From the IMG/VR virus record IMGVR_UViG_3300044591_002232, positions 124,001-188,000 of that record: DNA of 64,000 nt. One strand, given 5' to 3'. A program made the translations under genes and the position numbers. Positions 1 through 64,000 of this stretch are shown piece after piece. The notes under the pieces were generated by a model. The model was given only the letters and a program-made list of their open reading frames with translations, did no database searches and had not been told where the DNA came from. Position 1 is the first letter of the stretch. Each line of letters starts with the position of its first letter.

Positions 1-1
1 T

Positions 2-1918
2 GATGACGACAATCTGGTTACTGCGAATGCAATTCGCAATGCTGCTGGTGTTTCTACTGCCGGAGAACCGACTCTAAAAATCAAAAACTTTGATGATTAT
101 GAACTAAATTATGATGATGATCTGGCCAACTACGTCTTTGCTGCCAAGACTCCTGGTACTTGGGCAAATGGCCTAAAAGTTTGTGTGATTGATGACAAAG
201 CTGACCAAATTCTGACTGTAAACTCTTCTACCAGATCTGCCGCATCAGTTGGTTTTGGTGTAACAGTTGCTCTTACTAATCAGGTCATTGCCGGAGCCGG
301 GTCAACTAGCCTCTTTAATGGCCACCTGAAGGGTATTATTACCGGAGTTGGGGCTTCCACTCTTGACGTAAAAATCACCTCGGTTGTTGCCTCTGGTACT
401 ACTGTAGATATCCCAGTAACTTATCAGCAAAGAAATCAGGCGGCTTCTATTCTGGCTGGCAATACCATTTCAGTTGTAAACAGCTCAGGTTCTGCTACCA
501 CTACTCATACTCTTGCTGCTAGTTCAGTAAAAGACTGGTATGATGAGCAATTCCTTGAGCTGGATAATAGCCGAATTCTATGGAGTTCTATTGCTCCTAA
601 ACCAACCACTACTCAGTTTGCCCTAGAGCGTAGTGCCAAAAATGATTCCATTCATGTTGCCATTGTTGACGATAGCGGTAGCGTAACCGGAATTCAAGGT
701 AATCTGATAGAGAAGCATCTGTTCCTCTCCAAGGCATCTGATGCAATTTCTGCAGTAAATCCTGCGCAGAAGAATTTCTGGAAGATTTACATCGCCCAGT
801 TCTCCAATTATGTTTATGCTGGCGATAACCCTTCAGACAATTCTAATCCAAATGAAGTAGTAGTACAAACTGGATTTGCCTCTGGTTTTACTGGTCTTTC
901 CACTTCACAGGGTCAATGGAATCTTCCTGCCCAAGACAAGACCTTCAGCGCCCTAGGAAACGTTACTTACAATCTCTCTGGTGGTAAGAACTACACACCA
1001 ACTGATGGCTACACCGCAACTCTGGGTGGTCTTGTTAGTGCATATCGCCTCTTCTCTAACCGAGATGAAATTGAGGTTGATTATCTAATTATGGGTCCTG
1101 GTCTTGGTAATAAATTTGAATCACAGGCAAAGGCCCAAGAACTGATTTCAATTGCGAATAATCGTAAGGATTGTATTGCAGTGATTTCTCCTCATCGGGG
1201 CGATGTAGTAGACATCAGTGACTCAAATCAGCAAACCGATGAGATTATTGAGTTCTTCTCCCCATTGAGTTCTTCTTCCTATGCTGTTTTTGATAGCGGT
1301 TATAAGTACACCTTTGATCGTTTCAATAACAAGTTCCGTTACATTCCTTGCAATGCTGACGTTGCAGGTCTAATGGTAAGAACCGCGATTGAACTTTATC
1401 CTTGGTTCTCTCCTGCTGGTCAGCAAAGAGGTATCCTAAACAATGCTATCAAACTGGCCTACAATCCAAACAAGGCCCAGAGAGATCGTTTGTATCCTCT
1501 ACGGATCAATTCCATTGTAAACCAGCCTGGTATCGGGGCTCTTCTGTTTGGTGACAGAACTGCTCTTGGATTTGCCTCAGCATTTGATCGTATCAATGTC
1601 AGAAAGCTATTCCTTACTGTTGAAAAGGCTCTTGAAAGAACTGCTCAGGCTCAACTCTTTGAGCTGAATGATGCCATTACCAGAGCAAACTTTATCAATA
1701 TTGTTGAGCCCTATCTAAGGGATGTTCAGGCAAAACGAGGTCTGATTGATTTCCGGGTGATCTGTGACGAAACTAATAACACTCCAGATGTTATTGATAA
1801 TAATGAATTTAGAGCAGACATTTTCCTAAAGCCCACCAAGTCTATCAACTATGTAACTCTTACATTCGTTGCTACTAGAACTGGGGTTAGCTTTGAAGAA
1901 GTGACTGGACGAGTTTAA
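2..1918 (+). CDS. gp18: Contractile tail sheath protein (5'-partial; frame is open from the window edge)
   Basis: C-terminal sheath motifs PWFSPAG..RG, DRINVRKLF, FRADIFLKPTKSINYVTLTF; frame 2 has no stop from nt 2 to the track start at 185. Confidence 0.95.
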   Translation, partial: DDDNLVTANAIRNAAGVSTAGEPTLKIKNFDDYELNYDDDLANYVFAAKTPGTWANGLKVCVIDDKADQILTVNSSTRSAASVGFGVTVALTNQVIAGAGSTSLFNGHLKGIITGVGASTLDVKITSVVASGTTVDIPVTYQQRNQAASILAGNTISVVNSSGSATTTHTLAASSVKDWYDEQFLELDNSRILWSSIAPKPTTTQFALERSAKNDSIHVAIVDDSGSVTGIQGNLIEKHLFLSKASDAISAVNPAQKNFWKIYIAQFSNYVYAGDNPSDNSNPNEVVVQTGFASGFTGLSTSQGQWNLPAQDKTFSALGNVTYNLSGGKNYTPTDGYTATLGGLVSAYRLFSNRDEIEVDYLIMGPGLGNKFESQAKAQELISIANNRKDCIAVISPHRGDVVDISDSNQQTDEIIEFFSPLSSSSYAVFDSGYKYTFDRFNNKFRYIPCNADVAGLMVRTAIELYPWFSPAGQQRGILNNAIKLAYNPNKAQRDRLYPLRINSIVNQPGIGALLFGDRTALGFASAFDRINVRKLFLTVEKALERTAQAQLFELNDAITRANFINIVEPYLRDVQAKRGLIDFRVICDETNNTPDVIDNNEFRADIFLKPTKSINYVTLTFVATRTGVSFEEVTGRV

Positions 1919-1953
1919 TTATAAACCCATTAACTTAAGGAGGATTTTCTAAA

Positions 1954-2574
1954 ATGTCTACTTTACGCACAATCAACGGTTTTAAATCAGCCCTAAAAGG
2001 TGGTGGTGCTCGCCCTAATCTGTTTGAGGTTGAAATTCCAAGTTTTCCAAATTCCCTTAGTGGTATTTGGGGAACAGAGGAAAAAACATCCTTTAAATTT
2101 CTTTGTGATGCAACCTCAATGCCAGCATCAAATATTGATCCAATCAATATTCCTTTCAGGGGTCGTATTATGAAAGTGGCCGGAGACCGTACTATTGATA
2201 TCTGGTCAGTAACCGTAATCAACGATGAGGACTTCAGGCTCCGTTCTGCATTTGAACTCTGGGCTAATCTAATCAACAAACTTGAAAATGCAACTGGTGC
2301 TACTTCACCAAATGCTTATATGGTTGATGCCTTGGTCCATCAACTTGGTCGGGGTTCTACTAGTTTTTCTGATACTGCTAGTACTGCCCAAAATAATAGT
2401 TCTCTTACTCCACTAAGAACCTATAAAATGTATGATATTTGGCCTTCCAATGTATCAGCAATTGATCTATCTTATGGAACCAACAATGAAATCGAGCGGT
2501 TTACTGTCGATTTCCAAGTAAACTGGTGGGAAGCCGGTAGTCCAGCAGATCAGGCAAACAGGCCAATTAAGTAA
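1954..2574 (+). CDS. gp19: Tail tube protein
   Basis: GGGARPNLFEVEI, FRGRIMKVAGDRT, WPSNVSAIDLSY motifs; follows gp18. Confidence 0.93.
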   Translation: MSTLRTINGFKSALKGGGARPNLFEVEIPSFPNSLSGIWGTEEKTSFKFLCDATSMPASNIDPINIPFRGRIMKVAGDRTIDIWSVTVINDEDFRLRSAFELWANLINKLENATGATSPNAYMVDALVHQLGRGSTSFSDTASTAQNNSSLTPLRTYKMYDIWPSNVSAIDLSYGTNNEIERFTVDFQVNWWEAGSPADQANRPIK

Positions 2575-2575
2575 C

Positions 2576-2582
2576 CTAAATA
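2576..2582 (+). promoter_or_regulatory. T4-type late promoter CTAAATA (representative; others at 4281, 10480, 11761, 16211, 25762, 29204, 36817, 38662, 47241, 50250, 59186)
   Basis: (C/A)TAAATA recurs about 20-50 nt upstream of late genes; resembles the T4 gp55-dependent TATAAATA. Confidence 0.75.
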
Positions 2583-2604
2583 GGGTGATCTTAAAATTTA
2601 AATT

Positions 2605-4284
2605 ATGGCAAAGTTATTTGGTTTCTCAATTAATGATCGCACCGAATTAACCCCAAGTACAATCTCCCCCGTTCCTCAAAATGCCGAGGACGGGGCAGAT
2701 TATTATCTAACGTCTGGGTTTTTTGGCTCTTATGTTGATATTGAGGGTGTTTATAGAAACGAATTTGAATTAATCAAACGTTATCGAGAAATGGCACTTC
2801 ACCCAGAGGTGGACGAGGCCATTGAAGATATTGTAAATGAGGCAATTGTTTCTGATACTTATGACAGTCCGGTTCAGATTGAATTGTCTAATCTAAATGC
2901 TAGTGATGGTATTAAGACAAAAATCAGAGAGGAATTTAAACACGTTCTAAAACTTCTTGATTTTGATAAAAAATGTCATGAGATTTATAGAAATTGGTAT
3001 GTTGATGGTAGACTTTATTACCATAAGGTTATTGATCTTAAAAAACCAGAACTAGGAATTCAAGAACTTCGGTATATTGACAGCCTGAAGATGAGGTATA
3101 TCCGAAAGGCCAAGCAAGATAAGAGTAATAATAGAATTCTTCAGCACGATCCTAGAAATAGTGATCCAATGACTTATAAGTTCCCCGAAATGGAGGAATA
3201 TTTTCTTTATAGTCCAAGACCATCTTATCCAAATTCTGGAACCAATATTTCTTCAGCAAGAAATGATAATGATGGTGAAATTAAACTAGCCAAAGATAGT
3301 GTAACTTTTTGTACTTCTGGTCTGATTGATCGCAATAAAAATATTACTCTTTCTTATCTCAATAAGGCAATTAAATCTCTTAATCAACTTAGAATGATTG
3401 AGGATAGTATTGTAATTTATCGAATGGTTAGAGGGACCGAGAGAAGAATTTTCTATATTGATGTGGGTAATATGCCCAAAGTCAAGGCCGAGCAGTATCT
3501 CAGAGAAACAATGATGAGATACCGAAATAAGATGAATTATAATATTGAAACCGGAGAAGTTTCAAACGACAGAAGATTCCAGAGTCTTATGGATGATTAT
3601 TGGCTTCCAAGACGAGAAGGTGGAAGAGGAACTGAGGTAACTACTCTCCCTGGATCACAGAATCTTGGAGAACTAACTGACCTTAATTATTTCCAGAGAA
3701 AACTTTATAAGTCATTGAATGTTCCGTCCTCAAGAATTGATGGTGAAAGTGGTTTTAACCTAGGTAGGTCTTCAGAAATTCTCAGAGACGAAGTTAAGTT
3801 TTCAAAGTTTGTGGGGAGACTTAGAAAACGATTCTCTAGGTTGTTTGTGGACCTCCTAAGAACTCAATTGATTCTTAAGAATATTATTACTCCAGAAGAT
3901 TGGGCCGAGATGAGTGAGCATATTCAATTTGATTTCCTTTATGATAATCATTTTGCAGAACTCAAAGAATCTGAGCTTCTCACCGAAAGACTGAATATGG
4001 TCTCAATGGCCGAGCCTTATATTGGAAGATTTTATTCCCAGGATTATGTTAGAAGGAAAGTTCTTAGACAGACTGATGAAGAAATTGTTGAACAAGATGC
4101 TCTGATTCAAAAGGAAATTGAGACCGGAGTTATCCCAGATCCTTCTATTCCTATTGATCCAGAAACCGGGCAGCCTCTCGCAGAACCACCACCAGAGGAA
4201 ATTGAAGGTGATATGGGTAAGGTTCCAACAGAACCAGAAGTCAAAACAAAGGCAGTAGAAATGCCAAAAGGTGGCGACATCTAA
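2605..4284 (+). CDS. gp20: Portal vertex protein
   Basis: YREMALHPEVDEAIEDIVNEA, NQLRMIEDSIVIYR, RRIFYIDVGNMPK, DDYWLPRREGGRGTEVTTLPG. Confidence 0.97.
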   Translation: MAKLFGFSINDRTELTPSTISPVPQNAEDGADYYLTSGFFGSYVDIEGVYRNEFELIKRYREMALHPEVDEAIEDIVNEAIVSDTYDSPVQIELSNLNASDGIKTKIREEFKHVLKLLDFDKKCHEIYRNWYVDGRLYYHKVIDLKKPELGIQELRYIDSLKMRYIRKAKQDKSNNRILQHDPRNSDPMTYKFPEMEEYFLYSPRPSYPNSGTNISSARNDNDGEIKLAKDSVTFCTSGLIDRNKNITLSYLNKAIKSLNQLRMIEDSIVIYRMVRGTERRIFYIDVGNMPKVKAEQYLRETMMRYRNKMNYNIETGEVSNDRRFQSLMDDYWLPRREGGRGTEVTTLPGSQNLGELTDLNYFQRKLYKSLNVPSSRIDGESGFNLGRSSEILRDEVKFSKFVGRLRKRFSRLFVDLLRTQLILKNIITPEDWAEMSEHIQFDFLYDNHFAELKESELLTERLNMVSMAEPYIGRFYSQDYVRRKVLRQTDEEIVEQDALIQKEIETGVIPDPSIPIDPETGQPLAEPPPEEIEGDMGKVPTEPEVKTKAVEMPKGGDI

Positions 4285-4310
4285 ATAGTAGCAGTTCATT
4301 ATAAACAACC

Positions 4311-4460
4311 ATGGAAGAACTAATTAATGCCATTATTGAGGATGAATCTCCTTCTGCTATCAGCGATGCAATCAAAAATATTCTTTCTGTCAAGGCAGTA
4401 GAAAAAATTGATGAATACCGGCCAGAAGTTGCTGCTAGTATGTTTAACGTAAATGAGTGA
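4311..4460 (+). CDS. Small conserved head-region protein (49 aa, MEELINAIIEDESPSAISDAIK...)
   Basis: Read by eye; follows late promoter at 4281; resembles the small ORF found after gp20 in cyanomyoviruses. Confidence 0.7.
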   Translation: MEELINAIIEDESPSAISDAIKNILSVKAVEKIDEYRPEVAASMFNVNE

Positions 4461-5112
4461 TCTTTCAGATTTCTTTAAACTAGTATCTGAAGAAAAAAGA
4501 AAGGCCAAGGAGGAATTGGATGAATTAATATCCAATTCCTTTGAAGAATCTTTTGTTAAACCCCTAATCGAACAGAAATCTAGACCAAAAAAGAAGAAAA
4601 AAGAAGAGACATCTTTTGGTCAACCAACTCTCATTCAAAAATCCCTGGGGCTTCTTGCGGAACCAATTAAAACAAATAATTCTGATCCGTTAACTCCTCT
4701 TAATCAAAACTTTCTTACTCTAGAAGAATTCCAAAAGCACTATAAGATCTTTATTGATCGGGTTCAACAACAGCTCTCTACCCTAGGTGGAGGTGGTGAA
4801 ACTAATCTGACTTTTATGGATGTTCCAATGACATCCGTAACTTCTTCTTTTTATCAAATAGTTCCACAAGACTATTATATTGGAGTAAATTTCTCAGGTG
4901 CAGTAACAATTGTACTTCCTAAAGCCGAAAGAGAGGGGAAGATTTTTGTTGTAAAGGACGAGTTAGGAGAAGCATCCAAAGGAACCAATCGATACATCAC
5001 TATTTTACCATCAAGTTCAGATTTAATTGATGGAAGAGATCAGGCAATTCTTGCTTATAATTTTGGATCTCTTACCTTCATTTGGAGAAATAATTCTTGG
5101 AGAGTCATCTAA
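4453..5112 (+). CDS. Hypothetical protein with C-terminal beta-rich domain (DYYIGVN...VTIVLP...FVVKDELG), possibly virion-associated
   Basis: ORF track; overlaps stop of upstream ORF. Confidence 0.6.
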   Translation: MSDLSDFFKLVSEEKRKAKEELDELISNSFEESFVKPLIEQKSRPKKKKKEETSFGQPTLIQKSLGLLAEPIKTNNSDPLTPLNQNFLTLEEFQKHYKIFIDRVQQQLSTLGGGGETNLTFMDVPMTSVTSSFYQIVPQDYYIGVNFSGAVTIVLPKAEREGKIFVVKDELGEASKGTNRYITILPSSSDLIDGRDQAILAYNFGSLTFIWRNNSWRVI

Positions 5113-6369
5113 ATGTCACACCTTTATGAACCATATAAACCTCAAGATGATGCTTTTGGTAGGGCAAGAGTTTCTGAGCCATTTACCCTAGGTGATTATA
5201 AACATCTTTATTCAATTGATCCAGATTTTATTGATGTTTATTCTGGAATCGGCGCCACATTGACTTTTAACGTCAACCAGGCAGCCGCGAATCTTCAATC
5301 TGGTATTTCTACTAATGGTTATACAATTCATCAGACAAAAAGATATCATCATTATATGCCAGGTAAATCTCAATTGATTTACTCCTCTTTTAACTTTGGA
5401 CAACCTCAACAAAATGTAATCAAGAGGACCGGTTATTTTGATGATAGGGACGGAATTTATTTTGAACAGGATCAAAATGGAAATCTTAATTTTGTAATTC
5501 GTTCTTTTGTTAATGCCGGTATTGGTAATTCGGAAAGAAGAATTCCACAATCTCAATGGAACAAAGATCAACTTGATGGAAGTGGCGTCTCTGGATTTGA
5601 TTTAGACATTACAAAAACTCAACTTTTCTTTACCGATTTTGAATGGCTTGGTGTTGGTAGAGTTCGTTGTGGATTTAGTCTTGATGGTAAGAATATTGTT
5701 GCACATGAATTTTATAATTCTAATAATGTTGATACCGTTTACATGTCAAATCCCAATCTCCCAGTAAGATGTGAAATTAGAAACACTGGAACTCAAGTTG
5801 GTGCTGGGGGGTCTTTTATCCAAATTTGCTCTACTGTGATGAGTGAGGGTGGTTATACAGAGGCTGGAAGAGAATTTTCTCATGCAACTTCTTTAAGATC
5901 TGTTGGTGTTGGATCAACAGTTCCTGTTCTGGCAATTAAACTTAAAAATTCTTTTAAAGGTTATCCAAATAGAGCTACGGTAAAATTAGAGGATATTTCA
6001 GTTTTTAGTGTTGGATCAAATATAAAGTATGAGGTAGTAAAAATTAATAGTGCCGTGGGTTTGAGTACAACCGGGACCTGGATTTCTGAACACCCCGAAT
6101 CTGTTGTTGAATACAACCAAACTGCAACCGGAGTTGGAACAACTCTATTTGAGGATTTTATGAGTGGATATGCTTCTGGTGACAGTCAAAATGTAAATAA
6201 ACCAGCCGCAACTTCTTCTAACATTCAATCTGGCCCCACATCAAAGAAAAATTTCTTGTCTCAGAATTATAATTCAACCAATTCTGAGATTTTTTCTGTA
6301 ATAGTTACCAATATTGGTTCTAATTCAACAAATGTTGGTGTTTCTTTGAGGTGGAAAGAGATTTATTGA
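5113..6369 (+). CDS. Hypothetical virion/structural protein, beta-sandwich rich
   Basis: 418 aa ORF, G/S/T rich, translationally coupled in late region. Confidence 0.6.
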   Translation: MSHLYEPYKPQDDAFGRARVSEPFTLGDYKHLYSIDPDFIDVYSGIGATLTFNVNQAAANLQSGISTNGYTIHQTKRYHHYMPGKSQLIYSSFNFGQPQQNVIKRTGYFDDRDGIYFEQDQNGNLNFVIRSFVNAGIGNSERRIPQSQWNKDQLDGSGVSGFDLDITKTQLFFTDFEWLGVGRVRCGFSLDGKNIVAHEFYNSNNVDTVYMSNPNLPVRCEIRNTGTQVGAGGSFIQICSTVMSEGGYTEAGREFSHATSLRSVGVGSTVPVLAIKLKNSFKGYPNRATVKLEDISVFSVGSNIKYEVVKINSAVGLSTTGTWISEHPESVVEYNQTATGVGTTLFEDFMSGYASGDSQNVNKPAATSSNIQSGPTSKKNFLSQNYNSTNSEIFSVIVTNIGSNSTNVGVSLRWKEIY

Positions 6370-6410
6370 CTAAATAGTTTTAATAAATAACTAAAGAAAC
6401 CCCGTTAAAA

Positions 6411-6746
6411 ATGTCGCTTCTTGATAAAAAATCCTCAGTAAAATTAAATTCTGGACAACTTGTTCAGGGAGTTGCTGTAGTTGATAGTGACGGAAATCAA
6501 GTTACTTCATTTGGGGGTAGTGGAGGTGGTTCTACAACTGTCGGGGTAGTAACAGTTTCTAATACCGTTTCTAATCCAGTTCCGGTTATTTCTGGATTAA
6601 ATATTCCAAACCACAATAGAGTATCCCTTGCATATTCGGGATCTAATTTAGTTGGTGTTGCATACAGTTTTAATAATGTCGGTGTTGCTACTTTAACTCT
6701 TTCTTATGATGGGAGTAATAACCTTATTTCGGTCGTTAGGAGCTGA
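6411..6746 (+). CDS. Hypothetical protein, G/S/V rich
   Basis: ORF track; preceded by CTAAATA near 6370. Confidence 0.55.
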   Translation: MSLLDKKSSVKLNSGQLVQGVAVVDSDGNQVTSFGGSGGGSTTVGVVTVSNTVSNPVPVISGLNIPNHNRVSLAYSGSNLVGVAYSFNNVGVATLTLSYDGSNNLISVVRS

Positions 6747-6751
6747 TTTTT

Positions 6752-7450
6752 ATGCAATATAAGTTCAACCCATTTACTGGAACCCTGGATGCGGCTGGCG
6801 GCGGCAACCCTGCTGGCAGTAGTGGCGACATTCAGCTAAACCTGGATGGCGCCTTCGGTGCTGTTTCCAGTTTTCGCTGGATTACTGGTGAATTGCAGGT
6901 TCCGGGTGACATCAAACTTGATGACGGCGGCGGCTTTACTACAACAATTCAGCAAGTAACGCCGACCAAGAACAACGTCATCTCATTCCCCGATCAGACG
7001 GGGACTGTGGCCTTGGTGGGCGGCTCTACTGGGCAGGTTCTCTACAACCTGAACGGTGCTCTTGCTGGCACTGACACTATCTTCAATGCCACGACTGGCA
7101 CCCGGTTCACGCTGCCATTCGGCTACGGGATCGGCGCTGGAGGCACGCAGACCCAGGCTACCAGCAAGAGCACTGGGGTGACGCTGGACACCCGCTGCGG
7201 GCAGGTAACGATGAATGCGGCTGAGCTGACAGCCAACACGGCGGTGTCGTTCACGCTCACCAACAGCCAGATCACGGCGACCGACCTGATCATCATCAAC
7301 CACGTTTCAGGCGGCACGACCGGGGCGTACATGTTCGGTGCCCGAGCGGCTGCTGGTTCGGCCACGATCACCGTGCGGAACGTGACTGCTGGGGCTCTGA
7401 GCGAAGCGGTTGTGATCGCTTTTGCAGTAGTAAAAGCCACTACTAACTGA
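6752..7450 (+). CDS. Tail fibre/adhesin-like protein; start of GC-rich island
   Basis: G/T/A-rich beta-structure sequence; base composition shifts to GC-rich shortly after the start codon. Confidence 0.55.
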   Translation: MQYKFNPFTGTLDAAGGGNPAGSSGDIQLNLDGAFGAVSSFRWITGELQVPGDIKLDDGGGFTTTIQQVTPTKNNVISFPDQTGTVALVGGSTGQVLYNLNGALAGTDTIFNATTGTRFTLPFGYGIGAGGTQTQATSKSTGVTLDTRCGQVTMNAAELTANTAVSFTLTNSQITATDLIIINHVSGGTTGAYMFGARAAAGSATITVRNVTAGALSEAVVIAFAVVKATTN

Positions 7451-7464
7451 GGAGATCACCACCC

Positions 7465-7869
7465 ATGGCTTCATTCACTGTCGAGATTCCCGATTATCTG
7501 CTTCCGGCCCTGGTGGCAGAGTTCAGTCTGGTGCAGGGCAAGGTGCCTGCGGCAACGCCTGAGGAGTATTTCAAGGCGAGCGTGGTGGAAATCATCCGCC
7601 AGCGTGCCGAGATCTACAAAGTTGGGCCGTACTTCGTCGGTGCGGTTGACCCGCAGTTCAATCAGGACGGGACACCGTATGGCTGGGCGCCGCCGCCTGA
7701 GCGGCCTGCGGCACTCACTGTCGGTCAGACATGGATTGATGGCAGCGGGCAGGAGTGGACGGTGGTGCAGGCCATTAACCCTGACGGCACGTTTGCTGCA
7801 GATGATCCTGAAACGCCCGAGCGCGAGTCTCTGGCCTGGGTGCAGACGGATGGAGGTGGCGACGGATGA
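7465..7869 (+). CDS. Hypothetical protein (GC-rich island)
   Basis: ORF with GAGGAG RBS upstream; overlaps next start. Confidence 0.6.
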   Translation: MASFTVEIPDYLLPALVAEFSLVQGKVPAATPEEYFKASVVEIIRQRAEIYKVGPYFVGAVDPQFNQDGTPYGWAPPPERPAALTVGQTWIDGSGQEWTVVQAINPDGTFAADDPETPERESLAWVQTDGGGDG

Positions 7870-8654
7870 CGTTGATATGGCGCCCAGGCTACATAACAAC
7901 ATTTGCTGATCCTGATGTTCAGTCGTATTTGACAAGGGTAGAGGAGGCCGATAATCAGGGATTGGAATACCCCGTGGCGGTGGCGATTGATGAGTTTATT
8001 AGGGGCTGCAAGGCTGATGGGATCTGGAGCGCTATCAAGGCGAGTTGCATCATGGCCGGCGCCCGCACGCTGGCCGGTGCGCTGGTGCCGCTGGTGGGGC
8101 CTGCGCCGACAAATATTGGTTTTGTGGCGGGGGATTACAACAGGAAGACGGGGTTGGTGGGGGGTGGCTCCGTTAAGGCGCTTAACAGCAATAGGGCTCG
8201 TAGTGCCGACCCGATCGACTCTTTCCACGCTTCCCTGTATTTAAGCACTACTGGCGGTAACGCTCTGTTTGGGTTGGCCAATGACGGCCAATTTGATCAA
8301 ATGCTTGCCGTTAATAGCAGCACGGGCACTTCTTTTAGGGGCAGAATTGTAGCTATTGACAACAGGGTAACTGGCTTTGTTGGGGCCAGCAATACTGCCG
8401 CTGCCTTAACGGCAAGAGCGAACGGCACCAATTCAACCAATACAGGCGCAATGTACGGGGCTTTTGCTAACTCAGGCAAATACTATGTATTTGCCCGAAA
8501 TACTGGAACAGGCGACGCTGATGGGGTCGTTAGTAGCGGCTCTCCTACTTTCAGCCGTCTCGCCTTCTACAGCATAGGCGAATCCCTAAACCTCGCCCTG
8601 CTGGATGCCCGCATCACCACCCTAATCAACAGATTCGCAGTCGTAATACCATGA
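7866..8654 (+). CDS. Hypothetical virion-like protein, paralog A
   Basis: Shares GCKADGIWSAIKASC..AGARTLAGALVPLVGPAPTN and RLAFYSIGESLNLALLDARITTLIN with 8651-9445. Confidence 0.7.
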   Translation: MTLIWRPGYITTFADPDVQSYLTRVEEADNQGLEYPVAVAIDEFIRGCKADGIWSAIKASCIMAGARTLAGALVPLVGPAPTNIGFVAGDYNRKTGLVGGGSVKALNSNRARSADPIDSFHASLYLSTTGGNALFGLANDGQFDQMLAVNSSTGTSFRGRIVAIDNRVTGFVGASNTAAALTARANGTNSTNTGAMYGAFANSGKYYVFARNTGTGDADGVVSSGSPTFSRLAFYSIGESLNLALLDARITTLINRFAVVIP

Positions 8655-9445
8655 GCCCAATTTACACTCCAGGAAAGTTAATACTTCGCCGGACGTATAT
8701 TGGCCTGGACGACCCTGACGCTGCGGCATACATCACAGCGGTCGAGATTGCAGATGGTCAGCCCTTGGAGATTGAGGTTCGGGTGGCAGTTCATTCGTTT
8801 GTAAAAGGCTGCAAGGCGGATGGCATCTGGAGCGCGATCAAAGCCTCCTGCATCCTTGCCGGCGCCCGCACACTGGCCGGTGCGTTGGTGCCGCTGGTGG
8901 GGCCTGCGCCGACGAATTTTAATTTCGTGGCTGGTGACTACAACCGCAAGACGGGGTTGGTGGGGAATGGGAGTACGAAGTATCTGGACAGCGGCAGGAA
9001 TAACAACGCTGATCCGCAAGATAGCAAGCATCTGGCAGTATTCAAATCAAGCAACGCAGGCAAGCTGGGGGGCCTCTTAGGCACTGCGTTGAACGCAAAT
9101 GGTACATCATGGATTTTTGAAGGTTTTAGTGGAGGCAGCGATACCTATCGAGTCAATACAAACCCTTCAATCATACTCTCCCTAGGATCTTATCCTGACA
9201 CGGGATTTATAGGCATTAACCGTTCGTCGTCGAGTAACTCAACGCGAAGGTATTCAGGGGCAACAATCTCTGATGCCAGCACCTCTCAAGCGCCATTAGC
9301 CGCAAATGCTCTGGTGTTTAGTGCCGCAGGCCAGCCAACCGACGCCCGCCTCGCCTTCTACTCCATCGGCGAATCCCTCAACCTCGCCCTGCTGGATGCC
9401 CGCATCACCACCCTAATCAACACGTTCGGAGCTGTTATCCCATGA
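8651..9445 (+). CDS. Hypothetical virion-like protein, paralog B
   Basis: Tandem paralog of 7866-8654; ATGA overlap. Confidence 0.7.
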   Translation: MSPIYTPGKLILRRTYIGLDDPDAAAYITAVEIADGQPLEIEVRVAVHSFVKGCKADGIWSAIKASCILAGARTLAGALVPLVGPAPTNFNFVAGDYNRKTGLVGNGSTKYLDSGRNNNADPQDSKHLAVFKSSNAGKLGGLLGTALNANGTSWIFEGFSGGSDTYRVNTNPSIILSLGSYPDTGFIGINRSSSSNSTRRYSGATISDASTSQAPLAANALVFSAAGQPTDARLAFYSIGESLNLALLDARITTLINTFGAVIP

Positions 9446-9515
9446 CCCATGTAATGAGCTATAGCAAACCAACCCCATTTTCCACTGCCTCTAACACTGC
9501 TGCGGAGGTAACACC

Positions 9516-10172
9516 ATGAGTTGGCTTATTACTGCCAAGCAGTACATTCCCGCCGTAATTGGCGAGCCATTCGGTGGCGGCTTCTTCGCTGGCTATATCA
9601 GCCACACTGCTGATGGCAACCCCACTCATGCGCTGATCGTGGCGCCTAGGGCTACTGGGGCGACGGGAACGGGTTATACGTTGACGACGCAGAGGCAGTG
9701 GAAGACAACAGACACAGCGACTGCAGGAGCGAACAGCGTATTTAATGGGGCAGCAAACACCGCTGCCATAGTGACGGCAGGCATCGCCGATCATCCTGCC
9801 GCGCAGTTCTGTGTTGGCTTAAGCATTGGTGGATTCACTGATTGGTACTTACCAGCAGTGGCTGAACTAAATATAGCTTATTTCAACCTCAAGCCAAACA
9901 CTAACTCAAACTTTACCGGTGCAGGATCTAACATATACGCCGTGCCAAGTCGCGGCAGTAATTTCACAGCAGGCAATCCGGCGCAAACGGCGCTAACAGC
10001 GTTTGTTAGCGGCGGGGAGCAATTCCAGTCGTCTGACCATTGGGCATCATCCGAAGCTAGTGCAACAAATGGCAATTACTATGGCTTCAACAGTGGGTTT
10101 CCAGGTAGCAGAGCAAAAACGACCTCAACCACGGCGGCGAACGTTCGCGCCTTCCGCCGCATCGCCCTCTAA
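9516..10172 (+). CDS. DUF1566/C-type-lectin-fold-like protein
   Basis: GGFTDWYLPAVAEL and C-terminal HWASSE...N...F..G....K....NVRAFRR pattern. Confidence 0.55.
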   Translation: MSWLITAKQYIPAVIGEPFGGGFFAGYISHTADGNPTHALIVAPRATGATGTGYTLTTQRQWKTTDTATAGANSVFNGAANTAAIVTAGIADHPAAQFCVGLSIGGFTDWYLPAVAELNIAYFNLKPNTNSNFTGAGSNIYAVPSRGSNFTAGNPAQTALTAFVSGGEQFQSSDHWASSEASATNGNYYGFNSGFPGSRAKTTSTTAANVRAFRRIAL

Positions 10173-10240
10173 CCCCCCCCGTAGTATCCCTCGGCCTTGA
10201 TGACCACCCTGCTTCAGATCCCCGAACGGATCAGGACCCC

Positions 10241-10372
10241 ATGCCCTACCTGATCCGCTTCACCGCCGCCGTTGCACTGGTGGCCGGCCTGCTGAGTGCC
10301 GTGCCCCTGCTGGTGGCGCTGAGCGGTGCGATCGTCTGCGGCTGGGTGGTGTTTGACCTGGTGCAGCCGTAG
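10241..10372 (+). CDS. Small hydrophobic membrane protein (43 aa)
   Basis: MPYLIRFTAAVALVAGLLSAVPLLVALSGAIVCGWVVFDLVQP read by eye. Confidence 0.4.
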   Translation: MPYLIRFTAAVALVAGLLSAVPLLVALSGAIVCGWVVFDLVQP

Positions 10373-10444
10373 GGGGCTGAGCTACAGCCCTGCGGCCATA
10401 CTCATGAATATGGCGCTGGTTGAAATGCCTGAATTATAAACGAC

Positions 10445-10465
10445 AGGCCCCTAAGGGGCCTTTTT
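10445..10465 (+). terminator. Intrinsic terminator at right edge of GC island
   Basis: AGGCCCC-TAA-GGGGCCT followed by T run. Confidence 0.75.
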
Positions 10466-10508
10466 AATGTCTATTTTTTCTAAATAGGTTTATACCCTAA
10501 ATGAAATC

Positions 10509-11075
10509 ATGGCTGCATTCAAAATAGTACAAGAAGTGAATTCACTTATTTTACCCCTGAGCGGTGTACAAACTAGTAATCCCATTTCTCTAAAAAGTGG
10601 ATATTTAAGAATCAGGGCCGAATCTGATTGTTATCTTGAAGTTGGATATACACCAGTCGGTATTAATACAATATCTAGTCTTTGGATTGATAGGGCCGAA
10701 ACCTTAGTCCTTAAAGAAAACATAGCATCACAAAGAGTGGTAGGTGTTATTACTGGAACTAATACACTAATCGACTTTCCACAAGGAACTGGTTCTCCAG
10801 TAGAGGTCAATGATTATGTGAGCCTTTCTGGGATTCAACCAGTTGGAATTAATACTAATTATGCAAGAGTATCAAATATTTATACATCATCCGGTGTTGG
10901 TGGATATTATTCTACTCGTATTGCATTGGACTGGAATACATCTTCTGTCACTGGAGTCATAACGGCTACTGATTCTGCAGAAATTAGGAAAGCCGTTAAG
11001 GTATCGGCTCTTGATGGTGGTTTTGGCCCCAACAAAGTTCATATTACAGAAATTCAAATCGCATCAGAGGCATAA
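10509..11075 (+). CDS. Conserved cyanomyovirus hypothetical upstream of gp21
   Basis: ORF after late promoter 10480; abuts gp21. Confidence 0.65.
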   Translation: MAAFKIVQEVNSLILPLSGVQTSNPISLKSGYLRIRAESDCYLEVGYTPVGINTISSLWIDRAETLVLKENIASQRVVGVITGTNTLIDFPQGTGSPVEVNDYVSLSGIQPVGINTNYARVSNIYTSSGVGGYYSTRIALDWNTSSVTGVITATDSAEIRKAVKVSALDGGFGPNKVHITEIQIASEA

Positions 11076-11077
11076 AA

Positions 11078-11728
11078 ATGAAACTAATCATCGAAGAAGC
11101 AGAATCAGTAAAATACATTACCGAAGAAATTAACGGTAAAAAGGCTCTTTGTATTGAAGGAAATTTTCTTATGGCCAATGAGCCAAATAGAAATAATCGA
11201 GTATATCCAATGAAAATTCTTAGAGATGCAGTGAATACCTATACTAAGAATTTTATTGAATCAAAAAGATCTCTAGGTGAACTTAATCATAATTCCATTC
11301 CAGGAGTAGATCTAACAAAAGTATCTCATATGATTACCTCTCTTAAAGAGAATGGTAATTATTTTTATGGTAAGGCCCGAATTCTAAACACCCCAATGGG
11401 TAAAATTGCTCAGGGTCTGATTGATGAGGGGGTAGTTCTTGGAGTTAGTTCACGGGCTCTGGGTAGTGTTAAACAAACTAACGAAGGATATTCCGTAGTT
11501 GGTCCGGATCTTGTTATTAATTGTGTGGACATTGTTCATGATCCTTCTGTTGGTGCCGCCGCATTTGTCAATGGCATTTATGAAGGAAAAGAATGGATTT
11601 ATGACTCCGCAAAGCAAGAATATGTCGCAATGAATATTAAAAACAAGATTGAACGTGACGTAGTAAGCAAAAGATTGAGTGAAGAGCGTATGATTATGCA
11701 TTTTGAGAACTACTTGAACATGCTCTGA
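11078..11728 (+). CDS. gp21: Prohead core protease
   Basis: NRNNRVYP, SLGELNH, VSHMITSL, GVSSRALGS, DIVHDPS. Confidence 0.93.
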   Translation: MKLIIEEAESVKYITEEINGKKALCIEGNFLMANEPNRNNRVYPMKILRDAVNTYTKNFIESKRSLGELNHNSIPGVDLTKVSHMITSLKENGNYFYGKARILNTPMGKIAQGLIDEGVVLGVSSRALGSVKQTNEGYSVVGPDLVINCVDIVHDPSVGAAAFVNGIYEGKEWIYDSAKQEYVAMNIKNKIERDVVSKRLSEERMIMHFENYLNML

Positions 11729-11805
11729 TGCTAAATAACTCTATTAAAGTGTCAACTTTTCTAAATAATAATAGATTAAATACAACTGTTAAGGAGACTT
11801 TTTAA

Positions 11806-12972
11806 ATGGCTCGCAAGCAACAACTAGATGAAATGGAAGCAAAGAATCCCCAGTCTAAGACTGCGGTGAATGCAAATGCCAAGCCAGGCGATCCAATGCC
11901 CAAACTCACCACTGGTATTCCTGATGGTCAAACAGGCAGCTGGGAAGATCTTGGTGGCCCAACTCCAGAAAATGCCAAGCCTGATGACGACAGCGCAAAA
12001 CTCAAGGATCCCGCTTCAAACATTAAGCGAGTTGCCGAGATTATTCGCGGTCGTAAAGGTTCACAAGAAGGTGATGTGGCAATGTCAAAAATGTCTCTTC
12101 CTGAAGAGGATGATCATGACGAAGAGGATCTCGTAACTGAGGAATCATGCGAAGATGATGAAGAAAAAGATGAAGATGAAGAAAAGCATGATAAGAAAAA
12201 GAAAAAAGAAGATGACGAAGATGAAGATGAAATGAAAGAAGACTTCGACATTGATAAAGATGTCGAGGCTCTTGTAGGTGGCGAAGATCTTTCCGAAGAA
12301 TTCAAAGAAAAGGCCAAGACCATCTTTGAGGCCGCACTTCGTTCTAAAGTCTCCGAGATCAAAGAATCTCTAGAAGAGAGCTATACCCAGGCTCTTCAAG
12401 AAGAAGTTCAGGCTATTGCCGAAGAACTACAGGAACGTGCTGATTCCTACCTAGAATATGTTGCAGACGAGTGGATGCATGAGAATCAGCTAGTAATCAC
12501 TCGCGGAATCAAGGAAGAACTCACCGAGTCATTCCTTGTCAATCTCAAGAATCTTTTTGAGCAACATTATGTGTCCATGCCTGATGAGAAATATGATGTT
12601 CTTGAGAACATGGTGACTAAACTAGATGAAATGGAAGATAAACTCAACGAGCAAATTGAGAAAAATATTCAACTTAGCAAGCGTCTCTGTGAGGCTGTTG
12701 CTGATGGAATCTTTGATGATGTTGCTGAGGGTCTAGCCGAAACTCAGAAAGAAAAGCTCGCTTCACTTGCCGAAAGTGTTGAGTTTGAAGGTGAAGATCT
12801 TTATCGTGAAAAACTAGAGACTCTACGGGAATCTTATTTCCCCGCGAATTATGTCTCTCCAATCGCTCACTCTGAAGTACTAACCGAAGATACCGAATTT
12901 GTTGCACCTGAGTCTTACTCAAATTCAATGGATCGTTATCTCAGAATGGCTTCAATGATAGCTAAAAATTGA
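11806..12972 (+). CDS. gp22: Prohead core scaffold protein
   Basis: Acidic coiled coil; EEFKEKAKTIFEAA, YLEYVADEWM; lies between gp21 and gp23. Confidence 0.92.
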   Translation: MARKQQLDEMEAKNPQSKTAVNANAKPGDPMPKLTTGIPDGQTGSWEDLGGPTPENAKPDDDSAKLKDPASNIKRVAEIIRGRKGSQEGDVAMSKMSLPEEDDHDEEDLVTEESCEDDEEKDEDEEKHDKKKKKEDDEDEDEMKEDFDIDKDVEALVGGEDLSEEFKEKAKTIFEAALRSKVSEIKESLEESYTQALQEEVQAIAEELQERADSYLEYVADEWMHENQLVITRGIKEELTESFLVNLKNLFEQHYVSMPDEKYDVLENMVTKLDEMEDKLNEQIEKNIQLSKRLCEAVADGIFDDVAEGLAETQKEKLASLAESVEFEGEDLYREKLETLRESYFPANYVSPIAHSEVLTEDTEFVAPESYSNSMDRYLRMASMIAKN

Positions 12973-13026
12973 TTTCAATATTTAAATCAAACCCAAACTT
13001 TTAAACTCTAAAGAGGTAAACGCAAA

Positions 13027-14436
13027 ATGCTTCAACTTAACGAAAGCCAATTGCAGGAAAAGTGGGCTCCGCTTCTGAACTTTGACGGCCTTGATCCCAT
13101 CAAGGATGCTCATCGCAGAAAGATCACCGCTATCCTGCTAGAAAACGCCGAACATGATCTTCGGGAAACCAATTCTTTCAACAATGGACTTCTTCTAGAA
13201 AGTCCTACTATTGCTAATGCCCCTGGTGCATCTGGTGGTTTTAGCGGCTCAGCCGATGCTGCTGGTCCAGTAGCCGGTTTTGACCCAATTCTAATCAGCA
13301 TGATTCGTCGTGCTATGCCTAATCTTGTGGCCTATGATCTGGCTGGTGTACAGCCCATGACTGGTCCTACTGGTCTAATCTTCGCCATGCGCTCTCGCTA
13401 TGAAGGCCAAAGTGGTGATGAGACCTTCTTCGATGAAGTAGACACCTCATTCTCTGCTCAAAACAGTGGTCGTAGCCTGACTGCCGGTATCACCTCTGCC
13501 ATCTCTGGTATGGGTACTACTGCTGGTCAACTTGGCACCAATCCTGGTCTACTTAACCCAACCGGTTCAGCCAATCAGGCTGCATATAACCTAGGTCAGG
13601 GTATGGTAACCGGTGATGCTGAGAATCTTGGCAATGGTGATAATAATCAGTTCAACGAAATGAGCTTCTCGATTGAGAAAGTTCTTGTTGAGGCTAAGAG
13701 CCGCGCTCTCCGGGCTCAGTACACTCTAGAAATGGCCCAGGATCTCAAGGCGATTCATGGTCTTTCTGCCGAAGCCGAGCTGGCTAACATTCTGTCTACC
13801 GAAATTCTTGCCGAAATTAACCGCGAGGTTATTCGTACCATTTATAAGGTAGCCGAACAAGGTGCAGCCGTAAACACTTCTACTCCTGGTATTTTTGACC
13901 TTGATATTGACTCCAACGGTCGTTGGTCAGTTGAGAAGTTTAAGGGTCTAATCTTCCAGATTGAGCGTGATGCAAACGCTATCGCCCAGCGTACTCGTAG
14001 AGGGAAGGGTAACGTAATCATGTGCTCTGCTGACGTAGCCTCCGCGCTAACCATGGCTGGTGTACTTGATTATACTCCTGCTCTAAATGCTAACCTAAAC
14101 GTAGACGATACTGGCAATACTTTTGCTGGCGTTCTTATGGGTAAGTACCGTGTATACATTGATCCTTATTCTGCCAACGTAAGTGCTAATCAGTATTATG
14201 TTGTTGGTTACAAGGGTTCTTCACCTTATGATGCGGGGATTTTCTATGCTCCATATTTGCCACTGCAAATGGTTCGTGCTGTAGATCCTAAGACTTTCCA
14301 GCCTGCTATCGGATTTAAGACTCGTTATGGCATGGTCGCAAACCCCTTCGCTGAGGGCTTGGATCAAGGCCTGGGCCGTCTGAAAATCAATAGCAACCGC
14401 TATTATCGTAGAGTTTCCATCCGAAACTTATCTTAA
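13027..14436 (+). CDS. gp23: Major capsid protein
   Basis: RRAMPNLVAYDLAGVQPMTGPTGLIFAMRSRY, AKSRALRAQYTLEMAQDLKAIHGL, FQPAIGFKTRYG. Confidence 0.98.
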   Translation: MLQLNESQLQEKWAPLLNFDGLDPIKDAHRRKITAILLENAEHDLRETNSFNNGLLLESPTIANAPGASGGFSGSADAAGPVAGFDPILISMIRRAMPNLVAYDLAGVQPMTGPTGLIFAMRSRYEGQSGDETFFDEVDTSFSAQNSGRSLTAGITSAISGMGTTAGQLGTNPGLLNPTGSANQAAYNLGQGMVTGDAENLGNGDNNQFNEMSFSIEKVLVEAKSRALRAQYTLEMAQDLKAIHGLSAEAELANILSTEILAEINREVIRTIYKVAEQGAAVNTSTPGIFDLDIDSNGRWSVEKFKGLIFQIERDANAIAQRTRRGKGNVIMCSADVASALTMAGVLDYTPALNANLNVDDTGNTFAGVLMGKYRVYIDPYSANVSANQYYVVGYKGSSPYDAGIFYAPYLPLQMVRAVDPKTFQPAIGFKTRYGMVANPFAEGLDQGLGRLKINSNRYYRRVSIRNLS

Positions 14437-14469
14437 TATCTAAAACCTTAGCTAAAACTAGCCAATATA

Positions 14470-14494
14470 AAGAGGTGGGAAACCACCTCTTTTT
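14470..14494 (+). terminator. Intrinsic terminator after gp23
   Basis: AAGAGGTGG-GAAA-CCACCTCTT plus T run. Confidence 0.85.
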
Positions 14495-14510
14495 CATTTG
14501 CAATAAAATT

Positions 14511-14715
14511 ATGACTAAAGTTTTTACAAAAGAAACGAGCAGAAGAAGCAAACAGTAAATGTTGGCTTATTATTGCTCCAGATGGAACTGAAGAAATTAT
14601 TGTAAATCTTTCAAAATATTGTAGAGAACGAGAATTAAATAATAGTTCTATGAGATTAGTTGCTTATGGTAAACAGGACGATTATAAAGGCTATAGAGTA
14701 AAAAAAACTAGACTA
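14511..14715 (+). pseudogene. Frameshifted remnant of a homing endonuclease C-terminal DNA-binding domain
   Basis: ATG 14511 frame stops after 15 codons; adjacent frame reads KCWLIIAPDGTEEIIVNLSKYCRERELNNSSMRLVAYGKQDDYKGYRVKK. Confidence 0.45.
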
Positions 14716-16212
14716 ATTTATAGGGCCGAAAGGTCCCAACCCATAAGTAAGACTCCCACAGTCCCAAATTTTCTCAAATCCCATTTCTCTGGCCTTCTCA
14801 TACTCTGAACAATCATACGCCCCTATCAATTTCTTTTGAAACTTCATTCGATTGTGCCGCTCTAAACAATTCTTATCGACATAAAAATAAGAAGGCCCAT
14901 TAACATGAATTAAATTGAAACCGTTTTTCTTATAAACATCACCATTAGAAATTCTTCGATCAGCATAACTTACAATAGAACCACCATAAGAATCAATAAA
15001 ATTCTTCAACATCTTAGAAAATCCACCAACAACAGTAATTCCACCGAGACAGGCAAACCTAGAAAGTTCCCACTGATAATTTCGATTAAATCTAGAATTA
15101 CAAAAAGTCATTACACAAACTAGTTTATTCTCATAAAAAAGACCCAGTTTAATTTTACTTTTGTCTTCTCTTTGAATATGATTTTGGTTTAAAAAAGAAT
15201 TCTTTAATGAAACGTCGATTTCTTTGACAATACATTTTCGTGCATAAAGTCTCTTATTTAGACCCAATTTACTTTTGATAATATTTTGAACGATTTCTTT
15301 TTTAAATTTCCACTCATCACTATAAAACTGTAATAGTTGTATTTCATTTTTACTACACTCTATTGTTTTCTGTAAATGATAAGAAGGACCTTTAATTAAA
15401 CATTCTTTTTCTTCCCAAGGACGATAAAGATGAGAGTATAACCCATTATACTCAATTGCCAGATTATCTTCTGGTAAATAAAGATCTAATTCTTTCCCAT
15501 TAAGAACAGAACGATTAGATTGTTGAATTTCTTTATTGTAGATTGTTTTCAACCAATTATAAATCTCATTTTCTTCTTTACTAATCTTTTTGATTTTTCT
15601 TTCATAAGAATTTGAACTTCTGGTTTCAATTCCATGAACCTGCATCCATCTAGAAACGGTTCCTTTTGTGGTATTTAATTGTTCGGCAACTTCTTCTACT
15701 TTAAGACCCGAACTATAAAGAGCAGATAGTTCTTCCTTGGACTGAAGAATTCGATTGGCATTTAGATTTCTTTGTCTTGCGTCAAAAAGATTATCTAGGC
15801 CATATTCTTTAAGTTTGTTTCGGATCGTGACCGGACTTGTTTTTAGATCACTTGCAATCTGGTCTACTGATTTTTGAGCAACAATTCTTTCATTATATAG
15901 AGTCTCTTTTGTAATGATTGGAGATTTTACTTTTAAAGAGTGGTCATTATTATAAAATCTTCTAAATCCTTGTTCTGGATAGGTATAGTTAAGGTTGGCT
16001 GCTAGGCCACAACCACATTCACATAAAGGAACTTTTTTGATGTCATTCAGAACAACATAGGCCCGGTGCTTGTTTTGAATCTTTTCATACTGTTTATCCA
16101 TAAAGAAAGTTTGATTTCTTAATTCAGAAACAAATTCTTTGTTCTTTACAAGCGACGCAAAGAGACTTTTATCACTCCATGAGGCTTTAACCAATTCTTT
16201 GAAATTGTCCAT
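14713..16212 (-). CDS. Hef-like putative homing endonuclease (CxCGCG, HTH, Vsr/DUF559-like nuclease) with GNAT/Mom-like C-terminus
   Basis: KELDLYLPEDNLAIEYNGLYSH nuclease motif; WELSRFA..VVGGFSK..IVSYADRRISNGDVY. Confidence 0.65.
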   Translation of the reverse strand: MDNFKELVKASWSDKSLFASLVKNKEFVSELRNQTFFMDKQYEKIQNKHRAYVVLNDIKKVPLCECGCGLAANLNYTYPEQGFRRFYNNDHSLKVKSPIITKETLYNERIVAQKSVDQIASDLKTSPVTIRNKLKEYGLDNLFDARQRNLNANRILQSKEELSALYSSGLKVEEVAEQLNTTKGTVSRWMQVHGIETRSSNSYERKIKKISKEENEIYNWLKTIYNKEIQQSNRSVLNGKELDLYLPEDNLAIEYNGLYSHLYRPWEEKECLIKGPSYHLQKTIECSKNEIQLLQFYSDEWKFKKEIVQNIIKSKLGLNKRLYARKCIVKEIDVSLKNSFLNQNHIQREDKSKIKLGLFYENKLVCVMTFCNSRFNRNYQWELSRFACLGGITVVGGFSKMLKNFIDSYGGSIVSYADRRISNGDVYKKNGFNLIHVNGPSYFYVDKNCLERHNRMKFQKKLIGAYDCSEYEKAREMGFEKIWDCGSLTYGLGPFGPIN

Positions 16213-16235
16213 AAATAGTTAAAAGAGTTTATGAA

Positions 16236-16808
16236 ATGCCTGAATTTCCTTATTTGAAGCCAGATAGACAAATAGAGAACCGAAATTTTCTTCAGCCCAC
16301 TCAGTTCTTATTTACTCTATCAAGAACTCCCAAAGTTTCTTTTTATTCTAACAGAGCAAACATCCCCTCAATGAATTTGGGAATTGCGGATTTCCCCACT
16401 CCCTTCAGAGACCTACAAGAACCTGGGGACAAGATTACCTTTGAGGACCTGAATCTTCAGTTCTTGGTGGATGAAAATCTAGAAAATTATTTAGAGATTC
16501 ATAAGTGGATTAAAGGTCTTGGATATCCAGAAGATCTTCATCAAATTTATGATTTACAAAGAGACAATGTAGAAAGTGGTTATGGAAGTATCAATCCAGG
16601 GCTAGGAATTTATTCGGACGGTACTCTTCAGGTACTAAATAGCAGTCAGAGACCTAATTTCTTGGTGAAGTATTTTAATCTCTTCCCCTATGGTCTCACC
16701 ACTTTGCTGTTTGATGCCACTCTGACTGATTCCGATCCATTTACAGCAGAAGTTAAATTCAAGTATTCACACTACATTATTACTGATAATAAAGGAAACC
16801 CCCTATGA
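16236..16808 (+). CDS. gp3: Tail tube terminator/completion protein
   Basis: NRNFLQPTQF, PGDKITFEDLNLQFLVDENLENYLEIHKWIKGLG. Confidence 0.88.
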   Translation: MPEFPYLKPDRQIENRNFLQPTQFLFTLSRTPKVSFYSNRANIPSMNLGIADFPTPFRDLQEPGDKITFEDLNLQFLVDENLENYLEIHKWIKGLGYPEDLHQIYDLQRDNVESGYGSINPGLGIYSDGTLQVLNSSQRPNFLVKYFNLFPYGLTTLLFDATLTDSDPFTAEVKFKYSHYIITDNKGNPL

Positions 16809-17230
16809 ACATAAATGAAATTGAAGAAATGTGGAAAATTGATTCTCAAATTGATCCGGATAATCTTCATGAAGAGGCCCTGAGAATTCCACAGTTACAT
16901 GGTAGGTATCATGAAATGCAGAATAAGACGTATATAAAAAAGAAACTCAAAGAGTCTGAATATAATAATCTATATGCAGAAAAGACTCATTATTACTTGG
17001 GGAAGTCCGATCCTCATGTCTACATAGAAAAACCTCTTGGTCATCGAATTATAAAGGCAGATCTTCCGATCTACTTAAACTCAGACGAAGAGCTAGTCAA
17101 ACTTAAGACTCAGGTTGAATACTTGGGTTTTGTGATGTCTTACCTAACAGACATTTTGAAAATGATTCATAATCGATCATTTCAAATTCGTGATTCAATT
17201 GAATGGAGTAAATTTATCGCAGGACAGTAA
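16805..17230 (+). CDS. uvsY: Recombination mediator UvsY
   Basis: W..DSQID...L.EEALRIPQLH, NRSFQIRDSIEW; position before uvsW. Confidence 0.85.
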   Translation: MNINEIEEMWKIDSQIDPDNLHEEALRIPQLHGRYHEMQNKTYIKKKLKESEYNNLYAEKTHYYLGKSDPHVYIEKPLGHRIIKADLPIYLNSDEELVKLKTQVEYLGFVMSYLTDILKMIHNRSFQIRDSIEWSKFIAGQ

Positions 17231-18697
17231 ATGTCAGACGTAATTATTGAAAAGAAAAATGAGGTCTATAATCGCCTCATTTGCGAACCGCATGTTCTAT
17301 ACGAATTGGCTCCCTATTTTACCTTTGAGGTTCCGGGGGCCAAGTTTTCCCCGGCATATAAAAGAGGTGGTTGGAATGGCCAGATTAGTCTTTTGTCCAA
17401 GACCAATGGAGAAATCTATTGTGGTTTAATTGATAAGATTATTGAAAAAATTAAGGCTTATGGCTATTCTTATGAATTTAAAAATAGTAAGTTCTTTGGC
17501 TGTCCTTTTGAGGTTAATGAACAAATCACCAAAGAAGGTGTGGCCGAGTTTGTTAAGGCCCTAGGAAAAAAATCAGGTCTGGATCCTTATGATTATCAGA
17601 TTGGAACTGTTTATGAATGTTTAAGATACAATAGAAAAACAATTGTTTCGGCTACTTCTTCTGGTAAATCTTTTATGATTTACTGTATCGCAAGATATTA
17701 CTTGATGAAGGGTTTGAGAATTCTTTGTGTATTTCCTACCACATCACTGATACATCAGATGTATAATGACTGGATTGAGTATGGATATGATTCCGAATCA
17801 AACATTCATATGATTTATGCTGGGCAAAATCATAAGACAGATAAATCAGTAACCTACAGTACTTGGCAGGGGATTTACGAGAATCCAAAGTCCTTTTATG
17901 ATAATTATGACGTTATCATGGTTGATGAATGTCACGGAGTAAAGTCCAAGAGTCTCATCAATATTATGAAAAACTGCCATGAGATCAAATACCGTTTTGG
18001 TTTTACTGGTACTCTCAGTAACAATGATGATGGAAAAGCCTGTAATGAATTGACAATTACTGGTCTATTTGGTCCCCCTTATCGGGCCATTAATACCAAA
18101 GAATTGATTGAAAAGGGTAGAGCCGCAAAATTAGATATTAAGTGTTTGGTATTAAAGCACAAAGAACAAAAGTTTGCGAATTATGAAGAAGAAGTTCAGT
18201 TTCTGATTACTAGTGAGAAGAGAAATAATTACTTAAAAAATCTTGCATTGAATTTAAAAGGAAACACTCTTTTGATTTTCTCAAGAGTAGAGACTCATGG
18301 GGAAGTTCTTTACAATTTAATTAAGAATGCCGCAGATGATAAAAGAAAGATATTCTTTGTTCATGGTGGAGTAGAGGCAAAAGAAAGAGAAGAAGTTCGC
18401 GGTATTGTAGAGAGAGAAAATAATGCGATTATTGTTGCATCTTATGGAGTTTTTAGCACCGGAATTTCAATTAAGAATCTTAACAACATCATCTTTGGAT
18501 TTCCAAGTAAAGGAAAGATTAGAGTATTGCAAACAATTGGTCGAGGATTAAGAAAGTCAAAAACCAAAGATAAATGTATTCTTTATGATATTGCGGATGA
18601 TTGTGGGAAGAATTATACTTTAAACCACTTTATAGAAAGAGTGAAATTATACAATGAAGAAGAGTTTGAGTATGATATTTATAATATTACTCTATGA
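17231..18697 (+). CDS. uvsW: SF2 helicase UvsW
   Basis: Walker A-like SATSSGKS, VDECH, FGFTGT, LQTIGRGLRK. Confidence 0.93.
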   Translation: MSDVIIEKKNEVYNRLICEPHVLYELAPYFTFEVPGAKFSPAYKRGGWNGQISLLSKTNGEIYCGLIDKIIEKIKAYGYSYEFKNSKFFGCPFEVNEQITKEGVAEFVKALGKKSGLDPYDYQIGTVYECLRYNRKTIVSATSSGKSFMIYCIARYYLMKGLRILCVFPTTSLIHQMYNDWIEYGYDSESNIHMIYAGQNHKTDKSVTYSTWQGIYENPKSFYDNYDVIMVDECHGVKSKSLINIMKNCHEIKYRFGFTGTLSNNDDGKACNELTITGLFGPPYRAINTKELIEKGRAAKLDIKCLVLKHKEQKFANYEEEVQFLITSEKRNNYLKNLALNLKGNTLLIFSRVETHGEVLYNLIKNAADDKRKIFFVHGGVEAKEREEVRGIVERENNAIIVASYGVFSTGISIKNLNNIIFGFPSKGKIRVLQTIGRGLRKSKTKDKCILYDIADDCGKNYTLNHFIERVKLYNEEEFEYDIYNITL

Positions 18698-19342
18698 ACC
18701 CCACTCCTCGGCTTCTTTTTTTGTCATAAAGAAATGAATTCCTGAAGTACAATCAACCCTAATGTCGTCATTAAAGGCATCGGCATAAACAACTTCTCCT
18801 TCTTTATATTCTAATTTCTTTTCAGTATGTGTCGGGGAAAATCCAGAGCCTTCAAGAACCCTAACATGAGAAGCCCGACACTTGCGAGAAACTAGCGATG
18901 AAGTCCTCTTAGCATCTTCTGGAATTAGAAGTTTGATGACTCCAGTGGTTACCTTTTTATAGGCAATAAAAGAACCTTCTTCTGGAGGGAGTTGGAAATC
19001 AGGAAGTTTTGCATTTTCAAGATCGGCGTCCTCAAGATTGGCGCCCTCAAGATCGGCGCCCCCAAGATTGGCGCCCCCAAGAATGGCACCCACAAGATAG
19101 GCACCCCGAAGATTGGCGCCCACAAGATCGGCGCCCACAAGATTGGCACCCCAAAGATTGGCGCCCCGAAGATTGGCGCACCGAAGATCGGCTCCCTCAA
19201 GATTGGCGCCCACAAGATTGGCGTACTGAAGATTGGCGTCCCGAAGATTGGCGCCCACAAGAATGGCGTCCCGAAGATTGGCGTCCCAAAGATTGGCGCC
19301 CGGTTCAATAGTGTACTCTTTTCCGTTAATGGTTTTTTTCAT
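18692..19342 (-). CDS. Pentapeptide-repeat protein with C-terminal DUF5758-like domain
   Basis: About 20 (G/D)A(N/D)Lx repeats, then IAYKK..IKLLIP..RKCRAS..CTSGIHFF. Confidence 0.85.
   Translation of the reverse strand: MKKTINGKEYTIEPGANLWDANLRDAILVGANLRDANLQYANLVGANLEGADLRCANLRGANLWGANLVGADLVGANLRGAYLVGAILGGANLGGADLEGANLEDADLENAKLPDFQLPPEEGSFIAYKKVTTGVIKLLIPEDAKRTSSLVSRKCRASHVRVLEGSGFSPTHTEKKLEYKEGEVVYADAFNDDIRVDCTSGIHFFMTKKEAEEWGS
18992..19311 (-). repeat. 15-nt tandem repeat encoding pentapeptides
   Basis: Repeated aagat(t/c)ggcgccc-like units on + strand. Confidence 0.85.
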
Positions 19343-19409
19343 AATGTTGTTTTTGAACTCACTAAGTATATCAGACTTTTGTTCTCTGGGTCTTATGAGT
19401 GGTCAGTTT

Positions 19410-19523
19410 TTAAAGTGTCTGAGACTCTAACCCGGTTACTTGAACCCCTCTATCAATCATGTTTCTCATGGCGGCCTGGGCAATTGCTAAAGAGAAATGG
19501 ACCGAAAACATTTGTTTTTCCAT
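19410..19523 (-). CDS. Small hypothetical (37 aa, MEKQMFSVHFSLAIAQAAMRNMIDRG...)
   Basis: Read by eye between co-oriented ORFs. Confidence 0.35.
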   Translation of the reverse strand: MEKQMFSVHFSLAIAQAAMRNMIDRGVQVTGLESQTL

Positions 19524-19548
19524 GTAAATATAACCAACTTTATAAAAC

Positions 19549-19848
19549 TCAAAATGTTCCATGTTCTTTTCTGTACTCAATCATTTTTAAAAAATAAAGG
19601 AGACTGTCAAGTGATTCTTGAACCGAGAAAATAGCATTGCCAATAAAATTTGTGTCTCCTGGGAAGTTTATGAGGTCCTGATGGGCATCAGCCCTGATTG
19701 CCTCGTATTTGGCTATCAGAGACGCTACAAGGGCCTCTGTGTCCTCACATTGGATCGAAATCTCATTGTAGGGCTCTTTATGAAATTCTGGAGGCCATTC
19801 GATTTCATAAGTAGATCCATCTGCTCGATTTACTGTAAATTTTGTCAC
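19549..19848 (-). CDS. Hypothetical protein
   Basis: ORF track; coupled to upstream ORF. Confidence 0.55.
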   Translation of the reverse strand: MTKFTVNRADGSTYEIEWPPEFHKEPYNEISIQCEDTEALVASLIAKYEAIRADAHQDLINFPGDTNFIGNAIFSVQESLDSLLYFLKMIEYRKEHGTF

Positions 19849-20321
19849 TTAGTTCTTCCTATAAATGCTAAATATAATCTTTTCCATAATGGAAAACGTT
19901 CAAACTTTTTAATCTCTTTTAGAAGATTAAGACTAGTATTCTTTAATTGTTTTTGTTTTTCTTTTAGTTTTTTGTTTTCTTGTTCTACTTCTGATATTGA
20001 ATAATTTAGAGAAATTATTTGTTCTCTGTAAGGTGTGTCCAACACTTTTTCAAGAAATGGATCTACTACAAAATAAAAACTATTTCCCTGAATATTGAAA
20101 TTATTTCTGTTGAAGAAATTTAAAAGAGTTTCACTATCGAAACTTAATTTCTTTATTTTTTGTGAGTAAATTTTTGATTTATTAATTTCAAGATTTGTAT
20201 CTTCGTCAAATTTTAAAAATTTTATTGGTTCTGGTCTATCAAAATAAAGAAATTGCATTTCATAATCACTATAACTATATGCAACTTCATGTGTTAGTCT
20301 GAAAATATTTACTGGTTTCAT
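19845..20321 (-). CDS. Hypothetical protein with C-terminal coiled coil
   Basis: ORF track. Confidence 0.55.
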   Translation of the reverse strand: MKPVNIFRLTHEVAYSYSDYEMQFLYFDRPEPIKFLKFDEDTNLEINKSKIYSQKIKKLSFDSETLLNFFNRNNFNIQGNSFYFVVDPFLEKVLDTPYREQIISLNYSISEVEQENKKLKEKQKQLKNTSLNLLKEIKKFERFPLWKRLYLAFIGRTK

Positions 20322-20510
20322 TTAGATTTCTACTGCATGAATTACTAAGTCTTCTTCATTAACTGAACTTATTTTCCAGGTTTCTTTATAGTCACTTGAT
20401 GGTAATTTAAACTCGTCACCAACTTTTGGAGTTTCATAAAAGTACACGATACCCTCGTCCTCTGGAAAATCATGTATGCAAATACAATAATAACCTATAA
20501 GCATCACCAA
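20322..20510 (-). CDS. Hypothetical protein
   Basis: ORF track; tight packing. Confidence 0.5.
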   Translation of the reverse strand: MVMLIGYYCICIHDFPEDEGIVYFYETPKVGDEFKLPSSDYKETWKISSVNEEDLVIHAVEI

Positions 20511-20797
20511 TCCTCCATGTAGACACCTTTTTTTTCTACCCGATCTTCTAGTTCTCCAAGATTATAAGAAGTACTTTCTAGCTGTTCTTCTAGTTCTTGT
20601 ATTCGGTTTTCCATTTTTTGGATTTTTGTTAAAAGTCTAGTGAAGAACATACAAGAATTATAAACATCCAATTCTGACAATTCTGATCTATGGTCAAAGT
20701 CGGTTAGCCTTACATCCAAGACATTAAAAGCACCTTTTTGGTCCTCATTAAGTTCAGGACCATCAAAAAACTGATCAATAAATTCTGAATCGAGCAT
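20504..20797 (-). CDS. Hypothetical coiled-coil protein (ATG 20797 preferred over TTG 20809)
   Basis: ORF track. Confidence 0.5.
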   Translation of the reverse strand: MLDSEFIDQFFDGPELNEDQKGAFNVLDVRLTDFDHRSELSELDVYNSCMFFTRLLTKIQKMENRIQELEEQLESTSYNLGELEDRVEKKGVYMEDW

Positions 20798-20799
20798 AA

Positions 20800-20902
20800 T
20801 TAAATCCAATCGGGTTTTCTAGAAGGAATTTTGAGGTAATTATTTTTTTACCCAGGGTTTTGTACTGATATACATTTTATAAGCATCGAATGTGTTGATG
20901 CG
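20800..20902 (-). pseudogene. 3' remnant of cyanophage pyrimidine-dimer-glycosylase-like gene
   Basis: Reads INTFDAYKMYISTKPWVK, then after a +1 slip in an A7 run NNYLKIPSRKPDWI*. Confidence 0.55.
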
Positions 20903-20977
20903 CTAATTTCTCCATTAAGTTTAATATGGAATCTTAGTTCTTCTAACGCGAGGGACATTCCATTAAAGTCTTCCATT

Positions 20978-21280
20978 CTACACTTCAGAGTCTTCCAGAT
21001 CCTCAGATTCTTCTACCTCCACTGGATCTTCCATTTCTTCAGGATCCTCGGAACCAACACTCATTGCGGAGGTATCAGATGCATTATTGTAGAAATTACA
21101 ATTAGAAACATTGGCCACTGGACCAGATACACTGGCCAAATCACAAATAGCCGAAATAGCCCTGGCGTTTTCTACTACTGCATTGGCTAGTGCAACTATG
21201 GCCTGGGATTCCTCATAAGAAATCCGAGTGGACTTATCGACATGGTTGCTTACATGAAAAAGGCTTTTAAGATTAGACAT
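20978..21280 (-). CDS. Hypothetical early protein with acidic tail
   Basis: ORF track; TTGACA-17-TATTAT promoter upstream on minus strand. Confidence 0.6.
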   Translation of the reverse strand: MSNLKSLFHVSNHVDKSTRISYEESQAIVALANAVVENARAISAICDLASVSGPVANVSNCNFYNNASDTSAMSVGSEDPEEMEDPVEVEESEDLEDSEV

Positions 21281-21371
21281 TATAAAAATTTATTGAACTT
21301 GCGTATAATACACCCTATATCCAAATCTGTCAACCACCCTTGTTACAATTCCTTGATTGTCACATACCCAC

Positions 21372-21400
21372 TTGACTTTCTCTCGAATCGGGCCTAGGAT
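21372..21400 (+). promoter_or_regulatory. Sigma70-type promoter TTGACT-N17-TAGGAT
   Basis: Motifs and 17-nt spacer counted directly. Confidence 0.6.
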
Positions 21401-21465
21401 CGGTTTGTCGGTTTGATAGGACTAGTATATTAATATTAAATAAACAATAAATATTTAAATAATAT

Positions 21466-21521
21466 AGAAGCAATTCCCCTTCGGGGAATAAAGTCCGAAG
21501 GACTTTCAATTGCTTCTTTTT
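21466..21521 (+). ncRNA. Candidate structured RNA/terminator (three-way junction)
   Basis: Outer stem agaagca/tgcttct enclosing attcccc-ttc-ggggaat and aaagtcc-gaa-ggacttt, then T run. Confidence 0.4.
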
Positions 21522-21564
21522 AATGCTTTGTATTATGACAGTCTAGAGATTGTCACATAGGCAC

Positions 21565-21593
21565 TTGACTTTTATTTGGACTTCTAGTAGAGT
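21565..21593 (+). promoter_or_regulatory. Sigma70-type promoter TTGACT-N17-TAGAGT
   Basis: Second copy of the unit at 21372. Confidence 0.55.
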
Positions 21594-21651
21594 TGGTTTG
21601 TTCCGAAGATGCGGGAGCTATATTCTATATTAATTAATAAATAATAAAGAT

Positions 21652-22041
21652 TTAAAGAAGTTTCTCTAGTTTCTCTCTCATCTCTTTTACTGTATCAACA
21701 TAACCCTGTTCTTTTCCTAATTTCTCTTCATAAGGATTAGAATAACTCAATTTGTTCTTTTGTCTAATGAATTTTTCATGATAAGAAATTAGATCTTGAT
21801 CTCTACATTCACTTATTGTAATAATACGATCTTTTTGGATAATAAACATATCATCATCAGCAGTTTTTAGCCAGGGTTCAATTTTGTATCCATAACCATT
21901 GACTGTATTAATTGTACTGATAATTACCGGCTCATAAAGAAGAAGAAGATCTTTGTTGTCCTCTTCACATGGAGTTACTTTAGCAAAAATCTCTTCTCCG
22001 GAAATTAGCTTAATAGTTGCTGAAAACTCCATCTGTCCCAT
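21652..22041 (-). CDS. Conserved cyanomyovirus Sm-like hypothetical
   Basis: F.ATIKLISGEEIFAKV, PWLKTADDDMFII; minus-strand CTAAATA at 22053-22059. Confidence 0.7.
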   Translation of the reverse strand: MGQMEFSATIKLISGEEIFAKVTPCEEDNKDLLLLYEPVIISTINTVNGYGYKIEPWLKTADDDMFIIQKDRIITISECRDQDLISYHEKFIRQKNKLSYSNPYEEKLGKEQGYVDTVKEMREKLEKLL

Positions 22042-22064
22042 GCATCTTGTCTTATTTAGGGGGC

Positions 22065-22093
22065 TTGACAGAAGTTGCTTTTCATGCTACAAT
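22065..22093 (+). promoter_or_regulatory. Sigma70-type promoter TTGACA-N17-TACAAT for gp55 (similar ones at 26882, 30395, 42010)
   Basis: Near-consensus hexamers with TGn extension upstream of replication genes. Confidence 0.7.
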
Positions 22094-22120
22094 TTGGATA
22101 AATATCAGTTAAGAGCTAAT

Positions 22121-22615
22121 ATGATTACAACATCAGTAATGACAAAAAAGAAAAGACCAGTTCATTATGTAAATAATAAAGAGTTTCTAGATGCTTTGGT
22201 TCAGTATAAATTAGACTGTGCAACTGCCAAAGAAAAAGGAGAACCAAGACCACAAATTCCCAGATATATCGGAGAATGTTTTTTACAAATAGCCACCCGA
22301 TTTGGTTTTCAAGGAAATTATGCAAATTATTCTTACAAAGAAGAACTAATTTCTGATGCTGTTGAAAATATGTCTAGATATATTCTCAACTTTGATCCAG
22401 AAAAATCAACCAACCCCTTTGCTTATTTTACTCAAATTACTTACTATGCTTTCTTAAGAAGAATTAAAATTGAAAAAAGAGAATCGGAGAAAAAGTCTCT
22501 CATCATTGAAAGACTGAACTTCAGCGAAGTGATGGTAGATGATGGAGACTACATGGATAATTATTCAGATTATTCTTCTATTCGTGATAATGTACACTTT
22601 AAGAATCGACTCTGA
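22121..22615 (+). CDS. gp55: Late sigma factor (start ATG 22121 or 22139)
   Basis: HYVNNKEFL, YIGECFLQIA, NFDPEKSTNPFAYFTQITYYAFLRRI. Confidence 0.93.
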   Translation: MITTSVMTKKKRPVHYVNNKEFLDALVQYKLDCATAKEKGEPRPQIPRYIGECFLQIATRFGFQGNYANYSYKEELISDAVENMSRYILNFDPEKSTNPFAYFTQITYYAFLRRIKIEKRESEKKSLIIERLNFSEVMVDDGDYMDNYSDYSSIRDNVHFKNRL

Positions 22616-22764
22616 TGGGATTTAGTGAATCTAAACAATTTAAGGTGAGAAAAGACAAAAGAAAAGTAATGATGGAAAAATTGTTTGAAAAGCTAGAAAA
22701 GTCTGAGGATCGGGCACTGCTATTACTATTGGTGCAGTCTTTTGAGGATGAGATCAATGGCTAA
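22615..22764 (+). CDS. Small hypothetical (49 aa)
   Basis: TGATG-coupled ORF MGFSESKQFKVRKDKRK..., read by eye. Confidence 0.4.
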   Translation: MGFSESKQFKVRKDKRKVMMEKLFEKLEKSEDRALLLLLVQSFEDEING

Positions 22765-23791
22765 GGTGGCTTGTATTACCGACACACATTACTGCGCGAG
22801 GAAGTCGTCTAAACTCTTCCAGGATTATTTTGAGCTGTTTTATAAAAATGTCTTTTTTCCCACTTTAGAGGAAGAAGGAATTAAAACGGTTCTTCATTTG
22901 GGTGATGCCTTTGACAATCGAAGAATTATTGAATATGATGGTCTTGATTGGACTCAAAGAGTTGTTCTAGATCCACTAAAAAATTATGAGACTCACATGA
23001 TCGTGGGAAATCATGATATTTTTCTAAGAAATTCTAATCGTATTAATTCTCCTTCTCTTCTTTTACAAGGATACCCGAATATTCATGTTTATTCAGAACC
23101 AGTAGAGGTTAATATTGAGGGCCTGGATGTTCTCTTTATTCCCTGGATCACAAGTGAAAATGAAGAGATTGTTTATCGGACGATTGAGAAGTCCAAATGT
23201 AGACTAACTGTAGGACATCTAGAACTCAATGGCTTTGTGGCCCATAGAGGACATGTCATGGAAGATTCTAGGGATGCTGATCCGTTCTTTAAATTTGAAA
23301 AGGTTTTTTCAGGACATTATCACACCCGGTCTGATAATGGAAAGATCTTTTACCTGGGAAATCCTTATGAAATATATTTCAATGATGTGGACGATGTTAG
23401 AGGCTTCACGATTCTTGACACGGAAACCCTAGAGCATTATCACGTTGATAATCCTTATAAACTTCATTACCAGATTGTTTATGATGAGGATCGAATTCGG
23501 GTCCCTAAAGACCTAGAAGGAAAGCTGGTTCGGGTTGTGGTCAGAAATAAAAAGTCAGTCAAGCTCTTTGAGCGATTTATTCAAAAGATCAATGATCAAG
23601 GACCATTTGAACTGAAGATTATTGAAAGTCTGGAGAATATTATTGATTCTTCGGCTATTGAGCAAATCGAATCAGAAGATACTATGAGTATTCTTCATTC
23701 TTATGTTGATGAATGCGATATCACTCTGGATAAATCTAAGATTAAAAATATTATTAATCAATTGTACGTTTCTTCAATGGATGCTGTCTGA
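22757..23791 (+). CDS. gp47: Mre11/SbcD-like recombination nuclease subunit
   Basis: ITDTH, HLGDAFD, VGNHD, GHLEL, FSGHYH. Confidence 0.93.
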   Translation: MAKVACITDTHYCARKSSKLFQDYFELFYKNVFFPTLEEEGIKTVLHLGDAFDNRRIIEYDGLDWTQRVVLDPLKNYETHMIVGNHDIFLRNSNRINSPSLLLQGYPNIHVYSEPVEVNIEGLDVLFIPWITSENEEIVYRTIEKSKCRLTVGHLELNGFVAHRGHVMEDSRDADPFFKFEKVFSGHYHTRSDNGKIFYLGNPYEIYFNDVDDVRGFTILDTETLEHYHVDNPYKLHYQIVYDEDRIRVPKDLEGKLVRVVVRNKKSVKLFERFIQKINDQGPFELKIIESLENIIDSSAIEQIESEDTMSILHSYVDECDITLDKSKIKNIINQLYVSSMDAV

Positions 23792-24063
23792 TGTACGTTA
23801 TCGTTTCTACTGAGGGTCGAGAAAAAGGAGCCTTTTCGGTTATTAATGAATTGGACGAAAAGGTTATTTTATTCTTTGAGGATTTTGATGATGCTCATCG
23901 TTACATGATGATGCTTGAAGAAATGGATGTGGATAATCTAGGAATCGCAGAATATGAAGAGGAACTTCTTATAAAAACCTGTAAACTAGTCGGATTTAAG
24001 TATACTAAAATTAGTCGAAATGATTTTGTAGTGCCACCAGGATATAGTAATGCTGATCTTTAA
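23791..24063 (+). CDS. Conserved cyanophage hypothetical (DUF3110-like)
   Basis: LFFEDFDDAHRYMMMLEE; usual position between gp47 and gp46. Confidence 0.65.
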   Translation: MYVIVSTEGREKGAFSVINELDEKVILFFEDFDDAHRYMMMLEEMDVDNLGIAEYEEELLIKTCKLVGFKYTKISRNDFVVPPGYSNADL

Positions 24064-25765
24064 AAAAGCCAGAGCCAAGAATTTTCTTTCTATTGGAAAT
24101 TCTTTTCTTGAATATGATTTAAATGCTGATCATTTAACTCTCATAAGGGGAGCTAATGGTGCATCAAAATCAACCATAGCAGACATATTAACTTTTTGCT
24201 TATTTAAAAAGGCCTATAGACAAGTAAATCTCCCGCAACTAATTAATAATATAAACAAAAAAGATTGTGTTGCAGAACTGGAATTTCAAATCAATAAAAC
24301 CGAATGGAAAGTTGTAAGAGGTCTGGCCCCGGCTGTGTTTGAGATTTATAAAAATGGCGAACTGCTTGATCAACATTCTTCTGTGATTGAGCAACAGAAG
24401 TGGTTTGAGCAAAATGTCCTAAGGATGAACTTTAAGACGTTTACCCAGATCATTGTTCTTGGTACTGCAAACTTTATTCCTTTCATGCAATTAAGCCCCT
24501 CTGATCGTCGGGAAATTATAGAAGAACTTCTTGACATTAAAGTATTTTCTTCAATGAGTACGTTGGTTAAAGACAACATAAAGGCCTCTAGAGATGCCAT
24601 CAAGCTACTTCGAGTTAAGGAAGTTGGGCTTGAAGAAAAGCTAGAGCTTCAACAAGAATTCATTGAACAAATTAAACAAAAAGACTCTGCAAACCTTCAA
24701 GATAAAAAGGACAAGATCAAGAAATATCAAGAGTTTATTACTGAACTTTATAATGAAAACAAGGCCCATACAGATGAGGTTAATTCTCTTAACGAGGAAT
24801 TGAAACAATACCTAAAGGCCTCTACCCAATTGAAGAAGATGGGATCTTTAAAAGGAAAACTATCTCAGAAGATAGAGTCCTTAAAGGAGAACCATTCTTT
24901 CTTTGAGCACAATGACGTTTGCCCTACTTGTTCACAGGATATTTCTCCTGAGGTCAAAGAGCAAAAGTTAAAGGAATCTGAAGAAAAGATTGAAGAGGTG
25001 TCTAAGGGTTATTCAGATCTTATTCAGACCATAAAGGCCGAACAAAAGAAAGAAAAGAAATTCCTGGAATTATCAAACAAGATTTCTGTACTAAATCAAA
25101 AGATTTCTGAAAACCAGGCGACCATGAATCAATACACTAAATTGGTTGTCGAGATCCAGGGTGAAATTAAGTCTATGAGTAAGGTTGATGATCTTCAAGA
25201 AGAAAATGCAAAGTTAGAATATTTTTATGAAGAACTCCATAAGATAAAGAACGAGATTATTGGTAATATAGACCAGTCTCAGTATTATGATTTTGTTAGT
25301 AACTTGTTAAAAGATGGTGGTGTCAAGACGGTTATTATTAATAAATATCTTCCTTTGATCAATCAGAAGGTTAATGAATACCTGAGGATGATGGACCTGT
25401 ACATTAATTTTACCTTGGACGGAGAGTTTAATGAGACAATCCTGACAAATACTTTTGAGAACTTTACTTATGGTAACTTCTCAGAAGGTCAAAAGCAGAG
25501 GATCAATCTGGCCCTTACTTTCGCCCTTATGTCGGTTGCCGCAATGAAGAATTCGGTTAATACGAATTTAATGATTCTTGATGAGATTCTTGATGGGTCG
25601 ATGGATTCTGAAGGAATTTCCTTGTTTTTGAATATCATCAGACAAGAGATGAAGGATAAGAATATCTTTATGATTTCACATAGGGATAACTTGGACAGTA
25701 AGTTCGATGTCGTGGTTAATTTTGAGAAGAAAGGACATTTTACGTTTAAAACTAGAATTAGCTAA
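24050..25765 (+). CDS. gp46: Rad50/SbcC-like recombination ATPase subunit
   Basis: KNFLSIGN, GANGASKST, CPTC zinc hook, FSEGQKQRINLAL, LILDEILDGSMD. Confidence 0.95.
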   Translation: MLIFKKARAKNFLSIGNSFLEYDLNADHLTLIRGANGASKSTIADILTFCLFKKAYRQVNLPQLINNINKKDCVAELEFQINKTEWKVVRGLAPAVFEIYKNGELLDQHSSVIEQQKWFEQNVLRMNFKTFTQIIVLGTANFIPFMQLSPSDRREIIEELLDIKVFSSMSTLVKDNIKASRDAIKLLRVKEVGLEEKLELQQEFIEQIKQKDSANLQDKKDKIKKYQEFITELYNENKAHTDEVNSLNEELKQYLKASTQLKKMGSLKGKLSQKIESLKENHSFFEHNDVCPTCSQDISPEVKEQKLKESEEKIEEVSKGYSDLIQTIKAEQKKEKKFLELSNKISVLNQKISENQATMNQYTKLVVEIQGEIKSMSKVDDLQEENAKLEYFYEELHKIKNEIIGNIDQSQYYDFVSNLLKDGGVKTVIINKYLPLINQKVNEYLRMMDLYINFTLDGEFNETILTNTFENFTYGNFSEGQKQRINLALTFALMSVAAMKNSVNTNLMILDEILDGSMDSEGISLFLNIIRQEMKDKNIFMISHRDNLDSKFDVVVNFEKKGHFTFKTRIS

Positions 25766-25793
25766 ATACTTAATAGTTTTAGTAATTTAAAAA

Positions 25794-26627
25794 ATGGATT
25801 TCACTATACTCGCGCAACTGAACGAATCATATCGCCACGGTGTTTATGCCGAAGAAACCCTTTCTCAAGAAGAACTAGTTAGTATTGAAGAGTGGGTCGA
25901 GGCTCTTATCGAAGAAGGCTATGACCTTGATCAATATAGTGACGAAGAACTTTATGGGGCTTATTTGGAAACTCTTTCTGAGGCAAAAGCTGATGAAGGT
26001 CTAACTCCTCTTCAGAAAATTAGAAAAAGAAATAAAGAAGGAAATTTAGTAATGCCTGTTGGCGATCAAACTAGTGAACGTAGATCGTATCATAAAGCCG
26101 GAAGGGGAGAGAAAAAAGAAAGAGGTGATAAATATGATGTTGGATCTACTGTAGGAAAAGATAAATGGGCCAGAGAAGCCGAAGTTAAAAAGCGTTATGG
26201 TTCTCATTATGATGAAACTGGAAGACGCGAAGGAAATGTAAGAGCAATTAAAAGTCAAAAAAAAGTTGGTGGCCCTAAAGGCCTTCCAGAAGAACTAGAC
26301 CTCTACGACATGGTTTCTGAATATCTTGTATCAGAAGGTTTCTGTGATTCTTATGAGGGCGCAGACGTTATTATGGCCAACATGTCAGAAGAGTGGCGGG
26401 AGAGCATCGTCAACACTCTTATTGAAGAGGGTTTTGTGAGTCCTTATAAGGCACCTCATGCTCACGGTAGATCCATGGATAATACTGGTAGACTATCTCC
26501 AGCAATGAAGGCCATGAAAAAGAGTGATGATCTTCAAAAGACTGAGCCTGGTTCAGAAAGACAAAAAATGCAAACCAGAAGGTCTGGTCAGCTCAACAGA
26601 ATGTTCTCGGCTGCAAGAAACGCCTGA
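25794..26627 (+). CDS. Late modular acidic/basic hypothetical protein
   Basis: EWVEALIEEGYDL and YLVSEGFCDSYE.A.VIMANMSEEWR modules; late promoter 25762. Confidence 0.7.
   Translation: MDFTILAQLNESYRHGVYAEETLSQEELVSIEEWVEALIEEGYDLDQYSDEELYGAYLETLSEAKADEGLTPLQKIRKRNKEGNLVMPVGDQTSERRSYHKAGRGEKKERGDKYDVGSTVGKDKWAREAEVKKRYGSHYDETGRREGNVRAIKSQKKVGGPKGLPEELDLYDMVSEYLVSEGFCDSYEGADVIMANMSEEWRESIVNTLIEEGFVSPYKAPHAHGRSMDNTGRLSPAMKAMKKSDDLQKTEPGSERQKMQTRRSGQLNRMFSAARNA
25967..26121 (+). repeat. 155-bp exact direct repeat, copy 1 (copy 2 at 29292-29446)
   Basis: Compared base by base; offset 3325 nt. Confidence 0.9.
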
Positions 26628-26631
26628 GTTA

Positions 26632-26877
26632 ATGGACTCGGTAAACTTCCTTATAGAGAATAACTACACAGATTCTGAAAAGGCGGCCTCTAAAATCCTA
26701 GAGGCCGCTTCTGATGAGTTTAAAGAATATATTCTTCAAGAAGTAAATAAACAATGGCTTAAAAAACAGGCAATTAATTTAACAAAAAAGGCCGCTAAAA
26801 CTGCTGCAAAATCAAAACCAGCGAAAGCAATAACAACTTTTGTAAAAAACACGGCCCTAGGTGCCCTGATCTCCTGA
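26632..26877 (+). CDS. Small modular acidic/basic protein (81 aa)
   Basis: MDSVNFLIENNYTDSEKAASKILEAASDEFKEYILQE plus K/A-rich tail. Confidence 0.6.
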   Translation: MDSVNFLIENNYTDSEKAASKILEAASDEFKEYILQEVNKQWLKKQAINLTKKAAKTAAKSKPAKAITTFVKNTALGALIS

Positions 26878-26953
26878 CTACTTGACAAATTCCCCATTAA
26901 CGTGCTAAAATCGGTTCTCTCCCACAAGAGAGCCGATTTTTTATTGTAATATT

Positions 26954-27241
26954 ATGAGTAACGAACACTTTTGGAAATATAATGAGGACAGGATTCTCAA
27001 ACAACTAGAAGAATATCTGAAAACTACATATAATCAACATTATGTTGATAGGTCTTCTGGGAGTAATGATCAAACAATAGATAAAATTAAGTATTCCCGA
27101 AGAGAAGGATTCTGCGCTGGAAATGTCACAAAATATATCGACAGATATGATTGCAAGGGAACTCCCCGAGCAGATCTCTTTAAGGTTCTACATTATACTA
27201 TGCTTCTTATTAATCATCTTGACCTAATTGAAAATAAATGA
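26954..27241 (+). CDS. Conserved cyanophage hypothetical (DUF3310-like)
   Basis: YNEDRIL...Y...HY, GFCAGNVTKYIDRY, DLFKVLHY. Confidence 0.7.
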   Translation: MSNEHFWKYNEDRILKQLEEYLKTTYNQHYVDRSSGSNDQTIDKIKYSRREGFCAGNVTKYIDRYDCKGTPRADLFKVLHYTMLLINHLDLIENK

Positions 27242-27903
27242 AACTTTCACCAGAAACTCTTGCTCTTCTAAAGAACTTCGCATCAATCAGTCAATCAATT
27301 CATATTAAACCCGGAAATTCTCTAAAAACAGTCAAAGGATCCAGGGCCGTTTATGGAGAAGCAACCATCCCAGAGAAATTTGAAAAGGAATTTGGAATTT
27401 ACAATCTCAATCAATTTCTCAATAGCTTTAATCTCTTAGATGATCCAGATCTAGATTTTTCTAGTGATAAGTACGTCGTTCTAAGTGAAGGAAAAAGAAA
27501 GATCAAGTATTTTTATGCAAGTCTTTCAACAATTCCAAATCTTCCAGACAAGCAAATCAAAATGCCTTCTCAGGACATTTGCTTCATTATGGAACAGGCC
27601 TTTCTTGATAAGATTGTAAAGGCCAGGCAGATTTATTCCTTGGATGACCTCTCGGTGGTTGGTGATGGAGAGACTATTCAATTGATCGTTCACGATAAAA
27701 AGAACGACACCTCAAATGAATATTCTATTGAAGTTGGATCAACCACCGAAAAGTTCTGTATGCACATCAAAAATGAGAATCTGCAGTTCTATCCAGGGTC
27801 TTATGATGTGGTGATTTCAAGGAAGGGTATTTCCAAGTTTACAAACAAAAAAATTCCATTGACATATTGGGTTGCAATGGAGCCTGATTCCACCTTTGAA
27901 TAA
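27238..27903 (+). CDS. gp45: Sliding clamp
   Basis: MKLSPETLALLKNFASISQSI, FGIYNLNQFL, YWVAMEPDS. Confidence 0.93.
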   Translation: MKLSPETLALLKNFASISQSIHIKPGNSLKTVKGSRAVYGEATIPEKFEKEFGIYNLNQFLNSFNLLDDPDLDFSSDKYVVLSEGKRKIKYFYASLSTIPNLPDKQIKMPSQDICFIMEQAFLDKIVKARQIYSLDDLSVVGDGETIQLIVHDKKNDTSNEYSIEVGSTTEKFCMHIKNENLQFYPGSYDVVISRKGISKFTNKKIPLTYWVAMEPDSTFE

Positions 27904-27909
27904 TTTATT

Positions 27910-28842
27910 ATGAGTAATTTCCTTTTTGTCGAAAAATACGCTTCTAAAAATGTGGAGGAATGTGTTCTTCCACAATCTATTAAAAAAGTCTTTCTTGAGA
28001 TCGAACAATCAGGAAATGTTCCGAACATGATTCTTTCTGGTCCGCCAGGAATTGGAAAAACAAATGTAATTAAGGCTCTTGCAAAAAGTCTTGACCGAGA
28101 CTTTTTGATTATTAATGGCTCTGATGAAAGATCCATTGATGTGATTCGTAATAAGGTCAAGAATTACGCCTCTACGGTTTCACTCTGTTCTTCTGGAAAG
28201 AAGATTCTTCTGATTGACGAGGGAGATAATCTGACCAATGATTCTCAACTGGCTCTCAGGGCCATTATTGAGGATCTACAGTCTAATTGTTCCTTTGTGT
28301 TTACCTGTAATTATAAAAACCGAATTGACCCGGCCCTGCAATCAAGATGCCCGGTAATTGATTTCACAATTCCTTCAAAAGAAAGGCCTGCTCTAGCCAA
28401 GCAGTTTAATGATCGAATTCTTTATATCCTAGATCAAGAAGGAATTAAATGTGAAGATGATAAGATTATTGTCAAACTTCTGATTAAACATTTTCCAGAT
28501 TTTAGACGAGTTCTGAATGTCCTTCAGAAATATTCTAATTCTGGTGTGATTGATTCTTCTGTTCTGGCCCAGTCTTCTGATGTCAAGATTTCTGATCTTT
28601 ATAAGTATCTTAAAGAGAAAAACTTTACAGAAACTCGAAAGTGGGTGATTAATAACCTAGACAGTGATCCAAATGTTATCCTAAGAAAGGTCTTTGATGG
28701 TCTAGAGAATGTTATGCCCAAGCCTTCAATTCCACAGGCCATTTTGATTATTCATGATCATATGAGTAAGAATGTTGTGGATAATGAAATTAATCTGATT
28801 GCCTGTTTTATTAAATTGATGGTCGAGTGTGAATGGAATTAA
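27910..28842 (+). CDS. gp44: Clamp loader large subunit
   Basis: GPPGIGKT, INGSDE, LIDEGD, ALQSRC, FPDFRRVLN. Confidence 0.93.
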   Translation: MSNFLFVEKYASKNVEECVLPQSIKKVFLEIEQSGNVPNMILSGPPGIGKTNVIKALAKSLDRDFLIINGSDERSIDVIRNKVKNYASTVSLCSSGKKILLIDEGDNLTNDSQLALRAIIEDLQSNCSFVFTCNYKNRIDPALQSRCPVIDFTIPSKERPALAKQFNDRILYILDQEGIKCEDDKIIVKLLIKHFPDFRRVLNVLQKYSNSGVIDSSVLAQSSDVKISDLYKYLKEKNFTETRKWVINNLDSDPNVILRKVFDGLENVMPKPSIPQAILIIHDHMSKNVVDNEINLIACFIKLMVECEWN

Positions 28843-29207
28843 AAGACTGGCTGAATTCAATTTATTTTAGCAAGAAAAACTTATTAGAAGAGGTTGATAA
28901 TCCCAATCAATATCCAGCCTTTATTGTCAATCGAATGTTATCAGGAAATATCGATACGGCTCTTTTTGCAAGTGAGCTGAATGAAAGGTTCACGATGGAC
29001 AAGGAAATGCAATACAAGTTTCTTCTTTATGCAGTTCCTAAAAGAAAAAGATTTTCTAATTATTTAAAAAAGAATTCATTAGAAGATCTAGAATTAGTTA
29101 AGTCTTATTATGGTTATAATAATGAAAAGGCAATCGAGGCATTGAAACTATTATCCAAAGAACAGATTGATTATATCAAAGAGAAGTTAAATGTTGGTGG
29201 GATCTAA
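28833..29207 (+). CDS. gp62: Clamp loader small subunit
   Basis: MELKDWLNSI, YPAFIVNR, LVKSYYGYNNEKAIEAL. Confidence 0.9.
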   Translation: MELKDWLNSIYFSKKNLLEEVDNPNQYPAFIVNRMLSGNIDTALFASELNERFTMDKEMQYKFLLYAVPKRKRFSNYLKKNSLEDLELVKSYYGYNNEKAIEALKLLSKEQIDYIKEKLNVGGI

Positions 29208-29232
29208 ATAGTTAATAATTTACTATTTAAAA

Positions 29233-29643
29233 ATGGACCCCAAAATTTTAATGCAGATAAACGAAATTTATCGCAACGAGGTTTATGCCGAGGAAACTCT
29301 TTCTGAGGCAAAAGCTGATGAAGGTCTAACTCCTCTTCAGAAAATTAGAAAAAGAAATAAAGAAGGAAATTTAGTAATGCCTGTTGGCGATCAAACTAGT
29401 GAACGTAGATCGTATCATAAAGCCGGAAGGGGAGAGAAAAAAGAAAAGGGTGCTAAAAGTGCTTTTGGTACTATGAGACATGTTGGTGGCCCCTATAATG
29501 AAGAATTAGACCTCTACGACATCGTTTCCGAGTATCTTGTCTCTGAAGGGTTCTGTGATTCTTATGAGGACGCTGGTGTAATTATGGCAAACATGTCGGA
29601 AGAATGGCGCGATGGTATTTTAGATGAGGTGACTGGTAGTTGA
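29233..29643 (+). CDS. Late modular acidic/basic protein, paralog of 25794-26627
   Basis: Shares 155 identical nt and the SEGFCDSYE..VIMANMSEEWR module. Confidence 0.7.
   Translation: MDPKILMQINEIYRNEVYAEETLSEAKADEGLTPLQKIRKRNKEGNLVMPVGDQTSERRSYHKAGRGEKKEKGAKSAFGTMRHVGGPYNEELDLYDIVSEYLVSEGFCDSYEDAGVIMANMSEEWRDGILDEVTGS
29292..29446 (+). repeat. 155-bp exact direct repeat, copy 2
   Basis: Identical to 25967-26121. Confidence 0.9.
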
Positions 29644-29844
29644 CAAATAAGATTTCGTAAAGGTCAATCCGGCAGATCTCCAAAAAATCTGGAATGGTGA
29701 TGACTCCACAAAAAAAAGCGGCCCTTAAGCCGGGAAGAATGGATGTAGATTCGACAACTGATCCGGAACGGAGAGCAAGACAGGCGAGAGTTGCATTACG
29801 TTAAAACTAAATAATTGATAATTACTTTATTTTGAGGAATTTTT

Positions 29845-30288
29845 ATGGCTAATTATGAAATGGATGGACAATATGTGCGTTGGAGTCCAGACCTTATGGT
29901 AGAAGTAGAACTGGAAACTCCAGATTCTTTTCTACTTGCAAAAGAAACACTAACCCGAATTGGGGTGGCTTCTAGGTATAAGAAAGAGCTTTTTCAGACG
30001 GCACATATTTTATATAAATCTGCGAAATATTATATTATTCATTATAAATTTGGGTTTGCACTGGATAATCGTCAGGCCACAATCACTGTAAACGATTTGG
30101 AAAGGCTTCACACGATTTCGGCGCTTTTGGAGCAGTGGGGTCTTGTAAAAATCAAAAACCCTGCACAGGTGGAGGATCGAGCGCCATTAAACCAGATAAA
30201 AATTATTTCTTTTGCGGATAAAACGAACTGGAATTTGGTTGAAAAATATTCTTTGGGTAAAAAAAAGGAGACTCCTCAAGTACGGTAA
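29845..30288 (+). CDS. regA: Translational repressor RegA
   Basis: PDSFLLAKETLTRIGVAS, HILYK..KYYIIH.K. Confidence 0.9.
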   Translation: MANYEMDGQYVRWSPDLMVEVELETPDSFLLAKETLTRIGVASRYKKELFQTAHILYKSAKYYIIHYKFGFALDNRQATITVNDLERLHTISALLEQWGLVKIKNPAQVEDRAPLNQIKIISFADKTNWNLVEKYSLGKKKETPQVR

Positions 30289-30450
30289 TCACCACTTATT
30301 ACATAATAAACTGGATCCCTCTTGTAGTAATTTAATACATTAGATATAAATACTTCTGGCTACCCACCCCATAACGTCGGCGCAACAAGACCTCTTGACA
30401 AAAGCCCAAGAGGTGCTATAATACGAGGGTCCACAGAGGCCCTCTTTTTC

Positions 30451-30702
30451 ATGAACATTAAACTAATTTTATTTCCAAATTCTCTGATTCTTATTTCTCA
30501 GATTATGGAAGTTGTCCCAGAAGATATTGGACAACCAGACTGTAAGATCATTGAACCTTTTGAGATTAAAGGTGACTTTTTAGAACCCTGGTTGATAAAT
30601 TACTCTACACAAAATACTTTTATGATGCATTCGGATAAATTCCTGACTATTGCTGATCCAAATTCTCCACTACTTGAAAAATATCAAGAACTTATTAAGT
30701 AA
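30451..30702 (+). CDS. Conserved hypothetical upstream of gp43
   Basis: LISQIMEV..DIGQPDCKIIEPF, FLEPWL; coupled to gp43. Confidence 0.65.
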   Translation: MNIKLILFPNSLILISQIMEVVPEDIGQPDCKIIEPFEIKGDFLEPWLINYSTQNTFMMHSDKFLTIADPNSPLLEKYQELIK

Positions 30703-33200
30703 TGTTTTATACAAGTGTTAAACAAATTGGAAGCTATGTTTATGAACGAGGTTATGATAATGAAGGAGTACCCTTTCAAGACAAGGTAGCCTTCAGACCC
30801 ACTTTTTATATTTCCTCTAACAAAGAATCCAATTGGAAAACATTGGATGGAAAAAACGTTGCCGCGATCAACCCCGGATCAATGTATGAATGTAGGGAAT
30901 GGCTTGAAAAGTACAAAGACGTTGACGGAATTTCTGTCTATGGTCATGAAACTGCGATTTATCAGTACCTTTCCGAAAAGTATCCAGAAGAGATTGAAGA
31001 TTTTAATATCAATAAAATCAGGCTTTATACACTTGATATTGAAACTGCCGCCGAACTTGGAGGATTTCCTGAACCAGATATCGCCCAGGAAGAAATTCTC
31101 CTGATTACTATTCAGGATTATTCAACCAAGAAAATTTATACCTGGGGAAGTCGGCCTTTTTCTGAGGTAATGGATAATTATGTTTATCAAGAATGTGCCA
31201 ATGAGGTCGATCTTCTTAATAAGTTCTTGACCTTCTGGGAGTCTAATTACCCGGATGTTGTGACTAGCTGGAACGGGAGTGGCTTCGATATTCCATACAT
31301 AATCAACCGAATCAAAAGAGTTCTTGGAACTGCCGATGCAAAAAGACTTTCTCCTTGGAAGTTTATCAGGGATCGTCAGGTCCAAAAAAACAACAGAACG
31401 GAAACACAATACGAAATTTATGGAGTAAGTCTTCTTGACTACATGGAGCTTTATAAAAAGTATTCATTCAAAAACCCAGAAAATTACAGACTGGATACTA
31501 TTGCCTATAATGAACTAGGCCAGAATAAACTGGATCACTCTCAGTATGAGACCTTTAAGGACTTTTATACTTACGGATGGGATACCTACGTCAAATATAA
31601 CAAGATTGACGTAGAACTGGTTGATCGGCTAGAAGAAAAACTTCAACTGATTAACATGGCGATTGATCTTGCTTATCAATCTAGGTCTAATTACGAAGAC
31701 GTTTTTTATCAGGTGCGAATGTGGGACAACATTATCTTCAATTACCTCAATAAAAAGAAGATTGCCATTCCACTTAAAAAGCAATCAAATAAGTCAGAAA
31801 AGTTTGCGGGTGCTTATGTAAAGGAGCCAATTCCAGGTCTTTATGGTTGGACAGTGACTCTTGACCTTACGTCACTCTACCCACATATTATGATGCAACA
31901 CAACGTGAGCCCTGAGACTCTTATAGACCAACCATTTCCTTCAATATCTGTTGATAAGATTGTTAAAAAACAAGTAGATACATCAATCTATCCAGAGTAT
32001 TCAATTTGCCCTAATGGTTCAATGTATTCAAAAGAACGTCAGGGTTTTATTCCGGCCATTCTTGAGGACATGTATGAAAAAAGAAAGCAATACAAGAATC
32101 TCCAGATCGCCGCCGAAAAGGAATACGAAAAATCTAAAGACAATTCCTTAAGATATAAAATCTCTAATTATAAGGTAAAGCAATTGAGTCTTAAGGTCTG
32201 TCTAAACAGTGGTTACGGGGCTCTTGGATCTCCATATTTTAGGTTTTATGAACTAAGAAATGCCGAGGCCATTACCTCATCAGGTCAACTTGCCCTCAAA
32301 TGGATCGAGAATAAACTAAACATTTATTTCAATAAACTCCTTAAGACTGAAAAAGTTGACTACTGCATTTATGGTGATACTGATTCAGTGATGCTCAATG
32401 TTGATCCACTAGTCAATAAAATATTTGAAGGAAAAGACGCCTCAAAAGAAAAGATTGTTAATTTTATTAACACCATATTTTCAACCAAGATTCAAGAATA
32501 CATCAATGAGTCTTATACTGAACTAGCCAATTATCTTCATGCTTATAAAAACAAGCTACACATGAAGAGAGAAAAAATTGCCGATAAGTTTCTTATTACA
32601 GGCAAAAAGCATTACATTATCAATGTATGGGATAATGAAGGAGTAAGGTATTCTGAGCCAAAGATTTCTGTTACTGGGATTGAGGCGGTCAAGTCTTCTA
32701 CTCCGGCCTTTTGCCGTGATAAACTTAATGCGGCCTTTAAGGTTTTAATGAATTATACCGAAGAGGACATGATTAAATTTGTTGAAGAATCTAAAAAAGA
32801 GTTCTTCAAACTTGATCCTGAAGAAGTGGCATTTCCAAAAGGTGTATCAGACGTGACCAAATTTTCGTCAACAACCTCCCTATATAAAAAGGGAACACCT
32901 ATCCATGTACGAGGTTCCATCCTATACAACAACAGCCTCAAAAAACATGGCCTGGAGAACAAATACAACTTTATATCCAACGGCGAAAAGATAAAATATT
33001 GCTACTTGAAGATGCCCAATCCGATCATGGAAAATGTGATTGGATTTATACAGACTCTACCAAAAGAATTCGGTCTACATGCTTACGTGGATTATGAGAC
33101 CCAGTTCGATAAAACTTTTGTGCAACCGTTAAAGGCAATATTGGATATTATTGGTTGGAAAACAGAAGAAACAATTACACTCGATCAATTTTTCATTTAA
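30702..33200 (+). CDS. gp43: Family B DNA polymerase, uninterrupted
   Basis: LDIET exonuclease motif, DLTSLYPH, KVCLNSGYG, YGDTDS. Confidence 0.97.
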   Translation: MFYTSVKQIGSYVYERGYDNEGVPFQDKVAFRPTFYISSNKESNWKTLDGKNVAAINPGSMYECREWLEKYKDVDGISVYGHETAIYQYLSEKYPEEIEDFNINKIRLYTLDIETAAELGGFPEPDIAQEEILLITIQDYSTKKIYTWGSRPFSEVMDNYVYQECANEVDLLNKFLTFWESNYPDVVTSWNGSGFDIPYIINRIKRVLGTADAKRLSPWKFIRDRQVQKNNRTETQYEIYGVSLLDYMELYKKYSFKNPENYRLDTIAYNELGQNKLDHSQYETFKDFYTYGWDTYVKYNKIDVELVDRLEEKLQLINMAIDLAYQSRSNYEDVFYQVRMWDNIIFNYLNKKKIAIPLKKQSNKSEKFAGAYVKEPIPGLYGWTVTLDLTSLYPHIMMQHNVSPETLIDQPFPSISVDKIVKKQVDTSIYPEYSICPNGSMYSKERQGFIPAILEDMYEKRKQYKNLQIAAEKEYEKSKDNSLRYKISNYKVKQLSLKVCLNSGYGALGSPYFRFYELRNAEAITSSGQLALKWIENKLNIYFNKLLKTEKVDYCIYGDTDSVMLNVDPLVNKIFEGKDASKEKIVNFINTIFSTKIQEYINESYTELANYLHAYKNKLHMKREKIADKFLITGKKHYIINVWDNEGVRYSEPKISVTGIEAVKSSTPAFCRDKLNAAFKVLMNYTEEDMIKFVEESKKEFFKLDPEEVAFPKGVSDVTKFSSTTSLYKKGTPIHVRGSILYNNSLKKHGLENKYNFISNGEKIKYCYLKMPNPIMENVIGFIQTLPKEFGLHAYVDYETQFDKTFVQPLKAILDIIGWKTEETITLDQFFI

Positions 33201-33205
33201 AACTT

Positions 33206-34261
33206 ATGGAATTTTTAGAAAATCTTATTAAGGAAGTCGGCTCAGAATATGCTCAACTAGCCGAAGATATTAGTGAAGACGAAATTTATGTAGATACTGG
33301 GTCATTTATGCTTAATGCCCTTGTCAGTGGTTCTCTTTTCGGGGGAGTTTCTGGTAATAAAATTACTACATTTTCTGGGGCGAACGCATCGGGAAAAACT
33401 TTCTTCTCTCTTGCTGTAGTCAAGAATTACTTAGAAATGAATCCAGAAGGATATTGTCTTTATTTTGACACTGAGGCTGCCGTTACTAGAAAAATGCTAT
33501 CGGAAAAGGGAATTGACCTTTCAAGGGTAGTAGTTTTAAACGTGGTTACTGTGGAAGAATTTAGAACTAAGGCTCTTAAGGCGGTTGACATTTATATGAA
33601 GAAGCCAGAGGAAGAAAGAAGACCATGTATGTTTGTTCTTGATTCTCTTGGGATGCTTTCGACTAATAAGGAGATTAATGATACCCTTGCTGGTGAAGAA
33701 AAACGTGATATGACAAGAGCCCAACTTACAAAGGCGGCGTTTAGAATGCTTACACTTAAACTTGGTAAGGCAAACATTCCAATGATTGTGACCAATCACA
33801 TTTATGCAAATGTGGGAGGTTATGGTCCGGCATTTGTTCAAAGTTCTGGTTCTGGAATGCAATATTCGGCTTCTACAATTGTTGAATTAACCAAATCTAA
33901 AGAAAAAGACGGAACCGAAATCGTTGGTAGTATTATTAAGGCCAAAACATTTAAGTCTCGTTTAAGTAGAGAGAATCAAGAAGTATCAGTACGTTTATAC
34001 TATGATCATCGCGGACTCGACCGTTACTACGGACTTTTGGACATCGGTGAGGAATCTGGTATAATTCCCAGGGTCGGCAACCGTTATGAGATCAACGGTA
34101 AAAAGATTGGCAAAAACGTCATTTATGCAAATCCAGAAGAATATTTTACTCCTGAACTTCTTGAGAAATTAGATGCTTATGCCCAGAAGAAATTCAAGTA
34201 TGGCTCTTCTTTAACCGAAGATCCGGTAGTTGAACAAGAACCGGAACCAATTGATGATTGA
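33206..34261 (+). CDS. uvsX: RecA-like recombinase
   Basis: GANASGKT, FDTEAA, VLDSLG, RGLDRYYGLL. Confidence 0.92.
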   Translation: MEFLENLIKEVGSEYAQLAEDISEDEIYVDTGSFMLNALVSGSLFGGVSGNKITTFSGANASGKTFFSLAVVKNYLEMNPEGYCLYFDTEAAVTRKMLSEKGIDLSRVVVLNVVTVEEFRTKALKAVDIYMKKPEEERRPCMFVLDSLGMLSTNKEINDTLAGEEKRDMTRAQLTKAAFRMLTLKLGKANIPMIVTNHIYANVGGYGPAFVQSSGSGMQYSASTIVELTKSKEKDGTEIVGSIIKAKTFKSRLSRENQEVSVRLYYDHRGLDRYYGLLDIGEESGIIPRVGNRYEINGKKIGKNVIYANPEEYFTPELLEKLDAYAQKKFKYGSSLTEDPVVEQEPEPIDD

Positions 34262-34811
34262 ACTAAATGATCTAATTCAGCTATATCCCAATGCAATTGA
34301 GGATAATGTTTGTGATTTCTTAATTAACTTTTTTGAGTCCCAGTACCATCTTCAAGAAAAAATTGAAAATGATGGGACTCCAAATTTCACTCAAGTTAAT
34401 CTTACAGAAAATTGCAAAATCACCGATGAAGTCAATACTGTTCATAATTACATAATCTCAAAAACTTTTGAGTATAAAAATAAGTATTATGAATATGTTG
34501 ATGATCGGTGCTTTCCTGAAAAACACAATTTTGAGCAGTTTAGAATTAAAAGATATAAAAATAATGGAGATGAATTCTTTAATACGCATGTAGACGTTCT
34601 CGATTATAATTCTGCTAGAAGATTTTTATCTTTTACTTATTATCTTAACACTGTGGAGCTTGGTGGAGAGACATCTTTTACCAATTTTAGAGTCAATCCC
34701 ACCAAGGGTTCTCTACTAATATTTCCTCCCATGTGGATGTTCCCCCATAAAGGAGAAGTCCCAGTGACCAATGACAAATACATCCTAACAGGATACTTAC
34801 ATTATAAATGA
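34254..34811 (+). CDS. 2OG-Fe(II) oxygenase
   Basis: HVD (HxD), YLNTVELGGETSF, FPPMWMFPHKG, KY. Confidence 0.85.
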   Translation: MIELNDLIQLYPNAIEDNVCDFLINFFESQYHLQEKIENDGTPNFTQVNLTENCKITDEVNTVHNYIISKTFEYKNKYYEYVDDRCFPEKHNFEQFRIKRYKNNGDEFFNTHVDVLDYNSARRFLSFTYYLNTVELGGETSFTNFRVNPTKGSLLIFPPMWMFPHKGEVPVTNDKYILTGYLHYK

Positions 34812-36178
34812 TGGATAAAGTCGAACTACTGATTTTAAAAAACTTAATATATAATGAAGAATTTGTACGAAAAATTCTACCTTACCTAAAATCTGAATAT
34901 TTTCAGAATTATTCAGAAAAAGTGATTTTTGAAGAAATTCAAGAATTCTTTTCTTCTTATAATCAACTACCAACCAAAGAAGCAATTGAGATTGAAATTG
35001 AGAACAGGACTGATTTAACTGAACAGTCCTTTAAGGATTGTATGGAGATTACTTCTGGGCTTGATTACAATCCAGTAGAAAGTGAATGGCTTTTTGCGAC
35101 CACCGAAAAGTGGTGTAAAGATCGGGCGATTTATCTGGCCCTTATGGAATCTATCCATATTGCGGATGGCGGTGACTCGAAAAGAAATCGAGATGCTATT
35201 CCTTCTATCTTACAAGAGGCACTTTCTGTTTCATTTGATATATCAATTGGGCATGACTATATCGAAGACGTTGAGGCTCGTTATGAGTTTTATCATAAAA
35301 AAGATCTTAAAATTCCTTTTGATGTTGATTATCTTAACAGAATTACAGATGGTGGTTTATCACCCAAAACTTTAAATCTTTTTGTGGCACCGCCTGGTGT
35401 TGGTAAAAGTCTTTTTCTTTGCCATTTTTCAGCGGCAACTCTTCTTCAAGGAAAGAATGTCTTATACATCACTCTTGAAATGGCCGAGGAGAGAATTGCA
35501 GAACGAATTGATGCCAATCTTCTTGATGTACCGGTTCAAGATATTTCAAAATTATCAAAAGAGCAGTTTTTAAGTAAGACAACTCAATTGAGTAAAAAGA
35601 CTCAAGGTAAACTTATCATTAAGGAGTATCCACCCGGAACTGCAAGTGCAAATCATTTTAAAGTATTATTGAAAGAACTTGAAATGAAAAAGAATTTTAT
35701 TCCTGATGCAATTGTAATTGATTATTTAAATCTCTGTTCTTCATCTAGATATAAAACAAGCACTTCCAATTCTTACACTTATGTAAAATCTATTGCAGAA
35801 GAATTGAGGGGATTGGGCGTGGAATATAATATACCAACAGTCTCGGCGGCACAATTTAATCGTGAAGGTAGCTCCACAAGCGATTCTTCCATGGAAAATG
35901 TATCAGATTCTTATGGTATTGCATTTACTGCTGATTTATTGTTGGCTCTTATTTCAACAGAAGAACTAGAACAGATGAATCAACTTCTTGTCAAACAATT
36001 AAAAAATCGTTATGCTCCTTTGGATCGGTATCGTAAATTTGTGGTGGGGGTTGACAGATCCAAGATGAGGGTGTATGATGTGGATCAGTCGGCCCAAGAG
36101 GAACTGATTGAAAATAGAATATCAAATAATGATTCACCAGATTTAAAATCCAAATTTAAAACTATTAACTTTGATTAA
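34808..36178 (+). CDS. gp41: Replicative DnaB-like helicase
   Basis: APPGVGKS, YITLEMAEERIAERID, IDYLN, KQLKNRY. Confidence 0.95.
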   Translation: MMDKVELLILKNLIYNEEFVRKILPYLKSEYFQNYSEKVIFEEIQEFFSSYNQLPTKEAIEIEIENRTDLTEQSFKDCMEITSGLDYNPVESEWLFATTEKWCKDRAIYLALMESIHIADGGDSKRNRDAIPSILQEALSVSFDISIGHDYIEDVEARYEFYHKKDLKIPFDVDYLNRITDGGLSPKTLNLFVAPPGVGKSLFLCHFSAATLLQGKNVLYITLEMAEERIAERIDANLLDVPVQDISKLSKEQFLSKTTQLSKKTQGKLIIKEYPPGTASANHFKVLLKELEMKKNFIPDAIVIDYLNLCSSSRYKTSTSNSYTYVKSIAEELRGLGVEYNIPTVSAAQFNREGSSTSDSSMENVSDSYGIAFTADLLLALISTEELEQMNQLLVKQLKNRYAPLDRYRKFVVGVDRSKMRVYDVDQSAQEELIENRISNNDSPDLKSKFKTINFD

Positions 36179-36183
36179 TTATT

Positions 36184-36597
36184 ATGACTAACCAAAAAAT
36201 TAACAGCACAGAATATATTGAGTTTGTAAAGAAAACAACGAGTCCTGCAAGTTCGGATGTTGATGTTCTTATTGATCGAATTCGTGAACTTGATGGTGAG
36301 GGTGTTAAGCTGACTCATCTACTTACATTTGCTTTAGGAGCATCTGCTGAACTAGGAGAAGCGGTTGAAATTATTAAAAAATGTCTCTTACAAGGTAAAA
36401 AATTCGATAAAGAGGCTCAAATCCATTGTTTAAAAGAAATTTCTGACTGCCACTGGTATTTTGCTCAGTTTTGCATTGCAATGGGTGTAGATTTTGAGGA
36501 TATTATGCAGATAAATTTCGATAAACTTTCCGCACGATATCCAGAAGGCCATTTTACTGTCGAACGCTCCGAAAACCGACGAGAAGGAGATATTTGA
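36184..36597 (+). CDS. mazG: MazG-like NTP pyrophosphohydrolase
   Basis: AELGEAVEIIKK, KEISD..WY, KLSARYPEG. Confidence 0.85.
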   Translation: MTNQKINSTEYIEFVKKTTSPASSDVDVLIDRIRELDGEGVKLTHLLTFALGASAELGEAVEIIKKCLLQGKKFDKEAQIHCLKEISDCHWYFAQFCIAMGVDFEDIMQINFDKLSARYPEGHFTVERSENRREGDI

Positions 36598-36598
36598 A

Positions 36599-36754
36599 AT
36601 GGTTGAATTAAAAAACACTCTTAAATCTCTTAGAAGTGAGTTAGAAAAAGTAAACGAAAGACAAAAAGAATTACACCATGAAATTTATAATATCCAAAAA
36701 AAACTTGGTTATTATGCTAAAAATGAAATTCTTTATGGTGTAGAGTATGATTAA
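36599..36754 (+). CDS. Small coiled-coil hypothetical (51 aa)
   Basis: Read by eye directly after mazG. Confidence 0.4.
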   Translation: MVELKNTLKSLRSELEKVNERQKELHHEIYNIQKKLGYYAKNEILYGVEYD

Positions 36755-36789
36755 TTATGACTCTAAAAGGTAAATAGTCTATCAATTTT

Positions 36790-36812
36790 AAGCGCCATCT
36801 AGGCGCTTTTTT
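36790..36812 (+). terminator. Intrinsic terminator
   Basis: AGCGCC-ATCTA-GGCGCT plus T run. Confidence 0.75.
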
Positions 36813-36843
36813 GTTACTAAATAACTAAAACAATTGTAGTAAA

Positions 36844-37458
36844 ATGCAAGAACTAGTAGACTTTCTTATCGAAGAAAGATATTGTAACAGTGAATTAGAG
36901 GCCGTAAAGATTCTAGAATCAGTAAGTGATAGTTTTTATGAGTATCTTATTGAGGCTCAAATATCTGCTATTAATGCAACTGCCAAGGCAAGAAAAGAGA
37001 TGGATGCTGAAATGCGAAGAGCAGCATCCCCCACCTTTAATCCAAAAAAAGTAAGTCATCTTAGAAAAAAAATAACCGGACTAAAGGGACCTGTTGCTAC
37101 AGAATTGGCTCAAAGAAGTGGAAGTAAAAGTTCCCAAAAAACTCCAACTGGTCCAAGAGGAGAAAGAGCCCAAACTAGTGATATTGCAACAACCAGAACC
37201 GCCGCATCTAGAACTGATCGTCCCATGACAGGATCAAGACTTAATGATCCTCGTTTTGCTGCAGCAGCAGAGAGAGAAGTATCTAGGCAAACAAATACTT
37301 CACCAGAAGTAGATAGAGCCGGATTTGCATCTAGACAATCTACCGGTGTGAGAAGAACAGGTAAATATACAAGCATGTCAGCAAGTGGAGCAACCTCCGC
37401 ACTACCGAATCTTGGTCAATCTAGAACTGGAGCCAGATTCCCTAGGCAACGTGGATAA
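36844..37458 (+). CDS. Late protein: acidic N-module plus R/S/A-rich basic region
   Basis: MQELVDFLIEERYCNSELEAVKILESVSDSFYEYLIE; late promoter 36817. Confidence 0.65.
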   Translation: MQELVDFLIEERYCNSELEAVKILESVSDSFYEYLIEAQISAINATAKARKEMDAEMRRAASPTFNPKKVSHLRKKITGLKGPVATELAQRSGSKSSQKTPTGPRGERAQTSDIATTRTAASRTDRPMTGSRLNDPRFAAAAEREVSRQTNTSPEVDRAGFASRQSTGVRRTGKYTSMSASGATSALPNLGQSRTGARFPRQRG

Positions 37459-37460
37459 TT

Positions 37461-38669
37461 ATGAAAAAGTACTTTGAATTTCTATATGAGGCCAGAGGTT
37501 CCCAAGCCTCAGAAAAGGCCCTAAATCTAGGTCTTGCATCTGACGGTCACGGATATTGGGTAGATAGATCCGGTCGTAAGGTTGCAAAAACCGAAGGTGG
37601 TCAATTGGTTTTTATAAAAGGAAAATCCCCAGCAGCCGAAAAGGCCGCCCCACCTTCTGCATCAATGAAACCTTCCGCAAGAACCGCCACACCTCTTGCA
37701 AAAAGGCAACCACCCGAAAGACAAGTCTCGCCACCAAAAGAACAAGAAAAGGCCCCAGAACCAGAAACTCAAGAAGTTCTCACAGTTGTTTTTGGGAGAT
37801 TTAATCCACCAACAATTGGTCATGAAAAGCTATTAAAGAAGGCTAAAGAAATAGCCCAATCGGGTGATCTAAAGATCTATCCTTCAAGGTCATATGGAGA
37901 TCCTTCCAACCCTTTAAGTCCTTCTGATAAGATTTATTATATGAGAAAGGCCTTTCCAAAATTTGCTGATAATATCATCAATGATGATGATATGAAAACA
38001 ATTTTTGATGTTCTTAAATTGGCCGATGAAGAAGGCTATGAAACTGTTAATCTTGTAACCGGTGCAAAGAGAAGATCGGAATTTGATCGTCTAGCAAATC
38101 AATACAATGGAGAAATTTATAATCTTGCAGATATTAATGTAATTGCCCTTCCTAGTGAGGATCCAGATCTAGAAAATAGCCCTAATCCATCTTCTTCTGC
38201 AAGACTCAGAAAGGCAGCCCTAGAAGATGATTTCTTTGCATTCCAAAGAGGTCTCCCAAAAACATTAAATGCAAAGCAACAGCAGGCCCTATTTTTTGCT
38301 GTTCAGAGGGCTCTTTCAGGTGAGAAAAAGGAATCCTGGAAAATAGATCCATCCTCAAATTATGAGATTCTTAAAGAAGAATATTATAAAGAAAATATTT
38401 ATAAAACCGGGGACCTTATTGAAAATCTCAATACTGGGCTAACTGGTAAAATTATAAGAAGAGGTCCTAACTACGTCATTTGTGTAAATGAGGATTTGAA
38501 TATTATGTTTAAGTCTTGGATCGAGGATATTAAAGAATGGACCGATGTTTCTGGTGTTCCTGCCGAACAGAGAGAGGTGGGTACTGACGCTTACAGGGAA
38601 TATGCTATGAAGATGACTGGAATGAAAGTAATTCAAAATTTCATTAAGAAGAGAAAAAGTTCTAAATAG
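37461..38669 (+). CDS. Cytidyltransferase-like (HIGH-family) protein of cyanomyoviruses
   Basis: FGRFNPPTIGHEKLL, NPLSPSDKI, SSSARLRKAA. Confidence 0.85.
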   Translation: MKKYFEFLYEARGSQASEKALNLGLASDGHGYWVDRSGRKVAKTEGGQLVFIKGKSPAAEKAAPPSASMKPSARTATPLAKRQPPERQVSPPKEQEKAPEPETQEVLTVVFGRFNPPTIGHEKLLKKAKEIAQSGDLKIYPSRSYGDPSNPLSPSDKIYYMRKAFPKFADNIINDDDMKTIFDVLKLADEEGYETVNLVTGAKRRSEFDRLANQYNGEIYNLADINVIALPSEDPDLENSPNPSSSARLRKAALEDDFFAFQRGLPKTLNAKQQQALFFAVQRALSGEKKESWKIDPSSNYEILKEEYYKENIYKTGDLIENLNTGLTGKIIRRGPNYVICVNEDLNIMFKSWIEDIKEWTDVSGVPAEQREVGTDAYREYAMKMTGMKVIQNFIKKRKSSK

Positions 38670-38692
38670 TAATAAATCGCAAATAATTTCTT

Positions 38693-40012
38693 ATGTCTGA
38701 AAGAATTGTAGGTGCTCTTGCCAAGATGAAAGAGCTTTATGTTGAGCAGGTTCGTGACAATGATCCTCAACAAAGAGTTCTAGAAGAAAAAATGCAACAG
38801 GTTACTGAATATAAAAAAAATAAACTAGATCCAGTTGGGCAAGAAGATAGTGACATTGATAATGATGGTGATACTGATAAAACTGATAGATATCTTCTAA
38901 AACGAAGAGCCGTAAGAACTAGGCAAATAAATAAGAATATTAAACCACCAGTAGCTGAAAATATTTTTTATAGCTGGAGAGACACTGTAGAAGAATCTCT
39001 TCTTCATGAAATCAATGACGTTTCGGACAATAAGATTGTAAAAGAAAAGAAAGTTGATAATTATTCAGGTAAAACCCCTGTGGTTACCATAAATCCTGAA
39101 ATGAAAACTGAATCAGTTCTGATTGATTCTGAAGAACTCAATGAAGATTTTATTGAAGAATCCATTGACATTGCAACCGAATATCTTTGTGAAGAAGGTC
39201 TTTCTGTTGAGGATGTTGAGGATCTTATTGATGAACTTGGGGCTGAAGAATTTAGTGAGTGGGTTATGCAACTTGGTTATGAGACACTTCTTGATGAAGA
39301 AAGAACAGCCAAAAGGGCAAAACCAAAAAAAACAGTAGAGCAAATTAAGGCCGAAATCGATTCTAGAGAAAAGGCAGCAGCCGCTAAAAAAGCCGTCTCT
39401 AAAAAACCAACAACTGTTTCTTCAAAAGCAGCAACACCAGCGCCCAAATCTTCTCGCCCCCCTGGTCAAGAACGAATTATTAAAGGTGCTAAAAGTATTG
39501 CACAATCGGCAGGTTCTCCTGAAAATATTAGGACTACAGTGAGAGGTGCTCTTGATACTGTTTCCAGAGGAGCCCTTTCTGCTGCCAAAGGTCATCAAAG
39601 AGCAATGGAAATTAAAAAGAAAGGTGGTTCTCTTGCCCAACAACTTGGTGGTGGAGCTGGGGCTGCTCTCGGGAGTTTCTTTAAAAAAGGAACTGCTCAA
39701 TTTAGAGAATGGGTAGACAGCCTTCTAGAAGAAGGTTATGATCTTTCCGAATACACCTGGGACGAACTGTATGAAGAGTATAAACTTCAAGAAAAAGCGG
39801 TTTCTGAACAACAACAAAAACTCTTTGGGTTGGCTCTTTCTGTAAAAAGGGGTGAAACCTCAAGAGATAAAGTGAGTCCAGAAGTTCTAAAAATTGTGAA
39901 TACCATGAGCGAGGCAGAAATTCGCAAATATGCCGCAACTCAACATGAGGATGTTCCCGAAAAGAAAGAGCTTGCAGAGAAAGTTATTCAATTTGTTAGA
40001 CAAAACAGCTAA
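38693..40012 (+). CDS. Late modular acidic/basic protein
   Basis: DSDIDNDGDTDKTD motif, EWVDSLLEEGYDL module, K/A-rich centre. Confidence 0.7.
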   Translation: MSERIVGALAKMKELYVEQVRDNDPQQRVLEEKMQQVTEYKKNKLDPVGQEDSDIDNDGDTDKTDRYLLKRRAVRTRQINKNIKPPVAENIFYSWRDTVEESLLHEINDVSDNKIVKEKKVDNYSGKTPVVTINPEMKTESVLIDSEELNEDFIEESIDIATEYLCEEGLSVEDVEDLIDELGAEEFSEWVMQLGYETLLDEERTAKRAKPKKTVEQIKAEIDSREKAAAAKKAVSKKPTTVSSKAATPAPKSSRPPGQERIIKGAKSIAQSAGSPENIRTTVRGALDTVSRGALSAAKGHQRAMEIKKKGGSLAQQLGGGAGAALGSFFKKGTAQFREWVDSLLEEGYDLSEYTWDELYEEYKLQEKAVSEQQQKLFGLALSVKRGETSRDKVSPEVLKIVNTMSEAEIRKYAATQHEDVPEKKELAEKVIQFVRQNS

Positions 40013-40050
40013 TTTCTAAATAGTTATGTCCCCCATTAAAGGATAAAACA

Positions 40051-40227
40051 ATGTCATTTAGCTGGAATCTAATTCTTGTTGCTGCAGAAAAAGTAGTTGA
40101 TTTTTTCTGGCAATCCCGTGAGGTCAAGGAATTTGTTGTACATCTTCTAGAGCGTTATGCAAAGTCTACTGATACCGATATTGACAATATGGTAGTGGAT
40201 CTTGTTCGTACAAAACTTCTAGGTTGA
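40051..40227 (+). CDS. Small conserved hypothetical (58 aa, STDTDID motif)
   Basis: Read by eye; AGGA RBS. Confidence 0.6.
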   Translation: MSFSWNLILVAAEKVVDFFWQSREVKEFVVHLLERYAKSTDTDIDNMVVDLVRTKLLG

Positions 40228-40367
40228 TGAGAACATTGTCGTTGCTGGTGGGACTTCCTCCTGGTCTTATTTGGCTATCAGGAATTGTCCCACTACCGAC
40301 AATTTTGTTTGCACTTTTAATTACACCATTTTTGTGGATTTTTATAGATTTTGTTGCTGATGAATAA
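40227..40367 (+). CDS. Small hydrophobic protein (46 aa)
   Basis: TGATG-coupled; MRTLSLLVGLPPGLIWLSGIVPLPTILFALL... Confidence 0.4.
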   Translation: MRTLSLLVGLPPGLIWLSGIVPLPTILFALLITPFLWIFIDFVADE

Positions 40368-40410
40368 AATTACTAAATAGTATCATAAAGTTAAATTAGG
40401 AAAGATAACC

Positions 40411-40935
40411 ATGTCTCTTTGGGGCGTAAAAGACAATGTTGGTTCTGGTGGTCTAGTATCACTTAATTATTCAACTCTAGTTGTCACAGGAACCGGAACT
40501 ACTTTTGGACGAACAGGAGCCGCGTCTACTGGAGATGTGATTCGCTTCGGTAGTCGCTCTGGAACCTATTTTGGTGATGCTGTAATTGTTGGTATTGCAA
40601 GCACTACTCAACTATCCATCGCAAGTACTTCTGGTCTAAGTGGGGTGGGTATTGCAAGTACGGCATTTGAAGTAAGCCAACTACCAAAATACACTATTCA
40701 CGATCCCCACTATACTAAGAGGACTGGTATTAATACTACTTATGATGCTCTTGTTTATGGTGTTGCTCAGCAAGGAGCAAATGCCGCTGAAAATACCCGA
40801 TATGATCTGACTCATGCTGGTTGGGTTGGTGTTACTACTTATATGTGTGATGGTCAACTCAGGGTAAAGACCGAAACTCTGGTTGCAATGTCTGGAATTG
40901 AAACGGGTAATGTACCTGTTTATCCTCCCGCCTGA
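40411..40935 (+). CDS. Putative structural protein
   Basis: MSLWG start, HAGWVGV, RVKTETLVAMS; late promoter upstream. Confidence 0.65.
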   Translation: MSLWGVKDNVGSGGLVSLNYSTLVVTGTGTTFGRTGAASTGDVIRFGSRSGTYFGDAVIVGIASTTQLSIASTSGLSGVGIASTAFEVSQLPKYTIHDPHYTKRTGINTTYDALVYGVAQQGANAAENTRYDLTHAGWVGVTTYMCDGQLRVKTETLVAMSGIETGNVPVYPPA

Positions 40936-40945
40936 ATAATTTAAT

Positions 40946-41332
40946 ATGTTTTTTGATGAACTGAACGAAGATAATTTTCTTCTCTTTGCAATAAAAAATT
41001 ATAATAACCCACAAGGGCTAACCGAAAAGGATTTTTATAAAGATCTGACTCATTTTAGATATGTCAAAAGACATCTAAACAAATATGCCACTTGTGGGGA
41101 ATTAAAAATTAATCTTTTATTAAAGCATTTGATTATTATCTATAATATTTTTGGTGATGCAGCAACCCCAATGCTCTTCTTTAAAATGCCCCAAGAGCTT
41201 TGGAGTTTAATTAAAACTTTTATTGTTTTTTTGAATCGTCTTCCCGAATATCCTATTTGTTATATTCATCAGATTGAGATGGATGAATATTGTATGCAGA
41301 AACTCAAGGATCTCTCAAATGAAAAAAATTGA
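40946..41332 (+). CDS. Conserved T4-like hypothetical
   Basis: ELNEDNFLLFAIKNYNNP, LLLKHLIIIYNIFG. Confidence 0.75.
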   Translation: MFFDELNEDNFLLFAIKNYNNPQGLTEKDFYKDLTHFRYVKRHLNKYATCGELKINLLLKHLIIIYNIFGDAATPMLFFKMPQELWSLIKTFIVFLNRLPEYPICYIHQIEMDEYCMQKLKDLSNEKN

Positions 41333-41546
41333 CGAAATCATTCAGATGGTAAGAGAGGAAATGACAGTGGCAAATGCCCCTGGTCAGTCTGGTGGTTTCG
41401 GGGAAAATTCACCTAAAGAAGGACCGACTGCGGGATATTCACAGCCAATGTTTGGTCTAAGAAGAAATAAAAGTGGCAAATTAGACAAGAGAAATCCGTT
41501 TATTAAGAAGTATAAGATGCTTCTCCAGTCATTAGGACTTGCATAA
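41319..41546 (+). CDS. Small conserved hypothetical
   Basis: MKKIDEIIQMVREEMTVANAPG. Confidence 0.6.
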   Translation: MKKIDEIIQMVREEMTVANAPGQSGGFGENSPKEGPTAGYSQPMFGLRRNKSGKLDKRNPFIKKYKMLLQSLGLA

Positions 41547-41601
41547 ATAGTTATAATCTTAATGTTTTAGGTGAAAATACAACCATTCTCACTTAAAGCC
41601 C

Positions 41602-42057
41602 ATGTCAGAAGATTTAATCAAAGTTGCTGTTCTAGAGCAACGAGTTCAAGACCTTAAAGAATTTGTTCTTAAGGTTGATGAAGCAATCGAAAAAATAAGC
41701 CAGGTAAATGTCAGCCTGACAAAAATGATTGCGGTTCATGAAGAAAAAATTGACACTAGAGAAAGAGCCGAAAAGAGTCTTAATGAAAAAATAGACACAA
41801 TCTATACACAAATGCAGGAAGATCATAAAAATGTTCTTACTGAAATAAAGACACTAAGTACTAATATTGATAAGCGTCTAACTGATGTAGAAAAAGGTCA
41901 AAATAAAATTAATCTAAAAATCGCTGTGGTTCTAGGCATCGGTGCATTTCTTGGATTTGTCATTCAGAACTCTGGGTTCTTTGTTAAGATCCTGGCACAT
42001 CCACAGCACTTGACAACTCCTGTTCCTCATGCTACAATGGCCCCAGTCCAGAAGTGA
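41602..42057 (+). CDS. Coiled-coil protein with C-terminal hydrophobic segment
   Basis: VAVLEQ..KIDEAIEKI..MIAVHEEKI; IAVVLGIGAFLGFVI. Confidence 0.65.
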   Translation: MSEDLIKVAVLEQRVQDLKEFVLKVDEAIEKISQVNVSLTKMIAVHEEKIDTRERAEKSLNEKIDTIYTQMQEDHKNVLTEIKTLSTNIDKRLTDVEKGQNKINLKIAVVLGIGAFLGFVIQNSGFFVKILAHPQHLTTPVPHATMAPVQK

Positions 42058-42063
42058 TGTGAA

Positions 42064-43065
42064 TTGGATTTTATTGATGAAACCTTTATTGAACGTGTTG
42101 CACCTAGACTACAAAACTTCAAGAAAGTAAAACCTAAACTTTATAATTTTCGATGTCCCTATTGTGGCGACTCTTCTAGATCTAAAAAAAAGGCCAGAGG
42201 ATATCTCTATCCGGTAGATAATAACACGAATTATAAGTGCCATAACTGCGGAATCAGTATTTCTCTTAATAACTTTTTAAAAGAAATAGACCCACCTCTT
42301 TATAAAGAGTTTACAATTGAAAAATATAAGGCTGGCTTTACTGGAAAGAATTTTGTTGTTGAGGCTCCTAAATTTGAAATATCAAAACCAAATTTTAGAG
42401 AAAGAGTTGGGCTTCCGGCTGCATCTAAAAATGATGTTGCAAGACAATATCTCTTAAAAAGAAAAATTGATCCGGATAAGTTTTATTATACCGAAAACTT
42501 CAAACAATGGATCAATGAAATTACTTATGAGCCAAATCTTTTAGAAGAGCCTAGAATAGTAATACCTTTGTACTATAATAAGAAATTAATAGGAGTACAA
42601 GGCCGAGCCCTTAATTCTTCTTCGGTAAAATACATCACAATCATGTTTGATGAACATTCTCCGAAGATTTATAATTATGATAATGTTAATAAAAAAGAAT
42701 TTGTTTATGTCCTAGAAGGACCTTTTGATTCTTACTTTATTAAAAATTCGGTCGCCATGTGCGGGGCCGATTTAGATCTAAAAAGTCTAAATATCTATTA
42801 CCCGGTATATGTTTATGACAACGAACCTCGCAACCAAGAAATACATTCTAGAATGTCAAAGGTAATCAAAGAGGGTTATTCAATAGTCATATGGCCAGAT
42901 ACAATAAAACAAAAAGACGTTAATGATGCAGTTCTTGCGGGAATTGATGTTGAGGACGTTTTGTCCAAAAATATTTACAAAGACCTAGAAGCACAACTTA
43001 AATTCAACTATTGGAAGAAAAATGAGCGAAGAAATCAAAGTCAAAAAACGCAATGGCACTATTGA
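42064..43065 (+). CDS. gp61: DNA primase
   Basis: FRCPYCGDS..KCHNCG zinc finger, VLEGPFDS, YDNEPRN, KDVND. Confidence 0.93.
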   Translation: MDFIDETFIERVAPRLQNFKKVKPKLYNFRCPYCGDSSRSKKKARGYLYPVDNNTNYKCHNCGISISLNNFLKEIDPPLYKEFTIEKYKAGFTGKNFVVEAPKFEISKPNFRERVGLPAASKNDVARQYLLKRKIDPDKFYYTENFKQWINEITYEPNLLEEPRIVIPLYYNKKLIGVQGRALNSSSVKYITIMFDEHSPKIYNYDNVNKKEFVYVLEGPFDSYFIKNSVAMCGADLDLKSLNIYYPVYVYDNEPRNQEIHSRMSKVIKEGYSIVIWPDTIKQKDVNDAVLAGIDVEDVLSKNIYKDLEAQLKFNYWKKNERRNQSQKTQWHY

Positions 43066-44074
43066 GCCATTGCAACTTTCTAAACTCCATGAAATGGTCG
43101 CCTGCGCCTGTGAGGGCCTTTCTGGAGTTTCAGTATCTCAGGTAGAAATGGCATCTGGGATTCAATTTTATGATGGTATTTCAACCAATGAAATTCAAGA
43201 AATCTTGATCAAGGCCGCATCTGATCTTATTTCTCTAGATAATCCTAATTATCAATACGTGGCCGCAAGACTTCTTCTGTTTTCAATTCGGAAGAAGATC
43301 TATGGTGGTCGAATTGATCTACCTCATCTGAGTGAGCACATTAAAAAGTGTGTAGACCTTGGTGTTTATGATGCCTCCATTTATGAGAACTATTCTGAAG
43401 AAGAACTAGATCTGGTCAATTCTTTTATTGACCATGACCGGGATCTTTTGTTTACTTATGCTGGCCTTCGGCAGGTAGTTGATAAGTATCTTGTGCAAGA
43501 CCGAGTGGATAATGTTCTTTATGAGACTCCTCAGTTTATGTACTTGGTGATTGCACTTACTGGTTTTGCAAAGTATCCTAAAGACAAAAGGATGTCTTAT
43601 GTAAAGCGTTATTATGATGCAATTAGCAAGCATAAAATTAATATTCCTACACCAATTCTTGCAGGAGTCAGAACCAAACTGAGGCAATATAGTAGTTGTG
43701 TTCTTGTTGATGTAGGAGATAGTCTTTCTAGTATCGAGGCTAGTGACGCTGCGGTTTTTAGATATGTTGCACAGCGAGCCGGTCTAGGTATTAATGCTGG
43801 GCGTATTAGGGGGATAAACAGTAAAATTCGTGGCGGTGAAGTTGTCCACACTGGAGTTATTCCTTATCTGAAAAAGTTTGAGGCCACTGTAAAAAGTTGT
43901 ACGCAAAATGGAATTCGCGGGGGTTGTTTTGATTCTGATTCTGAAGTTTTATTAATTGATAGTGTAGAAATTGATGGTAAAATTTATACACTCGATGATG
44001 AAATTGATGGGGTTAAAGTGTCTGAAATTATAAATAGTCATAACGGAAATAAAACCGTTATGTTATTGGAGTAA
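43022..44074 (+). CDS. nrdA: NrdA fragment 1 (301-aa extein with ATP cone plus 49-aa split-intein N-half)
   Basis: VKKRNG ATP cone, PTPILAG, SSCVL, TQNGIRGG then CFDSDSEV. Confidence 0.93.
   Translation: MSEEIKVKKRNGTIEPLQLSKLHEMVACACEGLSGVSVSQVEMASGIQFYDGISTNEIQEILIKAASDLISLDNPNYQYVAARLLLFSIRKKIYGGRIDLPHLSEHIKKCVDLGVYDASIYENYSEEELDLVNSFIDHDRDLLFTYAGLRQVVDKYLVQDRVDNVLYETPQFMYLVIALTGFAKYPKDKRMSYVKRYYDAISKHKINIPTPILAGVRTKLRQYSSCVLVDVGDSLSSIEASDAAVFRYVAQRAGLGINAGRIRGINSKIRGGEVVHTGVIPYLKKFEATVKSCTQNGIRGGCFDSDSEVLLIDSVEIDGKIYTLDDEIDGVKVSEIINSHNGNKTVMLLE
43925..44071 (+). mobile_element. Split intein 1, N-half (49 aa, atypically short)
   Basis: Begins with Cys (CFDSDSEVLL) exactly where NrdA homology stops. 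Confidence 0.75.
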
Positions 44075-44077
44075 AAA

Positions 44078-45073
44078 ATGGAAGACTTAATTTGGAACGA
44101 AGAAACGATTAGAAAAAGTAGATCTCCTTTTAGTATCTACTTTTATCTTAAAAAAACCAATGGAAATCAAGAGGAAGCTCAGAAACTTTACAGGGAATTT
44201 TTGGATAAAAATGTACCATTTAAAGAAAAACATAATAGACCCAATGCAAAAGAGTATTGGATGACCCGAGGATTTAGCGAAGAAGAAGCCATAATAAAGG
44301 TTAGGGAATTTCAATCTAAGCCTTTAGATTTGGAAATTTATATTGAGAAGTACGGAGAGGAGGAGGGTCTAGCTAAGTTTAATAAAAGAAAAGAAAATCT
44401 TCAAAATAGATTTGATGTTGAGATTAAAAATGTTCAACAAAAATTAAATTGCAGTTATGATGAGGCATATGAATATTGTTGCCAAAGAAGGAGAAGTTGT
44501 TCTCCTAGAACAGTAGATTATTGGTTAAATAGGGGCCATTCATTGGAGGATGCAAAAAAATTAGTATCAAAATTTTCAAAAGAAAGTAGTCCAAGAAGCA
44601 TATATTATTGGATCAGAATTGGTTATACCGAAGAAGAAGCAAAATTAAAAGTTTCTGAATATCAAGATAACAATTCTATAAGTGCCATAATGAAACGATA
44701 TGGGTGCGATAAATTTGAGGCTCTTGATATACAAGAATCTATACTTGAAAAAACCAAAAAAACTAATATTCAAAATAAAAAGAGTGTCGAAATTGGTGAT
44801 GAATATGCTTTTTTCGTTTATAAAAAGGAGGTTCAACGCGAAACAAAAAAAACTCTAAGATTGTATAAAGATACTTTTGTCAAAACTGATAAAAGTCAAA
44901 CTCTAGATCATATGTATAGCGTTTTTTGGGGTTTTTATAATGATGTTCCTCCAAAAATAATTGGATCTATTTATAATCTTAGATATGTTTCTCAATCAGA
45001 AAACTCAAAAAAACAATCTAATTGCTCAATAACACTCGAAACCTTATTAGAAAAGTACGAAAATGGAAATTAA
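44078..45073 (+). CDS. Free-standing HNH-like homing endonuclease inside fractured nrdA
   Basis: YW..RG.S.EEA repeats; LDHMYS..GF.N.VPP.IIGS..NL...N..K...CSIT. Confidence 0.7.
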   Translation: MEDLIWNEETIRKSRSPFSIYFYLKKTNGNQEEAQKLYREFLDKNVPFKEKHNRPNAKEYWMTRGFSEEEAIIKVREFQSKPLDLEIYIEKYGEEEGLAKFNKRKENLQNRFDVEIKNVQQKLNCSYDEAYEYCCQRRRSCSPRTVDYWLNRGHSLEDAKKLVSKFSKESSPRSIYYWIRIGYTEEEAKLKVSEYQDNNSISAIMKRYGCDKFEALDIQESILEKTKKTNIQNKKSVEIGDEYAFFVYKKEVQRETKKTLRLYKDTFVKTDKSQTLDHMYSVFWGFYNDVPPKIIGSIYNLRYVSQSENSKKQSNCSITLETLLEKYENGN

Positions 45074-45464
45074 AATTAATCTGGCAAAGAAAAGAATTTC
45101 AGATGTCTCCGTTGGAGATAGAGTCTATTGTTATAACGAATTTGATGATAAATTTTGTGTTGGAAATGTAACAAATTTATTTACTCCAACAATAAAAAAA
45201 GAATATCAGGAAGAAATTCTTATTGGTGGGGAGGCTGTTTATACTTCTAGTATTCATCCTTTTTATGATGGTCTTAATAAGAAATGGGTGGACTCACGGG
45301 AAATCGACAACATTTTTGGATTAGGGGTTTATGGTGATTATATTGACATTTTAAATGATCATAATTATAAATCTAATTGTGATAAAACTTTTTATGATTT
45401 TACTGTTGATAAATATCACAACTATTTTGTCGGCAAAAATGGAAAATTTACTTTAACTCATAAT
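45063..45464 (+). mobile_element. Split intein 1, C-half (134 aa)
   Basis: ISDVSVGDRV, block B TSSIHPF, block F YDFTVDKYHNYF, block G THN followed by Ser. Confidence 0.8.
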
Positions 45465-47219
45465 TCATCCACAGTATTTTTTCCTGTGTGGCACCAAGAA
45501 ATCGAGGATATTATTGTATTAAAAAATAATAAAGGCTCAGAAGATAATCGTGTTCGCAACCTTGATTATGCCATTCAGCTGAGTAAAATTTTTTATGAGC
45601 GATTTATTCAGGATGGAGAAATTACTCTGTTTTCACCTCATAATGTTCCAGGTCTTTATGAAAAATTTGGTTTAGATGGATTTGATGAACTTTATGTAAA
45701 GTATGAAAATGATCCTTCTATTCCAAAGAAAAAAGTAAAGGCCCAAGAGCTTATTATTGATATCTTGAAAGAGCGTGCAGAGACTGGTCGGATTTATCTT
45801 ATGAATATCGATCATTGTAATTCACATGGTCCTTTTAAGGATCAGATTACAATGAGTAACCTTTGTGTTGCTGGTGATACTAAAATTGAAATTGAAATTT
45901 TTGTTAAAGATATTAATGATTACAGGTGGGCAACAATTGACATAAAAAATTTAAATGATTTTATTAACAATCCAGAGTATGGGAATCTGAGAGTTCTTTC
46001 TTACGACCTTAATACTAGAACGAATGTAACCCAATCTATTACTGCATTTGCCGAAACTTTACCAAAAGCCCAGGTAATGAAACTTAGGCTCAGTAATAAT
46101 GTCGAAATCGTTGTTACCCCAGATCATAAGGTTTATACCAAAAATCGAAGCTATGTTATGGCCAAGGATCTGACTGCTTATGATGAATTAGTTTCACCAA
46201 AATTGAATGAATCTCTAAAAGTTGTTTCAACCGAATATCTTGAGGAAGAAATTCCTGTTTATGATATTACTGTAGAAGGAACTCATAATTTCTTTGCAAA
46301 TGGAGTTCTTGTTTCCAATTGTATGGAAATCCTTCTAAAAACTACCCCGATTGAACATATTGATGATGTAGATGGATCTATTGCTCTTTGTATTCTTTCT
46401 TGTGTTAATGTAGGTACAATTAAGTCTGATAAAGAGCTTGAAGAATGTTGTGATCTTTCTGTTAGATTCTTAGATGAGCTAATTGACCATCAGGAATATC
46501 CTGTTAAGGCCGCCGAATTAACAACCAAGGCTAGTCGTTCTCTAGGTATTGGTTATATTGGTCTGGCTCATTATCTTGCTAAATTGGGATTTAAATATTC
46601 TGATCCTGGTGCATGGGGAGCTGTCCATAAACTAACTGAAAGTTTTCAGTATTATCTTCTAAAATCATCCAATAATCTAGCAAAAGAAAAGGGTGCATGT
46701 GACAACTTTAAACACACTAAGTATTCTGATGGAATTCTTCCAATTGATACTTATAAGAAAGAAGTTGATGAAATTTGTGATGTAGAATATACTCATGACT
46801 GGGAACAACTTCGTCAGGATATTTTAGAACATGGTCTTCGCCATACTACACTCTCCTCTCAACCCCCAACGGAGAGTTGCCTTTTTTGGGAACATAAGAT
46901 TAAAACTTCTACCGGGGAAATGGACTTCCATCAAATTGCCGAATATGGTGGACTTGATTGGAGAGGGATTGAGGAAAATGATGCAATCGGCTGGTATGAC
47001 CTGAACAAGACTATTACAGTTGAAACTCAAGATGGATACAAAGAAGTTGATAAACTTTATTTCAATGGAAATAAAGAAGTTGCGACTATTACCTTTGAAA
47101 ATGGTAAAGTGATTAAGTGTACACCCAATCATAAGTTTTTGGTTCGACTAGAAAATGGTTCCACTATCTGGAAGCGAGTTTATGAATTGAATGAAGATGA
47201 CGAAGTAGTTGAGATTTAA
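45063..47219 (+). CDS. nrdA: NrdA fragment 2 (IntC1 - extein - cis intein - extein - IntN2)
   Basis: LTHN|SSTVFFPVWHQEIEDI; ERAETGRIY; SNL|C...SN|CMEIL; RSLGIGYIGLA; QPPTES|CLF. Confidence 0.93.
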   Translation: MEIKINLAKKRISDVSVGDRVYCYNEFDDKFCVGNVTNLFTPTIKKEYQEEILIGGEAVYTSSIHPFYDGLNKKWVDSREIDNIFGLGVYGDYIDILNDHNYKSNCDKTFYDFTVDKYHNYFVGKNGKFTLTHNSSTVFFPVWHQEIEDIIVLKNNKGSEDNRVRNLDYAIQLSKIFYERFIQDGEITLFSPHNVPGLYEKFGLDGFDELYVKYENDPSIPKKKVKAQELIIDILKERAETGRIYLMNIDHCNSHGPFKDQITMSNLCVAGDTKIEIEIFVKDINDYRWATIDIKNLNDFINNPEYGNLRVLSYDLNTRTNVTQSITAFAETLPKAQVMKLRLSNNVEIVVTPDHKVYTKNRSYVMAKDLTAYDELVSPKLNESLKVVSTEYLEEEIPVYDITVEGTHNFFANGVLVSNCMEILLKTTPIEHIDDVDGSIALCILSCVNVGTIKSDKELEECCDLSVRFLDELIDHQEYPVKAAELTTKASRSLGIGYIGLAHYLAKLGFKYSDPGAWGAVHKLTESFQYYLLKSSNNLAKEKGACDNFKHTKYSDGILPIDTYKKEVDEICDVEYTHDWEQLRQDILEHGLRHTTLSSQPPTESCLFWEHKIKTSTGEMDFHQIAEYGGLDWRGIEENDAIGWYDLNKTITVETQDGYKEVDKLYFNGNKEVATITFENGKVIKCTPNHKFLVRLENGSTIWKRVYELNEDDEVVEI
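45864..46319 (+). mobile_element. Cis mini-intein (152 aa) at the NrdA active-site SNL|CxE
   Basis: CVAGDT, VTPDHKVY, YDITVEGTHNFFANGVLVSN followed by Cys. Confidence 0.9.
46878..47216 (+). mobile_element. Split intein 2, N-half (113 aa)
   Basis: CLFWEHKI, CTPNHKF, ELNEDDEV then stop. Confidence 0.88.
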
Positions 47220-47270
47220 TGCGTTGATGCCTTCACTTTACTAAATAATAATAGTTTAGTAAAGGCATCA

Positions 47271-48347
47271 ATGAAGACAAAACTAGTTACTTTAATGAAA
47301 ACCAGATTTAACATTTTAACCCCGCACGAACTCTTAACAGAATTGAAACAAATCGGAAAAATTGACTATAGGTCATTAAGAAAGCCATTTGAAGAAACCC
47401 CGCCAGAGAGATTTGATCTTGAGGTTATTAAAAAATATGTTAGTTATGTTTTTCTATACCCAAATAAAAGAAAACTTCAATATGAACCAGAATATTGGAT
47501 GTACAGAAGGAACCTTTCTTATAATGAAGCTGTTGAGCTTATTAAACAAAATAAAATAGATAATGGTCAAACAAAAGAGGCTTTTATAAAAAGATATGGA
47601 GAAGAAAAAGGATTAGAAATGTATGAAAAATTTAGATTAACCAGCGCATATCCGTCTTCCGATGAATGGTTCAAAGAAAAATATGGGGAAACATGGGAAG
47701 AAGAAAAAGCATATGCTATGAAAAGAAAATCTAAACGAACTGTAGAATATTGGACCCATCGTGGATATAGTTTAGAAGAAGCTAAAATTGAAGTTAGTAA
47801 ATATCAAAGATCAACCTCTGGTGTTCATAGAGAATATTATAGACAAAGAGGATATAGTGAAGATGAAATTGCTGTTATTTTTAATGAAATAGATAAGAAA
47901 AAACCCAATCATAAAAGAAACACCAATTATCTCCGTGAAAAATACCCCGATACTTGGCAAGAGATTTATCTTGAAGTATCTGAAAAATATAGAAAAAGAA
48001 TGGAGGAGTTAGGAGTATGGATTGAAAATGACATTGCTGACGACTTTAAAAAATATAAAACGCTTGTAATTAGATATACTAATCAGAGTTTATTATTTTA
48101 TGGAGAATTGATTGAGAATTTAGAATTGAGATCTAAAGACTTTCAATTAGATCACAAATATTCAATTAAAATGGGATTTATAAATAATATTCCAGCTGAA
48201 ATAATTGGATCAATAGTAAATTTAGAGATACTTCCAGCGAGTATTAATGGCTCAAAACAACATAAATGTTCTATTACTAAAACCCACCTTTTAACCGAGT
48301 ACAAAAAATTTAAGGAGACACATGAAAGTAAAAACGATTCAATTTGA
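47271..48347 (+). CDS. Second free-standing HNH-like homing endonuclease inside nrdA
   Basis: YW..RGYSLEEA repeats; LDHKYS..GF.NNIPAEIIGS..NL...N.SK..KCSIT; late promoter 47241. Confidence 0.72.
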   Translation: MKTKLVTLMKTRFNILTPHELLTELKQIGKIDYRSLRKPFEETPPERFDLEVIKKYVSYVFLYPNKRKLQYEPEYWMYRRNLSYNEAVELIKQNKIDNGQTKEAFIKRYGEEKGLEMYEKFRLTSAYPSSDEWFKEKYGETWEEEKAYAMKRKSKRTVEYWTHRGYSLEEAKIEVSKYQRSTSGVHREYYRQRGYSEDEIAVIFNEIDKKKPNHKRNTNYLREKYPDTWQEIYLEVSEKYRKRMEELGVWIENDIADDFKKYKTLVIRYTNQSLLFYGELIENLELRSKDFQLDHKYSIKMGFINNIPAEIIGSIVNLEILPASINGSKQHKCSITKTHLLTEYKKFKETHESKNDSI

Positions 48348-48426
48348 AGGAGAAATTCTTCCAACTTACGACATTGAAGTTCCAGAAGTTCATCATTACA
48401 ACTGTGAAGGGCTAGTATCTCACAAC
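48322..48426 (+). mobile_element. Split intein 2, C-half (35 aa)
   Basis: Blocks F and G ending SHN with +1 Ser. Confidence 0.88.
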
Positions 48427-48861
48427 AGTTCGGTTTCGTGTAATGCAACAAACGGAGTAGAACCTCCTAGAGATTATCTTTCCATTAAACAATCTAAAAA
48501 GGGAACTCTCAAACAAATTGTACCCCAGTATAATAAACTAAAGAACAATTATACACTTCTTTGGGACATGCCTTCAAATGAAGGATATATTAATTGTGTT
48601 TCTGTTATGCAAAAGTTCTTTGACCAGGGAATTAGTGTAAATGGTAGCTATAATCCCCAGAATTATCCAAATAATGAAGTGCCAATCAGTGTTATAGTCA
48701 ATGACGTTCTTTCACTATACAAATATGGTGCAAAGACTGCATATTATCATAACACATATGATGGCAAAACTGATGATGTTTCTGCCGAAGAAATTAAAAA
48801 TAATGATTTAATTTCCGAAATCTTATCATCAGAAGAAGAATGTATCGCATGTAACGTTTAA
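48322..48861 (+). CDS. nrdA: NrdA fragment 3 (35-aa IntC2 plus 144-aa C-terminal extein)
   Basis: YDIEVPEVHHYNCEGLVSHN|SSVSCNATNGVEPPR, DQGIS, KTAYY, C-terminal CIAC redox pair. Confidence 0.92.
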   Translation: MKVKTIQFEGEILPTYDIEVPEVHHYNCEGLVSHNSSVSCNATNGVEPPRDYLSIKQSKKGTLKQIVPQYNKLKNNYTLLWDMPSNEGYINCVSVMQKFFDQGISVNGSYNPQNYPNNEVPISVIVNDVLSLYKYGAKTAYYHNTYDGKTDDVSAEEIKNNDLISEILSSEEECIACNV

Positions 48862-48873
48862 TCTAGGAAATTT

Positions 48874-50022
48874 ATGTCTAAAGTAAAAGGAATGACAGTT
48901 TTTAATACAGAAGAAATTAACACTAAAAAGCAAAAAATGTTTTTTAGTGCTCCATTGGGGATCCAACGATATGATGAGTATAAATACCCAATTTTTGAAA
49001 AACTCACACAACAGCAGCTCAGTTTCTTTTGGCGTCCAGAAGAAATAAATCTTCAAAAAGATAGGGCAGATTATCAGACTCTTCGCTCAGAGCAAAAACA
49101 CATTTATACTTCTAATTTAAAGTATCAGATTATGCTTGATTCTGTTCAGGGTCGAGGAACTTCAATTGCTTTTCTGCCATATTGTTCTTTACCAGAACTT
49201 GAATCATGTATAGAAGCCTGGGGATTCATGGAAATGATCCATAGTCGATCATATACTTATATTATAAAAAATATCTATGCTAACCCATCTGAAATATTTG
49301 ATACTATTATTGGTGATGAGAGAATTTTAGAAAGAGCCAAGAGTATTACTGATAATTACGATGAATATATTCAACATGCTCAACAATACTCTTCTTCAAA
49401 TCTTTGGCAATTTAATAATGAGGGTGTAGATTTAGGTAAAAATGAGCTTTATGAGGTAAAGAGAAAACTTTATCGAGCCATAATGGCAGTGAATATCCTA
49501 GAAGGAATTCGCTTTTATGTTTCCTTTGCTTGTTCTTTTGCCTTTGGTGAGCTGAAGTTAATGGAAGGAAGTGCGAAGATTATTTCGCTAATTAGCCGCG
49601 ATGAAGCGTGTCATTTAAATATAACCCAGAATATTCTTTCAAAATGGAAATCAGGCGACGATCCTGATATGATTAAAATTGCAAAAGAAGAAGAGCAATG
49701 GGTTTATAAGACATTTGAAGAAGCAGTTAATCAAGAAAAAAGATGGGCCGAATATATTTTTAAAGACGGCTCACTTATAGGGTTAAACTCCGCTCTTCTT
49801 TGTCAATATGTTGAGTGGGTTTGTAATAGACGTATGAAGGCTATTGGTTTTAAACCTCTTTATGATATTCCGGCCAATAATAATCCTCTTCCATGGACGG
49901 ATAACTGGCTCAGTTCAAAGGGGGTGCAGGTTGCACCTCAAGAGGTCCAGATTACTTCTTATCTAGTAGGGGGTCTTAATCAGGACATTAAACCAGATAG
50001 TTTCGCCAACTTCAAACTTTGA
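48874..50022 (+). CDS. nrdB: Ribonucleotide reductase class Ia beta subunit
   Basis: FFWRPEEI, DSVQGRG, EMIHSRSY, LEGIRFYVSF, RDEACH. Confidence 0.96.
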   Translation: MSKVKGMTVFNTEEINTKKQKMFFSAPLGIQRYDEYKYPIFEKLTQQQLSFFWRPEEINLQKDRADYQTLRSEQKHIYTSNLKYQIMLDSVQGRGTSIAFLPYCSLPELESCIEAWGFMEMIHSRSYTYIIKNIYANPSEIFDTIIGDERILERAKSITDNYDEYIQHAQQYSSSNLWQFNNEGVDLGKNELYEVKRKLYRAIMAVNILEGIRFYVSFACSFAFGELKLMEGSAKIISLISRDEACHLNITQNILSKWKSGDDPDMIKIAKEEEQWVYKTFEEAVNQEKRWAEYIFKDGSLIGLNSALLCQYVEWVCNRRMKAIGFKPLYDIPANNNPLPWTDNWLSSKGVQVAPQEVQITSYLVGGLNQDIKPDSFANFKL

Positions 50023-50036
50023 CTAAATATATTAGT

Positions 50037-50120
50037 CTGTTAGTACGACAATACTCCACAGACAGGATTAGGTGCTCATATGAGCACCTTTTTTTATAAA
50101 TATTAATGTCGTACTAACAG
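50037..50120 (+). promoter_or_regulatory. Nested inverted-repeat/terminator/late-promoter cassette
   Basis: ctgttagtacgaca (50037-50050) and tgtcgtactaacag (50107-50120) flank palindrome aggtgctcatatgagcacct and TATAAATA. Confidence 0.65.
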
Positions 50121-50127
50121 AATATAA

Positions 50128-50223
50128 ATGACTAAATTAAATCCGAGAATTTATACATATAAAATTACTTTATATCAGAGAAATAGAGGAATAGATAAAT
50201 CAAATCGAATAAGAATTAAATAA
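50128..50223 (+). pseudogene. Truncated GIY-YIG-type endonuclease N-terminus
   Basis: MTKLNPRIYTYKIT then unrelated sequence; same upstream cassette as the intact gene at 52963. Confidence 0.55.
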
Positions 50224-50283
50224 CCCCGGCCCCTTTAAGGGTCTTTTTACTAAATACTAAAAGAAAACCTATTTCTAAAAAAT

Positions 50284-51561
50284 ATGTCACTTTATAGTCT
50301 AACAGAAGCCTATTCGGAAATCTACGATCACCGAAAGGTCGAAGATCTGTTTGATAATCTTCGATTTGTTGATTACATGCAAGATGGAGATATTGAACAA
50401 GTAGTCGAAGAACTCGTTTGGGAATTCCGTGATTATGGTAATACCTTAGACGAATCATTTGAAATGCTCTCATTTGCCTCGACCGATGAGGTAATTTGTG
50501 AGTCTTACGATGAGCTTATTGAAGATATTCTCACCGAGGCAACTGTTACCAAAGGATCCCAGCGTTCTCAATATGCTGGCTCTGCTCAGGATAGAGTGAC
50601 TTCTGGTCGTGGTGATATTATGGCCCAACAATCTGCTGCTAAAAAACTAGCCAGAAAGTCTGGTAAGGCGGTTGCGGCTGGCCTGGATGCAGAATCAAAG
50701 CAAAGAATGTCAGCTCGCGCCGCACGAGTTGGTAATGCTATTTCTAAGGTTAAATCCAAACTCAGTGGTCCTATTTCTTCTGTAAAACAGTCTATCTCAG
50801 GTTCTGCTGGTGGTCTAGGCCGTGCCACTAAGGCTATGGGTGGTAAAGTAGTAGAAAAAGGTAAGGCCATGTTAAAATCGATTCTTCGTCGTGGTGGTAA
50901 GGCCATCTATGGTGCTGGAAAGGCAATTGAGGGTAGTGGTAGAGCGGCATCCGCTGCTCCAGCAACCACTAGAACCGCCAAGGTTGGTCGCACCACTGTT
51001 ACCACTACCACAGAGCCTGGTGGTAGTAAAAGGCAGGCTGTTGGTCGGGCTGTTCGTAAAGTAGGTGTTGCGCTTCAAAGAAAGGCGGGTAAGAAAGATG
51101 AGCCCAAAATGAGTCGGGCTGATTATGAGTCTCGTAAGTCCGAAAGAACTACATCTGCCAAGAAAGAAGTGGGTGATGCATTTGCAAAGCCAAAACCAAT
51201 GCTTGCTCTTCCAGCAAAAACCTCTGGCCAGCCTGCTGTCCAAAGAACAGTTTCGGCTCGTAAACAAGAGGCCGCCAAGAAAATTGCCAAGGCCGCAGAA
51301 GGTTCAACTGCTAGGGGAACTCGATTTTCTGGTCCAGGGGCTCGTCTTTCTAGCCAAAGAACCAAGACTGGTTATAAAGAGCGTCTTGCCAAGTTTGCAT
51401 CTCAACTATCCGAGCAAGATTATAACACTCTAGTTGATTATATTCTTGAGGACATGATTTCAGAAGGTTATGCTTCTGATGTACTAGAAGCTCTTGATCT
51501 ATTTGAATCATTGACCGAAGATAGTGTAATTGATATTGCACTTGATTATTTTAACGACTGA
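50284..51561 (+). CDS. Late protein: acidic termini with long K/A/R/G-rich basic core
   Basis: ORF track; C-terminal YILEDMISEGYA module; late promoter 50250. Confidence 0.7.
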   Translation: MSLYSLTEAYSEIYDHRKVEDLFDNLRFVDYMQDGDIEQVVEELVWEFRDYGNTLDESFEMLSFASTDEVICESYDELIEDILTEATVTKGSQRSQYAGSAQDRVTSGRGDIMAQQSAAKKLARKSGKAVAAGLDAESKQRMSARAARVGNAISKVKSKLSGPISSVKQSISGSAGGLGRATKAMGGKVVEKGKAMLKSILRRGGKAIYGAGKAIEGSGRAASAAPATTRTAKVGRTTVTTTTEPGGSKRQAVGRAVRKVGVALQRKAGKKDEPKMSRADYESRKSERTTSAKKEVGDAFAKPKPMLALPAKTSGQPAVQRTVSARKQEAAKKIAKAAEGSTARGTRFSGPGARLSSQRTKTGYKERLAKFASQLSEQDYNTLVDYILEDMISEGYASDVLEALDLFESLTEDSVIDIALDYFND

Positions 51562-51713
51562 TGATCCACTCTACTGATGTTTATGCTCTTAAGGCCAAAT
51601 TAAACGGCCTTAAAAATAAACTCCAAAGAGAACAAAATCCACAAAACGAAAAGAACCTCGCTGATGATTACCTCAATGAGGTTCTTTTCCTTGTGGATTC
51701 TCTCCTGAAATAA
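51561..51713 (+). CDS. Small conserved hypothetical (50 aa)
   Basis: MIHSTDVYALKAKLNGLKNKL...LADDYLNEVLFLV; TGATG-coupled. Confidence 0.5.
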   Translation: MIHSTDVYALKAKLNGLKNKLQREQNPQNEKNLADDYLNEVLFLVDSLLK

Positions 51714-52110
51714 CCAGCCCATAAATTCTTTCTACTTCGCTAGAATAAAATTTTCCTTCAATATTAGTATTATAATAGGCCTCATCTAATAAAACATTTC
51801 TTTTAAACTGCTCGTATGTCTCATAATAGGACATACTTTTTTTATGAGGGCATAAATACAAAATTTCTCTTTTGAACTTGTTTTCACCTAAAGATTTAAC
51901 GTCTTCTTTTAGTTGGTCACAACTACCGAAATATTTTCTCCAATCGCTTTCTTTGGTTTGCCGTCTTCCAGTCTTTGCGTTTTTTCTTCTTTCCCAGAAA
52001 TGTTTTTTACCAATGTACTTCATCCCGTTTTCTATGTTTGTTATTAAGTAAACAAATCCCTCATACTTTTTATCGACCTCATCAAATTCTTGACCGTTAA
52101 AATACCACAC
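51673..52110 (-). CDS. GIY-YIG family nuclease, conserved in T4-like phages
   Basis: GFVYLITN..NGMKYIGKK, WRKYFGS, FKREIL. Confidence 0.8.
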   Translation of the reverse strand: MWYFNGQEFDEVDKKYEGFVYLITNIENGMKYIGKKHFWERRKNAKTGRRQTKESDWRKYFGSCDQLKEDVKSLGENKFKREILYLCPHKKSMSYYETYEQFKRNVLLDEAYYNTNIEGKFYSSEVERIYGLVISGENPQGKEPH

Positions 52111-52139
52111 AAAAACTAAATAGTAATATAGCAGTATTT

Positions 52140-52853
52140 ATGGTCATGAAAATAGAACTTCAGAATTTCTTTAGGTATTATAATCATAATCTATCAAAGC
52201 ACCGTGCGGCGGTTGATGATTTAGCCAGAGTTTTAGAGCAGAAGGCCCCTGAACTTCTTGAGGACAATGCAAATTGGGTAAGAATTTATAGGGCACCAGA
52301 AGAAACCGCAAAACCATCTGGTATCTTATTAAATGTCCCCTGGTACCCGCAAACGGATAATTTCACTTTGCCTGATTCCACTTGTAATTCCTCTGCTTGT
52401 GCAATGTGTCTAGAGTTTCTAAAACCCGGATCACTTCCACCTGGACCAAGAGGAGACGACGCTTATTTGAGAAAAGTATTGGCCATTGGTAGCTCTACTG
52501 ATCATGGTGTTCAGACTAGAGTTTTGAGGAGTTATGGTCTTGAGTCGGTTTTTAGATATGACATGACATTTGCAGATCTTGATAGAGAACTAGAGGCCGG
52601 AAGACCAGTTGCGATTGGCATTCTTCATAGAGGACCTGAAAGTGCTCCTACAGGTTCAGGGCATATTATTGTGGTGATTGGAAAAACTGATAAGGGAGAC
52701 TACGTGGCGAATGATCCATACGGGGATCTTGCGGATGGCTACACTGGAGCCGTATCTAAAGGGAGAGGGGTTGTTTATTCAAGAATAACATTAGAAAAAA
52801 GGTGGACCATAAAACATCCTGCTGACGGGTGGGGTAGAGTATTTCTATCATAA
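52140..52853 (+). CDS. Peptidase C39-like putative cell-wall hydrolase
   Basis: Q..N....C.SSACAM, GHIIVVIG, NDPYG (Cys-His-Asp pattern). Confidence 0.75.
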   Translation: MVMKIELQNFFRYYNHNLSKHRAAVDDLARVLEQKAPELLEDNANWVRIYRAPEETAKPSGILLNVPWYPQTDNFTLPDSTCNSSACAMCLEFLKPGSLPPGPRGDDAYLRKVLAIGSSTDHGVQTRVLRSYGLESVFRYDMTFADLDRELEAGRPVAIGILHRGPESAPTGSGHIIVVIGKTDKGDYVANDPYGDLADGYTGAVSKGRGVVYSRITLEKRWTIKHPADGWGRVFLS

Positions 52854-52867
52854 ATAGAAGTGCCTGT

Positions 52868-52952
52868 AATTGACTTGCATCTTTCCAGGTTGGGAGGTAT
52901 TTTTACCTCCCTTTCAAGTATAAACTTTTATAAATAGTAGTGCAAGTCAATT
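52868..52952 (+). promoter_or_regulatory. Nested inverted-repeat/terminator/late-promoter cassette, second copy
   Basis: aattgacttgca and tgcaagtcaatt flank gggaggta-tttt-tacctccc and TATAAATA. Confidence 0.65.
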
Positions 52953-52962
52953 TATAAAGCAA

Positions 52963-53736
52963 ATGATTACTTATATTGCCAGAAATACTATGAATGGAAA
53001 ATTTTATATTGGAAGTACTATTAATTTCAATAGAAGAAAAAATGAACATCTAAAATCTAATTCTAATTATCCTTTTCATATAGCATTAAGAAAAACCCCA
53101 GATTGTTTTGAATGGGAAGTAATAGAAGACGATAGTGAAGAAAGAATTCTTGAACAATCTTTATTAGATATGTGGTATGGTAAAGAAATGTGTTATAATT
53201 TGAGTCCTACTGCCAACTGTCCTTCAACAAATTTTGAGGCAAATTATAAAATTGGAATGAGAGTTAAAGAATTAAAACTTGGATTTCATAATCCAGAATA
53301 TATAAATTCTTTTGACCATAAAAAAATGCTACATGAAACTGGAAAAAAATGTTTTGAAAATGAAATTGGAATTCATAGTAAAGAATATAAAAAATCAGAT
53401 AAACCGAAAATGGTCGGTAGAATGGTAGGTTTAGTAATTGGAAAACAAAATTATGAGAATAAAATTGGAATCTTTAGCCCAGAGTACAGAAATTCTCAAA
53501 AATTTATAGATGATAATAAAAAAAGAATAGAAAGATCAAAAGAAGTTTGTAGTAAATCAATAATTATTATTAGTCCTAATGGAGACAAATTTATTTTTTA
53601 TTCTATGCAGGAAGCCGAACGAAAACTAGGTATTAAAAATCAAACAGTTTCTAGACTTGCTAAAAGAGGAACTCCAGCCACAAGAGGAAAATGGAAAGGG
53701 TGGAGAGTAATGTATAATACGGAGAACGATAAATGA
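52963..53736 (+). CDS. GIY-YIG homing endonuclease with C-terminal HTH/NUMOD-like domain
   Basis: ITYIARN..NGKFYIGST.NF..RK..H; FYSMQEAERKLGI. Confidence 0.8.
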   Translation: MITYIARNTMNGKFYIGSTINFNRRKNEHLKSNSNYPFHIALRKTPDCFEWEVIEDDSEERILEQSLLDMWYGKEMCYNLSPTANCPSTNFEANYKIGMRVKELKLGFHNPEYINSFDHKKMLHETGKKCFENEIGIHSKEYKKSDKPKMVGRMVGLVIGKQNYENKIGIFSPEYRNSQKFIDDNKKRIERSKEVCSKSIIIISPNGDKFIFYSMQEAERKLGIKNQTVSRLAKRGTPATRGKWKGWRVMYNTENDK

Positions 53737-54353
53737 ATATTAAATTCACTGATGCTGCCAAGTTTTATAAAGAACTCCCACATCAAGTAGATGCATGGAA
53801 TTTTCTCCAGGCATCTATTCATAAAGAGATTTTAGACGAGTTTTCAAGACGTTTTAGAAATGAAAAAGTAGAACCGACACTTGAAGGACTACCAGAACCT
53901 GGAATTAAACTTATCAAGGAATTTGAGGGGTGTCATCTCAAAGCATATTATGATCCCCTCACAAATTCTCTCCCAATTACAATCGGATGGGGCAGCACTC
54001 GTAGAAAAGACGGAACTCGTTTTATGATCGGGAACACTATCACCCAAGATGAGGCAGATGATCTTCTATACTTCCAGCTTCGCCGTGAGTTTTTACCTTC
54101 TCTACAGAAAATTCCTTATTGGAATGAAATGAGTGAGAATCAGCAAGGAGCACTTTTATCTTTCGCTTATAATTTAGGTGCTAATTTTTATGGCTCTTCT
54201 GGTTTTAATACAATTTCTAAAAACCTGAGAGAAAAAGATTGGAAAGCAATTCCTAAAACTTTAGAACTTTATAGGAATCCAGGTAGTTCTGTTGAAGCAG
54301 GATTGTTGCGCAGAAGAATTGCCGAAGGAAAATTGTGGATGGAAGGTCTCTAA
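53733..54353 (+). CDS. Endolysin, GH24 lysozyme
   Basis: LIKEFEG..L.AY.D...TIGWGST, ALLSFAYNLG, GLLRRRIAE. Confidence 0.9.
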   Translation: MNIKFTDAAKFYKELPHQVDAWNFLQASIHKEILDEFSRRFRNEKVEPTLEGLPEPGIKLIKEFEGCHLKAYYDPLTNSLPITIGWGSTRRKDGTRFMIGNTITQDEADDLLYFQLRREFLPSLQKIPYWNEMSENQQGALLSFAYNLGANFYGSSGFNTISKNLREKDWKAIPKTLELYRNPGSSVEAGLLRRRIAEGKLWMEGL

Positions 54354-54700
54354 TGTCCGTTTCAGAAGTAGTCAGATTTAGGATTTTTAAGGGAACGGAT
54401 TTTGATGAACCCTTTCAATTATTTCAAAAATCTCAAATAAAAACTCCTATTAACCTCACGGGTTGTACTGTTATTGCAAGGATAAAGAAATTCCCGACTT
54501 CTCCTACTTTTGAAACGTTCAGTATCGTTTATGTTAATAGGGCACAAGGTCAAATAAAATTAACCATGGATAACCTAGTAACTTCTGACCTAATAGAGGG
54601 CCGGAATTATTTTGATATTTTTGTTGTTTATCCAGATGAGTCTGTAAAATTAGAAACAAAAGGAACTTGTCTAGTAGAAGAAACTTCTTATGTTAATTAG
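54353..54700 (+). CDS. BppU-like small virion protein
   Basis: GTDF...F, INLTGCTVIARIKK, GRNYFDI. Confidence 0.55.
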   Translation: MSVSEVVRFRIFKGTDFDEPFQLFQKSQIKTPINLTGCTVIARIKKFPTSPTFETFSIVYVNRAQGQIKLTMDNLVTSDLIEGRNYFDIFVVYPDESVKLETKGTCLVEETSYVN

Positions 54701-54884
54701 ACTCATTCTTCTTAATCCACTCCTTTAATTCACAAACATAAGACCTTAACTGATTCGCTTTTTCCAGGTGCCATAAATCGCCACTTTTAAAATACTCTCT
54801 ATTGTGGTTGTCGATGGCCTTCAGCAAATTATGAATCGGGGTGTTCCAGTCTTTTCTAGAATCAGTGTCAAATTCTCTTGGCAT
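54693..54884 (-). CDS. Small conserved cyanophage hypothetical
   Basis: WNTPIHNLLKAIDNH..WHLEKA. Confidence 0.6.
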   Translation of the reverse strand: MPREFDTDSRKDWNTPIHNLLKAIDNHNREYFKSGDLWHLEKANQLRSYVCELKEWIKKNESN

Positions 54885-54887
54885 TAT

Positions 54888-55139
54888 TTACCTTTCATCT
54901 ATTTTTGTTTTTAAGGCGATAATAGTGGTCAGAAGTGTGAGCAAGACCTCATAACCCCTTCTTTCTGATTCTTTGCAATCTAGAGGTGGTGGATTTTTAA
55001 GCCCGCCCATTACGTTGGCCCTATTAATGGAACCAGGCACCAGGAAATTACATGAAACAAAATTAATTCCAATAAATCCTATTAATGATAAACAAATTAC
55101 GAAAATTAAATTTGTTAATGTCTTTTTTTTGTTATCCAT
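54888..55139 (-). CDS. Small membrane protein
   Basis: N- and C-terminal hydrophobic segments. Confidence 0.55.
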   Translation of the reverse strand: MDNKKKTLTNLIFVICLSLIGFIGINFVSCNFLVPGSINRANVMGGLKNPPPLDCKESERRGYEVLLTLLTTIIALKTKIDER

Positions 55140-55202
55140 TATAGGAAACTTCTTTTAAGTATTTAGATTTTTCACTAAATAATCAAGGTCTGTTAATTTT
55201 AA

Positions 55203-55529
55203 ATGCGACTGTACCAAACGTCTCAAGATTTATTGTTTAACCTGGAAGCAACAACAAGTTCAGAAGCAAGGAAAAAATGGAGAGAGTCAATAAAAGAAGA
55301 ATGGAATTACGAATGCGCCTATTGTGGTTCCTCTGAAAACTTGACATTAGACCACATAACACCTAGAATTAAAGGTGGATCTGATCGAATTACCAATATT
55401 GTTTGTGCCTGCAACAAATGTAATCATTCTAAAGGCCATCAATTTTGGTCTGATTGGTATTTACAGCAAGACTTTTTCACAACAGACAGACTGTCTGAAA
55501 TTATTAACTGGCAAAATGGAAGACGATAG
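55203..55529 (+). CDS. HNH endonuclease
   Basis: CAYCG..LTLDHITPRIKGG..N...AC.KCN.SKG. Confidence 0.88.
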   Translation: MRLYQTSQDLLFNLEATTSSEARKKWRESIKEEWNYECAYCGSSENLTLDHITPRIKGGSDRITNIVCACNKCNHSKGHQFWSDWYLQQDFFTTDRLSEIINWQNGRR

Positions 55530-55694
55530 TACAATGCTCCAGGCACTAAATGAGGTGTCTGGAGCGATTATTGGTTATTTGGCAATCATTATACCGCTAC
55601 TCGCACTGCTCTAATGGACAAAAAGCAAACTGACCACTCATTGCACAATTGTTTGTTTTTTGTGTTATTATTTGGTTTCGTTGCATTATGTACC

Positions 55695-55820
55695 ATGTCC
55701 GAATTACGTTACCAGATTTCTCGTCTTTGGCTACCTTTCCAATATTGGGGTCAGCTCATGTATTCTTATGATATTAGTACCAGGGAATATTTTTATTCAT
55801 TGATTAATGGTAAATCGTGA
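55695..55820 (+). CDS. Small hypothetical (ATG 55695 preferred because a promoter lies in 55614-55690)
   Basis: ORF track plus promoter motif. Confidence 0.4.
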   Translation: MSELRYQISRLWLPFQYWGQLMYSYDISTREYFYSLINGKS

Positions 55821-56242
55821 TTCAAAAAAGTCATCTAAAAAAAAGTATTCTTGATCAGGCCATTGCCGTTGCCATGGCCTCGGATGCCCCTAAGAAAATG
55901 GGAGCCATTCTTCTTAAGAGAAATAAAATCATTTCGGCTGCGGTTAATGATTATGAAAAGACCCATCCGGTTCAGTATTGGGCCGCTCAAAATGCTGCCA
56001 AGATCTTCAATGATGATTCTCTTGCAAAAAAGGTATTTTGTCATTGTGAGATAAATTGTCTAATTAAGGCAAAAGAGACCGCTGATACTATTGTTGTTTG
56101 CCGTGTTGGTGGTCATGGCAAGAAATACATAAGAAATGCCAGACCCTGTAAATTGTGTTCGGTTTTTCTTATAAAGAATAAAATTTATAATATCCATTAT
56201 TCCACCGATAATGGATTCGTTTATGAAAACTGGGAGGATTAA
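55817..56242 (+). CDS. Cytidine/dCMP deaminase-fold zinc protein
   Basis: HCEINC (HxE) and ARPCKLC (PCxxC). Confidence 0.75.
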   Translation: MIQKSHLKKSILDQAIAVAMASDAPKKMGAILLKRNKIISAAVNDYEKTHPVQYWAAQNAAKIFNDDSLAKKVFCHCEINCLIKAKETADTIVVCRVGGHGKKYIRNARPCKLCSVFLIKNKIYNIHYSTDNGFVYENWED

Positions 56243-56243
56243 A

Positions 56244-56396
56244 ATGTCACTTATTTCACAAAAAGATCGAAAACTTGCTATTGAGGCCTTGGAGTCTTAT
56301 GCATATAAGTTCGATCTATCACAAGAAAAACGGATGGAGCTAAATGCCTTGATCAATTGGATTAAGTTAGAAATTTATAAGAACGAGCCGGTTTAA
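56244..56396 (+). CDS. Small conserved hypothetical
   Basis: MSLISQKDRKLAIEALE..LINWIKLE; GGAGG RBS. Confidence 0.55.
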   Translation: MSLISQKDRKLAIEALESYAYKFDLSQEKRMELNALINWIKLEIYKNEPV

Positions 56397-56495
56397 GAAC
56401 TGGCACATACGCCTTACTTTAGGATTTATCTGTGCTATATACTATGGATGTGGGATAGACCACGCCAAACTTAAAATTCTAAGGAGTTTAGAATC

Positions 56496-57542
56496 ATGAA
56501 AAAATACGACGCAATTGTTTTTATTGGAAGATTTCAGCCTTTTCATAATGCTCATCTAGAAATTGTAAAAAGAGCATATGAACTGACTGATAATCTCATT
56601 ATGATTATTGGTTCTCAGTATAAACCAGTAACCTACAAAAATCCATTTCAAATTTCTCTTGAGCACCTGAATACTCATAGTTACTGGTCTGCCTTGAGGC
56701 AATCCATTTTAGAAGTGACTTCAGAAGAAGCTCCACTAGAAATTGAAATTCAAGAAGATATTTATGGTGATACCAAGTGGTGTAATGAAGTTCAAGAAAA
56801 GGTAAAATATTGTCTTGAGACTATTTCACCATCTGCTAATGTTGGTATCATCGGTTGTGAAAAAGACGAGACTTCTTATTACCTGAAGATGTTTCCACAA
56901 TGGGAACTAATTGAGGTTCCTCTTGAGCAAAATCTAAGTGCAACTCAGATCAGGGAACTCTACTTTGTAGAAGAACCGAATATGGACTTTGTGAAAAGTG
57001 TTGTTCCAGAACAAATCTTCAACTATCTTGATAGTATGAAGAGTTCTGAATGGCATAATCATATCGTAAATGAGCGTAGATTTGTCGAGAAATATAAGTC
57101 TCAGTATGCTTCCTTGCCCTGGCCACCAATTTTTGTTACAGTAGATTCTGTAGTGTTTCAATCTGGTCATGTCTTGATGGTCCGTAGAAATGCCTATCCT
57201 GGAAAGGGCCTGATTGCCTTGCCAGGCGGTTTTCTAGACGCAAACACCGATTCCTCCCTAGAAGATGCTATGATTCGAGAACTCCGAGAGGAAACCGGAC
57301 TTAAGGTTCCTTCTCCGGTTCTTCGTGGATGTATTAAAAATACTCATGTATTTGATGATATTTATAGAAGCAGCCGAGGGCGAACAATTACTCATGCCTT
57401 TAATATTGTTCTTCCTGATGGAGAACTTCCAAGAGTAAAAGGTGGTTCTGATGCTGATAAGGCATTCTGGATTCCTTTCTCTGAACTTGACCCAAGAGAG
57501 TGCTTTGAAGACCATTATCAAATTATTCGATATTTTATATGA
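56496..57542 (+). CDS. nadM: Bifunctional NMN adenylyltransferase / ADP-ribose pyrophosphatase (NadM-Nudix)
   Basis: IGRFQPFHNAH, KNPF, LSATQIR, ALPGGF..DAMIRELREETGL Nudix box. Confidence 0.93.
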   Translation: MKKYDAIVFIGRFQPFHNAHLEIVKRAYELTDNLIMIIGSQYKPVTYKNPFQISLEHLNTHSYWSALRQSILEVTSEEAPLEIEIQEDIYGDTKWCNEVQEKVKYCLETISPSANVGIIGCEKDETSYYLKMFPQWELIEVPLEQNLSATQIRELYFVEEPNMDFVKSVVPEQIFNYLDSMKSSEWHNHIVNERRFVEKYKSQYASLPWPPIFVTVDSVVFQSGHVLMVRRNAYPGKGLIALPGGFLDANTDSSLEDAMIRELREETGLKVPSPVLRGCIKNTHVFDDIYRSSRGRTITHAFNIVLPDGELPRVKGGSDADKAFWIPFSELDPRECFEDHYQIIRYFI

Positions 57543-58030
57543 AAACTATCAAAGGAGATCTAATTAAACTTGCCGAAAAAGGTAATTTTGATATTATTAT
57601 TCAAGGTTGTAACTGCTATAATGTTATGGGTGGGGGGTTGGCAAAACAACTTGCAGACCGATATCCCAAAGTAAAACAAGCGGATATGTGTACAACTAGG
57701 GGGGATAAATTAAAGTTGGGTAGGTTTACTACGGCTCAAATAAACACAGGAAAAACAATTTTTACTGTGATAAATGCCTACACTCAGTATGAAATGAGTA
57801 ATACTAAAGATGTATTTGAATATGGTGCCTTTGAAAAATTCTTAGAGTTATTTTCTAAATGTGTCCCTGATTATACACGGGGACCACATAGAAAAGTAAG
57901 CATTGGATTCCCTCAAATTGGCGCTGGACTTGCTGGTGGTGATTGGAGTAGAATTTCCAAAATGATTGAAAAGTTTTCAGAAGACGTTTCTGATTATGCT
58001 GATGTCACAGTAGTAGAATATCAACCTTGA
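57539..58030 (+). CDS. Macrodomain (Appr-1-p processing) protein
   Basis: IKGDLI, GCNC..MGGGLA, NAYTQ, FPQIGAGLAGGDW. Confidence 0.85.
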   Translation: MKTIKGDLIKLAEKGNFDIIIQGCNCYNVMGGGLAKQLADRYPKVKQADMCTTRGDKLKLGRFTTAQINTGKTIFTVINAYTQYEMSNTKDVFEYGAFEKFLELFSKCVPDYTRGPHRKVSIGFPQIGAGLAGGDWSRISKMIEKFSEDVSDYADVTVVEYQP

Positions 58031-58041
58031 GGTAAAAAATT

Positions 58042-58350
58042 ATGCCATGCTTTACACCGGAACCTACGCAAGAAGAAATTAAACTCGAACAAAAAAGTAA
58101 TAACAATAAAAAATATGGAATTAATAAAACTAATTCTGAATTAATTACATATTTGTTGAATATGTGTTGTGAAATGGGGGAAGTAATTTTTGAGCTTCAT
58201 ATGCAACATAGACTATCTAATGATACTTTGGCATGGTATCAGCAACATAGAGATAGAGATGATAAGGTAAAGGAAATTCAAACTGAATTATCTAAATTAG
58301 CCTTAAAAAAAGAAAGTCTTGAGCGAGAACTTAAGGCATTGAATGCTTGA
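58042..58350 (+). CDS. Hypothetical protein
   Basis: ORF track. Confidence 0.55.
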   Translation: MPCFTPEPTQEEIKLEQKSNNNKKYGINKTNSELITYLLNMCCEMGEVIFELHMQHRLSNDTLAWYQQHRDRDDKVKEIQTELSKLALKKESLERELKALNA

Positions 58351-58421
58351 CAGGTGTTAAAGTCATAAAAACACAATCAGGCGATAGACGCCGAAATTAA
58401 ACCTATTTTAAGGAGTTTAAA

Positions 58422-58955
58422 ATGGACCTAAACAAAAATTTACTGCTCAATTCGGATTCTTACAAGTATTCGCAGTTTAATCAATATCCCCCACAGACGG
58501 AAGGTGTATTTTCTTACATTGAAAGTCGTGGTGGTCATCACGATGAAACTCTCTTCTTTGGTCTTCAGATGTTTCTAAAAGACTATCTGATGAAGCCAAT
58601 TAGAATGGAAGATATTGATATTGCCGAGGCAATTATTCAGGCTCACGGTGAACCATTCTACCGTGGTGGTTGGGAATACATCGTCAAAAAGCACGGTGGA
58701 CATCTCCCCGTAAGAATCAAGGCTGTCCCTGAAGGAATGGTAATTCCTGTCAAGAATGTTTTGCTTACAATTGAAAATACCGACCCAAATTGCTACTGGT
58801 TGACTAGTTTCTTAGAGACTGCTCTACTTCGCTCGATTTGGTATCCGACGACAGTTGCGAGTAATTCTTATAATTCTAAGAAACTTATTCTCAATTATCT
58901 TATCCGCAATGGAGACCCAAATCTTATTGATTTTAAACTTCATGATTTTGGTGCT
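58422..58955 (+). CDS. nadV: Nicotinamide phosphoribosyltransferase exon 1
   Basis: NSDSYKYSQ, YIESRGG, LETALLRSIWYPTTVAS, ends LHDFGA. Confidence 0.93.
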
Positions 58956-59873
58956 TAACTCGGGCACCTAACTTTGTGAATTGCTGGAACCCCTAAGTTG
59001 TTTATACAATATGGAAATCAGCAGCCAAGACTACTATTAGTAGTAAGGTTCAGAGGCCATCGAAAGGGTTATTATTAATAACACTAAGTAGAGTACACTC
59101 AAGCGAGTGGAAGCGCAAAGACAGTAAAAAATACTGTAAGATATGGTCCAATCTTTATCGAAAGATAAAGCAGTTCGTATTCAACATAAATACTTCTAGA
59201 CCAAAATCATAAAATATTTATGTTAAAATTATTAGAAACCGTACCTAGTTTAGAAACATTTAGAGGCTATTCAATTTCTGATGATGGAAGAATTTTTTCT
59301 CATAAGACTAATAAATTTTTAAAACCATCCATAAGAATGGGAAATGGGTGTGCTTATGAAAGAATTGGTTTGACAGATTCAAATAGAGTCCGTAAAACAT
59401 TTTCAATTCATAGACTCGTTTGCATAGCTTTTAAATACAATCCCAATCATTTAAATTTAACTGTAAATCATATAGATGAAAATACTTTTAATAATCGTAT
59501 TGAAAATCTAGAATGGTTAACAATTGGAGAAAATATTAGATACTCTAAAGCAAATAAAACTTATGTTGGGGATCCTGATAAACTTACAACAGAGTTTAAT
59601 GAGGGTGACTACACAGTAAAAGAATTTGCCGAAAAGTATAATACTCCTTTAAATACTATGTGGGATATTTTAAATAAACTAAGTTCAACACAAAACAACA
59701 GAAAAAGAAGAGTATTTAATAAAGAGCTACGACTAGAAATTGCTTTAATGAGAAAATCAGGAAAGTCATTGAAAGAAGTTGCCAAATACTTTAATTGTTC
59801 TGAATCTATGGTTTCTAAGGTGTTTGATGAATACGAACGGGGTGTGTTTAGCGACCACACTTGAATAACTCCG
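58956..59873 (+). mobile_element. Group I intron (IA2-like) carrying an HNH ORF
   Basis: P1 ggtgct/gggcacc with U-G at splice site; P aattgctggaa, Q aatcagcag, R gttcagaggcca, S aagatatggtcc; P3 ctttgtg/cgcaaag; terminal G at 59873; P10 ctcg/cgag. Confidence 0.9.
59220..59864 (+). CDS. Intron-encoded HNH (NUMOD4-HNH type) homing endonuclease
   Basis: YSISDDGRIFS, IHRLVCIAF, VNHIDENTFNNRIENLEWLT. Confidence 0.88.
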   Translation: MLKLLETVPSLETFRGYSISDDGRIFSHKTNKFLKPSIRMGNGCAYERIGLTDSNRVRKTFSIHRLVCIAFKYNPNHLNLTVNHIDENTFNNRIENLEWLTIGENIRYSKANKTYVGDPDKLTTEFNEGDYTVKEFAEKYNTPLNTMWDILNKLSSTQNNRKRRVFNKELRLEIALMRKSGKSLKEVAKYFNCSESMVSKVFDEYERGVFSDHT

Positions 59874-60770
59874 CGAGGAGTATCTTCTTTAGAATCCGCA
59901 GGAATTGGTGGACTAGCTCACCTAGTCAACTTTAAAGGAACTGATACTGTTGCGGCACTTCTTTATGGTAAAGAATTTTATCACGAAGATATTGCCGGAT
60001 TTAGTATCCCAGCATCCGAACATAGTGTTGCGTGCTCGTATAATGCAATTCCAACTGTAGAAATAATTGATGAAAAAAATGAATTATCTTACATTCGTAG
60101 AATGTTAGAATTTTTATACACCCATCAAATGGTATCTATTGTTGGTGATGCATACGACATTTATAATTTTATAAATTTAATGGGTAGTATAAAAGATGAA
60201 ATTATTGAAAAAACAAAAGATAACAAATTTGTAATTCTTCGCCCAGACAGTGGAAACCCAGTGGAGGTTGTTTTAAAGTGCGCCCAACTTTTGGATAATC
60301 ACTTTGGAAGTACTATGAACTCTAAGGGTTATAAGGTTCTAAATCACGTCAGACTCATTCAAGGGGACGGTGTGAATTATGAAACTATTGACCGGGTTCT
60401 TCACGTTCTAGAAGCAAATGGATACAGTTCGGATAACATTGCCTTCGGTCAAGGTGGCGGATTGCTTCAACACGTAAATCGTGATGATTTTAAATTCGCA
60501 ATGAAGTGCAGTTCGGTAAATGTAAACGGAACCTGGCGTGACGTTTATAAAGACCCTGTAACCGACCCAGGCAAAACATCTAAAAAAGGTAGACTTCAGC
60601 TCATCAAAAATGAACAAGGAGAATATCAGACTGTTCCAGAAAGACCCTGGAATAAAGACGAGTTAGTAACTATTTATGAGAATGGTCAACTTTTGGTTGA
60701 TTATACTCTTGAGCATGTAAGAATTAATGCAAGCCAATGCTTGCACAATTTCTTCGCTAAAGCAGAGTGA
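59874..60770 (+). CDS. nadV: Nicotinamide phosphoribosyltransferase exon 2
   Basis: Starts RGVSS; SIPASEHS, VGDAYD, RPDSG, IQGDG, AFGQGGGLLQ, KTSKKG; in frame with track ORF 60102. Confidence 0.92.
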   Translation, partial: RGVSSLESAGIGGLAHLVNFKGTDTVAALLYGKEFYHEDIAGFSIPASEHSVACSYNAIPTVEIIDEKNELSYIRRMLEFLYTHQMVSIVGDAYDIYNFINLMGSIKDEIIEKTKDNKFVILRPDSGNPVEVVLKCAQLLDNHFGSTMNSKGYKVLNHVRLIQGDGVNYETIDRVLHVLEANGYSSDNIAFGQGGGLLQHVNRDDFKFAMKCSSVNVNGTWRDVYKDPVTDPGKTSKKGRLQLIKNEQGEYQTVPERPWNKDELVTIYENGQLLVDYTLEHVRINASQCLHNFFAKAE

Positions 60771-60800
60771 TATAAATACCTCAGGTTTAAATAACTTGAG

Positions 60801-61046
60801 GTGTTTTTTATGCTTAAAATTAGATGTAGAATGTGTGGAAATGAGGTACATGGTTTTGGAACCTGCGGGTGTCCAAATATGGCATCTATCCGCAACGATA
60901 AAATCACGGCCCTGGATCTGTCTCAGGTGGTTATGCTTGAGACTTATGAAAAGGCCTCAAATAAGCATCTGACCAATTCGGATCTTATGTGGCAAGAGGA
61001 AAGGAAACAACGTGGAGTAAAAAGGCTGGACTTTGAAGTTCGATAA
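60801..61046 (+). CDS. Small Cys-rich conserved hypothetical
   Basis: CRMC..CGCPN..DLSQV. Confidence 0.6.
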   Translation: MFFMLKIRCRMCGNEVHGFGTCGCPNMASIRNDKITALDLSQVVMLETYEKASNKHLTNSDLMWQEERKQRGVKRLDFEVR

Positions 61047-61058
61047 ATAGAATTAAAA

Positions 61059-61430
61059 ATGTTATACAAACAATTTCTTGTAGAGTCTAGAGAAAAACAG
61101 ATTCAGTCCTTTACTAGTTTTGTAAAGGACTATCTTGGCCTAGATGATCTACCAGAGATTGTTATTATTAATGATCCAAAGTTTTCTATTGAAAACAAAA
61201 CCTTTGGATGTTTTGATCTTATGAATGATATTATTAAAATTCAAATAGCTAACAGACATCCGTTGGACGTGATGAGAACTTTGGCTCATGAGATGGTGCA
61301 TTACAAGCAGAAAATTTCAGGGGCAGAATTAGATCCAACATCTGGATCAGATTGTGAAAATGAGGCAAACTCTGTTGCTGGAGAAATTATGCGTCATTAT
61401 ACAAAAACCATCGAAAATCACGGGTACTAA
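61059..61430 (+). CDS. HExxH metallopeptidase-like protein
   Basis: MRTLAHEMVHYKQ, ENEAN. Confidence 0.7.
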   Translation: MLYKQFLVESREKQIQSFTSFVKDYLGLDDLPEIVIINDPKFSIENKTFGCFDLMNDIIKIQIANRHPLDVMRTLAHEMVHYKQKISGAELDPTSGSDCENEANSVAGEIMRHYTKTIENHGY

Positions 61431-61433
61431 ACA

Positions 61434-61580
61434 TTGGACGAAACAACTAGAGAAAATTGGAAAAAAGTCAAAGAAGCCATGGAGGCATCAGGAAATACAA
61501 ACAATATGTATTATAAAAGAGCCTGTCAAATCTTAAAAGGCGGTGGTGATCCATTAGAAAAATTATTGAACGATGATTAA
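61434..61580 (+). CDS. Small conserved hypothetical (TTG start)
   Basis: ENWKKVKEAMEASGNTNNMYYKRA read by eye. Confidence 0.5.
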   Translation: MDETTRENWKKVKEAMEASGNTNNMYYKRACQILKGGGDPLEKLLNDD

Positions 61581-61713
61581 AGAAGAAGATTATAGAGATT
61601 TGTTTGAGAGAGTCTGGCATTTAAAAGTCCAAGAACTCATGCATGAACCATATGATGATGACATGATTAACGACGATTTCTGGACTCATGAAAACCAAAC
61701 GAACTATCTTTGA
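61573..61713 (+). CDS. Small hypothetical (46 aa)
   Basis: MIKEEDYRDLFERVWHLKVQELMHEP read by eye. Confidence 0.45.
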   Translation: MIKEEDYRDLFERVWHLKVQELMHEPYDDDMINDDFWTHENQTNYL

Positions 61714-62134
61714 TTGGGCCAAGATTAGCCTGATTATTGAGGCGATTATTGAATTTATTTCTAGGGTGTTTAAGATTCCCAAGGATAAATTATGGCCCCT
61801 GGTTGATGAAATTCAAAGAGAATTTCATAAAAGAGGCTGGATCGATAATACCCTAAATGAGTACATTATAAAAACCCCAGAACTTCTTGATCAAAGGGTC
61901 GAGAGGGATGTTGATAAGGCAATAGAAAATTATGAGAAATTAGAAGAACCTGAACCGGTTAATATGGTCAATGAGACTATTTTAAAAGAAATAGAAACTG
62001 GTGATTATACCGAAGAGCAAAAAAAGATTATTAAAGATGCCGTTTTTTATGAAAAAGAGCCTGATGGAAGTACTGCTCAGAGTCTTTTAGGTGGGGAAAT
62101 TGGCATAAAGGCCCCGTGGGTTCACAAAGATTGA
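61688..62134 (+). CDS. Hypothetical protein
   Basis: ORF track. Confidence 0.55.
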   Translation: MKTKRTIFDWAKISLIIEAIIEFISRVFKIPKDKLWPLVDEIQREFHKRGWIDNTLNEYIIKTPELLDQRVERDVDKAIENYEKLEEPEPVNMVNETILKEIETGDYTEEQKKIIKDAVFYEKEPDGSTAQSLLGGEIGIKAPWVHKD

Positions 62135-62157
62135 AAGGTGTGCTATATAGATTATAA

Positions 62158-62232
62158 CCGGTTATCGCCTAACTTGGTATGGCACCTCCTTTGGGAGGAG
62201 GAAAAATTTAAGTTCAAATCTTAATAACCGGA
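62158..62232 (+). tRNA. trnP: tRNA-Pro(UGG), CCA not encoded
   Basis: Acceptor CCGGTTA/TAACCGG, anticodon stem CCTCC/GGAGG with TGG, T arm TTAAG-TTCAAAT-CTTAA, discriminator A. Confidence 0.88.
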
Positions 62233-62274
62233 TTGGCCCTAGTGCCAAACACACACAAACACAGGAGAAAACAA

Positions 62275-62448
62275 ATGACACCTTATGAATTACGCTTTCA
62301 AATTTTTCAGGAAGCCAGACTAATTGCTACCGAAGATTTTGCAAATAAAAGAGAAGCTGCCAGGGAAGGCACGTACACTCCATTCCCTACAGTAGAACAG
62401 ATCGAAGTCCTGGCTGATCAGATCAAGGATTTTGTCGAAGAGAAGTAG
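62275..62448 (+). CDS. Small conserved hypothetical
   Basis: MTPYELRFQIFQEA; AGGAG RBS. Confidence 0.65.
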   Translation: MTPYELRFQIFQEARLIATEDFANKREAAREGTYTPFPTVEQIEVLADQIKDFVEEK

Positions 62449-62509
62449 ACAATTTTTGAACTGTCCATGAAATTGGATTTCCAATCAAATCTGTCTTATA
62501 CTCATTCAA

Positions 62510-63283
62510 GTGAGACAAATTTTTATGGACAGTTTAGGAGATCTTCTAAAATCCCAAGAACAAATAGAGGCCGGAAGAAAAGCCGATCCCTTTTTGCCTC
62601 TTATGGCAAGAATTGATGGTAAATGTTTTAGCAAATTTACCAAAGGACTCAAAAGACCTTTTGATGCGAAATTTGTAGAGTTAATGGTTGAAACCACCAA
62701 CCATTTGGTAAATGAAAGTGAGTCTCTTTTGGGTTATTGTCAATCAGACGAGATTACTCTGTATTGGTATCTCGATAAGGGAAATTATTCTAATAGGGAA
62801 TTCTGGTTTTCAGGTAAGTTCCAAAAGTTAACTTCTGTTCTTGCATCAACCGCGACCTCATTTTTTGTTGCAAATCTTCAAAAATTTCTTCCTGAAAAAG
62901 TGGGTCAATATCCGACTTTCGATGCAAGGGTTTGGTCTGTTCCTGATTTAGAGCATGTTTATAAAAACTTTCTTTGGCGGTTTAAGGATGCCCAAAAGAA
63001 CTCCGTTTCAATGTATGCAAGACATTTCTTTTCTCATAAAAATTTACAGAATAAAACTGGAAACGAAATGAAAGAAATGTTAAAAGAAATTGGAAATCCT
63101 TGGGAAGATCTACCAGATTTCTTTAAATCTGGAACCTATATAAAAAGAAAACGGATCTTGCTTGATCCATCCCAATGCTTAGATGTTCCAGAAAAATACA
63201 GACCACTTGAGCCTATTATTAGAACTACTGTTTCTGTCTGGAACCCACCCGAAACAATTTCACCTGAATGGTTTAACTTATGA
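62510..63283 (+). CDS. Thg1-like 3'-5' nucleotidyltransferase (tRNA-His guanylyltransferase family)
   Basis: ARIDGKCFSKFT, YCQSDEITL, FDARVW, NFLWR..DAQKNS. Confidence 0.85.
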   Translation: MRQIFMDSLGDLLKSQEQIEAGRKADPFLPLMARIDGKCFSKFTKGLKRPFDAKFVELMVETTNHLVNESESLLGYCQSDEITLYWYLDKGNYSNREFWFSGKFQKLTSVLASTATSFFVANLQKFLPEKVGQYPTFDARVWSVPDLEHVYKNFLWRFKDAQKNSVSMYARHFFSHKNLQNKTGNEMKEMLKEIGNPWEDLPDFFKSGTYIKRKRILLDPSQCLDVPEKYRPLEPIIRTTVSVWNPPETISPEWFNL

Positions 63284-63495
63284 AATCAACTGAATTTTGC
63301 TATTGGCTACAAGGTTATTTTGAACTTCGTCGCGGCGAGGCTCAATCTGGTATGTCTCTTACTCATGAGCAGGTAGAGATTATTGAGAGGCATCTTGCCC
63401 TGGTTTTTAAACATGAAATTGACCCGTCTTATGGTCCTCCTTCTCACCAGAATCAGTTAAATCAGATTCATGGCGGCGAACTTATGAGGTGCTGA
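63280..63495 (+). CDS. Hypothetical protein
   Basis: FCYWLQGYFE..IERHLALVF. Confidence 0.6.
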   Translation: MKSTEFCYWLQGYFELRRGEAQSGMSLTHEQVEIIERHLALVFKHEIDPSYGPPSHQNQLNQIHGGELMRC

Positions 63496-63770
63496 TTATG
63501 AAAGACATTTCTTCAGATACTCAGGTGGTGCTGACCGCCCTAACACAAAGCGAATATGGACTTGATCCCGCCGACATCCCAAATGAGGCGGCTCGTATGG
63601 CTCACATTGCCGCCACCACCCTCCGCGCCACCGTGGATCAGCTGGTCCCAGATGAACCAGACCCAGGATTGAGTCAGTTCTGGGACGATGAAGCTGATCG
63701 TGAGTGGCAAAACAATCAACATTTTCGCCGCAAATTCCTCGCCCTTGTCAATGAACTAGAGAATATCTAA
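63489..63770 (+). CDS. Hypothetical protein
   Basis: ORF track; locally GC-richer. Confidence 0.5.
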   Translation: MLIMKDISSDTQVVLTALTQSEYGLDPADIPNEAARMAHIAATTLRATVDQLVPDEPDPGLSQFWDDEADREWQNNQHFRRKFLALVNELENI

Positions 63771-64000
63771 TGACCGACGAACAATTGTTTAATCGCTTTA
63801 AGACCCTGACTTCTGAAATTATGGACACTGCCGCCGTTGTTCAGAATGATTATGATTGGCTGATTCTTAATCGGGCAATTACCTTTGAAGAAGTAAGAGA
63901 AGAATATTGGCGGTTTTTAAAGCGGATCGAGGACCATAAATGCGAGTTAGAGTCTTTATCTACTGACGTTTGTGGGAGACTTTCGGAGGTTATGCAGAAT
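63770..64000 (+). CDS. Hypothetical protein (3'-partial)
   Basis: TAATG-coupled start MTDEQLFNRF, open to window end. Confidence 0.5.
   Translation, partial: MTDEQLFNRFKTLTSEIMDTAAVVQNDYDWLILNRAITFEEVREEYWRFLKRIEDHKCELESLSTDVCGRLSEVMQN

What the first reader, a model, noticed from the sequence alone, without database searches (positions are those of the whole stretch)
58422..60770. Group I intron with HNH endonuclease inside a phage NAMPT (nadV) gene
Seen: exon 1 ends HDFGA at 58955 and exon 2 resumes RGVSS at 59874, giving a 476-aa NAMPT. The P1 U-G splice site, P3, P/Q/R/S, a variant P7 (GGCCA/UGGUC), P10 and the terminal G are all present. The HNH ORF lies after the core with its own ATAAATA late promoter. 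Established: phage group I introns mostly sit in DNA/nucleotide metabolism genes or psbA. I do not know of one in NAD salvage, so this may be a new insertion site that makes NAD rescue splicing-dependent.
Basis: partly seen in the sequence, partly recalled or inferred. Interest (0 to 1): 0.8.

Follow-up and report, generated by a model that had tools for sequence, protein, structure and literature searches.

The report
Mobile group I intron in cyanophage nadV
A T4-like cyanophage carries a self-splicing-type group I intron, with its own HNH homing endonuclease, inside its NAD-salvage gene nadV: an ordinary kind of selfish element in a host gene where I found no earlier report of one.

Summary

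- **Layout.** nadV exon 1 is 58422-58955 and is followed at once by an in-frame TAA. The intron is 918 nt (58956-59873). Exon 2 is 59874-60770.
- **Junction.** It is exact to the codon against uninterrupted NAMPTs, including PDB 7yqo. A 476-aa intron-less allele exists in a metagenome.
- **Covariance model.** The core scores 75.9 bits on Rfam RF00028 (cut-off 50), but only when a short stretch is scanned.
- **Other copies.** The same intron sits at the same site in five further sequence variants, ten assemblies in all.
- **Structure.** Over the six variants, 83 modelled pairs show 13 compensatory changes, and 1% of cells are unpaired.
- **Endonuclease.** An I-HmuI-like HNH ORF lies in the loop of a covarying long-range helix (P9.1). 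It is preceded by a conserved NATAAATA late-promoter-like motif.
- **Mobility.** The intron differs at 3 of 918 nt between two lineages whose exons differ at a third of synonymous sites. Exon differences from the intron-less allele cluster within about 25 nt of the junction.

I rate it a new member of a known kind, of moderate interest. Related phages instead carry an intein, or a gene-splitting endonuclease, in nadV.

The parts
58422..58955 (+). nadV exon 1 (178 codons, NAMPT N-terminal domain; ends ...KLHDFGA)
   Evidence: ORF list; Pfam NAMPT_N E 2e-26; aligns to PDB 7yqo residues 19-193
58956..59873 (+). Group I intron, 918 nt, 31% G+C
   Evidence: Rfam RF00028 75.9 bits; homologous copies at the same site in L002, L014, L015, L062, L152; composition
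58950..58968 (+). P1: exon GGUGCU paired with guide GGCACC, U58955.G58963 at the 5' splice site. The loop holds CUCG (58959-62), which pairs with exon 2 CGAG (59874-77) as P10
   Evidence: Read from sequence; pairs kept in all 6 variants apart from one C.A in L062
58956..58958 (+). In-frame TAA at intron nucleotides 1-3; stops ribosomes at the splice site
   Evidence: ORF 58422-58958
58972..59170 (+). Ribozyme core. P3 58972-78/59114-20. P4 58982-87/59018-23. P5 with 11-nt GAAA receptor CCUAAG/UAUGG 58992-97/59010-14. P5a. P6/P6a. P7 59053,59055-59/59144-49 with bulged A59054. P7.1 59068-82. P7.2 59096-109. P8 59121-37. P9 59153-70 with GAAA loop. No P2
   Evidence: Hand model tested on 6 variants; RNAalifold independently predicts P1, P3, P4, P5/P5a, P6a, P7.1, P7.2, P8, P9
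59173..59180 (+). P9.1, 5' strand (GUUCGUAU); pairs with 59831-59838 and closes the loop holding the endonuclease gene
   Evidence: 3 of 8 pairs change on both sides in L014, L015, L152
59185..59192 (+). CATAAATA, a late-promoter-like motif (cyanomyovirus NATAAATA), 27 nt before the HNH start. It is also the 5' arm of a weak 10-bp hairpin (59183-92/59215-24) that covers the ATG
   Evidence: Motif kept in all 6 variants, TATAAATA in L062; consensus from PMC2984593; hairpin -5.8 kcal/mol, z -1.26
59220..59864 (+). HNH homing endonuclease gene, 214 aa (NUMOD4 + HNH_3 + C-terminal HTH), I-HmuI-like
   Evidence: Pfam; PHROG 59 E 5e-37; PDB 1u3e I-HmuI E 1.5e-9; pN/pS about 0.2-0.27 between variants
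59831..59838 (+). P9.1, 3' strand (AUACGAAC), inside the endonuclease coding sequence
59841..59861 (+). P9.2 hairpin (6 bp) overlapping the last codons of the endonuclease gene
   Evidence: One compensatory and two one-sided changes, none broken
59873..59873 (+). Terminal G of the intron (3' splice site)
   Evidence: Sequence; exon 2 begins at the codon equivalent to 7yqo R194
59874..60770 (+). nadV exon 2 (298 codons + stop; NAPRTase barrel). No in-frame start before ATG 60102
   Evidence: Pfam; PDB alignment; ORF list
60018..60262 (+). A+T-rich variant segment of exon 2 (29% G+C against about 40%). It runs from just after the EHS motif to the RPD motif and has a 9-residue loop insertion. It is a lineage variant, not decay
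   Evidence: full-length relatives with the same variant, P0001, P0005, P0016
56496..57542 (+). NMN adenylyltransferase-Nudix gene, the pathway partner of nadV (NARP2-type pair)
   Evidence: Pfam CTP_transf_like + NUDIX; PHROG 395/3462; pathway from bioRxiv 10.1101/2024.02.11.579819
57539..58030 (+). Macro-domain protein between the two NAD genes
   Evidence: Pfam Macro, E 5.8e-4, below the curated cut-off; PHROG 335 E 6e-48

Best explanation
This is a mobile group I intron of the phage IA type, with P7.1 and P7.2 and no P2. It interrupts nadV of a T4-like cyanomyovirus between the codons equivalent to human NAMPT Y195 and R196, inside the nicotinamide/PRPP-binding motif HDFGxRGVSS.

Shown by sequence and comparison:
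- the fold;
- the exact junction;
- presence/absence polymorphism among close relatives;
- an intron far younger than the gene it sits in.

Inferred mechanism:
1. The pre-mRNA folds, and ribosomes reading exon 1 stop at the UAA at intron positions 1-3.
2. The guide sequence GGCACC pairs with the exon end GGUGCU (P1). A free guanosine bound in P7 attacks after U58955.
3. CUCG in the P1 loop aligns exon 2 (P10). G59873 enters the G site and the exons are joined as GGUGCU|CGAGGA, giving a 476-aa NAMPT.
4. The 214-aa I-HmuI-like HNH enzyme, encoded in the loop of P9.1, is probably made late from the internal NATAAATA motif, on transcripts that lack the ribozyme 5' half.
5. The enzyme nicks intron-less nadV in co-infecting relatives. 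Repair then copies in the intron together with roughly 20-85 nt of flanking exon.

Because exon 2 has no start of its own, the phage's NAMPT, and with it the Nampt + Nmnat NAD-rebuilding pair, depends on splicing.
For: - Covariance model: RF00028 scores 75.9 bits against a cut-off of 50. The homologous introns score 61-81 bits.
- Structure: of 83 modelled pairs, 13 have compensatory changes, 7 have one-sided changes, and 5 of 479 cells are non-pairs across 6 variants. RNAalifold recovers the same helices, with 10 compensatory pairs. The canonical GAAA loop and its 11-nt receptor are invariant.
- Junction: exon 1 residue 178 abuts exon 2 residue 1 in uninterrupted genes and in PDB 7yqo at 193|194. 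The intron-less 476-aa allele P0001/L156 is 95.2% identical in nucleotides.
- Mobility: the window and L002 introns are 915/918 identical, with HNH pS 0.00, while the exons have pS 0.33-0.38. Against the intron-less allele, 8 differences fall in 58937-58954 and 7 in 59876-59897, compared with a background of about 1 per 30 nt.
- Close relative: contig L008 is 100% identical over the parts of nadV compared outside 58722-60292, and nearly so in the flanks. It has no intron.
- Function kept: in the pair L014/L015, where intron and exons diverged together, the exons have pN/pS 0.13-0.20 and the HNH gene 0.27.
- Endonuclease: HNH_3 and NUMOD4 are above the curated cut-offs. I-HmuI (1u3e) matches at E 1.5e-9, with the catalytic His and the Asn residues aligned.
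- Promoter motif: conserved in all variants and fits the published cyanomyovirus late consensus.
Against: - There are no RNA data.
- The window and L002-type copies have G.U instead of A-U next to the guanosine-binding pair of P7. This could weaken splicing.
- There is no P2, unlike the T4 and Twort introns (that comparison is from memory).
- The start-codon hairpin is no more stable than shuffled sequence (z -1.26) and has two mismatches in L062.
- TATAAATA is only modestly enriched in the window: 12 against 5.4 expected.
- Whole-window Rfam scans do not report the intron.
Confidence: 0.88

Rival explanations
1. It is a dead intron. The insertion no longer splices and nadV is a pseudogene in this phage.
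For: - A G.U replaces A-U beside the G-binding pair in P7.
- nadV is an accessory gene, so its loss may be tolerated (inference).
- There is no RNA evidence.
Against: - Both exons are intact, with no frameshift or stop.
- All core helices are kept through compensatory changes.
- The exons are under purifying selection in the L014/L015 pair, which has carried the intron throughout its divergence.
- The window-type and L002-type copies, which share the G.U, occur in six independent assemblies.
Confidence: 0.06
2. It is a gene in pieces. A free-standing endonuclease gene split nadV, and the two halves are translated separately and assemble, as in the related contigs L153-L155.
For: Such a split nadV exists in relatives: 251-aa and 227-aa ORFs lie around a 378-aa endonuclease ORF, with no intron found there. 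Split genes of this kind are described for cyanophage-like loci (PMC2677866).
Against: - Here 264 nt of conserved, covarying ribozyme precede the ORF.
- Exon 2 has no in-frame start before 60102. A separate product would therefore lack the residues equivalent to human R196, D219 and H247.
- The splice-site pairings P1 and P10 are conserved.
Confidence: 0.03
3. It is an assembly artefact or chimera that joined unrelated DNA inside nadV.
For: The window comes from a metagenome-assembled viral contig.
Against: The same insertion at the same nucleotide is present in ten independent assemblies as six sequence variants.
Confidence: 0.01

Closest known systems
Phage T4 td, nrdB and nrdD (sunY) group I introns with I-TevI/II/III
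   Same: All are phage group IA-type ribozymes with P7.1/P7.2. Each has an in-frame stop just inside the intron and an endonuclease ORF looped out of a peripheral helix (for sunY, near the 3' end). The ORF is expressed late from a T4-type late promoter, with a hairpin over the start. The T4 details are from my own knowledge.
   Different: The host gene here is nadV, not thymidylate synthase or ribonucleotide reductase. The endonuclease is HNH rather than GIY-YIG. There is no P2. The host phage is a cyanomyovirus.
I-HmuI / SPO1 DNA polymerase intron (also I-BasI, I-TwoI, and I-PfoP3I of cyanopodovirus Pf-WMP3)
   Same: These are intron-encoded HNH enzymes of the same family. PDB 1u3e matches at E 1.5e-9 with the catalytic His/Asn aligned. 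I-PfoP3I is a nicking HNH in a group IA2 intron of a cyanophage (PMC3428280).
   Different: Protein identity is only about 30%. The target gene is different. Nicking activity was not tested here.
Introns in Felixounavirus DNA polymerase, Listeria A511-like nrdE and Campylobacter CP21-like phages
   Same: These are the closest nucleotide matches to the ribozyme core in GenBank phages, at 70-77% over 120-180 nt.
   Different: They have different host genes, and only part of the core aligns. None lies in nadV.
S-PM2 psbA intron with free-standing F-CphI (cyanomyovirus)
   Same: A group I intron in a T4-like cyanophage auxiliary gene, linked to a homing endonuclease.
   Different: In S-PM2 the endonuclease is outside the intron and belongs to another family. 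The host gene is psbA.
Aeh1 mobE and the 'fractured genes' of cyanophage-like metagenomic loci
   Same: An endonuclease 5' leader hairpin contains the TATAAATA late-promoter element (PMC2677866). The window's nrdA and the split nadV of L153-L155 look like this kind.
   Different: Those are free-standing endonuclease genes, with or without split inteins, not introns.

Membership tests
Group I intron (Rfam RF00028) | Score at or above the family's curated gathering score | tested here: met
   75.9 bits against 50 for window 58931-59170; 61-81 bits for four homologues. Found only when short stretches are scanned.
Group I intron (Rfam RF00028) | P1 with a U.G pair at the 5' splice site, and a terminal G at the 3' splice site | tested here: met
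   U58955.G58963 and G59873. Both agree with the protein-defined junction.
Group I intron (Rfam RF00028) | Conserved core P3-P9 including the P3/P7 pseudoknot, supported by covariation | tested here: met
   13 compensatory pairs of 83, with 1% non-pair cells; RNAalifold agrees. P3 has one compensatory pair. P7 has only a one-sided change.
Group I intron (Rfam RF00028) | Guanosine-dependent self-splicing | not testable with these tools
Subgroup IA2 (phage type) | Extra helices P7.1 and P7.2 between P7 and P3' | tested here: met
   59068-82 and 59096-109 are predicted by hand and by RNAalifold. The pairs are mostly invariant, so support comes from conservation.
Subgroup IA2 (phage type) | Assignment by a subgroup-specific model; P2 present as in the T4 and Twort introns | tested here: inconclusive
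   No subgroup models were on hand. P1 is followed by UAA and then P3, so there is no P2.
HNH homing endonuclease, I-HmuI-like | HNH_3 and NUMOD4 domains above the curated cut-offs; catalytic His and Asn residues | tested here: met
   HNH_3 26.3 bits against 24.8; NUMOD4 29.7 against 23.4. H84, N92 and N96 align with the I-HmuI motif.
HNH homing endonuclease, I-HmuI-like | Site-specific nicking near the intron insertion site | not testable with these tools
   Biochemical assay needed.
Mobile (homing) intron | Presence/absence polymorphism at one site, an intron younger than its host gene, and co-converted flanks | tested here: met
Nicotinamide phosphoribosyltransferase (NAMPT/NadV) | NAMPT_N + NAPRTase domains, with active-site motifs kept across the two exons | tested here: met
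   Pfam; PDB matches at E 1e-58 and 6e-81. HDFG, RGVSS, GTD, EHS and RPDSG are present. Human residue numbers are from memory.
NARP2 (Nampt + Nmnat NAD reconstitution pathway) | A KVP40-type Nampt together with an Nmnat in the same phage | tested here: met
   An NMNAT-Nudix gene lies at 56496-57542. KVP40 nadV is 45% identical to exon 2. The definition comes from the paper read. Counter-defence activity was not tested.

The most novel reading that the evidence does not exclude
nadV of this cyanophage group is a contested locus. Three kinds of selfish element each target a conserved or exposed point of the enzyme:
- the HNH intron at HDFGx|RGVSS;
- a LAGLIDADG intein at RPD|SG;
- a gene-splitting endonuclease in the loop after EHS.

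The endonucleases may act as weapons between co-infecting near-identical phages. On this reading, the clustered and partly non-synonymous changes at the junction in intron-less alleles (KMQDFGF against KLHDFGA) are target-site escape. A further reading is that guanosine-dependent splicing ties rebuilding of NAD to the nucleotide state of a cell under NAD-depleting defence.
Probability: 0.12. Interest if true: 0.65.

Novelty: new member of a known kind. Interest (0 to 1): 0.42.

Why it matters
The find adds an NAD-salvage, counter-defence gene to the list of phage genes invaded by group I introns. That list is dominated by DNA polymerase, ribonucleotide reductase, thymidylate synthase, terminase and psbA.

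The insertion follows the known rule that homing elements sit at codons for catalytic residues.

More useful than the insertion itself is the natural series around it. Contigs that are nearly identical outside nadV carry the intron, an intein, or neither. Co-conversion tracts are visible, and alleles have diverged at the target. This offers a system for studying how introns, inteins and free-standing endonucleases compete for one gene in wild cyanophages. It also allows a test of whether such elements carry a cost for an anti-defence pathway.

There is also a practical point. Gene callers report this nadV as two or three separate ORFs, so surveys of phage NAD pathways will undercount it. Whole-contig Rfam scans also miss the intron.

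Tried and rejected
1. Whole-window Rfam scans at gathering and at E-value thresholds found only a tRNA. The intron appears only in a 1.1-kb scan.
2. Megablast of the locus against GenBank phages found nothing.
4. I first suspected that the diverged A+T-rich segment 60018-60262 was decay. That is rejected: full-length NAMPTs with the same variant exist at 64-99% identity.
5. I drew the start-codon hairpin one base out of register and corrected it. Its energy is not better than shuffles, so it is offered only as a possibility.
6. The single hit in bacterial genomes (L158, Gemmataceae MAG) is a chance match with no nadV and no intron context.
7. A profile-based scan of IMG/VR for nadV returned only the 80 best, mostly uninterrupted loci, so it gave no usable frequency of interruption.
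8. One script mis-parsed L014; it was redone with fixed coordinates.
9. The Rfam dfrA-dnaX sub-threshold hit at 59155-59229 could not be followed up, because no paper in the library mentions the motif.
10. I built no covariance model of my own. Rfam scores and direct pair counts were sufficient.
Full report
**What is there**

The window comes from IMG/VR contig 3300044591_002232, 249,820 bp. It encodes T4-type proteins: tail sheath, portal, major head protein, gp43-type polymerase, gp41-type helicase and ribonucleotide reductase. Its major head protein is 88% identical to that of Synechococcus phages B3 and B23 of the Kyanoviridae. B23 has the same gene order, NMNAT - two small genes - NAMPT - tRNAs, with an uninterrupted nadV. 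The element therefore sits in a T4-like cyanomyovirus.

**The observation**

- Exon 1 is 58422-58955 and ends KLHDFGA. TAA follows at 58956-58958.
- Exon 2 is 59874-60770 and begins RGVSS. Its first possible in-frame start is ATG 60102.
- Pfam assigns NAMPT_N to exon 1 and NAPRTase to exon 2.
- In the best uninterrupted phage genes, the two tblastn matches abut without gap or overlap. In RsoM2USA they are 11638-12141 and 10783-11637.
- The bacterial NAMPT structure 7yqo reads HDFGA at 189-193 and RGVSS from 194. Exon 1 aligns to residue 193 and exon 2 from 194.
- A metagenomic protein of exactly 476 aa (P0001, locus L156) is the intron-less form of this allele, 95.2% identical in nucleotides over both exons.

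**The ribozyme**

A 1.1-kb Rfam scan gives RF00028 at 75.9 bits (gathering score 50), E 3e-19, for 58931-59170. Two scans of the whole 64 kb missed it. This is a filter effect, and it is worth knowing for future scans.

My model of the fold, read from the sequence, is:

| Element | Window coordinates | Note |
|---|---|---|
| P1 | 58950-55 / 58963-68 | U.G at the splice site |
| P10 | 59874-77 / 58959-62 | |
| P2 | none | |
| P3 | 58972-78 / 59114-20 | |
| P4 | 58982-87 / 59018-23 | |
| P5 | CCUAAG / UAUGG | canonical 11-nt GAAA-tetraloop receptor |
| P5a, P6, P6a | | |
| P7 | 59053, 59055-59 / 59144-49 | A59054 bulged |
| P7.1, P7.2 | | |
| P8 | | |
| P9 | | GAAA loop |
| P9.1 | 59173-80 / 59831-38 | 8 bp, long-range |
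| P9.2 | 59841-61 | |
| Terminal G | 59873 | |

**Relatives and covariation**

The same intron, with its endonuclease gene, lies at the same nadV position in other contigs:

- IMG/VR contigs L002/L016, L012 (identical to the window), L014 and L015;
- JGI metagenome contigs L045, L057, L071, L058 and L062;
- ENA contig L152.

Together these are ten assemblies and six sequence variants. Four of the divergent copies score 61-81 bits on RF00028.

Over the six variants, my 83 modelled pairs split as follows:

- 13 pairs change on both sides and stay paired (P3, P5a, P6a x2, P8 x3, P9 x2, P9.1 x3, P9.2);
- 7 pairs have one-sided, wobble-compatible changes;
- 5 of 479 cells are non-standard.

RNAalifold, run blind on the core, returns P1, P3, P4, P5/P5a, P6a, P7.1, P7.2, P8 and P9, with 10 compensatory pairs. 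It cannot draw P7 because of the pseudoknot.

The 'variant P7' is real. The window and L002 types have G.U where the other four variants have A-U, next to the presumed guanosine-binding G-C pair.

**The endonuclease gene**

The ORF 59220-59864 has NUMOD4, HNH_3 and a C-terminal helix-turn-helix. It matches PHROG 59. Its best solved relative is I-HmuI, the nicking enzyme of the SPO1 polymerase intron, at E 1.5e-9 with the catalytic His and Asn residues aligned.

The ORF lies in the loop closed by P9.1. Its last eleven codons overlap the 3' strand of P9.1 and the P9.2 hairpin, yet those helices still covary. Between variants the gene has pN/pS of 0.2-0.27, so it is kept as a protein.

CATAAATA at 59185-92 lies 27 nt before the ATG and is conserved in every variant. 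The most distant one, L062, has TATAAATA. This fits the NATAAATA late promoter reported for cyanomyoviruses (PMC2984593).

The motif can pair with the start-codon region in a 10-bp A-U hairpin. That arrangement has been described for endonuclease genes in Aeh1 and in cyanophage-like 'fractured gene' loci (PMC2677866). Here the hairpin is no more stable than shuffled sequence and is imperfect in L062. I therefore treat promoter use as plausible and the hairpin as only possible.

**Mobility**

- The window and L002 introns differ at 3 of 918 positions, with no synonymous change in the endonuclease gene. Their exons differ at a third of synonymous sites: pS 0.33 and 0.38.
- Contig L008 is 100% identical to the window over the parts of nadV compared outside 58722-60292, and nearly so in the flanks. 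It has no intron.
- Against the intron-less allele L156, differences pile up next to the insertion site: 8 in 58937-58954 and 7 in 59876-59897. There the window agrees with the other intron-bearing alleles.

This is the expected footprint of homing with co-conversion of the flanks. The same bases also form P1 and P10, so part of the pattern may reflect splicing constraints.

In L014/L015 the intron and exons have diverged to a similar degree. The exons there are under purifying selection (pN/pS 0.13-0.20). This is the best indirect evidence that the intron splices in vivo.

**Context and meaning**

nadV lies two genes downstream of an NMNAT-Nudix gene, with a macro-domain gene between them. 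A KVP40-type Nampt plus Nmnat is the NARP2 pathway, shown to rebuild NAD+ and defeat Thoeris and DSR2 (bioRxiv 10.1101/2024.02.11.579819).

The insertion point is equivalent to human NAMPT Y195|R196, by the PDB alignment, inside the substrate-binding motif. The human residue numbering is from my own knowledge. This agrees with the general rule that homing sites encode critical residues (PMC3984707).

**Novelty**

I found no paper linking an intron or intein with nadV/NAMPT. No GenBank phage has this intron or a close relative of its endonuclease.

The nearest ribozyme cores are in Felixounavirus polymerase genes, Listeria phage nrdE and Campylobacter CP21-like phages, at 70-77% over part of the core. 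The only hit in bacterial genomes is spurious.

The kind of element is thoroughly known, and only the host gene appears to be new. I rate it a new member of a known kind, with interest 0.42. The surrounding natural variation is what raises it above routine.

**Limits**

Splicing, nicking, target specificity and promoter use are all inferred. The frequency of interrupted nadV genes could not be measured, because the tools list only the best matches.

Noticed in passing
L006, L007, L008: 5098-6033 (site equivalent to window about 60250, motif RPD|SG): Close relatives carry a 312-aa in-frame insert in nadV. L008 is 100% identical to the window over the parts of nadV compared outside 58722-60292. 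The insert starts with Cys, has TPNH and LAGLIDADG-like motifs, and ends GN followed by Ser. It is an intein with a homing endonuclease at the active-site motif equivalent to human R311-D313. The Pfam Intein_splicing match is only E 3.8e-4, below the cut-off.
   Followed up: partly
L153, L154, L155: 2076-4684: In another lineage nadV is two ORFs of 251 and 227 aa, separated by a 378-aa ORF that matches PHROG 314 'homing endonuclease' (E 7e-28). No group I intron was found there. It appears to be a gene in pieces. About a dozen 226-239-aa C-terminal pieces in the protein database suggest the arrangement is common.
   Followed up: partly
window 43022-50022: [quoted passage not shown]
- ORF 43022-44074 holds the ATP-cone, the N domain and the first 79 barrel positions.
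- ORF 44078-45073 has no Pfam match and follows a TATAAATA at 44029.
- ORF 45063-47219 starts with a HINT domain, carries barrel positions 79-392, and ends in an intein N-part.
- The following ORFs were not examined.
The layout resembles the split-intein 'fractured genes' of PMC2677866.
   Followed up: partly
window 60018-60262: The middle of exon 2 is a 29% G+C segment with a 9-residue insertion. It is at most 36% identical to the same part of about 100 other nadV loci, yet 64-99% identical to a sub-lineage of full-length NAMPTs (P0001, P0005, P0016). The window's nadV is therefore a mosaic. The segment ends at the intein site, and the gene-splitting endonuclease of L153 sits in its inserted loop.
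   Followed up: partly
L003, L004, L006-L008, L156 at the position of window 58935-58955: Intron-less alleles of the closest relatives read KMQDFGF where the intron-bearing ones and most NAMPTs read KLHDFGx. A conserved His is thus replaced by Gln next to the insertion site. This may be escape from the endonuclease. It was not tested.
   Followed up: no
window 59155-59229: There is a sub-threshold match to the Rfam dfrA-dnaX RNA (RF02952): 39.9 bits, gathering score 48.6, E 0.0088. It covers the 3' half of P9 and the hairpin over the endonuclease start. That family may be the leader of intron-borne or free-standing endonuclease genes. No paper on it was found.
   Followed up: partly
window, whole: Rfam scans of the full 64 kb miss a group I intron that scores 26 bits above the curated cut-off when 1.1 kb is scanned. 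Other introns in this window could therefore have been missed too.
   Followed up: no
window 59220-59877: The endonuclease ORF and exon 2 are in the same reading frame, separated only by TGA and 9 nt. This is probably coincidence.
   Followed up: no
L152: 825-1894 and L153: 1485-1997: Related contigs carry a NADAR-domain gene (L152 also has a faint macro-domain hit) between the NMNAT-Nudix gene and nadV. The window has only a macro-domain gene and a 102-aa ORF there. The ADP-ribose-processing partner of the pair therefore varies.
   Followed up: no
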